Below are positions 1 through 64,000 of a DNA stretch of 64,000 nucleotides, piece after piece. The notes below the pieces were generated by a model that was not told where the DNA came from, searched no databases, and saw nothing but the letters and a program-made list of their open reading frames with translations. A program made the translations under genes and the position numbers. Origin of the DNA: Botryllus schlosseri (lineage: Eukaryota); NCBI GenBank assembly GCA_051294905.1, contig CM119379.1, forward strand, positions 13,330,001-13,394,000. The letters run 5' to 3'. Every line of letters begins with the position of its first letter. The first letter of the stretch is position 1.

Positions 1-129
1 GAAAAACTACTCAGTGTTACAACTAGACAATAATGGTGTGAAAAGAACTCAAGTAAGAAATTTCCAAGGATTTGGTCCAGGACTCACGCGCGTTTAGCAG
101 GAAATCAAAGACAGCTGTATAGGACTTGT

Positions 130-381
130 GTAGTTCATGCATATCGACTCTTGATATGCAATTCAAACACACGATGTCTGTGTGTGCATACCATGACGGC
201 CTAATGTGCAATGTGCAGATGCAGCCCGAAAAGGGAGGTGCAGAAATAGCCCTGTAGGGCTTTCTAAGTCTTTGTGCCACCCGCCCACGCTATCCTGGAA
301 TGGATAAGCGCCAAGCGGGGAAGCCACAGACACCAGTTTTAGTGATCAGGTCTTTGGGCTGACCCGGTCGGGGATTGAACC
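130..381 (-). mobile_element. tRNA-derived SINE, 5' head truncated
   Basis: Colinear with 14290-14545 (shared gcataccatga, ctttctaagtc, gagcgccaagc, tcaggtctttgg, ggat(t/c)gaacc). The B-box survives as GGTTCAATCCC on the minus strand; the A-box is replaced by another repeat. Confidence 0.7.
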
Positions 382-565
382 AACTTGAGTAAGTAGAGCA
401 AATAGGCCAACTTGCTTTTACTTCAAAAATAGTCGAAGTACTTCGTTACTGTCACCTCTGTGTACAACTCATATAGGACTCTCTCCTTACCATAACCACT
501 CTTACCTAAATCGCAAGAACTATAGGTACATAACGATGTCAAGCAATGTGAAAAATATTTACCAG

Positions 566-2802
566 GTCCTGCGGGAGTCCGGCTCCGATAACGTGGAATT
601 AATGATGCTGGATCTGTCTTCCTTCGCTTCCATACGAACCTTTGCAGAACAATTCAAGGAAAAAGAACCTCGCCTCGACGTATTGATGAATAATGCGGGT
701 AACTATTGGGTGGTACCTCGCTTCACGGTAGACAACTGCACTTCAATCCGTACTTACTTTGTACATAGGCGTTCTGATGTGCCCGCAATGGACGACTGCG
801 GATGGGTTTGAAATGCAATTCGGAACAAACCACTTAGGTCATTTTTTGTTAACCAATCTACTTTTGGAATTACTGAAGGTTTGTTTACTATATCATTCTT
901 AATTGCACGATGCAGATATGTGCTAACTCCCAATAATTTCAGTCCTGTGCACCTAGCCGGGTGGTTATCGTGTCGTCAAAGGCGCATTATAATGCCGGAA
1001 ATGATTTAAACTGGGAGGACTTGAATCTTACGAAGAATTACTCGTCCGCCCATGCTTATTTTCAGAGCAAATTGATGAACGTATTATTCTCCAGGGAGTT
1101 GAGCAAACGTTTGGAAGGTATTGGAGTGAAGTTGGCGAATAGCTTACGGGTACCACTTCATGAACACCAAAAGGTCCTGACTAAGGTCGACTCTGGCCTC
1201 CTTTCCTAAATGTTAGGGGCTTATCCAAGACGCCCATCGCCACCTGCTCCACATAAACGACATATGCATCAAGAGACTAGAACGCAAATGGGCTTGTTAT
1301 GAGTCGACAACTCTTAAGAATATTGGCCTCGAGTAAAATTACCATATATGTCGGAACACAATGATTTCTGAGCAACTATATACAACAAGGCACTGGAATC
1401 TCCAATAGCTTCCGCAGTCGAATTGACGTAATCTATAGACAGATAAATAGATGATTGTTCCTATTCGTAAATGACGCCATGAATATGTATCGTGTAGGAG
1501 ATCAAATCGTTCAACGTCATACTATTTACACAACAGCAAAGAAAACTTATGTATATGATATTAATAAAAAACTAAATAAATCGAAAACTCTATCTAAGAA
1601 AAAGAAAGGTTTAAAAACAAACAGAATTTTGTTTTTTAAGCTGCTAAATTATGCCATAATTATGTAAATACTTTCCAAGAAAACACGTTGCATAGCCTTC
1701 GGACAATTACCATCCGATCTAGCCGACGTATACGATATGGGATATAGTAGGAACCCTCAAAATAGTCGGTTCAACAGCTATAGGCTAGTACGTAGATATT
1801 GCGTCAAAGGAGCTATATTTAGTATTTACCCTATATTTTCAATTTCCAATGCCAATCCACTATGACGTCACACTTGCATATTGGTGACGTCATAGCATAA
1901 AAAAACACAATAAAAACATAAAAACAAGGGCCTTTTGTTTTAAACATGTTTGTTTTTACTTCATTTTTGTTTTAAATGCAACCCTACATAAATATCCAAT
2001 GGGCGATGACACGAGAGGCCGTCCTTGATCACCAGGCAAAGCTTGGATATGTTTGTTAATGAATTTCAAATTTCACTAGCAATACATTTATGATAGCGTC
2101 GACTAAATTTTCATCTCAAACCTGCACAATAGTGTTACGAATTATTGACACCTCGCATATGCACTCCACATATTCCTAATATAGAGGATTGCCTCAGATA
2201 TTTTCGTATCGTTGTTTAGGTACAAATGTCACCACCTACTCCCTTCATCCTGGAGTGGTAGAAACCGAACTGTTTCGTCACCTCGGAACAATACCTGACC
2301 CCACATGTACCGATAGATTGGTGGGTTGTTGCTTGCCGTGTTTCAAGTGTTGCTTCGTATCGCCAGAAAAAGGTGCACAGACACAAATATATTGCGCAGT
2401 GGCACCCGAATTGGAAATGGAAACAGGGAAATACTACACGTAAGTATTCGTTTATTCTCGCGTCCTAACGTTTTCCATTAGAGCAGCTCGTGGGCAATGG
2501 TTTCACTTTCAGCTACAGACAAGAGGCTCATATCCGCATACATCGTGGGGCATGAAACGGACTTGTTCTCAAGGAGTTGTAGTTGGATAGTTTCCAATTT
2601 TGAATTACCATGTTAAGCTAACTATATTCCAAGCGAAAGTGGAAGTCTTCATCGACGAGAAAGAAACTTGCAACCATAACAGTGAACGATTTATCGTTAC
2701 AGGGATTGCAAAGTAAAGACTGAGTCACGAGCGGCTCGTAATGACGATTTTGCCAAGAGATTGTGGGATATCAGTGTGCAGTATGTGGGATGGAACGAAT
2801 AA
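566..2802 (+). CDS. Retinol dehydrogenase 11/12/13-like short-chain dehydrogenase/reductase, 5'-partial (first exons upstream of window)
   Basis: Exons 566-698, 769-878, 943-1117, 2220-2439 and 2703-2802 join in frame with GT-AG sites. Motifs: [37 protein letters not shown], catalytic YxxxK (AYFQSK), [28 protein letters not shown]. Confidence 0.93.
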
Positions 2803-3389
2803 TTCGTATAAAGGATTTATAATATGGTTTTGGTACTTGTTTTGGGGTATTCATGGTGATTGTCGACTACTGTGGTCATTTACACCAGGCCGATATTCTT
2901 CTTATTTTCCGTAACTGCCGACTTATAGCCCGGCCCACCTCTAGGCTTTTGTAAGACACCGCTGACGCGGATGAGGTGGCGAGGAGGAGCCTAGGTAAAC
3001 CTCCAACACTGAAGGCACTGAAGCAGTTACGTTCCTTCTTGCAAGAAGATGAATATGTTTAATTTTTTTTCTAGCGCTTGTAAAGTAGGAGGCCTATATG
3101 TCGCGGTTTCACTTGTTAAAATAAAACCAATACGTTCACTAGTATTATGTGTTAGTATGGCTCTTGCAATTGTACTCATTTACACTGTGTTTATTATAAA
3201 ATTCATGCAAAAACTTGATTCAGTGCTGATTCGTATGAGACAAACGACTATAGTATCATCAACATTATTATTTGCACAACACAGTGGCGCTTATCTCATT
3301 TTCAGGCTGTGTAACCACTAACGAGGGCCGAAATGTTTTCATTGCATGTTTTTAAATAACACCGATAATGGACCCACCATACGGTATAG

Positions 3390-4228
3390 CAGGGGTGGGC
3401 AAACTTTTGAGCTCGCGGGCCGCATTCAACATCTGAATCCATTCGCGGGCCGCACTATATCAAATTGATATCATAAACCAAAACGCAATATTGCTAGTAT
3501 TTGATTATATAGCGAGGACATGGAGATAATGTTAATGTATATGCTTATTTGAAACAAACCAAACATTGCTATGATGACATCGTACACGCGCCAGAAACAA
3601 TAGTGAGATTTTATAGGCTGGTCGACCTCAATAACCAATTTCTCAAAACTATAGAGATGAAAGTCTGTTGTCCCGATTCTTAGAACAGGGTTGAAATTTA
3701 AATCTGTGAGCAGTGATCTGTTCAAAGATTTATTAATTCCGCTTTGGCTCAGTTCCAGGACACACAATGCTGACAGCATCATAACCATGTTAGCTGCAAC
3801 ATGCATATCACAAAACGTAACCAGGATGCTATAGCAAACCTAACGGATAGTTTGGTGGCATGGGAGGTTACGACTATTGATGAGAGATTTTGAAATATGA
3901 AATTCATACTAAATACAGAGCAATAATTATGAATTGGAAGTAAATCGCGCGAAGCGCGAAAAAAATTTCAGTTGAGCTCAGCTTCGCGATCCCCTTCTGA
4001 TGCTTTCATGACCCCCAGGGGCACGCGTCACCCAGGTTGAGACCCACTGCCTTAGAATTATCATGGTGAAATATACTAAGAAGAAGTTTAATCAAGTCCC
4101 TGCATTAATTCGATTTTTAGTACTCATTTTATCAATATTTTTATTAAATTTATTTAGACTCTCGCGGGCCGCACAGAACGGTGTTGCGGGCCGCATGCGG
4201 CCCGCGGGCCGTAGTTTGCCCACCCCTG
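3390..4228 (+). mobile_element. Non-autonomous hAT (Charlie-type) MITE
   Basis: TIR CAGGGGTGGGCAAACT...AGTTTGCCCACCCCTG, perfect 8-bp TSD CGGTATAG, subterminal GCGGGCCGC repeats. Confidence 0.9.
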
Positions 4229-5584
4229 CGGTATAGTAATAGATGCCACTTCTGGGGAGGGGGGGTTACTATGTGCAACATGCATCTGGTTTCTTATATG
4301 GATCTGCTGGTTGTTAAATTCTGTGATTGGGTTCCGTCAATCATGTTGGTTCTTCCATACAGTATATTACTAAAAAAAATTGATTCTGTGTCCGCCCAAG
4401 TGTAGACTTCGCGGTATAGCTGGTGGTGGATGATGATGAATTCGAACATGCAGGGAGCGTAATTGTACAATGTACATGGTTATGTCATACACGGGCGCCG
4501 AAATGACGGTACGCACCAATTACCATCCGGTAGTTTCCAACCTTTTATGGTCGCGACTCCATTTCGTGTCCCAACTAAGAATTTGATAAGAATCCCAATC
4601 AACCTCGCCTCAATCAGAAATCAATAATCGTTAGATTACATTTTCATCTTCCCAACACACTCGAATGCGATATACAAGACACGAGGCGATGTAATGAACA
4701 GATAGGAGGATGCCGACGACGGCGGGTCGTGAATGGGGGCCACCTGCGTAAGTGACGCCGACGATCACCATTACGCTACCTCCCTCACGTCTCTGCCTTG
4801 AATAATAAATAAACTATTAATCTCTAAACTAGCATTATGAATGCTTTTTTCAGTTCTACTAGAGAACCTTAGACTCTAGAAAAAAAGTCTTGCCGCAACT
4901 ATTCAGATTGTGGTCATGCTATGGTTTAATTGTGACTAATGTAGCAAGCTTCACTCCGAAACACGGGCAAAGGTTACGAAGTAGAACAATGAGCATCAGT
5001 ATTTTTCAGTATTAAATCACAGCAGTAATATATAACTTTAATATGGTTAGTTGTGGCGACGCCATGGAAAAGTTGAAGCGACACCACACGGGGTCGCGAC
5101 CCACTGGTTGGCGATGACTGTAGTATAATGAAGTTATATCTACCGCCATGCGAGTCTCTTCTGCTCAATTATAACTAGAAATATCGATTTAAACGACATG
5201 CTAAAGCTACTTTCGGTGAAAATATAGAATGAAACGTCCGGAAACTACTCAAGTAAGTAGGATACTTTCAGAAAGTAGATTTGTCGCATGCTTATAGTAT
5301 AGTAAATCGGGGTGGGGTGCTATAGCCTACCTAGAAATTTCATGATGCCTCTTCGATACAATATGAAATGACTGGTGACACTACGAATAGAGCAGAAGTC
5401 GATGTAGTCTGTATACATATCTACTTAAGTAAAAGTAATCGATACCTACTTGAGTAGTCTACTCCAAAAAAGTAGAAGCACTTCATTACTGACCTCTGAC
5501 CTGACCATCTCAGAGCATGTATGTATAGGCCTATATCAGAGCGGGGCAAAGTGCGGCCCGCGGGATAAATGCGATCAGCTAAGC

Positions 5585-6718
5585 CAGGGGTGGGCAAACT
5601 TTTGAGCCAGCGGGCCGCATTCAACATCGGAATCCATTCGCGGGCCGCACTATATAAAATTGGGATTATAAACCAAAACGCAATATTGGTATTATATTAT
5701 ATAGTGAGGACATGAAGATAATATATATGCTTATTTAAAACAAACCAGACATTACTTTGATGATATCGTACACGCGCCAGAAACAGTAGCGAGATTTCAT
5801 AGGCTGGTTGACCTCAATAACCAATTTGTCAAAACTACAGAGATAAAGTCAGTTGTCCGGATCTTTATAACAGGATTGAAATTTAATCTGTGAGCAGCGA
5901 TCTGCATGCTCATAGATTTACTATTTCCACTTTTGGTTCAGTTCCAGGACACACAATGCTGACAACCATGTTAGCTTCTAACACGCTTCTACTATGTGTA
6001 GATAAAACATAAATACCCAAATCCTACGCATACAGAGAACGAATCTACCTAAGACAGGCGCGAATCGGTTTTTATAAGCACATCACCGAAATAATTAAAA
6101 CTGGAGTGGTCAATCTGTAATCACACTCGTGATCCGAAACATGTCAATCTCGTTTAGTATTTCGGTGATGTTCAAGCTGCGTGGGCCTTGAGATCGGGCT
6201 TGGGCCTTGGGCCTTGGAACAGTGGTTATCAAACTTTTTAAGACACGACCTCACCCCTTATGATGGTAGAAGATTTCGCGCCCTCCTTATCGTCATATCA
6301 CAAAACGCAACTAGGATGGTAGCAAACCTAACAGTTTGTTTGATGACATGGAAGGTTACGACTGTGGATGAGAGATTTATAAATATGAAATTCAGACTAA
6401 ATACAGAGCAACAATTATGAACTGGAAGTAAATCGCGCATCGCGCGAAAAAATTTTTCAGTGGAGCTTCAGCTTCGCGCCCCCTTTAGATGCTTTGGGGG
6501 GGCGCTTTGTGGGGCGCACACCCAGTTTGAGAACCACTGCGTTAGATTCATCATGGGGATATATACTAAGAAAAAGTTTAATAAAGTCCCAGCATTAATT
6601 CGATTTTTAGTACCCATTTTATCAATATTTTCAATAAGTTTCTTTAGACTCTCGCGGGCCGCACAGAACGGTGTTGCGGGCCGCATGCGGCTCGCGGGCC
6701 GTAGTTTGCCCACGTCTG
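5585..6718 (+). mobile_element. hAT MITE, paralog of 3390-4228
   Basis: Same TIR family and colinear internal sequence; perfect 8-bp TSD AGCTAAGC (5577-5584, 6719-6726). Confidence 0.9.
6220..6539 (+). mobile_element. Small hAT MITE nested in 5585-6718
   Basis: Ends CAGTGGTTATCAAAC and GTTTGAGAACCACTG; its right part is also present in the 3390-4228 copy. Confidence 0.75.
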
Positions 6719-8355
6719 AGCTAAGCTATTCTGCGCGGCCCGCGAAAGGTTATTTGGAATTCAAAACATAAAACTTGATTTGGGAATGACTTCAACCATA
6801 GGCTGTATCAACTGAGCAGGAAATTCGATTACTTTGAAGCCTGTTCATTAATATGCCACGATTACGCTGCCTACGTACCTCGCATGCGTATTTCAGATTC
6901 AAAATAAAGGCAATGCGGCAATATAGTAGCAATAACAAGAAGTCACTCGACCCCTATGGTTTAGTCCAAACCATCTTGTTGTCATTGTCACATTATACGG
7001 TATGTGTTTCAAATTGCTACGTGATACGTTTCTAAATCCCTAATTCGTAAAACAAGTCAATCAGTGCTCGCGATTACTATATATGACTCATCAAATCATA
7101 TCTCTCACCCAAAATGGATGTCAAAAAAAGAAAGCCTACAACCGAAATTCAAAGAAGGTTTAGAGCTCTAAATATTTGTATATTGCATGCCTACTGGAGA
7201 AAGAGGAAAACCCCTATTTTTACTTCTCATTTGGCCTGCGGAGGAAGATGATTGCCCACCCCTGTTGCATATCCAATTATCCATGTCACATATAAAATGC
7301 GTGAATGGTGATCACTTTGTCACGTAGTCCAGGGGTGATGGTCAGCTCGACTAACACACTCCAAAGACATCTAAAACTCTAGATATCCCTGACACTTGAC
7401 TTACCATCCGTCCTCCGTTTTCAGGAAATTGAAAATGTCCTCCGAGGACGCCTCCGTTTTGATATTTCGTCCTCCATTACAGCTAGGCTAATGGACTCGG
7501 TTCACTGAAAATCGGCATACATGACGCGAATTAGGTAATGTACACGTTCGAGCGGGTGATTAGGGATTCAAACTGAAATGATGATTTCCAGTAATTATTT
7601 CGAAATCACCTGTTTTCAGTTTTGGTAAATTAGCTTTTGTGGTTTTCGAAAAGTGTCCTCTTTTTCTTGATTCCAAAATATGGTTACTTTACCTGACACT
7701 TTCTTGTTCCGAGGTCGCTGTGTCATGGTATAACCATGGAAAACTGAATGGGATAGAACGGTAACTGCGTGGCCTGTCAATCATTTACGGTTGAATAACA
7801 ATCAGTAGATAACGATCAATCAACCCAGAATTTTTGGTGGTTTGCCGTGATACTACGGCTTACGTAACAGCCATACATCGGGTGAAGCAATAAGTGTCAT
7901 TATTATCGTTAGCGTGACTAGTCTAAATTAATTTCATATAGTTAATGACTGCACGTCGCTATCAAGTTGAACATCGACGCCAGTGTCCTTTGTAGTTTCT
8001 AGTATGCTATAGTGCTGTGCAATGTGTATAGTATTTAGGCTACAATGCTACATGTTTGAATAGCGTCATAAATTGGATAGTAATTGGTATGTATATCTAA
8101 TATACGACCAGCTTATGCCAACTCCGATCACTTTTGATCCATCAATACAGGATGGTGTTCAATTATATCGCAAGCAGCTAGAGCAGGGTTTCCCCAAACT
8201 CTTTATGGTCGCAACCCCACCTCTCAATTTGTCGTGCTGGTTACTAAAAAAGGCTAGTGAAGCTGGCGGCTATATGTGCGCAGTAACTCGACAACCTCCC
8301 TCCTTAGATTAAAAGAATCAATCAAGAATGTAGAAACGTATATTAGTCTTTTTAA

Positions 8356-9425
8356 CTCTTTCGACGCCGCGTATCCCCATATGTTCGCTAGAGATTGTCT
8401 TCAAAACGCCGCGTATCCCCATATGTTCGCTAAATCGAGAGAGCTTATTTTTGTCTCGAAAATCTGACATGCCGTTTTGCGTCCATGGCAGTCGGGGCAT
8501 TGTGCGGTAATGAATTCAAAATTCAAGACTTGCTACTAAGTGGCAATTTCGCTGGATTATCTGTACGGAATAGTAACTTATTTGATATATATTTCCACGA
8601 CGGTAATGATTTTCAACAGATGCCAATACCTAAAGACATTTTACATCATTATCACCAATCTTTAGCGACACATCGCGCGTTAAGTCAATATACGGATCTA
8701 CAGAAGCCACCAAGTCAGTACATGTACTGCGACAACACAGACTTCACACCAATATATACGTATTTATTCAAGTTTTTCAAACGTAAAATTGCATCGGGAG
8801 ATGACGAGGACTCAACGGAGACAAATAATGATGTTTTTGTGCAGATCGTTGCTTGTAATCGTACACAAATGGGCTCCGTCGGTATGTTACTGCGCCTGAA
8901 AAACAAACTTGAGTACCGGTACTAGCAGAAGTCAAATTTTCGAGCCATTATTGCGGATTTGACGTCACAATGATAACCTTGAAGCATCGACGGCCGAAGA
9001 TCATGTCGGCAGCAGTATTTCACGACGGTTCTGAACCTCCGCATTGCCATTGAAAAGGAATTAACGATTTAAGGATAATATATTATCAATATATAATATA
9101 ATAAGAACATTCTGTGAAATTTACAACGTCACAGCTAATCTATAAGTACCATAGAAACACCAACAAAATCCATACCTTGGCAGCAGTGCACCTGAAATCA
9201 GCCAAACTTCAGTTCGTACCGAAGCCTGTCCCAGCAACACGACAGGATCAATCAAGGCACGTTACGCATCATTAGATAGATATCGTTCGCGGCTACAATA
9301 CGGACGTGGGTACGTCTCGGTAGCTAAGGTAGCGACGGAGTTACGATCGGTTGAAATTGGGGTTATTTGGTGAAAATCGCGGCGTTTTGAAGACAATCGT
9401 CAAATTTAGCTCGGCGTCGAAAGAG
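8356..9425. mobile_element. Non-autonomous piggyBac-like element
   Basis: TTAA|CTCTTTCGACGCCG...CGGCGTCGAAAAGAG|TTAA; subterminal direct repeat acgccgcgtatccccatatgttcgcta x2. Confidence 0.75.
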
Positions 9426-9674
9426 TTAAGCGATTTCTATCTATATCCAATCGAAATAGTCCAAGTTAAATAGATAGAAATACAGATAACGATCTCTAAG
9501 TTATTATTCCACTGCGCCGAGCCCGCATGTGTGTAATATACTGTTAACTCATCCGCATAGCACTACCGGCACTTAGTTCTTGTTGAACTTCATATTGATT
9601 CTTATTATGCTCTCGACAGGTGTCGAAGCGACTTGGAGTAGTCTATGCAATCAGACACCCACCTTGCCCTAGGT

Positions 9675-11112
9675 AAGGGGTTCTCAACCCACAGATGTTT
9701 ATTTTTCGGTCCGCGACGTTTTTCGTTATGAACTCAATTACTATTGGGACAGTTATGGTACATATTGATTTAGCGACTTAGCTAAATTATCGCACCGTCT
9801 CTGTTTCATTTGATTACTCATTCCTTGGTTTGTTCTGATTTCTTGGTAGATGCTCGAGTTGATTGGTATTGTTTTGAATCGGTATTCGGCTGGACACTTT
9901 TTGAAGAGTGTTTCACTCACCGCGAATGGTTTGAACAGAAACGAGAACAAGGAACGGAAAATTAAACAGCAAAAACTGGATTCGTAACTCTGCGTGTAAA
10001 AATGAATCTGCTTACTCACATATAAATGGAAAACCAATGTGTCATATTTGTCGAAGAACAGTTGTCGTACCGCAGCGTAGAAGCTTAAAATGATACCATA
10101 ACAGTTTCTTCTGCATTTATACATATCGCCTGATCTTAGAAAACGTAACCAGCTAGGTGTCAAAACCGTAAAGGCGTTGTTAACATTGCCGACGACGTTA
10201 CAGACGCATCGTTCAAAATTGCTTGGTATATCGCTAAACCCCAGAAATATGCTACAGAATGTGTGATTTCAATAAACCTTTGTGCGAATATTCGCTGTTT
10301 CCGAATCTTAGCACCAAGCACAACATCACCTGAAAAATTTCGAAGCTACAGTTATCTGATTCAACCGTGACCAGAAGAGTATCAGCAATGTCAGTCGATC
10401 TTTTATCGCATGTTCTGAAACAAGTTGCCGCGTATTGACTCATTTTCGCCGCCTAGCATTGGACAAATCCACCGACTCCACGGACATTGCATAGCTAATT
10501 ATTCTGGGTTAATTATATTAGAGTGGACATATGGCAGAGGAAATTCTGGCAAGGCAAACGTGGGGAGGGGACCAGCGCAAATCATCAACTTAAATACGAT
10601 GACTTCTGTAACTATTGGTGCAGGGCTCCAGGCATGGAAGAAAGGCGAAGGGTTGATTGGTTTAATGAGAAATGGCCCCGAACGCCTGACTTCTTATTTC
10701 ACTGAGAGCTCAAAGTGATGATATGGCCTCTGTCACGAAAAAGTTACCGTAATTTTAAACTCTCTCGCTGATGCATTGAAACATACTGATCCCTTTTTTG
10801 GTGGAAGCGTTGGTTCGGAGGTGCATACACCGAATTGGCAACGAATGCATTGCACCCTCCATTACTTGCGCCGCTGGAAGGAACAGATTCTCACAAAAAA
10901 CAGCAACTACAAATTTACGAAAGCTGTCCATTAATGCCTTACAATGCATAAAAATGTACTAAATGCCCGTATAGGCCTACGACTGGTAAATAGGCTACAT
11001 TGGCCTAAATTTAATAGTAGCTCATAAATACATAGTAATAATGTTCTGCGGCCCGTAGCGTTTTTTGCTGTTAAAATGCGGCCCGTTATGCAACGGAAGT
11101 TGAGAACCCCTG
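9675..11112 (+). mobile_element. Internally deleted hAT Charlie/Buster-type transposon with decayed transposase (~9930-10510)
   Basis: TIR (a/c)aggggttctcaac / gttgagaacccctg; TSD CCCTAGGT/CCCTAGGC. Interrupted frames give HINGKPMCHICRRTVVVP, VTDASFKIAWYIAK, KLQLSDSTVTRRV and ALDKSTDSTDIA*LII, typical of the Charlie transposase N-terminus through the first catalytic D. Confidence 0.85.
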
Positions 11113-12362
11113 CCCTAGGCGATGTAAAGAGGAGCCATGCACACTGAAAGAAAGGTAAAAGAAGATGGCACATACTGTCAATAATTACATTCAAAGTATT
11201 TTAGATAATGATAATAGCACTTAAGTGACCCGTTGTACGCTGCTACGTAAGCCAGAGCATAACAGCAAACAATCGAGACATTCTGGCTCTACTGATTGTT
11301 ATTCAACCGTAAATGATTGACAGGTCACGCAGTTACCGTTCTATCCCATTCAGTTTTCCATGGTATAACATACATTTCACTCAAAAAGGTGTCAGAGTTA
11401 CGTAGCCGAAAACGTCTTTTCGAAGAAGAATTTCTTCTTCAAACACTAAGCAAGTTGGAGTGTAAGTCGCCTGAGACCAAGACCTCTCAGTTACGCATCC
11501 GCGACCTACTTCAATACCCTGATCATAAGCATTTACTGTATTGGTGAACTCCTCAGAAGATGGTTAAGTAATCATGCAGTTTCATAAGCAGCATCATACA
11601 GCAGAAATCCCATTTCTTCCAATTTAGTATGCAATTGACGTCATATTTGGTGATACTATATATTTATACAATGTTCTTTTCAATTCTCTACTACTAGCTA
11701 ACGATTTCCTGACGAGTGTCAAACGAAATTATTCGGGCTTATTTCAATATGGATATAATTGTACACTGAAGTTCTGTACCTCCAAGAGTCTCTTCAAGTT
11801 TAGGATACGCAATACATTAGTATTTTTTATTGTGAGAACGGTGTATCACAAGTTCTGAACATCAATAAATATCAGTGGTTCAAGTTTATGTACTCGAAAA
11901 TAAATAGAACATATTGACCAAAAATTTTGGGGCTGGCACCAATGTTTCCACGGTTTTCATTTCAAATTGCTGAGAAAGGAAAATATCCCACATTCCCACT
12001 ATTTGGCAAAGTATAATACAACCAACAAAGACTCAAAACTAATTTTATATTCCACTGAACCAAAAGTTCCATAATGTTTTCAGAAACTTCTAAAACTACC
12101 GATTTCCAAAATAATTACTGCACCGAACAGCTATTAATCACATATATACTTCCGATACAGCTTTGCGAGTAACGCGGAATTTATTTTGCATCCACTAAAT
12201 GTGAACGAAGCGGATCAAGAAAAAACAAACATGATAAATAAAACTAGAATTGATAGATATATTTTATCGGAAAGAAGAATAAAAAGCTCAGGTGACGTTC
12301 TCTCGAAGAACGGTTGACACGTAGAGCGACGCCGAATTTTTCGGAACATATGCCTACGTCCT

Positions 12363-14081
12363 TCACTTATGCACGGGCAGTAAAGGGGGTGGAAGATCAG
12401 ACGGGATCTCCGCATCAAGCGCCGATACAATGTCGCTATGCGTGTGTCGGAACTTATTCAATTCGAGCACTTCATTGTCCTGGTCGCGTTTGACTTTGCT
12501 CATGTCGGGCACCGGTTTCGCGAGTTCCTCAGCTGCCGACTCCCTCACGAACTGCGAGTGCAACTGAATGTCCCGTTGCAGGTCGACGGCATCTGCAAAA
12601 AGCGCATCCATCCTTTGATCTAAGTCGGCGAGATCATTTAAATTTTTGTACATCAACTCCAAACCTGGGCACATGCGGTGGTCTCTGCCGGGCTCGGGAT
12701 GTTTCACAGTGTTTTGCAGCTTGGCGAAGTTCCCGCTCATGTAATCGTCGAACTCCTCTTCCGTTAGAGACAAGCTGGACGCGTTGAGTCCGCTTTCGAT
12801 AAACTCGACGGCGCAGCAAAGGTTTGTGAAGTAGTAGGCATCTTCGCCGGCCATCAGCCTGACAGGATTTGAAAACCTTGTGACGTAACTGATGTTAGAT
12901 TTGAGCATCGGCGGGTTGGCTTTTAGCACCACGTATATTAAAGCCGGCAGAAAGTCATCGGCGCTGGCTGGCGTCTCGTTTTCTTTCGAGTGTTTGAGCG
13001 CTTCGAAAATCGCTTTGCTACATCTTGTAATACAAGATAGTTTATCTTGAGGCGCTCTTTTGGAATCCATTTCTATAATGGCGGTGATTGCTGAATCCAT
13101 CGCGGCGGTCACGTTCGGGACATCCTCTTTGAACTGGGCATCCAGCATATCCGTGGTGACCCAATGCAAGCTGCGGATTTTCTTTTGCACCTCCAAGTCG
13201 CGAATTTCGTCGTCAGTTTGATCGCTGCAGAACACTGTCCGATAAACTCGTGTCATTACGAATTTCTCGATATTGTCCATGATGCGATCTCTGTCTTTTT
13301 CCGAAGAATATTTGCCGAAGACTTGATGGGTTCCGATGCGGTTCGCCATCACTTCGTAAAAATCCTGCACCAGTTCTGCCTGGGCGTCAATTTTCATTGC
13401 TTTGTTCGCTACGAGTTTGTCCATAAACGCGCGACATTGCTTGATCATGTCCGAAGAAGCGGGTTCTTGCAACGCCTTTATAAATTCGCTAAAATCTCTA
13501 GACGCTTGTTGCGATTCAAAACTATGCTTACGAGATACGGGTCGCGCATTAGGCTTTTCCGTTTGGCCTGCAACGCCCTTGCTGAGACGGCCGGATTTCA
13601 ATTTGCGACTGCTTACGGGCGATTGATGAATTTTATGCCGAACGGCTGGATCGCTAGCGGATTTTGATCGATTAATTGGGGAAGTGTCGCTTTCGCTATT
13701 TGGAGAAAAGAATTTTTTCAAAACAGTATTAGAACGAGGTGCAAAACCGCGCACGTCTTCCTTTTTTGCGGTAGACGGTCGAGGCGAATATTGTGTATGA
13801 CTGTGCAAAGTGCGGTGTTCGGACGGCAGTCTTATCTGTGGAGGCACGGCAGCGTTCTGTGTCGCGTTTGCTCTCTCGTTTTCTTCCTCCTGAAGTTTTT
13901 TCGCGAATTCATGGTCCTGCTGGATTTGCTGTTGTCTTTGCGAGTTGTTTATCTCCTTCCAGCATTGGGAGCAGTATCCTTGCCACGCAGAGTTGCCGTA
14001 AAAACCGCAACCGTTCTTGCATTTCAAATCGGACTCGTCCAAATGAATGCCTTTTCGTCCGTGTAATTTCACAGACGCCAT
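12363..14081 (-). CDS. RABGEF1: Rab5 GDP/GTP exchange factor Rabex-5 (572 aa, intronless CDS)
   Basis: A20 zinc finger CKNGCGFYGNSAWQGYCSQC, MIU (QIQQDHEFAKKLQEEE), helical bundle, VPS9 domain (SADDFLPALIYVVLKANPP; GEDAYYFTNLCCAVEFIE), coiled coil, C-terminal LPPPLLP. Confidence 0.97.
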   Translation of the reverse strand: MASVKLHGRKGIHLDESDLKCKNGCGFYGNSAWQGYCSQCWKEINNSQRQQQIQQDHEFAKKLQEEENERANATQNAAVPPQIRLPSEHRTLHSHTQYSPRPSTAKKEDVRGFAPRSNTVLKKFFSPNSESDTSPINRSKSASDPAVRHKIHQSPVSSRKLKSGRLSKGVAGQTEKPNARPVSRKHSFESQQASRDFSEFIKALQEPASSDMIKQCRAFMDKLVANKAMKIDAQAELVQDFYEVMANRIGTHQVFGKYSSEKDRDRIMDNIEKFVMTRVYRTVFCSDQTDDEIRDLEVQKKIRSLHWVTTDMLDAQFKEDVPNVTAAMDSAITAIIEMDSKRAPQDKLSCITRCSKAIFEALKHSKENETPASADDFLPALIYVVLKANPPMLKSNISYVTRFSNPVRLMAGEDAYYFTNLCCAVEFIESGLNASSLSLTEEEFDDYMSGNFAKLQNTVKHPEPGRDHRMCPGLELMYKNLNDLADLDQRMDALFADAVDLQRDIQLHSQFVRESAAEELAKPVPDMSKVKRDQDNEVLELNKFRHTHSDIVSALDAEIPSDLPPPLLPVHK

Positions 14082-14289
14082 AGTGTAGATTCAACGACCA
14101 CTAGTCATATCATTGGTTAATTAATTCTTGAAAACTGAAAAATGAACGTGTCAGTTGCAGCAAAAATACATTCACGTTTTATAGGCCATATAGGTGTAAA
14201 TGTCATGCAAATCATCGGAAGCTGAGCTGGATTGAAAATGATGTTGGAAAAGGAAAGGACGTAGTTTATTTTTGTCCTTGATGTTTTTG

Positions 14290-14587
14290 CGCCATATACA
14301 CCGACTCATGATATACATACACATTACACACGATCTGTGCATATGCATACCATGAGAGCATGATGTGCATATGCCGCCGGGCAAGGAAAGTGCAGATATA
14401 GCCATTTGCGGCTTTCTAAGTCATGCACCACCCCTCCATGCTATCCCAGTAATGCATGAGCGCCAAGCAGGAACGTCATGGATACCAGTGTTATTAATCA
14501 GGTCTTTGGTCTGGCCCGGCCGGGGATCGAACCCACGACCTACCGATCAAGAAGCCGGACGCTTCACCATTACGCTATCTTGTCGGT
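14290..14587 (-). mobile_element. tRNA-derived SINE (central domain possibly Meta-SINE-like)
   Basis: Minus strand reads accgacaagaTAGCGTAATGGTgaagcg...gtGGGTTCGATCCCcggccgggccagaccaaagacc...cctgcttggcgctcatgcatt, giving Pol III A and B boxes plus body. Second copy at 130-381. Confidence 0.8.
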
Positions 14588-15701
14588 AGATGTAGATGTG
14601 GATGCTGGGATGGTAAGGCAGGCCGTAAAATTGTGCAATGGTTGCTGAATGACATGAGCCTAAAAGTTCTTTCATTCTTTGGCTACTTATCGCAGATAAG
14701 CATGATGAATATGATGAAGATGTAAACTGTGCTGTACAACGCATTCGGATACGGTATATGGAAGTGGCATGGGGACCATAATAGCCTACATGATTGCAGA
14801 ATGATGATAGACAAAAATTGTAGTAAAATGGACTTGCTTGCACCACAGAAGCGCTACAGAAATATTTCACTAGTGCTAGTATTCAATATGAAAAATTTAT
14901 GTAATTTATTATTCAGCCGACTATTATTAGCATAAGCCCTATAGAAATGAAAAAAGGTTATATAGCTTGACGGTGATGCCACTTATCCACTCTACAGTGA
15001 CCCGTTGAAGGTCATAAAACATATATAAAGACTATTAGCCATAGTAGGTCTAAGAAGCATATTGTACAACTATTATACACTAAATTTTGGGACTATAGGC
15101 CTACTTGTGAGTTTCCGTAGCCTACTAAAGTTACCGGAAACAGCTTTGTCAGTTTGGTGATGGAGGGAATCATTTTATATCTATATAAGCAAAACTGCTC
15201 TGCATATAACCGAAAAGCTATAGCCTATATATAATTGATTGGTGATTCTATTATTTGTAACCTCTCAATCAAGATACACCTGGGTCATGGCCTACTTCAC
15301 CCTGGGTTAAGAGTAAGACACACAATTTCAATGAGACACACAAGACACAATGCAGTCGGTGTAATGATTCTAATGAACAGATAGACGTGGGCGTGAAAAC
15401 GAGTAAGTACGGTCTCTCAATCAAACACCCACATCACTCTAATGCAGGGGCGGGCAACTTCTCCAGTCGGCGGGCCGGATATAGGACAATTAGATACTAG
15501 GCGGGGCGGATTCCTGAACCGATACATTATTCGCATATTTATCCACATACAAAGAATAAATCGTATGTAATGAATGTATTTTAACGACAGCAAAAGCTAT
15601 TTCTTAACAATAATGACGAAGACAATGTAGATTTGAGAACAGCATTGTATGCTTCTCTCTGATCAATCAACACACGGTGTAATCCTTAATTACGATTTTA
15701 A

Positions 15702-16191
15702 AGGGGCACTGCGCTCTAAAAATTATGTGGTCTAAAATTGAAGGTAAAAACGAACAAAAATTTTTGGCCGCAGCCATTTCCTTCAGAACGCCACCGTAAT
15801 GGAGCTGCAATTTATAGAACTTTCTACAAGACCAGCTGCCGCGGCTGCTTAACCCGTTACATGGCACGATGTCTTCATCGTCGCAATTGCTCGACGCGAT
15901 AAGGCAGTCACGCAGAGAACGAAACTTACACACATTTCCTTCATAACATCGGCTGACAACTATCTAAAATTCGTTCTCTGCGTGTCTGCCCAATCGCGTC
16001 GAGCAAGTGCGACGATGAAGACATCGTTCCATGTAACGGGTTAAGCAGCCGCGGCAGCTGGTCTTGTAGAAATTTCAATAAATTGCAGCTCCATTACGGT
16101 GGCGTTCTGAAGGAGATGGCCGCGGCCAAAAATTTTTGTTCATTTTTACCTTCAATTTGAGACCACATCATTTTTAGAGCGCAGTGCCCCT
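15702..16191. mobile_element. Kolobok-type palindromic MITE (222-bp arms, 46-bp spacer)
   Basis: TTAA|AGGGGCACTGCGC...GCGCAGTGCCCCT|TTAA. Arms 15702-15923 and 15970-16191 differ at about 12 positions by eye. TTAA TSD with 5'-RR ends is the Kolobok signature. Confidence 0.85.
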
Positions 16192-16249
16192 TTAAGGCGT
16201 TCGACAAGCTTGGTACCCCAAATTTACCAATATCAATTCATTAGGGTTG

Positions 16250-16780
16250 AGTATTGTACATTGTAAATGCCGACAATGCAAATGATCTCGCTTCGACGAA
16301 CTTACACTTAAGCTCCACTCTCGCCGCGGTCCGTATGTTGCCCGTCTCTGGTCTAATGTCAAGTTAAATTCTTATTAGTTACCATATGCATGCAGCTATA
16401 CTAAAATAAAAAAGACGAGTACTTCAGTAGGGGACTATGTTAACAGTATACCTACCTGTAGCCTACATTATGTTCATTGGTACGTATTCTATACATATAT
16501 GTTACATTGCATAGGAGCCTGATAGCTCTGTACACTGTATACGAGTTCTACTATAGATAACTAAACCTACGGAGGTTATAGTTATCTATAGTTCTACACT
16601 GCCTCCAGTATGAGTAAAGACAATAGCCAGCTACAAGATTACTAACCTACTATTACTGACAATAAGAGAGCACAGTTTCGATGCGGTAGCAGTTTTACGA
16701 CATCACATCAGTTATATATTTATCGAAGTTGGGATGCGACTATACGTCTGCGAGATGTTGTAATAACAAGTAACGCCTCA
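16250..16780. promoter_or_regulatory. Candidate bidirectional promoter / non-coding first exons of RABGEF1 and the RNF13-like gene
   Basis: Unique sequence between the divergent genes with candidate donors GTAAGT (minus, ~16308) and GTAACG (plus, ~16770). Positional inference only. Confidence 0.25.
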
Positions 16781-18715
16781 GGAGTTACCCAGAACAGGCA
16801 CAGCATACAGGGATAAATCCGTTGCCTACCATCCTGTTTCAAAAAAATACCAGCTGCCTATTGTGCTTATTTCATAATTAGTAAGTCACCATAATATACG
16901 AGACTTTAATTTTAATTCCGAAGGAGATGCGAATCCGCGTACAAAATTATAAAATATATAATATTTGGCCTTCAGTCATGGATGAATGGTCACAGTAGGT
17001 CGGACTCCATTCTGATTTCTGGTTTTCGTCATGTGATGACAGTCTGTATATTGTTTTGCTGTGAAGCCGCCTCGCCAACGAGAGTTTTGTTTACAATTGC
17101 ATCGAGGACTTCCTAAATTTATGTCGTATTGTAGTTTAGCAATAAACGGTCAGAGCGTTGCAGATCTCTTAATATAGGATGGTAACTGTCATATGTATGG
17201 TTGTGTTGGTTGTCGGACGTATATTATGACTATACCTAGGAATGCTTCGATCGTCTTTCATGCACCTGTGAAGTGTGAAGTTATAGCCTTTGTCGTGGAG
17301 AAAATGAACCAGCTCAGTCAGAGATGACTGCTTTTATCATTGTGACCTAAACCTATCCATATTGAAAACTGCTTTTATGGGTTTTGTTTGTGGTCACGGA
17401 TACTCCTTCCATTGTTAATTGTAAGATCTCGCTATCAATGGAAAGATGTATTTTACAACTATGAAATGTGCTGGTAGTCGTAACAAGAGTTATTTATAGG
17501 GAAACATTTTCATGTGTTTCAATGGTTATTGTGCACGTTTTGATGTGTCTTTTGTTGATGAAATCAAAATTTAGGAACATGCTATGTAGGCTACGTAATA
17601 TTTGGATAAAGATATTAATACATTTTCACCGATTCATGTATATACCTATACTCGATGGAGAAATGCTTGCTAATGATAAGAGTTTCTAATGAAATGCTAC
17701 TTCTATTCTGGTTAGCAATGTTCACCAATATAATTACTTCAGTATTCAGTTAAATATTATAGAGTCCAGAACTCTTCTTGAAAGACACTGATTAAATACC
17801 AATGTGAACAACATTTTACACCTATGAAGTTTTAGAGAATGAATATTGGCATGAAAATTGACCAATGGTGTCCGCAGTCCTGACAAAAATCTTTATGAAT
17901 TGGTTTATCGTATGTATCATCAAAACGAAAAATCGTAATGGTGATGCTAAAATATATTAGGGCATCCAGGATACCTTGTGTGTCATTTAGATTCCCCTAA
18001 TACGAAGACATCCATTTAATTGAATATCATATGGGAAAGCTGGCACCATCTAGCCATCTTAACAACGCAAATATGAATTATTACACATGCTCAATGAGTA
18101 TTTCTTCCTGTGACGATAATGCTATTGGCCTCAAAAAAGAATTATATAAAATTTTCTTAATTATCACAGATTGAAAATGGACAATGGGCATATTGGTCAA
18201 ATACTTGAAATCGATTAAAATCATTATGGTTTTGCTAATAATTAATATTTGAATCACAAGGAATTGTACTATTCAAAGTAGGCTACTTAATACTTTGTAT
18301 TTCCTTTACAAGGAAAACCAGTTCCAATCGACTGATCCCAATAAGAATTTTTACTGGCCTGCACCAGCTATTTTGAAGTGCCGTTCTGCTAGCATTGCTA
18401 ATAGGCCTAATTATCGAAAAATAGTGATTAGTTTCAAATTGTGTCGGGGTATCGATTTTATCAATTCCAGAAAATGACTGTGTAACTGAGCAGATTTGGG
18501 CCTAGTCTATATCTTAGCCGATTTTGATTAAATGGGAATGCATTATGTGTTTTTCAACTTAAGTATTTTCGGAAATTTTGTAAACGTGTTTGTATCAGAA
18601 ATTTTCTTCATGTTTCGCAGGATATAGAATGTCATCTTGGCCTAATGCATAATAGCAGTAAAGTTGAGACAACATTAAATAAACTAGGTTTGGGCTTGTG
18701 AGCCAAAACACTTGA

Positions 18716-20200
18716 ATGGCGATATTCACTTTGGCAGCGTTCCAACTGTCAATCGTGTTCTGTGTGTTGGATAAATCTGATGCATCGTTACGTGCTCACG
18801 GTATTAACAACGAGACGGCCGTGTTTGATGACGCTGATGCCGCCTTTGGTCCTGGCGTTGGATATGAAGGACTTGTCGGTGTGCTTTATGCAGGGATACC
18901 TCACGATGGCTGCACCCCGATGATACCTCCGTCAAGAAGTTCCGACTCGAATACCACATCATTGCATTTTGTGCTTATCGAGCGCGGCAAATGCGATTTC
19001 GCGCTGAAAGTTATGCACGCTCAAGAAGCTGGATACCAAGCTGTCATTGTATGTAACGTAAACTCAGATGATTTAATACACATGAGCAGTGGACTGCCGG
19101 AAATCGCTAATAAGATTGATATCCCTTCGGTATTTGTTGGACAGGACACTGGAACTATACTGAACCAGTCTTATCTGTACAGTGGAACTGGAGTGCCTTA
19201 CATTGAGCTGATAGAAAGCAGGTTCAATCCTATCGACGCTTATCTGATTCCGTTTGTTGTGGTGATCGGCGTATGCTTTTTTTCGTTGTTATGCTTTTTG
19301 CTGGTAAGATGCTTTCGAGACTATCGCCACGCACGCCGTGGCAGACTGTCTTTGCAGAGACTGAAAAAACTGCCCGTTAAAAAGTTCAAGAAGGAAGACG
19401 AATACGATGTGTGTGCTATATGCTTGGAGGATTATGTTGAGGAAGATCTGTTGAGAATTCTTCCCTGCCAGCATGCGTATCATTGTAATTGCGTTGATCC
19501 CTGGCTCACCAGCAGTAAGCGCATTTGTCCTTTGTGTAAACGAAGGGTTTTGAGCGATGATGAAACCACCGCGTCATCTGATAACGCCGCAGATTCGTCA
19601 GATGATGAACACACCCCTTTAGTGCAGCCGTCTGACGCTGCATCCCCGAATGCTTCAAGATACGGCACCGGTTATACCCTGCGCAACCCTTTTCGGAATA
19701 GAGGACGGTTCTTTAGAAGGAGAATTTCCGAATCCCCCGACGAAACCACCGATACCGATACATCTGACGCGGAACCCAGCCCGGATTCTTTGACCGCGCG
19801 TTCCGCGTCGAGGTATTTATCCAACGCTGCCAACACGTCCAGTCACTATCAATCTCAGGAGCTGTCGCCGCCTCATGGTACGGATGCTGAAGTATCTGGC
19901 ACTACATCGACCAACTCCTCTCAAACGAACAGATATTTGGTGTCGGCAGAAAACATGTTGAATCGAAGGAGAGGGGTGTCGGAATCCTCGATCACAGTGT
20001 TGTCAGACGATGAAAGCGACGACGGATCGCGTGAGCCTTGCAGATCTGTTGATTACCATACGGTAAACGAATCCATCGCCACGGCCCGGACACCGTACAA
20101 CCTTGAATCACGGATGGACATTGACGGTAGTAGTCCGGAAGATATTATTGTGATTGCTCCAGGGCCGAGGCCGAATGTCCCAGAATATGAAGAGGTCTAA
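18716..20200 (+). CDS. RNF13: PA-TM-RING E3 ubiquitin ligase, RNF13/RNF167 (Godzilla) family (494 aa, intronless CDS)
   Basis: Signal peptide; PA domain (FVLIERGKCDFALKVMHAQEAGYQAVIVCN; IDIPSVFVG); TM YLIPFVVVIGVCFFSLLCFLLV; RING-H2 CAICLEDY...ILPCQHAYHCNCVDPWLTSSKRICPLC; Ser/Asp-rich tail. RNF13 versus RNF167 cannot be resolved by eye. Confidence 0.93.
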   Translation: MAIFTLAAFQLSIVFCVLDKSDASLRAHGINNETAVFDDADAAFGPGVGYEGLVGVLYAGIPHDGCTPMIPPSRSSDSNTTSLHFVLIERGKCDFALKVMHAQEAGYQAVIVCNVNSDDLIHMSSGLPEIANKIDIPSVFVGQDTGTILNQSYLYSGTGVPYIELIESRFNPIDAYLIPFVVVIGVCFFSLLCFLLVRCFRDYRHARRGRLSLQRLKKLPVKKFKKEDEYDVCAICLEDYVEEDLLRILPCQHAYHCNCVDPWLTSSKRICPLCKRRVLSDDETTASSDNAADSSDDEHTPLVQPSDAASPNASRYGTGYTLRNPFRNRGRFFRRRISESPDETTDTDTSDAEPSPDSLTARSASRYLSNAANTSSHYQSQELSPPHGTDAEVSGTTSTNSSQTNRYLVSAENMLNRRRGVSESSITVLSDDESDDGSREPCRSVDYHTVNESIATARTPYNLESRMDIDGSSPEDIIVIAPGPRPNVPEYEEV

Positions 20201-21202
20201 TTGTTATAATTATGTGTCGCTTTACTTGATTTTTCCAATTTTGCATTGGTGTATGAAATCGTTTTTTGGAACGTTTAATTCTGTGTGGATGTTTCCAGCG
20301 CCCAAGCATTTTTGGCTTAGGCTTATTCGTGCTTGTACATGTCGATTTCACATTATTATCTTTTCTACTCTCTTTTTTTCGAAGCAGCTACGTTGATTGT
20401 ATTTTCTCTGTGTTGCAATTTTCCGAGTGTTGAACGCGATCAATAGCTGTGTTTGAGTAGCACAGCAATTATCGCTCCACCCGGCACGATATGGCGTTTT
20501 TCGAAATGTTATAGTTATGAAATCGTGCGCGCACTCTTGTGAGATCACAGATCTGACATTGATGCTCCTGTGGCCAGTATAAATTCAAGATGTTTTATTA
20601 GAAGCAGGCACTGGTATATTCAATATCGATATAGTCCTCGTTAGACTGGCAATGTGGTCCTTCCTGCCTGTGCCTGTAGGTCATTGATGAATAATATTGA
20701 TTCCTTCCTGTTTGACAGAAGAACTAATTTCTTGGATTACGTCTTATGATGTCTACATGCATTATTACAGCTACTGATGTGAGTTAATATGGTGGTATTT
20801 TGTCATATTTCTCACAAGACGAATCGTAAATCCGAGATCCAATCTGTTATCTGATTGAATCCATGTGGATTGTTAATAGTATAGGTTTATTAGTGAAAAA
20901 AATGCCTGACATGGTTGAAATTGCCGGGTATGTTTTCTCCAATTTTGGGTAAATGTCATCCTGTTAACTTTTCAAATGACTCGCTGGAAGGAAAATAATT
21001 CAATACAAAATCTCTGTGTGATATTGTATGTTTTTCTGTTCGTATATTAAAATGTCATATGTTCTTTCATTTTATTACCATATCTCATTGCTCTTTACAT
21101 GGCATTTTATCCATAGCATATCGTCTTAAAATTGGGCCGTCCTGAAACTTGTGTATCGGTTGGGAGATATGTGAAATTTTGGGTTTGGACTACGTTTTGG
21201 CG

Positions 21203-24200
21203 ATGGATGATTTACCATTTGAGGTGAGTAGCCTACTTGTAATGTTCTAGTGGGGGAATGATATGAAGTCGACCTGTAAATGATTGTTGCATTATTATTT
21301 TACTTATTTACTTTCCCAGTCAAGGAGCCAGGCCTGTTGGTATCTGCTATCTGCTGTATCTTCAGCACTCTGTTAAGAATTGATAACTTCCTGTTCGCTC
21401 ATATCACAGTTAGAGGCCACAAAAGCCAAATATATATTTCGATTGATTTGAAAGGAAAATAAACTATTTGAATCAATAGCGCTGAAACTGATGGTCAAAG
21501 TTGTATTTCTGTCAGTTTCTACCGAATTTCGATCAAGATATGCGATACACTGATCATGCATGACACTATTTTTCAGATTCTATCAAGGATTTTGAGTTAC
21601 CTAAACCTTGCCGATAGGAGGGAATGTGCTCTGACATGTAAAAGATTGTAAGTTTTTCTTAGCGCTTCATGTTGGAATTGAAAGTAGGTTATATCTATTT
21701 CAGCCCAGAGGCATATTTCTTTAAAAAGATCTCAAAAATATGCTATGAATTGTAATCCTATAGGAAGTAATGATGAAGTAGTATTGTACCATTAGAGTTA
21801 CCAGGCACTCACATTCTTATTCATGAATACCATTCAATGGACACAATATCATGTAATAGCAAATCAGGATGTATTATGCAACCACACTGGCCTTCCGCCC
21901 ATCATGCAACTGGTCATAGAAAATATTTTAGTAATGATATGGCTTCACTGACCTATCATGATGCAAACAACAAAAATGATATCACAGTAACGAAAATCCA
22001 TAATCTTTTCTCAAATAGATGCCATGCCTAATTTTGTGTCAGAAATTGTGTATTATCAGTGAAAGCTATGGAACGGATTTTTTCCAAGATTTTATTTTAT
22101 TCGATTAAGTTGCGATATTTTTGGAACTGGACTGATCACAATCACTGACCGCTGACACGACTCGTATATTGCACTTCCGTTAATTGAATTTGTGGCATAG
22201 AATCTGGCTAGTAGTTCAATTTATAGCAACATATTATTATAGTTTTTGAGATTAGTTCTGAAGCCAATGTTTACCCTACATTGTACTGGTTGCTGCAATT
22301 CGATGTATATTATTTTTCTATCTAGTTACGAAGCCTCTCTCGACCCCACACTGCACTGGCGGTCTGTCTATTTATTCAATCCGAAAGTACTACTATCCGA
22401 GGGTTACGATGACATGCTTTTTTACTGTAAATCGCCAAATTTGTTCATCAACGGCCTCGATGAGAATTTGCATGTGCGGTACGTTCCATGTGATTCTGTG
22501 GAATCATTGAATGCCGGCATCTCATTTGCTTTCTGTGCTCTGCAGGCCTCTGTTGAATTGTGATCCGTCTATACTTGGGCCGCACGTGTTGAAGTTATCG
22601 CTGAAGGGATCGGCGATCTTGGAAGGTAGTTTTGTGGATATTGTGAAGAAATGTGAATTTCTTGAAGTAAATGTTCCTTTTTATTGGTGTGGTACTAATT
22701 TTAGGACTACGGTTCAGTGTATGCTACTATAGATCTCAGGTGTATAGTGTCTGGTGGGTGTCGAGCCTTACTCGATAGTTCTAAGTACGGATATATTGAT
22801 AAAAACTTTCCAGGAATAATTTATTTCATACAGGAATTTGCTGAAGTCTTCTTTCTTGTGAATTATTATAAAACTCGTGTTTACCATCGGGATACTCTAC
22901 CTTTGTTGTCTGAATTCACTAGTTCTTAGAATTCAGCAGTTTCTTTCGAAAGTGTCTCAGTCACTCTGACTCAGTCAATAAGTAATTTTTATCACTGCTT
23001 CTGGAATTTCTTGCGAGCCTGGCCTGTTACGCAGCTACTATGATGCAGCCTTGGATTTCCTATTAGTTACGGTAATCTATTCTGTTGAATACTTCACACT
23101 TTAGTCTCAAGCTGGAAGTTGTATTAGCCTTCAATTCAATCTCTGCTCCCGTGCTATATGGTATTGAATTGAAGAGGTATCATTTTAACTACCATAATAT
23201 GATATTGACTCGGCGTTGCATAAAAGCTGGTTTAACAACTTCAGATTTTAGCAAAATGCAATGTTTGTTCGTATTGAAAGCAAATATTCCCTTCAATGGC
23301 TATGATCTTTGTCTTTTTAGTAACAGTATGATATGATCTCCTAAACTAAATTATGTAACTCTAATATAACCGTATTAGCCCTCGATTAGCTTGTGATGTT
23401 GTTCCATGGTTACATCTCTCTCACGTCCTGGCATGAAATAGAAACATGATTTGCTAATAACATGAGCCAGCTGTAAGCCTGCTTGGCTTGCTAAATCAGA
23501 GCGACCATGACCCACAGGTCTCATGACGAATTATAAATCATCATATAATTATATAGGCTACCATCCAATTGTAGACTCTTCAAGGTTAATGCCATTTTCT
23601 GAATGTTTATTATATTTCGAATATGATTAGAGTGATCTATCTCAAGGCAGGTGGTCTATGCCAGCCGAATATGGTGAATTGTTTTCGCATTGTCACAGGG
23701 CCTCGATCTTACCGCCTGCAATTCGATGTTCATGGCGGGCACCTTCTTGCATAATAACGAGCGAAGAATTGAAATTGGGAAAGTGCTAGAAGGATTGAGG
23801 GATCTGAATCTCTCCTCGATAAGATATTTAGATGATGAGAGTTTGAGGAAATTTGTTACGGAGGCTACTCGCCTGGAGTCCTTGTCTCTGGCGTCGTGCA
23901 ATATCAGCTTCAGGTGTGTAATGCGATTTGCTCATTGTGTGAACAGCACCTATGTATTTGCCCCTTTCCAAACAACATCTTTTTGATGCAGGAATGCACA
24001 AAATTTGCCCTGTCAATTTGGCTATGTGATATTGATTATTTGTTTTGTCAGGCCATTTCGGATGGTGTTTGTCGACAGCTGTCTATCTGTTCAATGTGAA
24101 TCGTAGGCCAAGTAAGGCCGTATCGAGTTCATCGCCCTCCGTACGATTATGGATACTGATGAAATGAATTACGAAAAACATTAGCGATAAAATGAGCGAT

Positions 24201-27200
24201 GAGCCTATCATTTTATGTTACATATCTGTTTATGAAATCAGTTTGTCGATGTTATTGCTGACAATACTCAAGTAAAAGTCGTAGTCGGTGCCTTCCACAG
24301 CCACTAGGTCAAACCTGCAGTACTTTCGTAGGTCTGCACTCGTGGTTACCAATCTTTTGATGGTCATGACTCAATTTCTGATTATCATGACCCAATATCT
24401 GATTATAAAATATTGCCCTCAATTTGGGAAAATCATTGCTAAAAAAACGGTCAGCACCAGCGCCCAGACTTACTTAATACTTATGGCCTACTTGGGAAGC
24501 TGATGAATATAATAAAAGATCACCACCTCCATGATGCCCACTGCCCAGGTTGAAAACCACCAGTCTACACTAACTAGTTTTATGACAGGACATGGTGAAG
24601 TATGGTAGGAATACCGTTGCAATGATTCCCTGATAAAATCGAATGCGCTGCTAACACACTCTAACCGACATTGGTTAGTCACTGATGATTCAGCTGTGAA
24701 TGCAACTGATAGTATACCCTGGTACGCTGCACTTGCATTAATGACGCAAAAATAATTTCTCGCTTGCAGCGATTTTGGGATTAGCCGTCGGCACGCGCTG
24801 ACGTTTCCAACATTTTGCCAATCGGTCTCTATGAGGTCTTCAACATTAACCGCAATCGATTTGAGTCGCACTGGGATTACGAACGATGCTCTCAGGACAT
24901 TCGCCACCATAAAGGGGCTCGGTCTTAGGAAGTTGGTTTTGCAAAACTGCAGGTACTAATCAGAAGAAGTTTGACACTGTCGTCGTTAACTTGAAGGTTA
25001 CTCGTAATGACAGGGAAATTGGTGATACTGGTGTTGTTGACTTTGTGAAATTTCAACGGCGTTTGCGCACACTCGATCTGCGTGGATGTTTGGAAATCGG
25101 TAACCCGGCGCTGACTGGAATATGCACCAACTTACATGAGCTTTGGGAGCTGCGTATCGCAAAATGCAGGAAGGTATGGTATAGGGATTAGTGTCATTGT
25201 TTGTGGCTTGTGTCACTGCTGTGACACCGTTTTACTCTAATCTTTTCCTGTGTAATATGTCTGTTGTAGTTCCTTGGTAAGAATAAACGACTCAAGTAGC
25301 AGTTGAAATGATTAAGTCTTTTAAGATAAATATCATATCATATAAAGTGGCTCAGCGATTTGTCACTCTATATTTGTGCATATTTATAGATTAATGATGC
25401 ATCTGCGTCACGGATATCATCTTCACTGCACGAGTTACGTGTCCTGGATATTTCCGAGTGCTACGATATTACCAACAGTATATACCTGGTCTTGGCGTCA
25501 CTGTCGGGATTGCAGTGTTTGATAGCAAAGTATGACTTATTTTTTACAATTCTTACTACGTTCACTAGTATTTGGGTATACTGGTTCTAGTCATAGCTTG
25601 AATCCGTTTGAGGAATGTGTTGAAAATTTAAGCCTGATAACACACACCAGTTCTGATGGATTTTAAGCAAAAATATACTGAAATCTAGAGTATCTATATT
25701 TAAATAAGAGGGAAATTACGAAAATGTGACTCGGGCAACTCTATTGACTGCAAGCGGTCTTAATATGTTATCTATTTCTTCGCATTATTTTGATTTTAGT
25801 GGTTGCAATTTTACAAAGCTTCACGAACAAATCGTCCATGAAGAAAGTAAAAATCACAGGTCGGTCAAAGCAGTATCTTCACTCAGAACCACACGATATT
25901 CATACGCTGCGTATCCTTGCAGTCACAAAGCCTTGCCAACTATCAACGGATATATTGGCAATCGAGTGATGGACTTTGCATCACTCACCAAACTTAGCGT
26001 CAATTCGGGAAAATATATTTCGGATCTTACAGTCCAGGTGAACTTCATCATGTCTTAGTATTTATATTACACCTCAAACAATTGTTAAATGCTATTTGGA
26101 ATATGCGAGTTTTGATAAATTCATTTCAATTTTATGCTTGCTTCCTATACTCGTTGAATCAAACCAAAAAGTCATTAATGAAATGCATCCGTGTTCCATC
26201 AGTTATTATTGGCAATACGAAGTCACGATAGCGCAGTCTGAAGTTTCCTTTGATTTTCATCGTTTTTTCGCAATCATTACATTTTGATACACTGCCAATG
26301 TGCCAAAATCGTTTGTCAGCTTGTGTCATAACTAGTTTATCAAAAGTATTCGATACGTGATTATCATAGTTTCAGTTGCTACTGTCGTGTTTCGTACTGA
26401 ATTCATTCACATTGATGATATTTGTATTATAGCGATGCGCTGTGGTGTGTTGCTGTTTCGATATGCGCATGATTTACGCAGTATATATCTGACATTCTGA
26501 CTTGAGTGTTGTGCCTGTCAACAAAAGTGATATCGTTTAATTTGATCATGTTGATCAATAAGCTGTTCGGTTTTCTCAGAGCATCTTCAAATACTCGACA
26601 AACTTGGAAGATTTATCGATGTCATGGTGCCATTACATCACCGATCGTGGCCTGCTCGGCTTGAATGTTGACTTGTCTCTGGACAAGATGTTCCCGAGTG
26701 TTGATGCTGAAACTGGTACGGTTCACATTGGTTTTGCGCGTCTTGGGTCTAATTGCATTCTATTCGGTACAGTCGATTTTTTGAATACCTGGAAATATTC
26801 TACAAGCCATGGTTGGTCTGGCTTTCTGTCTTCACCCGGCTCCGAATATAAATGTATCGGTGAGATTGCATGCGCATGCGGCATATCAATAAGCCGTTCT
26901 AGAAATGAGTTCTCCCTGCCTTTAATCAACGACATTGTGGCAGCAACAGCGATTGCTCGAAACATAATCTCACCTGCTGCTTTCTGACATAAAACAGGTT
27001 GTGGTAAATTTAATCACAGGAAGCAATTCCAGAAAGGCCAGAGTAATAAGCTATTGTGCTGGTGGACATATTGAAATTCTGTCATAGGACAATACCAGGC
27101 TCGCATTGACTGCGCTGTTTTCATTGCGATCTAGCACATAGCACTCATGTTTTGTGATACAGTGTTGTGTAATTGAGCTTCGTCATATGTACTACGGCAT

Positions 27201-30200
27201 CAAAATTGTGTCCTTGCTTAAGAATGATTATTCCCCGCATCACAACTTTGTGATCACTAGTACAGCATTTCCATATCACTGAAATATTAGTTTTAGGGAA
27301 ACAATAGAGTTCAGTCCTCTGTGAAAATGCTAAGTACAACATATGCCTATTATACTGGAAGTACTAGTTTCTTGCTCAACAGGATTTTATTGTAGATAAT
27401 AGAAACTTGTTCATGGATATATTTTTCAAATCTCGGCCATTAATTAATATAGCCTAAGTCTTGGTTGAAATAAGCCAAATTTTGATGTTGTCTTTATCGG
27501 CTAAAATACTCAGTTCCAGTAGGAACTCCAAAATATGATGACATTCTGACCCTACCTTTCACGGTACCGGTATACATGAGATGACCTCTTGGACTATCCA
27601 CTCTTTAACGATTCATCTGGGATATGCGCTAGCTTAGCCGAGGTCTTCTCGGTAGCCGACAATTCCATATCTTTTCAAAGAGCTGACAGTGACTTAACGT
27701 CCTCAGCACTCGTGACTGTGTAATGACGTGCATGACAAAGTACAAAGCCATTGAAAATGAACTAGCTGTCAAATGTATTAGTGTCGCTGTTCTTTGTTGT
27801 GATGGAAGTATCAAATTTAAGGTATATATGTATTTTCCAGTGGCAATAATGTCTCATCTACTCCTATTCGAAATCAGTCGTTCTACTTGACACTGACAAG
27901 GAGTGATACACGGTATGAAAATTCGCGATAAGAGCAAATGGTCCATGGGTTGGCTTGTATTAGGCAAATTCGTTTAATTTCATCACTGTAACTACTTGAA
28001 GAGCTTCTTGGAGGTACAGAACTTCAATAGACAATTGATTTTTTTTAATATACTGTTCAATTGTGAGGACTTACCTGCAAATCATACATATGCAATACGG
28101 TAGTAAGAAGCTATAGTGGTGATGTCGTTAATAATATAGGGCTCACATTTGGCCGAGCTGGCCTGCATTGACCGTATGCGTTTCCCACTATTTGATGTGA
28201 CATTTCCTGTATGCCATACTTGGAATGCACGTATGGTGGAGCCTCCACCGCAATCGACCGATTGCTGTTTTTTGCTGATGACCGTTCTCCGAGACTGTCA
28301 AGTCATGTTTTGCGATGACGCCATGTTATTTAAGATCATATCTTTGTCGATATTGTCGTCCATGTTAAAAGTGTAGTTGGCTCGGGGCTGTAATGACTCG
28401 ATTCATGACTCGACTCGAGTCACGATTTTCTGATGACTCGACTTGACTCGAGTCATTTTCTCAAAATACGGAAATGACTCGACTCGACTCGATCTGTGTA
28501 TTAACTCGATTTGGACTCGGGTCATTGCGCATGACTTGAACCAAGTCATATGACTTGAGACTCAGACGGCCAAGACCGACATTTCATTGTAATTTCGAAG
28601 AATAGTAAAGTAACCACACCATTGGGATTTTGTGAATTGGTCCTGATACTTAAAAATACGACCAGAAACTGCTAAAAGTGAGGAAAATTAGTATATTATA
28701 AATGCGAACCATTCGATATCACCAAACGGTGACAAAAAGTGGGTTTAACAAGACTAACAGGAAACCGAGCAGTCAACACAATGACTTGTACTCGGACTCG
28801 AGTCATAATATTATGACTCGGACTCGACCCTCTGCTCAATGACTTGGACTCGGATCTGACTCGGTGGTGAATTGAAAATGACTCGACTTAACTCGAGTCA
28901 AAACTATGAAAGTGAGATTGACCTGTGACTCGGAGCCTTGTGATTTGGTTACAACCCTGAGTAGGGTATTTTCATTGTGCCCGTGCTAATAATGCCTTGT
29001 GTGTAGATGAGGCAAAATGTACCCTATTCTGTTTTCTCATCATTACCGAGAACGACAATGAAAAACTTGCCCGCTTCGGTACTATTGCAATGATATCAAG
29101 CATTGAAAAATTATTTACTTGTAGCACCATTTCCATTCTGATACATTCATTTTTCTCACAAATACAGAGGATATCTCGGGATCTGATACACATGCCTGTC
29201 TTTTGGAGAAGGGAATCGGGCGGCTGAGAAAGCTGAAGCGTTTGGCGCTGTCGAATTGCCGCAATATCACCGACGAAAGCTTGATCCGAATATTTTGGTG
29301 AGTGTGATTCTGGGGTGATGGTGCTCTTCTTGCTGTGGTTAGCAATAACCTATCTGTCCTTTCCTGGTGATGTTCTGATAGTAAATGTATTTGTATTGTC
29401 ACCCGTGCAATCCAGGTATGAGATATCTTATAATAATCAAAACCATTTTCTTTCCAATATTTATCCCTTTCATCGGCTCGTAGCTTCCATGACCTGTACG
29501 TTATACTCCATCCTTCCATGATATGATTGAGAGCTGGTCAGTAATGAAGTGCTTCTGCATTTATTGAGTACTCAAGTAATTTATACCTACTTGGCACTGC
29601 TTACTAAAGAGGTTATGGTTTTTAGTTACTTTCACTTCTACTTGGACAGTCGTTTAAGCACTCTACTCACTTTTTTACTTTGGATTTTGAAAAGTAACAA
29701 GTGGTTTTAAGGTAAGTTTGCATCACTTAGATGAGTGAAATTTCACAAGTATTGTGGGAGATAGCCCCTGTATCAGGAAAACTGAATACATTTCCATGGA
29801 TCTCGAATATTAGTAGTGTCGTAAATTCTTCTGCGTTAGTCGTCAAATCAAGGAATTTTGAAAGTAGCCACCTCCGATTGCCTGCTAAAGGTATGCAACC
29901 ACTTGACCAAATGTACTTTTTGCAACTACTTGGGTTATTTTCAGGCCTTTTATTTTCTATTTCCACTTGAAGTAAAATGTCTTGGAAATTGCTACTACTA
30001 CTTCTAATTGGTTAGAAATTTATGATGTTACTTGTACTCGAGTGCGGTAGCGAGTTTGATCACGGCTGATGATGAGTGCACAACTGCACATACTGCACAA
30101 TAGGGCTGTTAAAAATAAGTTTTTTTTCCGAATTTTGCTTGCTAGGTGATTATATCGCCAGGTACCCTAAAAAAACGATGCACACCTAATTTGAATTTTA

Positions 30201-31900
30201 TAATTTTGAATTTATTATAAATAATCAAAAAATTGTTTTATAAACTGTACTGGCTACCCCATGAAAGTGATACATTGTCTACAAAAAACTGATGCAAAAC
30301 AAATTTGACTCAATTCCAAACATTAAAAGCGAAGTTTTTGCAGTTGGAAATTTTGGATTGAAAAAATAGCATTGACGGTGGCTTATCCCAGAGTTATCAA
30401 CAAACAAATCAAATATCTTTGGTTCTACCGGTTGGAATTGAGTCAAAATTTGTTTTGCATTGTTTTTTAGACAACGTGGTAGCCAGTAAAATTTGAAATT
30501 TTTTTTTAAATATTTATAACAAATTCGCAATCTTAAAACTGTAAAACCTTCGCGATTACCGGTTGGAATGGATTCAAATTTCGTGTGCATCAATTTTTCA
30601 GGGAACCTAGCAAGCGGGATTTGGAAAACGAAGTTATTTTTGAACAGCCATTGACCGCACAGGCACAAACATCACATGCACACTACACAGTGCACATAGT
30701 TGGAACCAGCGGCATAGATCAGCATTGAGTGAATTTTTTTTCTACTTTATTAACAGTGCTGGCGAGCCGCTATTCTCTAGCATGGAACAGCTGGAATTGA
30801 ACATGATGGCCAAGTCAGTGACTGACGACGTTCTCGTCGGGATATCCGTGGGATGTCCTCTATTGAGGAAGCTCGCCATATCTTGTACGAAAGTAAGCTC
30901 CGCGGTTTTGCAGCCCAAACTTACTAGTGTGTAAGTGACTTATTTTTTCATCGAACAGGTCGGGGATTGTGGTCTCGATTCTATCGCTAGCCGATTGCGC
31001 CGTCTGGAATCGTTGGATTTGTCCAACTGCGACAACATCACTCCAGGGTAACGTCGCTCTTCCTTTTCACTATGTTTTGTTGTAATCCAGTTGGAAAGTT
31101 CGTAAATATGTCGACATGCAGTCGGTGAAGTCTCTGCCAAGAGACAGATGAGTAAGGACAGAGCGTATTCCACTTACCCGAAGAGGGGTAAAGAGATTGT
31201 AGGGGATTTATTCGGTTTTAACATTATATACAAATATACTAACTGAAGGGTTCTACCTGGAGTGTGACAAAACTGGTGAAACAATAGGGTCCATCAAACA
31301 CTAGGTGTCGCCAGACTTTGGGTGTTAACCGCTGTTGTTCCGAAGTTTTAATTCATCCTCTAACGAGCTCATGGTCCAAGTAGAGCACGTTGTAGCCATT
31401 ATTTACAGTCGGGAAAGCAGCCTACAGGTTTCTGACAACGGTATCGCGTATGTAACAACTGCGGTTACCCCCAAAGTCTGGCGACACCTAGTGGTTTGAT
31501 GGACCCTATTATCAGGCCTGCCGATCAACCGCATTGAAGTATTGCAGATGTAGTTACGTAAATGAAGTTTTGAATCTCGGGTTAGCGTTCGTTGATAACA
31601 GCGATTCGTTGAATATGCAGTAAAGGAAAAATAGCTCGATTACTGCAATTCATGTTTTGGAGTTAACGAACTGAAGATAGAGAAGACCTGAAATATTCCT
31701 ATTGGGTCGAATGAAACTTTGTACCATCTCACCTTGTGCGATTTTGTTCTAGATTCTTGTCGATTCTGGCCAAGAACAATAAATGGCTTCGGGAGTTGGA
31801 TATTTCTTCCTGCAAGCAAATACAGGCGGAGGCCGCTGAGAAATTGCTTTCTTCCCTGCCTTTGCTCGGTTGCGTTCACACTCGCTACTTGGGTGCTTGA
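21203..31900 (+). CDS. LRRC29: F-box/leucine-rich repeat protein, LRRC29 (FBXL9)-like, 15 coding exons
   Basis: Phase-consistent exons 21203-21223, 21577-21647, 22326-22478, 22546-22666, 23699-23913, 24770-24952, 25014-25173, 25390-25529, 25923-26037, 26580-26715, 26773-26859, 29168-29297, 30757-30892, 30959-31047, 31753-31900. F-box MDDLPFEILSRILSYLNLADRRECALTCKR, then cysteine-containing LRRs (LDLTACNSMFMAGTFL, IDLSRTGITNDAL, LDLRGCLEIGN, LDISSCKQI) and C-terminal CVHTRYLGA*. Orthology is from memory. Confidence 0.85.
28383..28959 (+). mobile_element. hAT-like MITE rich in GACTCGAGTC palindromes
   Basis: Ends c(g)gggctgtaat / gttacaaccctg; degenerate 8-bp TSD agttggct/agtagggt; colinear with 43359-43853. 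Confidence 0.8.
31283..31510. mobile_element. Small MITE with ~50-bp TIRs in the last LRRC29-like intron
   Basis: aatagggtccatcaaac(c)actaggtgtcgccagactttggg...taaccgc inverted at both ends. Confidence 0.8.
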
Positions 31901-33835
31901 TTTTTATGATATAGCATTCTCGTGTCTTTGCTCTTGTATCTTGGTCAAATTTAGTCTTGTCGCATTTCTTTCTACCGATAAGTGCAATTTGTTTTATTGA
32001 AACGACAATGTCCCGTTATTGGCACTATGCGGTTGCAGTGGGCAGGTGGTTGTGTCACGCTGTTGTCTCAATGTTGTGATTTTCCCGACCTAAAGTGTCA
32101 TCTCATTCCTTTGCATGCATGTTAAATGTTTATCTTGGTGATTTATCTGTACGTGAATAGCAACTTGCCACTGTGCCTATAATGTTTTGTCGAGGCACTT
32201 TTCAACATGAGCACTTGAACGCACGATTTCTCTTGCTGTCAGAGTTCAATGTACTTTAAATAGCATTTTACTATATGTATTCATTCTATCTGTCACCTCG
32301 TAAAATAGAATTTGATATAATATATGTCGATTTCAACATATTTTATTCTTCCATGTGGATTGCGGAGTTATGCATGATGCGATACTATGGTACTGGTCGT
32401 GCAAGACCGAAATAAAGGATGCGTATGCATTGCTTATTCTTGTTGTGTGTTGCTATGCTTCAGTAATCACGCAGCTGTCGGTTGCATGCACTTGAACTAA
32501 ATCAACCCAACGGCCGCAAAGAGATATTAGGAGGCACGGTTTTAGCATGATTGCGAGAACAGTCAGAGTTCAAACAGTTTTTAGTCAGACTATTTACTTC
32601 TTAGGACATGTTTATGTCACTTTTATGAGTGAAATCGTCACGGTACCTTGTGAAAGAGCCCTATGTCAAGTCAACTGAGCATATGTTGGAATATTGTTCT
32701 ATTTGTTTTGTCATTTTGCATTGCAGGTCTAAACCGAAAAAAAAGTCAGATTTCACTTTTCCAGATCAGGACACGCTATGGACTGCTAGATTACGACATG
32801 ATAAGTAAATGCTAGATTGGAAAACATCAGTTTCAAACTTTATGATGGGCCATGTATACTGTGTGAAATATGTCATGGGGGCGACATTGCGGTGTGAACG
32901 GAAACACGCAACCCGCTACCTCAATTATACTCACTGATACTTTCGTGAAATCATATTGGTCACTCCTTATTAACTGTGCGCAAAGCGCGACGAAAATTCT
33001 GGGTTTTGCTCAATTTTTTGAAAATTAAATGTTCATACTCAGTGAAAAAATCCCAGAAATTCCTCAGGCTGTTTTCCTGATTGGGGGAATAAACTACTTC
33101 TACTTGACAAACTGAAAATAGCGAAAAGTAGGTAAGTAGATCACAAAATATTACGAAGTAGCGCGAAATTACATCTACATATAAGTACCCCAGTAACAGA
33201 AAACTACTTGAATACTTCGAAAAAAGTGGAAGTACTTCGTTAGTGACGAGTGACCACCTCTATATATACAAATACACGTCCAATTGTCAGTTCTTCTTAT
33301 ACGTGCCTAAATGTTCGGAGCCTAATAGTCCTGTCTTGACAATCCGAGAAAATGCCGCACCCCGTGATGAAATGCTTGGAATCGCTTGTGTCTCACGAAA
33401 GGGGTTCTTCTCATTTGTTTAGTTTGGTACATTGATGCGACTCCAATATCTTTTTACCATATAACAGCTAGCCGGGAGGTCAAGAAATGAAAACATGCGA
33501 CAAAATAATTAATAGCAAACGACTCCCCCGTAGATGTATATAATTAATCAATTCTATATCAAGAACGTGCCGTAAACTTTCGAAGAGACCATCTCCTATA
33601 GCTCTACCGGTAAAAATCTGATCACGATTCATATGAGCAATTGTATGATATGCAATTACAGACACGGTTCAGTCATGAATCAGGAAATTTATTCGCGTTT
33701 TGCATCACGAGAAATAGCCTACACCCTGTGCTGCCTACATAACAATGAAGTCGAACTTTCGAGTAGCCGTGATATGGGAGGACTAGGAGACCGAAGCCCT
33801 TCAGAAGTCCGGTTGAATGGCCTATGGCCTATGAG

Positions 33836-34291
33836 CAGTGGTGGCTTTTGGGGGGGGGCGAGGTGGGTGGTCGCCCGGGACCCCCTGGTCGAAGGGGCCC
33901 CCCTGTTTGGTTTATGCGCTTTTCCAAGGATAATAGCGAATAAACATGGAAATCCGTGTACCAAGCAAGAATATGATTCGATCCGTACAGATGTGTCAAT
34001 CATCATCAAATCTCTGCATTTGTTTGAAAAGTCCTGTATCCCGATAATCATCAAGTCTCTGCATGCAGTAGAATTACTTGGTTTTGATATAGTCTATCCT
34101 TGCACACATGCAATAATAGATATGGCCGAATCCAGCATCTGGCCAAACCTTGACGTGGTGAAAGATGGAGATAATAATAACAGATGCGAAAGGGGGACTG
34201 GGGTCTGAAGTCTGAAGTCACGGTTAGATACTGATAGGCCCCCAGGTAAGTCTCACCCGCCCCCCACCCCCCGTTCGTAGGGCAACCACTG
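33836..34291. mobile_element. hAT-like MITE
   Basis: CAGTGGTGGC...GCAACCACTG ends, perfect 8-bp TSD CCTATGAG. Confidence 0.8.
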
Positions 34292-36764
34292 CCTATGAGG
34301 TGCCGAAGGCAATTGCAAGTATCACAATATTATTGACAAGATTCATCCATTACTGTTGAAATTTCGTGTTTTTCGCGGATCTAGTGGCACCCTGGTTTTC
34401 CATAACATTATGAATGAGGGTGGAAGATCACCCTAGTAATTATGTTAATCACCCACCCAATAAGAACCCAAGTGTCCCAAGACCATAGTTCTTTACTATA
34501 TTTTTCAGATCCTTGAAAGTTGGGTCTTTTACCTCATCAAACTTGTCCCACCCCTTTTCTTTTCACAATTACTAGGCGCCTACCCATACAGACTGGTGTA
34601 CCTCAGGGACCAGTTCTCGGGCCCCTGCTGTTCATAATTTACATCAATGATATTGGTCATTTATTTGACGATGACATCACGCTGTTTGCTGATGACACCA
34701 ATTTAGTTATACCCGGTAAAAATTTATCTGAATGCATTTCACAACATTAACACCAAGCTAGACAGTCAAGGCCGTAGCCAGAAAAAATATTTGGGGAGGG
34801 GGCGAAAAATTCGATGACGTAATAGACCCCCCTGAAGATGGTCTTGGGCCCTTATTGGATGATTACCACAACATCCTAGGCGATCGTTTTTTATATATAT
34901 TTCACTCACAGATATAAAGTGATGTTATAATAATATGATTTTGGAAAACTTGTTCACCGCAACTTGTCATCTAGATTGGGGGCCGTTCACTGTGGCAGCT
35001 TTTCTCGCCTAGTAGCGCTCAGCGCGAAAAATTTCTATAATTCTTGATTGAATCGGTCAATATGATCGGAAATTGCTTATATATTGCTATCAATTTTTAT
35101 CCTCTCTCTACTCACGTAATCAGATTTACAGGTAGAACTGAGTAAGCCCAGCAAACACCCGATATCCCGTGGAGTTACTGGTATGTCCACAATTGTTCCC
35201 ACTCGTCCCACCTCCCACCCTCAGTTACGGAGGACTTGCTCAGTATGCCCAACATTGGACGTCAATTTATGTAACTCCAGGTGACTACCAGAGGAAGTGA
35301 ATTTTAGAATGCTCCTGTGCCAGTCACCATTGACCATTCCAGTGGATGTCATAATGGTGTGATGCCTGGATGCCACCTACACAGGAGTTCGTCAGGATGT
35401 CCCTACTTTCTATGAATTCAAGTGTGCATTGTGCAATCAATGCAAAATAGTTTTCTGAATACACTCATGAATGTCATGATACATTTCACCATTTGTAATC
35501 TATTGGAGTGAATACGAGAATGTTGATTGATGATATGGCGATGGTTTTCTATCGCGCGGAACTTCAGAAGCCCGGCTATCGATGATCGCGGTTGCACATT
35601 GTTATAGATATAATGTACGATATAGAGACATACAGCTATTTTATTGTGACATTACTGGATCGAAATGTCCACATCAAGGCAAAATATATGTTATTTCAAA
35701 TATACCGTATACCCAATGCATGTGAAATCTTCCTAAATGAAAACTTGACATCCGTTATAATGTTATGGTGATGACTATTCCAATCACGGAACTACTCAGT
35801 CTGCCCGGCTATTATCGATAATTGAGGCCGTACTGCGCAAGAGGCCAGCGATAATGCATATAGCTCAGTGATATGAGGCATTCCGATACCTGTCGATACC
35901 TGTGTTTATATAGCTCAGTGGTCGAGTCTCGACTCTCGAGTGTCGAGCCGAGCACGCCTGTTGCTTGAAATTCATTCAACCATAAAACCAATAATGACTG
36001 CGTTCTTCTGTCTGCCGAGCATGCGCGCGCGTGATTCAGTTAGAATTTGAAAGAACAGGTTTTGTAGTAATGGCGGAGTGACGGGTTTATCACAGGAATG
36101 GTTTAGTTTAGAATAGGATACTTAACGGCGTGGATGGATTGTGCGTGCTATTGATTATTATTGGGTAATCTTATAGCTGGCGACCCGAGCGCAAAATTCA
36201 TTTAAACCGGTCTCAATCGAAAGATATTTTCACACTGATTCCGAAAATATAAATTAAAATCTGGTCAGGGCACTGGAACCCCCCTAAAATCGACCTCAAA
36301 GTTCGAAATTTCCATTGTTCTGAATAATAGGGGCGCCTGAGCTGAATGGTCGATTAACGCCTCGTACTCATTGTGACGCCATTGAGCGTCTCGGCGAAGT
36401 CGAGCCGTGTTCTCCGTGACTCTCGGAGTATTTGGCGTCGTATCAATCGCTGTTAACGCGAATATGTCCCAATCAGAGTAGTTTTCTCGTAGTGCTTTTA
36501 TAGATTTCGATAAATGATTGCACTGAAGACTACGCATATCAACTTTACATTTACTGGTAATGCATAATATAACAGGCCATTTTGCGTCGTATCAATCACT
36601 GTAAACGAATAGGCTACCTCTATAATTACGACGCGCATTTACAAATTTAGCCAAATACAAATTAGAGCACACCAGTTCTTATCATGTTAATTTACGAAAC
36701 ATTTCCATCCTCATAATCTGGTTAAACTCATTATGAAACAGTTCGTACATTCGGTCGCAGAAGA

Positions 36765-37455
36765 GAGATTTAATGAAATAATGCATATATAACTAATTGA
36801 CCTGGTGCACAAGGCCATTGCTGCCGAGCACCAAAATTCCATACCAACAACAACCACAAAAAATGCGAAACAATGAAAAGAAAGGAAGATGTCGAAGCGA
36901 CTAGGAGTTGTCTATATGGAATCGGACAGCCACCTTGGCCTAGGCGATGTAAAGAGGAGGCATGCACATGCACACTGAATGAAAGTAAAGAAGATAGTAT
37001 AGTATAGGAAGCGAGAAGAAATAGGGCGGCATGTCATGGAAATAGGGCGGCATGTCATGGGAAGCGAGATCGATAGGTCAGTCGTGGTCCGGTAATCTTG
37101 AAGATGGACTGTATTCATTTAGTAGTAATTGCTTGTATTTCGACTTGAATGTGGACATGCTGCTCGTCGACTGCCGTATGGCTGGCGGGATACTGTTCCA
37201 CACATTAGGTCCGGCACATTTGATAGAGCGATGATCCTTTCGGTCGATCATATGATATTTGGACGACGTGGACGCGTGTGTGTTGTACTTGTGCGCTTTT
37301 GATTCAGAGGTAAAGAAGTCATTGAAATATTCGGGGCAACGACCGCAGTGAAACTGATACATAAACTTGGCGATTTCTAGTTTCCGCATATCTTCTATGT
37401 TTAGGACGCCGAATCTCTTCAGCAGCGACTTCTTGGATGGGCAGTCAGGCCCCAG
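36765..37455 (-). mobile_element. 5'-truncated CR1/L2-group LINE 3' end
   Basis: ORF end LNIEDMRKLEIAKFMYQF...SIKCAGPNVWNSIPPAIR...FKSKYKQLLL followed by 3' UTR. The UTR is homologous to 9620-9674 plus 11113-11170. Confidence 0.85.
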
Positions 37456-39791
37456 TGATTGATACGACGCATTTGCGTTGCGTTGCGTAGTCTTCAGTGC
37501 AATCATTCAAATTTATCGAAATCAAAATCGTGTTACAGCGATTGATACGACGTTAAATACTCCGAGAGTCACGGAGAACACGGCTCGACTTCGCCGAGCA
37601 CGCCTGTTGCTGTCATGAGTACTAGAAAGGCAGAGAGCGGGGAAGCTTGGTATTTGAGTGCTATATTTATTGAACAGCAACAGCCTCGGTCATCATTAAC
37701 TGCGATAACCGTCATGAATTTCACTATGATTCTAGTGGCACGTCTGCGCCGCGGTTTATCATGTACGAACGAAACTAATCGACCCGCCGCTAATCGTAAC
37801 CTGTGCAGTACTTGAAATACTATATAGCGATGAGCATGATCATGATAATATTTAATTATGTGCAATCATTGAAGTTCGATTCGCAGCACAGTGGGTTTCA
37901 TGTTGTTGTAATATCCAACTTCTGTTTGATGTGTACGGTATATACTATGAAAAGTTTGAAAAGAATTTCCAAAGACTGCAAGATCCATGCAGCAAACCAG
38001 ATGCAGCATCGATGAATGTATTATAGCCTTGGTTTATATAGCTATACATAATTTGAAAGTGTATTATAGGATGTTCCTTTACGGAATGTGAGATTGCTGA
38101 ATTTGTGGCTGAAAACTATTGTTGCACCTATGGTAATGAATATTTGCATCCTGTTGACTGGCATATTTATTATCGTATTCGTTGTAATTTTGTGTTGTGT
38201 CCACAACAACATTATAACCATTGAAACTAGTCGAGGTTTTCGGTGAACATGTCAAAATGTATGGCTTTATTATTAGTTTAATGTTAGGGTATTCTAGGAA
38301 CAATCATTATAGTTAACCCAACTTTAACCTCAGCCTAATTTAATGATACCCCAATGCTAAACCAATTATATACTACATGGATTTTAACATGTTCATGGGG
38401 CAGACGGGTTGTCGCAATGTCGCCGTGCAACATACTTAAAATGCTTACTTATAACTTGCAATATAACGATAACTTATAATTTACATATAGCTTATCTATA
38501 CGATATCTTGAAATCCCTGGTAAGAAATAGTAGTCGCAAAAATTATAGTCGCATTTATAGCTCATTGGATATCTTGCGCGTTCCTTGTCATGTATTATGA
38601 AAGTTTAAAATTGGTGAAAGTAGATAATTATTCCATTTGAATTTTCACTTCTTCTCGGACCTTGAGTTGACATTGATCTTGATATTTCGCCCATTACCTT
38701 CCAATAAGTATATTGCACGGAGACATTATGCCGACATTCACAAAATATATTGCACGGCAATAACATTGCCTACATTACAGCGACATTCACAAAGTAGATG
38801 GGCCCTAGGGAAGACTGATTGCTGATGGTCATGTTGTCATGAATAAGAAAGCACACTATTGACCCTTATTATCAATGGACTCTTAATGCGGATGAGGCAG
38901 GGGCATATATGGGTCTGCGTATACAACATCGCTTCATTTTTAGCAGGAGTCTAAATATGGAACAGGCAATCTTATATAGTACTTTACAACTTCGAAGCAA
39001 CGCATCCCAGTCGTGCATTGTCCATGGATCAAGAAGATGAATCATGTAAGTTGGAGTGATGATTTATGATTGTTCATGTTCATTAATCAGCGATTTATTA
39101 GCCTGAAAAAAGTGTCATAAATGATGCGCAAATAGACTCTGTGACGGTGGTTCCCGTTCAGGATTTCGCCAGTGGTGCTCAAAATTGCTGCATGATATTT
39201 TGATATTGTAACTCTACGACCTGATGTTTCGTTGAATCCAAATGTGCCATAATTCACAGTAACGCTAATCTGGTATACATGATTTCCATAGATATCTCAG
39301 GTTGGCTGCATCACTTCTGTTCTGATTAGTCGGGCTTGGCAAAATCGAGCACCTGAGTGAAGAGTGATTGATTCTGAATCTGGTGTTAAGTGTCAAGTAT
39401 TCGATAATCACTCATTATGATGTTATACTCATAACAGTATTATGGAAAGTTGAAAACGTATCTTTTATGTTTCTACTAAGAACATACAATGATGCAATGC
39501 TAGTTTTACATCACACTAAATTACAGATAATTTGGTATATTTTCGACCGATACCTATTTCATTGTACTTTGTGACTATGCTGTGGGTTAATCATGACTTC
39601 ACAGATATGTCATTTCCACTAAAGTGAATAGCTTTGTACTACGTATTTTGTATGCTACTTCCACATTGGAAAATGGTATCAAAGATATAATTTTATTGGT
39701 AACTGTACTCTTGGTGGCAAAGAGCGTGTAATTTCAGAAGGCCTACTTGAAAAAGTCATCTAGTTGGCTCGAATCAATAGAATTAATGGTG

Positions 39792-40190
39792 ACCAGTGAA
39801 CTCGGCCCATGACGAATTCGGCCTATTGAACTCGGCCTTCGGTGAACTGGGCAGATGATGACTTTGTCAATACAAATTATTATAAATGTCGTGAATCGTA
39901 TTATTAATTGAAGGCAATGGCGAATTGGTGGTGGCGGATATGTCGCATGAATGTTATTCCCACTGGGGGCGGTATCGTATGTCGGATGTATAAAATGTTA
40001 TATTGAACGTACGGAGCTGTATAATGTTGACGAAGAGTGCAGAACGTCAAGGATCAGATCGCACATCGTGAATTAGGTGCATCCCAAGATTAGGGTTGGA
40101 GAGGCTTAGGTTTAGGCCGAGTTCACCTCCGAAGGCCGAGTTTACCGTAGGCTGGGTTCAATGGGCTGAGTTTACTGGTAATCGAATTAA
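39792..40190. mobile_element. Small TIR element with GAACTCGGCC subterminal repeats and TTAGGG-like internal motifs
   Basis: accagtgaactcggccc... inverted against ...gggctgagtttactggt; internal gattagggtt, cttaggtttagg. Confidence 0.6.
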
Positions 40191-40724
40191 TACTCGATTT
40201 AGATTCGAGTACTCATGTGCCAAGCTTGTACTTGTACACCATTGTTTTTGTTTTTTCAACAGGATGTTATGGATACCTGGCTTCAGTTCTTGACAAATGC
40301 CTTCACTAAACCTATTCTAATCATTTAAATTTTCTAGATCGACAATGTCTTCAATTGATGGCAACAACGTCAAGCAGGCTGTACGAAGAATGCCTTCTAG
40401 ACTGGGGCCGAGATCGTTTGGAAGAACTACTATGACCTAGAACAAGCGTTGCTTTTACTCTACAAAATCGGTGCTGCGCCATGCTCGGGAAAAACTCAGA
40501 AAGCAATCGAAGGTAAAAAACGTTGAACAGACTATATAAAAACCAGAGGTGGTCAAAGTAATCATCTTTTGTACTAAGTTGAAGTAATGTCATGAATTTA
40601 TACACACGTAGATGTAACAAGCTACAAGGTGTGTCAAATCTATTTGAAATGGAAGTCGAAAATTAAGTTCTGAAATATTAATTACTTTTAAAAAGTAGAT
40701 TTGGTCGATGTGTTGCATGCGATT

Positions 40725-40965
40725 GCCCGACATATGAGCATGCGACACAATGGAAAACGACAGTTGAGCATGAGCATGGAACAGTTCAGCATGCGTCACT
40801 TCAGTATGTGACTTCATAACCCCAAAACTAACCCTAACCCGAAACATAACACTGAAATTAACCGCTATATATCTCGACCCCAAGCCCTACCCTAACCCAA
40901 GCTTAAATTCAACCCTAACCCGTAATTTAACTCGCATGCTCATGTGTCGCATGCCCGTATGTCCA
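40725..40965. mobile_element. Small TIR element with internal (TAACCC)-like repeats
   Basis: gacatatgagcatgcgacaca inverted against tgtgtcgcatgcccgtatgtc; internal ctaaccctaaccc, ccctaccctaaccc, aaccctaaccc. Confidence 0.6.
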
Positions 40966-41441
40966 CAGACCGTTGCATACTCAATAGTTGGTGGGGTGAT
41001 CAAAGTAATCATTGTTTGCACTTGAGTAGAAGTAGTAGCAACGCTGTTAACATCTACTCCAGTATAATTAGTGGTTCACAAGGCGACAGTGGAGCTTACG
41101 CGTAGTTCGTCAAAGCGAGAAGACATGCATTATCGGCACTTACGATGTACACAATCCTAATGTCATTTGTGGTAATCATGGTTTTTGTCGACTACAATGG
41201 TCATTTACACCACGCCGATAGGCCTATTTCTTATTTTTGATTCCGTAACCGTCGACTTATAGCACGGCACACTCCTGGCCTTTTGTAAGACACCGCTTAT
41301 GCCAGGGGTCGCCAACTCAAAACGGGTCGCGCGCCACTTTCAAATTCCGAGGCCGCTGGCCGCATGAATTCAATATCGAGATAAAATAGGCAACACAGTT
41401 GAACAACCACGCTATCATGTCACCTATACTAACCCCTAATG

Positions 41442-42854
41442 CAGTGGTTCTTAACCTTTTGGGCTTCGCGGACCCCTTTTGACCGTCACGGGTCCTCGCG
41501 GACCCCCTCAAGTTTTAGTTCAATTTTAGATTTATCATGGTGCAACCTTCATCCATCTTGTGCAAATATGAACTGTAGGCTTATGATAAACAGCAAAATA
41601 ATGATTTTTATTGAAAATAACATCATACTATTTATGTGGAAGTTGGTAGATTTTTATTATTCCAAAGCTAATTTTGCTGCTGTATTTCTTGAAGTACGTG
41701 GCCCGGTGGCCGTGTCTTGTAAATCCGCGTTTTCGTTATGACATAAACGAGGAGTGCCGAAAATCATTTCCACAAAGATAGATGGAGGCTAATGGAATAT
41801 TAACGCACAACGCTTCCGACGATACTTATGGTGTGATCGCAACATTTATGACACCAAAATGAAGAAACATATATTTAATGAATGTATCACGTCCAGCATT
41901 TAGCGCAGGGACGGGCAACATACGGCCCGCAGAGAGTTTCTACCGCCAAAGTGAAATCCTAATCTAAACGTATAGACAAATTTTGTGCGCCAAACAATGG
42001 ATCCAAGTTTTCCAACCTGAGAAATAACTTGTTCTGTTCGTTTTACATATATATTTACGATCAAACATTTTCGACCATGAACATTAACAAGACAAGGCTG
42101 CATACCAATAAAACTGGTGATATGAATTTCAGGGTTGGAGCGTAATGCTTTGATAGCAACGAAACACTCCTTGTTCATCAAAAAACCAGCCTTGTCAATA
42201 GGGCATCCGCAGTAAGAATGCACCGAATCTGATAGCCGAACTTTAAGAGCAGGTATATCATTGTCCGATTTATCACGAGTGTCAGCCAAAAATATTCGGG
42301 TTCATTTCAATATGAATATACTATGCAATTGTATATTAAAGTAATGTACCTCCAAGAAGCTGTTCAAATAGTGGTTATGTATATCACAGGATACAATGGA
42401 TTTCGTGGCGAGGTTTCAATCCCTGCATTGGGACAAATTTAAAAAAAAAATCGAAAATATTTATTTTAAACGACTGTTCACTAATTTGATGAGACTGACA
42501 ACTTCAAATTCAGAAGGTTTCTCAGAAATTACGAAGTCACCATGATTGACGTAAATATCTCCATATTTTTATTTTTCCCACAAACCAAAACTGAACGTCT
42601 CTAAACAGCAATATGTTTGTATCAGCAGGTTATTGGAAAATTGGCAAGGAAAATGAATTTCCACACTACGATAGTTCATGTCAGACGATTATTATGATGA
42701 TATGATTCATGAGGTTTTAGCAGTTGTGGTGTGAAACTGCCTCATTCTTTTCTCAAATTAAAAAATAAAATCAGAATTAGTATATCAACCATTTTGAAAT
42801 TTAGAGGTCTCGCGGACCCCTAGGGGTCCGCGGACCCCCGGTTGAGAACCGCTG
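41442..42854. mobile_element. hAT MITE carrying nested fragments
   Basis: CAGTGGTTCTTAACC...GGTTGAGAACCGCTG, perfect 8-bp TSD CCCTAATG. Confidence 0.85.
42100..42345 (-). mobile_element. Penelope-like element fragment (decayed ORF plus inverted terminal-repeat piece)
   Basis: Minus frame KVRLSDSVHSYCGCPIDKAGFLMNKECFVAIKALRSNPEIHIT resembles the region preceding the PDKG motif of Penelope-type RTs. The adjacent gacgagtgtcagccgaaa-type repeat recurs at ~11630-11790 and ~58000-58130. Confidence 0.55.
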
Positions 42855-43358
42855 CCCTAATGAATTGATATCTTGGTAAATTTGGGGTACCGGGCTTATC
42901 GAACGCCTTGAAATCTTCTTTAATATAAGGATTGCACAGTGTGTGATATATAGAATCGAAATTCGAATTCTCGGTAAAGTATTATATAGTTTCGAATACT
43001 GAAAATATATAATACTATACTGAGAATTAGAATTTCGATTCTATATTCGTACACGAAATTTACTTTCACTTACTCGACTCGAATCATTGGAATTAATACT
43101 CAATTCAGATTCAAGTACTAGAATCATTGAGGCCACTGGCCATCCCTAGTAATTCTAGGTGGTCGCTTCCAAACAAAGATGGTCGGAGACTCGGAGTAGT
43201 CGTAGTTAGTACTTGAGTATCAATAGCGATTTACAAGACATCAAACTACCTTTCAAGTATAAGTAGAAAGTGAAGTTCGAAAAAGTAGGCTACTGGGGTG
43301 AGTAGTTTCAAAAAATGGACACAGTCGAAATGTCGAGGCTTATTGTATGTAGTCGTAG

Positions 43359-43853
43359 CAGGGTTATAATGAATCGAGTCATGACTCGACTCGTGTCCCG
43401 ATTTTCTGATGACTTGACTCGAGTCATTTTCGCAAAATTAGGAAATGATTTGACTCTACTCGAGTCAATCTGTATATTGACTCGAGTCATTGCGCATGAT
43501 TCGAACCAAGTCATATGACTCGAGACCAACATTTCATTGCAATTTCGAAGTATAGTAAAGTGACCACACTATTGGGAATTCATCTATTGGTACTTCTTGT
43601 ATTCGAAAATGCGACCAGAAACTGCTAAAAGTGAGGAAATTAGTAGGCTATATTTTGAATGAGAATTGAGAACCATTCGATATCACCAAACACAGTTATA
43701 ACAAGTGGGTTAACAAGGCTTTAACTGGAAACTTGAGCGTCAACACAATGACTTGGACTCGGACTTGACTCGGTGGTGAATTGAAAATGACTCGAATTGC
43801 CTCGAGTCAAAACTATAAAATTGAGATTGACTTGTGACTTGGTTACAACCCTG
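43359..43853 (+). mobile_element. GACTCGAGTC-rich hAT-like MITE
   Basis: CAGGGTTATAA...TTACAACCCTG, perfect 8-bp TSD AGTCGTAG. Confidence 0.88.
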
Positions 43854-44070
43854 AGTCGTAGGTGCATGCTTCTGAACAGAGATGGTCAAAAACGTAGTTG
43901 TTTTCAGCACTCAAGTAGAAGTATTTGTTGTGTCATCAATGGAGTAGAAGTAGTAGTAACGCCATGTATTTCCACTCTGTTACAAGCAGTGATTTACAAG
44001 TCTTGTCCAAACTAATTGATGTGAAAGTATAATTTCTGAAAAGTACCCAAGTATGTACTTTAGATGTTTC

Positions 44071-44563
44071 CAGGGTTGTAGCCAAGTCACAAGTCAATCT
44101 CACTTATATAGTTTTGACTCGAGTCAAGTCTAGTCATTTCCAATTACCCACCGAGTCAAGTCCAAGTTGGCGAGTATAGGGTCGAGTCCGAGTCATGGAG
44201 TTATGACTCAAGTTCAACCATTGCGTTGACTGCTCAGTTTCCAGCTAAATTCTTGTTTAATCCAGTTTTTATAACTCTGTTCGGTGATATCAACGGTTCG
44301 CATTTATAATATATAACATAGGCTACTGATTTTTCTCACCTTTAATAGTTTCTGGTCGCATTTTCAAGTACTGCTACCATTAGACGAAATACCAATAGTG
44401 TGGTTACACTAGTGTGTTATCGGTCTTAGCCGTCCGAGTCTCGATTCATATGACTTGTCCGAGTCATTACATAGATTGACTCGAGTCGAGTCATTTCCGA
44501 ATTTTGAGAAAAAGACTCGAGTCACCAGAAATCGCAACTCGACTCAGTGTAATTACAGTCCTG
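44071..44563 (-). mobile_element. GACTCGAGTC-rich hAT-like MITE (inverted copy)
   Basis: Reverse-complement copy of 43359-43853; TSD GATGTTTC/GGTGTTTC. Confidence 0.85.
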
Positions 44564-47500
44564 GGTGTTTCCACAAGTTGATTTGATTGGCTGACGCATA
44601 CTCTGTATCGCTAGTTCAGAAGCTCTCCACACTCAAATAGACGCAGTAGTCATAGTATCGTCATAAATTTTCACTCAAGTACAAATAGAAGTAGCGATTT
44701 GCAAGACATATTACAATTAATGCAAGTGGAAATATATAGACAAGTTCTGATACATATTTCATGTGCTATGAAGAGTGTATCTACATACAATTTGCTGACA
44801 TTGTTTTTATGTGCTTCAGGCAAAACAAGGACTGAGAAGAAACCTGTCGTTGCAACCAAAGTTTATTGCCAAAGACAAATACGCGCTCGCGCTCTTAACA
44901 TGATGCGGTACAGCCGATGCATCGTTTTACGTCTTGCAATGGTAGCTCCTACTTATGATTGCCTATGTCTGTTTTTAATTGTCTTAGCGGTTGTCCTTTG
45001 TCAAATTCCTTTGACACGTTTCTTTCAAATTTCTCGTATGCACCTCAATTGGAATGTTTGTCATGTTAGTTAGTTAAAACTAGCTGATATTTCCAAAATT
45101 CATGTGACACATTTATTTCATATATTTATAATTTTGTGATCGAATTTTCACTTAATCCTTAACTTTGTTAAATTAAATAATAAGAGTTCTTTAATTAATG
45201 TTTTACTTGAAATTTGCAATTGTCGTTTTCCAGTAACCCAATATAAACAGTTTGTGAGCTTATATGATGTTGGATTCCATGTAGTGGGAGCAGAGCAGGT
45301 ATCGAAGTGGAGGAGGTAATCATAGAGATCATTAAGTATTCCACAGGGAGTCCTGAGGACTTGAACAGGGGCGAATAACACGTCCGCAGTACGTGGACTG
45401 GCGTCCATAGGGAGTGGCGTCAAGTCCACAGTACGTCTGGCGCCTCCATAGGGAACCACGTGACGTCCAGGATAGGTCAGCCGCGTCCATGAGGAGTCGC
45501 TTCATGTCCACAACACGTCATTGCGGACGTACTCAGAGAGCAGACAGGACGTCCCTAGTTGTCGACAAACTCACTCCAGGGAGGTGACGGCCGTAAGTTA
45601 CCGAACGTGCTGCCGGCAATTCCACCGGAAGCTGGACATCGAGTGTTTGCTGGGAGGTGTCTTGGAAACTGTAGGGCCCGTTGGTATGACTCCGTAACAT
45701 GATGTTATTTCGTGACCTCCTATCTGCTATATCACAAAATATCGAATCGCTCAAACGTAGGCTACTAAACTAAAAGACGCACACGATTTCAAATTGGTAT
45801 TTCTTCACTGCATATAATTTTTCCCTGCGCGATGGTATATTTGTCTTGTGAGGTTCTGATTGCCAAGACAGGAACATTCGGCGCCAGTCATTTAGGCGCC
45901 TGTGAACAATTAAACCTATATGTATTTTGTAGATATAACGTAGTTTTCGGTCAGCATAAGGGCAGTACTTTTCGGCCAAGGCTTTCTCGCTGCCGATCGT
46001 TCTGGTACACTTCCCGAGTCGCATGTTACATGGCCTAAAAATTTATATGTCTTGCTAAATCGTGGCGCGGTTATGGCCAACGCCTACATGCTTATTTCTA
46101 TAAGTGTTGCGTATTTTTTCTTGGGGGGAAAGTACCCAAAAATCAAGATATTTGGCAACTTGAAATCGCGTATAGCGCGAAAATATTTTGAAAAAGTTGC
46201 ATAAATTTTCTAAAAAATACTCTATAATATATGTTAATTTACGAAAAAAATGTTCCCTTGGGCTCAAGCTCGCCCCCCAATTGGGGGATTTGGGGTGCGG
46301 CAGTTGCGGTCCTGCACACGGCATGACCATTTATGAGTTGCTAGAAGGTATGCGCCGGGCGAAAAAGTTTTCGTTTATTGCTGTAGTTACTTCATGACTT
46401 GCGGAGAAAGCTGTCACCACTCAAAAGATCACCCACACTCAAGGCCGTAGCCAGAAAACTTTTTTTGTGGGGGAGGGGGGACACCTCATGGGACCGTACA
46501 TCCTTCCATGGGCAATTCCGATTCTTAGACGCACACACACACCCTATTGAAGCTCCCAGTTCCAAGTATAGCTTATATTAGGAGATCGATTGACGGACGA
46601 GCCCAAATCGGTGACATTCAGTGATGAAAAATCGGTGTGAATTTCGGGCCTAGTCGCGCGGAGCGCAAAATTGCTTTGAATAAATGAATGGATTTGATCA
46701 ATCATATCGGTGCATGTATATGAGCAAGTGGTGTCCATTCTGAATAATTACTTAGCTGAAGCAGGGTTGTTTAATAACCTCTGGTAATGATTGACGCTAC
46801 TTTAAAGATTGGAATCGCTTATACATATCAGACAAAATTTTAAAAAATCCTTGGATCAAACTCGTGCGATTTCTAATTAGCACTTTTTAACAACGGGAGG
46901 TGGCGATATTTTCCTGTGCCAGTCGTATTTATGCCTTCGTCTGTCCCGGAACGGAAATTGCCGGAACTAATAGTCCCCCCATACTGAACTGGAACCCCTA
47001 GACTCAATCAACCCAACGACCTCGGGCTATTCAAGTGTATCTACTGGTACTGTTGTATTCTCATAATTGAGAATGCAGCTAAACTGAATTATGATTATTT
47101 TCGGAATTTTTTTTACAGTAAACCGATAAAATCAAGACATCTATGGACTCTAAATCGCGCGAAGCGCGAAGAAAATTTTTAGGTTGCGTTCATCTGCCCC
47201 AAAATACTGTAATATTCATTGATTTTAAAAAAAATTTCAAAAATTTTTTTTTGGGGGGGGGGGCGATCGCCCCTTTCGCCCCTCCCTGGCTACGCCACGT
47301 AGACGGTGTCAAAATGGATGGCATCTTACCAACTTCAGCTCAATGCCTCCAAAACCAAAACTCTCGTGTTTCATACACAAGTGAATCGAAGTGAAACTAT
47401 AGTAAATAACGCACATCTTGATACACATAAAACTGTTAAATATCTTGGCATTATCATTGATGATAAACTCGGCTGGTCTGATCATATCAACAATATAAAA

Positions 47501-47851
47501 ACTAAAATCTCGTGTGGTGTCGGGGCTCTCTATCGCTTTAAAAATTTAATTCTCCATCAAACTATTAGATCAGTCTACTATGCCTTAATTCACTGCTATC
47601 TCATTTATGGGATCCTAGTTTGGGGACCTGCTGCAAAAAACATCTGCAAAAATTGCAAGTCTTGCAAAACCGAGCCATACGAATTCTCTGTCGGAAACTG
47701 TGGTGTTATGATATGCCTGATTGATCATGCGATGGGTTTCCGGATTGTTTTGATGACAGACAAGCATGTGGTCTGGGGGAATACACTTCGAGTCCGACTT
47801 GTAAAAGTATCTGTCTAAGTAGACAGCTAGAAGCTTATTGATAATACTACA

Positions 47852-47886
47852 TGGTGGCAGCGGTGGGATTCGAACCCACGCCATCG
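47852..47886 (-). other. 35-nt DNA copy of the 3' end of mature tRNA-Leu (not a tRNA gene)
   Basis: Minus strand CGATGGCGTGGGTTCGAATCCCACCGCTGCCA-CCA comprises variable-arm end, T-arm, acceptor strand and post-transcriptional CCA. No 5' half is present. Confidence 0.9.
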
Positions 47887-47984
47887 TATCTGTCTAAGTA
47901 TCTGTCTAAGTAGACAGCTAGAAGCTTATTGATAATACTACATGGTGGAAGCGGATAACTTCGAACTAGCCTAATAACTAGATT

Positions 47985-50900
47985 ATGGCGGCCGTTGTAT
48001 TAGGTCCGGGGGATCTCACAATAATAGGCGCCGTGAATGAGGCAGAAGCCTGGCTGGAATGGAAAAAGAAATTCCTGATCTTTATCGATGCAGCAGGTCA
48101 TGCTGAATCACCTGGGCGCCAGAAAGTTGGATTATTACTGCAATTCATAGGAAAAGAAGGAAAGGAAATATACGAGGATTTCGTGTTTGCTGAAGCAGTC
48201 GCAGAATCAGACGGTGTGGAAGCAGTTGCAGCAGAAGACAAAACTGACCTTGATACCGTCTTGAAGAAGTTTGATGAACGTTTCAAGTTTCGGGATGGCA
48301 GGTTTGAAGCACACCTTCAATTCTTCCATTTCTTACAACGCAAAGAGGGTGAATCATTTGCATCTTGGGTACATGCAGTCAGAAAGGCTGCACGAAAATG
48401 CCAATTTCCTCCAGCAGTGTACGACGCAACCGTTCGGGCTAAACTTATTGTCGGGTGCGTAGATGATTCTGAGATGTTGTACAAGCTATCGGAAATCGAC
48501 TTTGACAAGCTAACGTCTCAGAAGATTATCGACGTTGTGACTACACAGGAGACGAGACGGAGCTATGCTGATCGGAGATCTGCACCGACAGCAATAGAAG
48601 CGGTGGCCAACAAAGCGAGACCTCAAACTTTTAAGAAGCCTGCAGTTGAAAGTGTGCCTATAATAAACTGCACATTTTGCGGTCGACGGCACAAAAGAGG
48701 CATAGGGTTCTGTCCAGCAGCCTCAGTAAAATGCTACAGATGTGGTAGAACGGGCCATTATAAGGAAAGGTGCAGAAGTAGAAATGTACGCGTGCTGGAT
48801 AGCGAAACGATTGAGGAAGAACCAAGCGCTGAGTGTTATGACGAGGAAGAACTTCCAGACGCAATGTGTGGAAGTGTGGGCGAAACCCAGGAAGCAGAAG
48901 CATCGGTAGGTTCAGCACAGGCTACTAAGACTATCCAGTGGACTATCATGTTGAGAGTCGTTAACAACACTCTGAAATGGATTGTTGACTCTGGAGCAGA
49001 AGTGTCTGTCATGCCGCGGCGATTGTACAAGAGACAATATGGGCCTATACAGAAATCTGATAGACGGCTCATTGGAGTTAATCGACAACCTCTCAATACT
49101 GTTGGTTTTGTACGGATGAAACTCAGCTCCGATTTCAAGGCGTTAACAGAGAAAGTCTACATTGTATCGGATGCGGATAAGCTACTCCTTGGCGCTCCTG
49201 CTATACTGGAACTTGGACTTCTTCAAGAGTGCGAGGATGTTCAAGTATCCATAAGGGCAGTCAAACTTACCCCTGAGAGTCGTTTGCGGAGCAAAGACGA
49301 CGTCAAGAAAGCATACCCAGAGCTATTCAAAGGCATTGGCAAACTGGGAGAGCCGTTTACTATTCACATGAAAGACGGCGTTGAGCCCTTCTGTTTGAAT
49401 TTGCCACGTCGTGTGCCAATCCCATTGCGCCAGAAACTCAAAGAGGAGATAGATAAGCTTGAAGAGCTCGGTATCATAGAAGAAGTGACGGGACCTACAG
49501 ATTGGTGTGCTCCAATCGTAGTCGTAGCCAAACCAGACGGAAAGGTGCGACTGTGTGTAGACCTAACCAAGCTCAATAATGGGGTAAAAAGGGAGCTGTA
49601 CCCTATGCCTACAGTCGAAAGCACTTTGGGGCAACTGTCAAAGGGGACGGTCTTCACTAAGCTGGACGCAAACTCTGGATTTTATCAAATTGAGCTCGCC
49701 CCTGAAAGTCGGAAGTTGACAACGTTTATCACACCGTTTGGGAGATATCAATTTCGTCGCTTACCATTTGGCATCTCGAGCGCACCGGAAGCGTTCCAAA
49801 AACGTATCAGTGAAATCCTGCAAGGAATCCCAAACGTGATTTGCCATATGGATGACATCCTAGTAGTTGGCACTCAAACTACGCACGATGAGACGCTGAA
49901 GGCTGTATTGGACCGTCTAAAATGCTCTGGCATGACTCTAAATGAGAAGAAATGCATCGTTGCTGCAACTGAACTTGAATATCTCGGTCAGGTCATCGGC
50001 CAAGATGGTATCAGCAAAGATCCAAAGAAGGTGCAGGCTATTGTGAATTATGCTGCTCCTACTGATAAGACTGAACTTCGCAGGTTCTTGGGAATGGCAA
50101 ACCAGCTCATGAAGTTTAGCTCCAACCTAGCGGAACTGACCAAGCCGTTACGAGAATTGTTGGCGAAGAAGGTTGAGTGGTACTGGGGCCCGTCACAAGA
50201 GGAATCGTTTGCAAGAGTGAAACGCGATCTGTCTTCCGATGTTACATTAGCTATGTATTGCCCAGACAGGGAAACTGTGCTCTCAGCTGACTCCAGCAGT
50301 TACGGCCTTGGTGCCGTTCTGATGCAAAGACAAGATGACAATAACCTTCGCCCGGTCGCATATGCCAGCAGATCAATGAGCGACACTGAACAACGGTACG
50401 CCCAGATAGAAAAAGAGGCCTTGGCAATCACTTGGGCAATGGAGCACTGGAGAGAACTCTTACTGGGTATTGAAGATCTGAAAGTTGAAACTGACCACAA
50501 GCCACTAGTGCCTCTGCTCTCAACGAAATCGCTTGACGAATTACCTGTCAGAATTCAAAGATTCAAAATTAGGCTGATGTCCTATAACTTTGCAATTTTC
50601 CACACGCCAGGAAAGTCGATGTACACAGCAGACGCGCTATCACGATGCCCTTTGCCGACAACGGATGGCATCGAAGACACCGATCTTCACAAGGAAGCGG
50701 AAGCATGTGTGCGTGCTCTGGTCAGCGGGCTGTCTGCTACTGACCGACGCCTTGAAGAAATAAAGAATGCTCTTAAAGAAGACAAGACACTGTCGACTGT
50801 TATGACATATGTTGTTGGAGGATGGCCAAAGAACAAAGAAACTTTAAATGGACCGGTGCGTATCTTCTGGAATCTCAGAGACGTGTTAACAGTACATGAC

Positions 50901-52031
50901 AATCTCTTGCTAAAAAGCAACAGACTCGTCATACCACCGCCGTTGCGCGAAGATGTTCTGAAGCACCTTCACCAATCACACCTTGGAGTAACCAAGACCA
51001 GACAACTTGCAGCACAAGCTTGCTGGTGGCCGGGTTATTCAAAAGACATTGAACATGCAGTACTCAACTGCAACCGCTGTGAAAAGCATCGACGAGATCG
51101 AACTGAACCGATGATGGGGACCGAATTTCCGACACGCCCATGGGCTAGAATTGCTGCTGATTTTTTCCAACTGGAGGACAAGTACTACCTTTTGATCATG
51201 GATTACTACTCCAGAGACATAGAACTGTTCTCAGTAAAGAAAACGATCTCGTCACGGGACACAATTTCTCACTTCAAGAATGTGTTCTCTCATCATGGCA
51301 TCTGTGATGTCTTGCTTACGGACAATGCTTCGGTCTTCGTTTCCTCTGAATTTTCTCAGTTCTCCAGAGCCTGGAATTTTCAGCACCTCACCTCTTCTCC
51401 AAAATATAGCCAGGGCAATGGCTTCATCGAGAGAGGAGTACAAACTATAAAGGCCCTGCTCAAGAAAACAGATGATGTCTATCTGACGCTACTGAACTAT
51501 AGGAACACGCCCTTGCACTCCGGCTTATCACCCGCCCAATTGAGCATGGGACGCAGATTGAAGACAAAGGTGATTTGTCATCCTGACCAGCTACGGCCAC
51601 AGACTGTTGATGTCGAAGATCTTCGAAAAAGGGAGACGGAGTATAGACAGAAAATGGCTGCGAGTTACAATAAAAGACATCGTGTGGTTGAGAATGATAG
51701 ATTCGGAATTGGAGACCATGTATACATTCCTGATTGCGAAAGGATGGGTATCATCAAGGAAATGCATGAAAATCCTAGAGCGATCATCGTTGAGACGAAC
51801 AATGGACTAATGAGGCGTAACCGAAAACACTTACGGAAGTACAACCCTCCGGAGGAACCCAAACCATCTGTTCCGCATCAGAATAAACCGGTTGAATATT
51901 GTCTTGTAGCGTCGAAGAAACCAGGACACCGTCAAGAAGCCAACGGTTCATCTGAACCTACCGGAGAGAATCCCGCGAGACGATCCTCGAGAATTAGAAA
52001 TCCGCCACAACGATTTATTGAGCAATATTGA
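47985..52031 (+). CDS. Gypsy single-ORF Gag-Pol polyprotein (1348 aa), uninterrupted
   Basis: Gag with two Cys/His knuckles (second CYRCGRTGHYKERC), protease VDSGAEVS, RT (LDANSGFYQI, LPFGISSAPE, HMDD), RNase H (ADSSSYGLGAVL, EKEALAI, TDHKPL), integrase HHCC plus DDE (ADFF, TDNAS, GFIERGVQT) and an SH3-like C-terminus. Confidence 0.98.
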   Translation: MAAVVLGPGDLTIIGAVNEAEAWLEWKKKFLIFIDAAGHAESPGRQKVGLLLQFIGKEGKEIYEDFVFAEAVAESDGVEAVAAEDKTDLDTVLKKFDERFKFRDGRFEAHLQFFHFLQRKEGESFASWVHAVRKAARKCQFPPAVYDATVRAKLIVGCVDDSEMLYKLSEIDFDKLTSQKIIDVVTTQETRRSYADRRSAPTAIEAVANKARPQTFKKPAVESVPIINCTFCGRRHKRGIGFCPAASVKCYRCGRTGHYKERCRSRNVRVLDSETIEEEPSAECYDEEELPDAMCGSVGETQEAEASVGSAQATKTIQWTIMLRVVNNTLKWIVDSGAEVSVMPRRLYKRQYGPIQKSDRRLIGVNRQPLNTVGFVRMKLSSDFKALTEKVYIVSDADKLLLGAPAILELGLLQECEDVQVSIRAVKLTPESRLRSKDDVKKAYPELFKGIGKLGEPFTIHMKDGVEPFCLNLPRRVPIPLRQKLKEEIDKLEELGIIEEVTGPTDWCAPIVVVAKPDGKVRLCVDLTKLNNGVKRELYPMPTVESTLGQLSKGTVFTKLDANSGFYQIELAPESRKLTTFITPFGRYQFRRLPFGISSAPEAFQKRISEILQGIPNVICHMDDILVVGTQTTHDETLKAVLDRLKCSGMTLNEKKCIVAATELEYLGQVIGQDGISKDPKKVQAIVNYAAPTDKTELRRFLGMANQLMKFSSNLAELTKPLRELLAKKVEWYWGPSQEESFARVKRDLSSDVTLAMYCPDRETVLSADSSSYGLGAVLMQRQDDNNLRPVAYASRSMSDTEQRYAQIEKEALAITWAMEHWRELLLGIEDLKVETDHKPLVPLLSTKSLDELPVRIQRFKIRLMSYNFAIFHTPGKSMYTADALSRCPLPTTDGIEDTDLHKEAEACVRALVSGLSATDRRLEEIKNALKEDKTLSTVMTYVVGGWPKNKETLNGPVRIFWNLRDVLTVHDNLLLKSNRLVIPPPLREDVLKHLHQSHLGVTKTRQLAAQACWWPGYSKDIEHAVLNCNRCEKHRRDRTEPMMGTEFPTRPWARIAADFFQLEDKYYLLIMDYYSRDIELFSVKKTISSRDTISHFKNVFSHHGICDVLLTDNASVFVSSEFSQFSRAWNFQHLTSSPKYSQGNGFIERGVQTIKALLKKTDDVYLTLLNYRNTPLHSGLSPAQLSMGRRLKTKVICHPDQLRPQTVDVEDLRKRETEYRQKMAASYNKRHRVVENDRFGIGDHVYIPDCERMGIIKEMHENPRAIIVETNNGLMRRNRKHLRKYNPPEEPKPSVPHQNKPVEYCLVASKKPGHRQEANGSSEPTGENPARRSSRIRNPPQRFIEQY

Positions 52032-53843
52032 TCACACACAGGTTTCAAGATCAGGGGCAGAATAATCCCCTAACCTGTTGTACACCTTGGGAGTAGTCTA
52101 CCTCCCTGGTGACTCTGTCTGTTAAGTGCAAATGTCCTGCTCTTGCTAACCTTGCAGGGGTAGTGTCATCTTGTATATATTGTTATCGCTGCTGTATTGT
52201 GACTTGTATATAATGTAAGTAGTGTTGATGTCTCTCCCCCTAAAAAAGGGAGATGTGGTGTTATGATATGCCTGATTGATCATGCGATGGGTTTCCGGAT
52301 TGTTTTGATGACAGACAAGCATGTGGTCTGGGGGAATACACTTCGAGTCCGACTTGTAAAAGTATCTGTCTAAGTAGACAGCTAGAAGCTTATTGATAAT
52401 ACTACAGAAACCTAGATATGAAAATTGTAATAGCATGTATCGAAGCGTTGGAATATTGAAGGTGAAAGACATTTTCAAATTTGAGGTAATGAAATTTATG
52501 CATAGCTATCATCAGGATGAACTGCCACTATATTTTGATAATCTGTTCAAGATACCTTCAGATACCCGGCCACCAACGTCATACCACATTTTCTTTTAAC
52601 TTGTCTCTGTCTGTGCAACACCACCAGTCCAGTCAGTGCAAAATTCGATCAGTTTTATTGGTGTCAATGTATGGAATAAGCTGCCACCTCATCTCCGCAA
52701 TTTGGACTCTTGTGCTTTTGTATTGCTTTCACAACTACAGTCATTGCAGTAAAGAATTTATTAACTCGAATACTTTTCGTGTCCCCCTTATCGAGAGTTA
52801 ATTAACGGCACAATAACAAGCATGCAGAAAGAGATTCAAACGAAAACCAAATTGGTAAAGTATGACGTAATAATACAATAATAAAAATTTACGCTAGGCA
52901 AAGTCAGCTTGTGCTTTTAAAAAGCAATGTTTTCATTCTCTTATCTCTAATTACCGATAAATTGTATTTGCATTGTATTTCGAATTGGTCCATGATACTG
53001 TGTCTTATTTTCCTTGTCGTTCGTTAATTAATTTTATATTTTGTTTATTAGTTATCAACTGTGAAAATTGCTCCTGTCCTGGGTAGCTCGGCTCTGAAGA
53101 CTTTGTTATATCTAGCCTCCCGCGTTTACCTTGCAGGTCGCATTTCACTGATACATTTTGGTAGTGTAATGTTGATATGTAATGTATGCGAATAAATATT
53201 CTCTCTCTCTCTTTCCATTTTTTTTCTGGCTATGCTCTTGGGACGGGCCAATTGTTATTGACGACATTGTTGAATCATACTGTTATTTTATGACCCCCGG
53301 TGAAAATTGCCACTCAAAATTTATTGGTATTGCCAACACGTAAGACTAACTAAATGAAAAAGTCATTTCACGAGACACATACTCCAATTAGTATTTATTC
53401 TTGGGGAGCAATATATTTTCCTCTGCTGGTTCCCCGTGGGACTCAATTTTAAACGGCATGATCATACCGTACCAGTTATTTCGGCGACTGATCATGGATA
53501 TCGAAAGTTTTTGCCAAGATGCCAAGGTAATCTTCGTCCCAGGGTTTTGTCGCGATTCTTATGTATCAATAGCTGGTTGCATTTTGAAATCACGTTGCGA
53601 CTGATCTGATACCCTGTTTGCCGGGTTCGCTGTCAATAGCACGGATCCGGTTGATTGGCGTTCTTGTAGTTGCCAGTCCCCGGTCCCCCTACTTATAGGC
53701 CTTGAACAAGCTATTCAGGTACAATTCATAATTAAGCGATCATATTGTTAATTTATTCGCTAAAAGCTTTTCGTCAGAGACAAAATATTTCCCACATTTC
53801 GAATGTGTTTCGTCCTATTATACTGACGTCCGCTACTGCGATG

Positions 53844-53846
<3 letters not shown>

Positions 53847-53878
<32 letters not shown>

Positions 53879-54417
53879 TTCTTTATTTGTAAAATGTGGG
53901 GAAGCGAGTGGCGCAGTGTGCTAAGCGACACCGTCACGACACCAATGGATCCTGGTTCGAGTTTCGGCTCTTCCATGTTTCTATGTGTCGGAGGTTTATC
54001 TGGGCTCCTCATCGCCGATCCCGCTGCTAACGCAGTGCATTGAAAAATAAAAGCCCAGAGACAGAGTGAGCCGAGCTCCGAAAACGGCAGCAGAGACCCG
54101 AAGTGAATGTATGAAAGTGTGGGAGTGCGCGAAGATGAAATAGAGCAAAAAGACCGAAAGCAAAGATACTGAACTGTACTACATGCATTGTCGTGGCGCA
54201 CAAGGCCTACACAGGCGATAAGCGCCACTGTTGTTGTGTGTAATAATAATAATAATTTGTAAAATGTGAGTTTACACAAATATGCCAAAAAAAGACAAAC
54301 ACAGCGATACGACCACAACAAGATATGTGGTCTTCAGGTCAGCTCTAGTCAAGGCGTAATAATTGTATCATGTAACTGTCCGTCAGTTACACTTTAACAA
54401 AAGAATGAATAACAAAA
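53847..54417 (-). mobile_element. Short LINE 3' end with (TCTG)n tail and 16-bp TSD
   Basis: Minus strand ends aataaagaat(ctgt)n; CGCTACTGCGATGAGA duplicated at 53831-53846 and 54418-54433. Confidence 0.7.
53899..54254 (+). mobile_element. Full-length tRNA-derived SINE with (TAA)n tail
   Basis: A-box TGGCGCAGTGTG, B-box GGTTCGAGT, 3' ...gataagcgccactgttgttgtgtg(taa)n, perfect 14-bp TSD ATTTGTAAAATGTG. A tail-like fragment also occurs inverted at ~3280-3315. Confidence 0.9.
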
Positions 54418-54606
54418 CGCTACTGCGATGAGAGTCAGCGGAAAAGCTGGTAGCGAATAAATTAACAATATGAAGTTATTGTTTCGCGTAGTAGGCTATA
54501 TAAATAAACCTTCATCATGTTGCTTACTAGTAGGGCTGGACAACATCGAGTACCATGGTGATACTATTATAGAGACTATACTATAGAGACTACACAGTCA
54601 CTATAG

Positions 54607-55955
54607 CAGTGGTTCCCAACCTTTTATTTGTCGTCATTCCCCACTTCAGATTTATTCCGAGCCTTTCATTCCCCACCAGGACCGTAACAGCACTTTGTCT
54701 GCCACGCCAAAAACGGTTGGTCTTGGGCCCCCAGAACCCCCTCAGCCCCTCTGAGCCGGTACGCTTTTTCTCTGCAACTTATCAGCTACATGGGTTTACT
54801 GTTTAGCGCGTCGCCTTATTTCGACTAAACGGACGAAGCCCGAAAAATTTACATAATTCGTGTTTAAATCGGCCAATATGATCAGGAATTGCATATATTA
54901 TGCTATCAATTTTTTATCCACTCGCGGCTTACGTAATCAGATTTGAGTAGAGCTGAGTGAGGTGTGTTGGAAAAGTTAGGACCCCTAAATAAGAATTGAT
55001 CATCTTCGGGCGGACCCGTTGGTATATTGACTTATGACTTTGTTACGTTATGCTATATCGTGACCTCCTATATATGCTATGTCAAAAGATATGGAGATCG
55101 CCAAAACTAAAATGCACACACGATTTCAAATTAGTATTGCTTTACTGGCAAAAAATTTTTCCCCGCGGAATGGCATTTGTCCTGTAGGGTTCAGATTGCC
55201 AGGACAGGAATATTTGGCGCCAGCCATTTAGCCAATTAAACATATATGTAGGCCTATATTGTATATATCTCGAAGTTTTGGGTCACCACAAGGGCATTCC
55301 TTCTCGGCCAAGGTCTTCTCTCTGCTGATCGTTCTGGCACACTTCTCGGAGTTGCATGTTACATGGCCTAAAACGTTATATGCCTCTGGTGCGTCGTGGC
55401 GCAGTAATGGTCGGCGCCGAAGTCTTCATTTCTATAAATTCAGCGTATTTTCGTGGGGGAAGGGTAGGCCTACCCAATAATCAGATATTCCGCAATATTA
55501 AATCGCAAGGAGGTTTGGGGTGCAGCAGTTATGGTCCTGTTCCCCACTACCCAGCACTTTTGTCATCACAGAGCAGCTATTTGCTGGTTTGACTGCACAA
55601 GACACACAACCACACCTGTACGCAAGACAATCGCCTACAACCGCAACATAAAACGTATTGTGAACCGATACCAGGAAGGCTAAAAATTTCGCGAAAGCAT
55701 TATTTCACGTCAAACTCGTCGTGCTGGATGCGTTTGTGACGCCATCATTGGCCATCCAGAGTTATAAATGAGGTTTTGTGAACAATACGCAGTATAATTT
55801 TCGATACATACATTCCAGAGCAGTTAACTGGTAACGGTAATTGCGCATGTGTCTCCGTGATAGACTGTCTTCTATATTATTTTGAACAAATGCGTCTATT
55901 CCCCACCAGAAACCATGCGTCCAAATGCGTCTATTCCCCACCGTTTGGGAACCAC
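54607..55955 (+). mobile_element. hAT MITE (CAGTGGTTCCCAAC ends) whose interior matches the 34767-47299 unit
   Basis: Left TIR at 54607; right TIR gtttgggaaccac is interrupted at 55956 by a GGATTT-rich MITE (55956-57193). Interior 54840-55540 aligns to 35020-35146 plus 45655-46318. Confidence 0.7.
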
Positions 55956-56161
55956 CAGAGATGAGCATGGATTAGGAATAGGTTTTGAAAAAACAGGATT
56001 TGTGAAATTTTGTCGGATTTGGATTGGATTTGGATTATACATTTTTTTCAGAACGGATTAGGATTTGGATTGGGTTTATCTATTTTTTGGGAGATTGAAA
56101 TGTCGGGTGGCGAATGGCGACAAACTTTATTCAAATCAGTTATCAATGTGCTTATGGTTAC

Positions 56162-56964
56162 TAGGGCTGGGCACAATGATTCGAGTACTCGAATCTGAAT
56201 CGAGTATTAATTTTAATGATTCGAGTCGAGTAGTAAAAGACGATTTTTTCGAGTACTGAAATTATAGGCTCCTCACCACTGAAAGTTGATTTATCAACGA
56301 GGAGTTTATCAACGATCAACGAGTTTATGCTAATTTCACTGTTGAAGCCTTGAAACTTTGATTGGCCGTATCGTAGCATACGAAACATGAAGTACAAAGC
56401 TACGAACGTTACTGGAAATAGCACATTTCCGAAGTCATGATCATCCCACAATATTGTCACCAAGTGCAATGAAATCGGTATGGTCGAAAAAAATAACAAA
56501 ATATCCTTAATATGGTGGATAACAGGCATTATATTCTTTGTGGTCGCTGAAAAGGTACATATTTGAACTTTGACAAATAATATTATGCTATGACGTCATA
56601 ATGAGTGATACTCGATTACCAGACGTGGTCAGTAACGAAGTACTTCTACTTTTTGAAGTACTTGAAGTAGATTTTTCCTACTCACACTACTTTTTAAGTA
56701 GTTATGATTTCAGACTACTTCTACTTCTACTTGACAGTTTTCAGTTTTGTAGGCAAAAATATGCGTAGAATACCTACTTACTTACTTACTTGTGAACCAC
56801 CACTCCTACTTCTACTTGAGTAGAAATTCCACCGTTACTTCTACTTCTACTTGATTAACGACGGTGACTACTTTGACCACTTCTGTCGATTACTCGACTC
56901 GACTCGAAGCATTATACGTGATTCAGAATCGAATCACTCAGGTACTCGATTTTGCCCAGCCCTA
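56162..56964 (+). mobile_element. hAT MITE with TAGGGCTGGG TIRs and TCGAGTA/TACTCGA repeats
   Basis: TAGGGCTGGGCA...TGCCCAGCCCTA; colinear with 59198-60109 and with an inverted partial copy at ~57230-57748; contains a nested CTACTT-rich MITE (~56622-56885). Confidence 0.8.
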
Positions 56965-57749
56965 ATTGGTTACTAGGTTATCCTGAATCAAGTGAATCGT
57001 TGGTTGTAAAAGAAAATTTTCGAATCCCTCCATTGCATGAATTTTTTTTGTCTGAATTTCCTGTTGGAATCGGATTAGGATTGGACATGAACTTGAATAT
57101 GAAAAATTTATGGAATAGGATTTGGATTTGGATTTGAAGGTTCGGATTTGGATTGGATTAGGACATAGAAATTTCAAATCCGCTCACCCACTGCTAGACC
57201 ACTGATACAAATCACGTATTCTGCTTCGAGTCGAGTGATCGAGCATCACTCATTATGACGCCATAACCGAATGTAGTATGTAAAAGTACAAATATGTACC
57301 CTTCATGTGGCCACAAAGAATATAATATGTCCGTTATGCATCACATTAAAGATACTTGGGTATTTTTTGGCCAGGCCGATTTCATTGCACTTGGTTAAAA
57401 TGTTGTGGAATGATCATGACTTCAGAAATCTGTTGGTTGTTCCCAGTAACGTTCGTAGCTTTGTGCTATATGTTTCGTCTGCGATATGGCTAATCAAGGT
57501 TACGTGGCTACGTTGTAAATTGCTATGCTTCAACAGTGAAAATTAGTATCGAAACTATAATTATTGTTGATAAATTAACTTTCAGTGGCGAGGAGCGTAT
57601 AATTTCAGTACTCGAAAAAATCGTCGTTTACTACTCGACTAATAAGCGCAATGTTAGGAGAGTACTGACTACTGAGCGCAAAATCTTGCACAGTTGAGTG
57701 ACTTTGCTACTCAATAGAATTAATACTCGATTCAGATTCGAGTACTCTA

Positions 57750-58255
57750 AGGCCCTTTTCATACCGGATTTACGAAACTCTTTCGGGAACAAGTTCCGAA
57801 ACAGGCGATGTTCACATAGAGAAAAAATAATTATCGAGACGACCGATTTCAAATCGTAGGTCGAGGCCGTTCACAATTCCATTTGTGTGCCTTGGAATCA
57901 ACTTTTATCAAAATACACCAACCAAAACTCTGTCAACAAAAGAAGTTCGTGTATCACCTAAAAATAGTACATTGAACGCTCTCTCATTCGAAATTTCATG
58001 CTGGTGACGTCATATTTTGTGATACGATTGTTGATATACAATGTTCTTTCCAATTCTCTACTAGTTGCTGACGATTACCCCTGACGAGTGTCAGCCGAAA
58101 ATATTCGGGTTCATTTCAATATGAATATACTATTTAATCGAAACAGTTCCGGGAAAGGAACGCGTTCATACTTATTTAGAGTTACCGCGAACTTATGTTC
58201 ATACAGGTCGTTTTTTCGGTAAATTCGCGGGAAATTATGGCCAGTATGAACGCGA
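57750..58255 (+). mobile_element. PIF/Harbinger-like MITE
   Basis: Ends AGGCCCTTTTCATAC and GTATGAACGCGA; an inverted shorter copy lies at 63337-63486. Confidence 0.6.
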
Positions 58256-58289
58256 TTCTCCGTAAGTGTTGATAGTTACGAAACCATGT

Positions 58290-58760
58290 CTGTTGCATTG
58301 TCATAATGTCCTACAACTGCGTACCAAATTTGGAGTTGGGGGAATGACAAATTTCGATATTAAAGTTGACTATGTATAGGTGCGTGCTACAGTCCCGTAA
58401 CGATATTAAAGTTGACTGTGTATATGTGCGTGCGTGCTATGCTCCCGTAAATAGATTAACGCAAAAGTCGGTATGGAACTGCGTTAGTTTTCAAGGTGTT
58501 CCGACATAAAATATGTTACGAAATTTGGTATGTTGCATTGTCATAATGTCCTACAACTGCGTACCAAATTTCGAGTTGGGGAAATGGCAAATTTCGATAT
58601 TAAAGTTGATTACGTATAGGTGCGTGCTACGCTACCGCAAACAGATGTAACGGAAAAGTCGATGTTGGACGGCGTTGGTTTTGAAGGCGTTTCATCCTAA
58701 AATGGTTGACAAAATTTGGTATGCTACACCTTAATGATGTTGGCTAACACTGTTATGAGT
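58290..58760. repeat. ~240-bp tandem repeat, 2 copies plus a partial third
   Basis: tgttgcattgtcataatgtcctacaactgcgtaccaaattt...gatattaaagttga...taggtgcgtgctac at 58290 and 58531. Confidence 0.85.
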
Positions 58761-59197
58761 TTCGTTTTTGGGTCTCAATTAGCGGAGTAGTAATTCGTCC
58801 ATCAAAATCGAGTACCTAACAATGACGCGGTAAACTGGCATCTAGCCTGCGCGTGAGTGTGTACGCGTGCATTCACCGATTCGAGGCTCGGATCCCCCGT
58901 CATTTTCCGAGGCTGGATTTCCGAGGCTGTGATCCCCTTTGGTATAATGGTTTGGGTAAATCTAATCTTATGTACACTGTACAGAAAAACCAGGGAATTC
59001 GAGAAATCCGTGGGAGAAGCATTTGGTGTACTCTGCGACGAGCTTCGAAACCATAACGAAAAGCAGCCAGCAAATTATACGAACTCAATTTCTCTTGCTT
59101 GCTGAGTAGCTGTCGCTCTTTGGAGGGTAGCCAATGAAGCCAATCGTTTATTAAATTCAGGTAAACGATTTTACTACAAATAATTGCTGGTGCCTAG

Positions 59198-60109
59198 TGG
59201 GGCTAGCCACAATGATTCGAGTACTCGAATCTGAATCGAGTAATAACTTTAATGATTCGAGTCGAGTAGTAAAATACTATTTTTCGAGTACTGTAATTAT
59301 ACTGAAAGTTGATTTGCTAACGAGAATTATACCGTAGTTTTGATACTATTTTCCACTGAGTAAGCCTTGAAACCTTGATTGGCCGTGTCGCAACATACGA
59401 GATATAGCACAAAGCTACGAACGTTGCTGGAAATAACACATTACCGAAGTCAGGACCATCTCATGGCCATAACAGTCAAGCAGTGCAATGAAAATGGTAT
59501 GGTCGAAAAAAACAAAGTATCTTTAATGTGACGGACAATAGGCGTTATGTTTTTTATGGTGGCATACCAGTATGGAATCGGTGTCCAAGGCACGCAGGAT
59601 CACGCCGACTTGGTCGCCAGTTGCACGCGGTCACGCCGTCACGGGTCGTTGATTTCATTAAAAAAAAAAAAATCGAAAAAAAATCAAATGTTCTCAGCCA
59701 CCCCAAATGCTATATTACAGTTATTATGTGGTATATAATATTTTGACCTAATCATAAAGCCAGGATCTGTTGATTACTGTCTGTTGGTAAAGTACTTGCA
59801 CCTTACCAGTTGCTAACCTTTAGCATCTGATCTCCTGTCACTGGCGTAACACAGTCATTTGAAGTCAGTAAACTTGCTTGTCACGCCGCAAAGTTGACTC
59901 TGTAACGCGATAAAAGCTTCTATCACGCAGGATTTATTTCAAAAAAAGGACGGACATTCCAATCAAAAAGGTAGCCTACACACTTAAATTTTGGCATAGT
60001 ACATTGTGTTGTGATGTCATCATGATGATACTCGACTCGAATCAAAGTGTAATAACTAATAAGTGATTCAGAATCGAATCACTCAGGCACTCGATTTTGT
60101 CCAACCCTA
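59198..60109 (+). mobile_element. hAT deletion derivative, TAGGGCTGG family, with possible dimerisation-domain remnant
   Basis: Homologous to 56162-56964; TSD gtgcctag/gtgcatcg. Region 59800-59945 gives frameshifted YQLL.PLASDLLS...RRIYFK, resembling a hAT C-terminus. Confidence 0.7.
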
Positions 60110-60728
60110 GTGCATCGTAATATTTCTCATGGCGGAACGTCAGCCAGTTTTTGCGTAGCATACCACTACAAAAAGGTCGGACAAATTTGGTCTTGAATCA
60201 TTATGTCGGAAAAGAAGTCTGAAAGACCAATTGTTCTTGCCAAGTAGGCTACTTTCTATCTCGAAAGTAAGACCCAAATTGATGGAAGATAGACTTAAAC
60301 TGGAAACTGAGCAGTCAACACAATGACTTGGACTCGAGTCATAAAACCATGTCTCGAACTCGACGCTCTGCTCGATGAGTTGGACTCGGATTTGACACGG
60401 TGGTAAATTGAAAATGAATTGACTTGAATCTAGTCAAAACTATTGAAGTGGGATCGACTTGTGACTTGGTTACAACCCTGCTCACTTATGAAGACTGAAA
60501 TTGCTGAAAGTGAGACCAAATTTGTATATTTTTTGTAGTGTTAGTCAGACATGTAGGCTACATTGTACATCAACCTACTCAGTTAATTTTAGTTACTAAA
60601 ACTAAGTAGTTCTAGACTTCTAGTTGTGGATTTGAAAAAGTGAATAGTTTTTGGTTCTAGTTGCGGATATTTGAAAGTGAGTAGTTCTAGTTCTAATTGC
60701 AGATTTTGAAAAGTTGATGGTTCTAGTT

Positions 60729-61979
60729 CAGGGTCGGCCAACCCGTGGCTCGTGAGTTAATTTCCGAAATTAGTAGTATTATCAAAAATGGATTGCACAG
60801 ATTGTGAACTTGCAAGGCCAATCAAAAATTTGATTTGTCTGGCCGCAACACTCGAGATGTGATGACTGAAATATCAGTTCCGACGCATTGGTGGATCTAT
60901 GAGCCAGTCACATTTTGGTAGATCTTCGTACACTACAATAAAGCAGAATACTTGCGATAGATTTATCAAAAGTAAAAATTTTCTGCACGCTTAGCGCAAC
61001 ATCTTGTCACTCGATTTCTTGCTTTTAATATTGTTACCCCTTTGTGAAAATGAAAGAACGCCTAATGTAGCAGATTGAGTCTAACTATATATATATTCGC
61101 GACCTCCCGTTAGCACTCGCAGAAAGACCGTCGACTATGAAACCTAGGCACAAAATGATTGCCGCATGTTGGACGAAGCTTTCGATATCGATATGTCCAG
61201 GTGCTGAATAGTCCAGTCCAGGGGTCACCAACCTTTTTGCAACCAAGGGCTACTTTTGGGTACTGATTGAAGCGACGGGCTACCATTTACTCCCGCCGTT
61301 TACCCGTGTCAGACACAATTTCCGCTTTGATATGCATAGCACTGGGCAGGTATCGCATAGCGATAAGACTTCTAATATATTCTTTTAAATCAAAACATCC
61401 ATTCCCATCATCCAACCCCTCATCCTTTCAAGAAGACCGTGGATGGCATGCCGTCATATCGCCTGTATGAACACTGAACAGTACTCCGTTGGCCTATTAT
61501 ATGTCTTCGATATCTTGTTATTCTACTACATGTTGGTATATTACTAATTGTAATTGGGTATATTTGATATCATCATTTTAAGTGGTTTATATATGTATTG
61601 TCATTTCTAAGTCACATATTACAGAGTGATTTAAACAATTATAGCTAAATCACTCAATTTATATATTTAAAAGCTCACTGGTGATAATCTGACTCATATT
61701 GGCAAATGCTGCTATTCGATCTATTTTTAGAACAGGCTCGCGGGCCCCTCATCTGGTCCTCGCGGGCTACCTGGTGCCCGCGGGCACCAGGTTGGTGACC
61801 CCTGGTCCAGTCCTTGCAAACTGAGCCCAACAATATGCATCAGGCTTGCAATATAGTGGGGTGACAATATTATAAATTTATCAACTTCAAAAAATTTTCG
61901 CACTTCGCGCGGCTAGTGGCCCGCAGAATAGTTCGTCAATCAAATGTGGCGATTTGGCTGAAAAGGTTGGCCACCCCTG
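60729..61979. mobile_element. hAT MITE inserted in a TTCTAGTT-containing minisatellite
   Basis: CAGGGTCGGCCAACC...GGTTGGCCACCCCTG, perfect TSD TTCTAGTT. Confidence 0.85.
61219..61804. mobile_element. hAT MITE nested in 60729-61979
   Basis: CAGGGGTCACCAACC...GGTTGGTGACCCCTG, perfect TSD GTCCAGTC. Confidence 0.9.
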
Positions 61980-62427
61980 TTCTAGTTGCTAGTTTAAAAA
62001 ATTGAGTAGTTAAAGTTGCGCATTTTGAAATTCCAGCGCATTTTGAAATTCCAGTACACAGTACAAGTCTTGAGTGTTGTGGGTGGATAAAAAATTACCA
62101 CAGCAACATTTGTACCAAACATGCATTTGCTGCATTCACATGCATTTGCTGCATTCAAGTTTTTCAGGATGACTTCATGATTGGGAGCCAGAGGGTTCAG
62201 TACTAGCCTACATAACTGATGACACAGCCTATCCCTTTCAGCCCCGGCTCACGAAGCCTTTTCCTTGAAACACAAACAGAGCATAAGCTAAAGCTAATTT
62301 CAAATATGTAATATAAATTTCCTATCTGCTGCCCGTAAAATTCACAATTGCTTTTTCAGAAACTTAGCAAAGCACACATGAAGGTTGAAAGATTTTGGTC
62401 GACTGAAGGCGCGGTGTTCGGCTTGGC

Positions 62428-63336
62428 TCAGAAACTGCAATCCGCTAAGGCCAGAATGATACAGATGGTATACGCAATGAAGCCAAGACCTGGTGGTGAC
62501 TGGTGATCCAAATATCGCTGGCTCAGACGTCGGAAATGCCCTGTGTGAATTTCTCAATAAACAGGCTCTTGCTTAACAAGATGTGTTTGTGCTGTTTCAT
62601 TTTATTCATGAGAAAAACTATAACTTGATGCACACTTGGACAGGTCCATCTTTTTCATCAGTATCCCCCATCTAGACCTGCGAAAAAATCAGATTAAGTT
62701 ACACTTGCCTAACATTGTGTGACAAAGGAATGACTTGGTTGTAACAAGAAAATGAAGGCATATGTGAAAACCAAATTATGGCTTGGATGATGTACGATGG
62801 TTTACCAGCTAGCCCGTTCGTACAATTTCAATTTTGGTTAGTGATTCAGAGCTAACGACATCATTCTCTGATGTGCTGCCACTACTATCAAAGCAGATGT
62901 TACTAAATCCCCTTTTCAGTAGGCGTATATGATGGTGACTAACCTATGCACACTTGCACAGCATATCCGTGGTTAGAAACTTGCCTTTGATGTAACAAAT
63001 TTGGTAAGGGTTAAGATCGCCTACCAAATTAGTGTTGAAGTCTCAAAGTTTTCAGGCAACTCACCCAATGCTGCATCATTTGGAGATGGTGTTCTACCTT
63101 TTAAGCCGTGCTCTGTTTACAAAACCGCAGAAAAAATAAGCTGACTAGTAGTCAGTGACTACGTATTGTGAGCATACAGAATATAAATCCAAGAATAATG
63201 CATTCCCAACACCATTACACAAGAAGATCAAAATGCCGCAGGTAGCTGACCTCGAAATACAAGCAGCCTGAATGAACAGCGAGTTACCGTAACTAAAAGT
63301 TTGCTTGACAGCGTTCCGGGAACCCAGCTGCGCCAT
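62428..63336 (-). CDS. Possible small 4-exon gene encoding a ~97-aa protein with a C-terminal hydrophobic segment
   Basis: Hand-built phase-consistent model 63336-63288, 63112-63025, 62677-62634, 62540-62428. One donor (GTGCAT) is weak and the ATG abuts a MITE. Confidence 0.25.
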
Positions 63337-63715
63337 TCGTGTTCATACTCAGTCGGTCCCGTAAAAATCTCCGAAAATAAGCGCGTTCATACCGCCCCGA
63401 AAAACCGATGTTATGTTCACATAGAGGGGTTCCGGTAAACATATTCGAGAAATGTTATTCCCGGAACCCCGGTATGAAAAGGGCCTAATGCTCCTCCTCC
63501 TCAGTGGGCCCTACATAGTGCCCTTTGCTGTCCCCTAGTGATGGTTCAGAGATCAATATGACGCAATAATCAACCATTCGGAAAGACAGAGTAGTTCGTA
63601 CACGGTACCTAGCTACGGTACTGCTATACTATAGCCTTCCAAACATAGAAGGGTTTTCGTTTTGCCGATAATCCCCGCACTCCCTAAGATGTAATTCAAG
63701 CTTTTCTGAAATAAG

Positions 63716-64000
63716 ATGACAATTCGTGGTAAGAAGACAACAGCAAATGGACACGCTGAAGATTATCGGAATCGCAACAGACACATTTCTAAGTCAGGAG
63801 GGATCAAAGTTACCGGTATCGTCATTTTATTGCTATGCGTTACTATTGGGCTGATAGCATTTTTTGCATCTTCAAACTCCTCGGAATCGATCCACAATGC
63901 TGACTACTTATCGACAATTTCATGCCAGGAAGAATCCCCTGCGGTAGAAAATAACTATGCCTGCTCCATGTCTGATTGTACATTCGATACTTTACTTTGC
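63716..64000 (+). CDS. Type II membrane protein, 3'-partial (possibly OGFOD3-like 2OG-Fe(II) oxygenase)
   Basis: Open frame from ATG 63716 to the window end: basic N-tail, TM GIVILLLCVTIGLIAFFA, then C-x12-C-x4-C (CQEESPAVENNYACSMSDC). The spacing matches my recollection of the OGFOD3 lumenal N-terminus. The coding call is more secure than the product name. Confidence 0.55.
   Translation, partial: MTIRGKKTTANGHAEDYRNRNRHISKSGGIKVTGIVILLLCVTIGLIAFFASSNSSESIHNADYLSTISCQEESPAVENNYACSMSDCTFDTLLC

Follow-up and report, generated by a model that had tools for sequence, protein, structure and literature searches.

A DNA copy of the primer tRNA-Leu preserved in a young Gypsy-type retrotransposon of Botryllus schlosseri

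A young, intact Gypsy-type retrotransposon of Botryllus schlosseri carries, between its 5' LTR and its normal primer binding site (PBS), a 35-nt DNA copy of the 3' end of the tRNA-Leu that primed it, followed by a re-copied LTR tail. The arrangement is best read as a preserved error of reverse transcription, and at least 36 independent errors of the same kind lie elsewhere in this genome. The element was found in a stretch of 64,000 nucleotides (hereafter the window; GCA_051294905.1, contig CM119379.1, positions 13,330,001 to 13,394,000, forward strand), and coordinates without a prefix refer to this window; those with a prefix (C2, C4 and so on) refer to the contigs of the same 495-Mb assembly. 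The parts of the locus are:

47694..47698 (+), left copy of the 5-bp target-site duplication (GAAAC)
47699..47851 (+), 5' LTR, 153 nt, TG...CA
47852..47886 (+), 35-nt DNA copy (complement) of the 3' end of mature tRNA-Leu: CCA, discriminator A, the acceptor 3' strand, the whole T arm and 7 nt of the variable arm; 47870 is the T opposite A58
47887..47898 (+), 12-nt duplicate of LTR positions 47808-47819 (inferred first landing in U5, then a 12-nt slip-back at an AAG/AAGTA microhomology)
47899..47942 (+), re-copied last 44 nt of the LTR (U5 tail), with the private T variant of this copy
47943..47954 (+), parental 12-nt PBS, matching tRNA-Leu at 11 of 12 positions, with A at 47949 against C in the tRNA copy
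47960..47966 (+), TTCGAAC in the ordinary leader, in register with the T-loop complement (nt 18-24 of a tRNA copy)
47985..52031 (+), open putative gag-pol ORF, 1348 aa (RT, RNase H, integrase)
52242..52253 (+), polypurine tract, 12 purines abutting the 3' LTR
52254..52406 (+), 3' LTR
52407..52411 (+), right copy of the target-site duplication (GAAAC)

The two LTRs are 100% identical, and the domain order of the ORF is that of Ty3/Gypsy (Metaviridae) elements: RVT_1 at residues 515-670, RT_RNaseH at 734-867, and Integrase_H2C2 and rve at 983-1140. Residues 1-514, where gag and the aspartic protease would be sought, gave no Pfam hit at E ≤ 0.001, although the frame is open throughout. The nearest Atlas clusters are animal Gypsy-type polyproteins. 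The element is inserted in a reading frame that weakly resembles the end of a reverse transcriptase (RVT_1, E = 0.009), probably an older non-LTR element.

A sequence-only reading of this stretch had described the insert as an exact complement of the tRNA-Leu 3' end, a 12-nt stutter, the last 44 nt of the LTR and the normal PBS with a C>A mismatch, and this description is correct to the base in the assembled sequence. To ascertain that the match to tRNA-Leu extends beyond the first 18 nt, which had been set beforehand as a condition for the reading to stand, the genome was searched with the pattern of the copy and with ARAGORN. About 20 tRNA-Leu(AAG) and tRNA-Leu(TAG) genes were found whose 3' 32 nt match the encoded part of the copy exactly; the two isoacceptors are identical over this stretch and cannot be told apart from the window. 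Many of these genes lie in a dense cluster at C4:13520000-13595000 (13.52-13.59 Mb), together with some degenerate or truncated copies, for example at C4:13543731. The match is not due to chance: reversed-pattern controls gave no hits, the copy starts precisely after the last base of the LTR, and it carries the complement (TGG, 47852-47854) of the non-encoded CCA.

Alignment with an ordinary copy of the family showed that the latter lacks exactly the 91 nt of the insert. In a DNA search with LTR, insert and leader, the full 362-nt arrangement was found only in the window, and the 12-nt duplication (a duplicated 31-mer) also occurs once in the assembly. Both LTRs and the third U5 tail share a T that is present in no other copy; the three tails thus come from one event, and neither progeny nor a parent of this copy is present in the assembly. 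In principle, the 91 nt could be a consensus or mis-join error of the assembly in a family with dozens of near-identical copies. Support at the level of reads is limited to the observation that sequencing runs from nine studies hold words of the family, with two runs from different studies holding more of the words of the stretch (0.64) than the others (0.46-0.52), which does not independently confirm the insert. However, an assembler cannot invent a CCA-tailed tRNA complement placed exactly at an LTR end, no other copy could supply the junctions at 47886/47887 or 47898/47899, and at least 36 analogous structures occur at other loci. We therefore consider an artefact very unlikely.

A rearrangement at the DNA level after integration, such as end joining or gene conversion between a read-through deletion copy and an ordinary copy, or nesting of an ordinary element into an LTR-tRNA remnant, is equally improbable. 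Read-through deletion copies that could act as donors do exist in the genome, but a single target-site duplication brackets the whole unit, the private base is shared by both LTRs and the third U5 tail, the 1 nt of homology at the tRNA-U5 junction excludes homologous exchange, and no other copy ends its tRNA segment at nt 35. An alternative that uses the same mechanism is that the error occurred one or more cycles earlier, the window copy being a faithful descendant of an unsampled or lost parent that already had the double PBS. An RNA carrying the insert would reproduce it, the private LTR variant has no parent in the assembly, and a high-copy repeat elsewhere (see below) shows that a tRNA-Leu copy can be inherited. 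This is unlikely, since no second copy of the insert or of its 12-nt duplication was found in 495 Mb and the identical LTRs indicate a very young copy, but the sequence itself does not tell the two timings apart.

The junctions between the LTR end of this family and the sequence that follows were then listed. Of 28 5' junctions, 18 are ordinary, with a 12-nt PBS followed by ATAAC and TTCGAAC, and 10 carry 35-59 nt of tRNA-Leu instead. Position 7 of the ordinary PBS is A in 7, C in 8 and T in 2 of the 18 copies (one copy has another change), whereas all 10 read-through copies have C; if these were drawn from the ordinary PBS pool, the probability would be about 2e-4. The read-through copies were thus templated by the tRNA and not by the PBS, as is also seen within the window, where the copy has C and the parental PBS of the same element has A. 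The C>A mismatch, at which the sequence-only reading inferred a failed second strand transfer, is a standing polymorphism of the family, and copies carrying it have transposed. Any 35-nt read-through gives a non-complementary 3' end whatever the PBS variant; both double-PBS copies (see below) carry the A variant, but 2 of 2 is not significant. The mismatch as the cause was rejected as unsupported.

In the other read-through copies of this family the tRNA is joined to element positions 1777, 2946, 3974, 4107, 4143, 4205 or 4220, or to other sequence, and the distal junctions all differ. The joins to element positions are internal deletions that keep the 3' part of the element. Two that were examined have their own 5-bp target duplications (TTAGG and GGAAG) and were thus integrated in that form. 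In the copy at C12:25779050 (minus strand), the tRNA segment ends in a short tandem expansion of TAATGAC, the last copied tRNA bases, before joining position 4107. One copy, at C9:8693394, has 47 nt of tRNA, the last 11 nt of the LTR, the PBS (A variant) and the full body, and represents a second and independent double-PBS product; it is older, with a broken ORF and a truncated 5' LTR. The LTRs of these copies are 92-98% identical to those of the window, so the events are spread over time.

Read-through is not confined to this family. The CCA-tailed pattern gave 128 hits in the genome with up to two mismatches and none for the reversed control. After removal of tRNA genes and one inherited lineage, we count at least 37 independent LTR-tRNA-Leu junctions behind at least six different LTR ends, with 30-59 nt of tRNA and different distal partners. 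Among LTRs ending in TACTACA, 36 of 38 copies with at least 15 nt of tRNA run on through the T loop, and only one stops near nt 16-17. The inherited lineage, the GCGATGGG group (family F, at least 60 copies), was first taken for an LTR lineage founded by a read-through. No LTR pair and no long ORF were found within 10 kb, which ruled this out; it is a non-autonomous repeat of about 1.9 kb, of unknown class (2513 candidates at first look), and shows inheritance of a tRNA copy but not a Gypsy lineage. It carries a 56-nt CCA-tailed copy of tRNA-Leu(IAG) with shared mutations (G>A at nt 12, C>A near position 36) and C opposite A34, as at C2:1823630-1824169.

Across these sister loci, the template was mature tRNA. 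CCA is present in all, and all seven AAG-derived events that reach position 34 show C where the gene would give T. No Leu-GAG gene with this body was found in the genome, so inosine-34, formed by A-to-I editing, was read as G. About 20 copies have A instead of G at nt 11 and match a Leu-AAG isodecoder with a compensated A7:U66 pair (gene at C8:1176990), although only one or two of about 30 genes carry that pair. The endpoints are not uniform: none goes beyond nt 59 (G26), 8 of 37 end at nt 46-47, just before G37 (P about 0.002), and five end at nt 42. G37 and G26 are the usual sites of m1G and m2,2G, both hard stops for reverse transcriptases; their assignment here rests on this general pattern rather than on data from this species. 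The 35 nt of the window are among the shortest read-throughs and end before the anticodon, so that the inosine evidence comes from the sister loci only.

The isodecoder also bears on the possibility that the primer had already been removed and that the plus strand, having reached the end of U5, jumped end-to-end onto an unlinked tRNA-Leu. Reverse transcriptases can jump between template ends, and the product would look the same. However, only tRNA-Leu, the cognate primer of these families, was seen at these junctions. In one of the other families (family B; 5' ends at C2:36568659 and C14:25260695) most copies come from the rare A7:U66 isodecoder, which matches the 13-nt PBS of that family, as judged from only two ordinary PBS copies recovered with a strict pattern. 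This points to the annealed primer, and a jump to a free tRNA is very unlikely.

The central interpretation of the sequence-only reading, that a primer tRNA copy extending 17 nt past the canonical 18-nt stop was followed by re-copying of U5 to give a double-PBS Gypsy element, is supported, and we hold it with high confidence. What the sequence demonstrates is the order of the segments (LTR, complement of the last 35 nt of CCA-tailed tRNA-Leu, 12 + 44 nt of the LTR tail, parental PBS and leader) and the integration of the whole as a single unit; the course of events, the methylation state of A58 and any function of TTCGAAC are inferred. In the standard model of retroviral reverse transcription, a DNA complement of a tRNA placed 3' of U5 on the plus strand can only arise when plus-strand synthesis copies the tRNA attached to the minus strand. 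[quoted passage not shown] Its 3' end could then no longer pair with the PBS copy on the minus strand. The polymerase would have switched template with 1 nt of homology (G, 47886/47887) to a point 56 nt before the end of U5, slipped back 12 nt once between two AAG(TA) motifs that lie 12 nt apart and flank a 6-bp inverted repeat (3 nt of homology, AAG), and re-copied the U5 tail, after which synthesis continued into the parental PBS and the body of the element to give an integration-competent DNA. The U5 template may have been either the minus-strand strong-stop segment itself or a minus strand that had run past the PBS into undegraded U5 RNA. The microhomology and the position of the small U5 inverted repeat are as the sequence-only reading had stated, but its hairpin as driver of the jump was not supported: the repeat folds as 6 bp with a 4-nt loop, no more stable than shuffled sequence (z about −1). 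Nor is the event a rare accident, given the 10 of 28 junctions in this family. The transcript of the locus would carry two primer sites, although no function is shown; the suggestions that the copy could found a lineage and that small RNAs could pair with tRNA-Leu fragments remain proposals, and the assembly holds no progeny.

The base opposite A58 is T in 36 of 37 events. As m1A cannot form a Watson-Crick pair, bypass is normally mutagenic, and the clean T suggests that the primers involved lacked the blocking m1A58. These fossils are, however, a sample biased towards failures, since products that stopped normally leave no trace, and the general methylation level in this species does not follow from them. 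In HIV-1, m1A58 sets the 18-nt stop, minor products stop at psi55, m5U54 or position 37, TRMT6 mutation lets synthesis run beyond A58, and only products ending at A58, U54 or psi55 transfer productively (PMC13191261, citing Auxilien 1999, Burnett & McHenry 1997 and Fukuda 2021). The over-extension, the later stops at modified bases and the poor transfer of over-extended products are shared with the present series; here, the product is fixed in a germline genome, in a Ty3/Gypsy element primed by tRNA-Leu, was rescued by a non-homologous switch back into U5, and such read-through occurs in about a third of the copies of the family. Aberrant second strand transfer reportedly gives retroviral deletion and insertion mutants (Pulsinelli & Temin 1991, J Virol 65:4786), with deletions and with extra primer-derived sequence next to U5 as in the present series, and circle junctions are reported to contain tRNA sequence (Colicelli & Goff 1986); these were reportedly single-cycle vector experiments. 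Literature searches found the mechanism but neither genomic fossils of this kind nor a double-PBS product that retains a full-length element, which is not proof of novelty.

The ordinary leader of this family, in the window (47943-47966) and in all ordinary copies, has TTCGAAC exactly in register with the T-loop complement, which recalls the primer over-extension sequence of lentiviruses and spumaviruses (Muthuswami et al. 2002, cited in PMC13191261). The match is 7 nt only, nt 13-17 differ at all five positions, and any function is inferred. The retention of a non-tRNA sequence at nt 13-17 in ordinary copies, together with the PBS mismatch variants, indicates that the tRNA copy is normally not inherited, as reported for Ty1 and Ty3 (Lauermann & Boeke 1994 and 1997, cited in PMC7472051 and PMC5371799), whereas it is inherited in the aberrant products described here.

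The stop at A58 is a textbook step known mainly from HIV and MLV experiments, and these loci show what happens in nature, over evolutionary time, when it fails in an invertebrate-type Gypsy element: the element gains a piece of its primer and is either truncated or, as here, rescued with a duplicated U5 tail and two primer sites. The kind of event is known from retrovirology, and the recurrent, modification-marked series is the more informative result. It makes testable which modifications tRNA-Leu carries in this species and whether its A58 is methylated, and provides a simple sequence signature for dating and counting reverse-transcription failures in any genome. A more far-reaching reading, which is possible but tentative, is that the tRNA-Leu (IAG and UAG) molecules priming several Gypsy families in this animal commonly lack an effective block at A58. 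Read-through would then be a routine, perhaps the main, route to defective and rearranged copies, the genome would hold a germline-recorded map of tRNA-Leu modifications (inosine-34 read as G, a stop before G37, an absolute stop at G26), and the T-loop match in the leader would be an adaptation to over-extended strong-stop DNA.

Some junctions have a more complex structure. At C12:10613905-10614016, two LTR ends of another family face each other, with their tRNA-Leu copies (46 and 42 nt) head to head and short repeats of the variable-arm sequence between them, which looks like a snap-back or palindromic product. At C5:11695109-11695908, two read-through junctions lie 765 nt apart, with the same endpoint (nt 46) and homologous downstream sequence but different LTR ends upstream. 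The end of a repeat present in the window as two diverged copies (56149-56964 and 59185-60109; 82-92% identical, about 3 kb apart) resembles one of the LTR ends seen next to a tRNA-Leu copy at this C5 locus.
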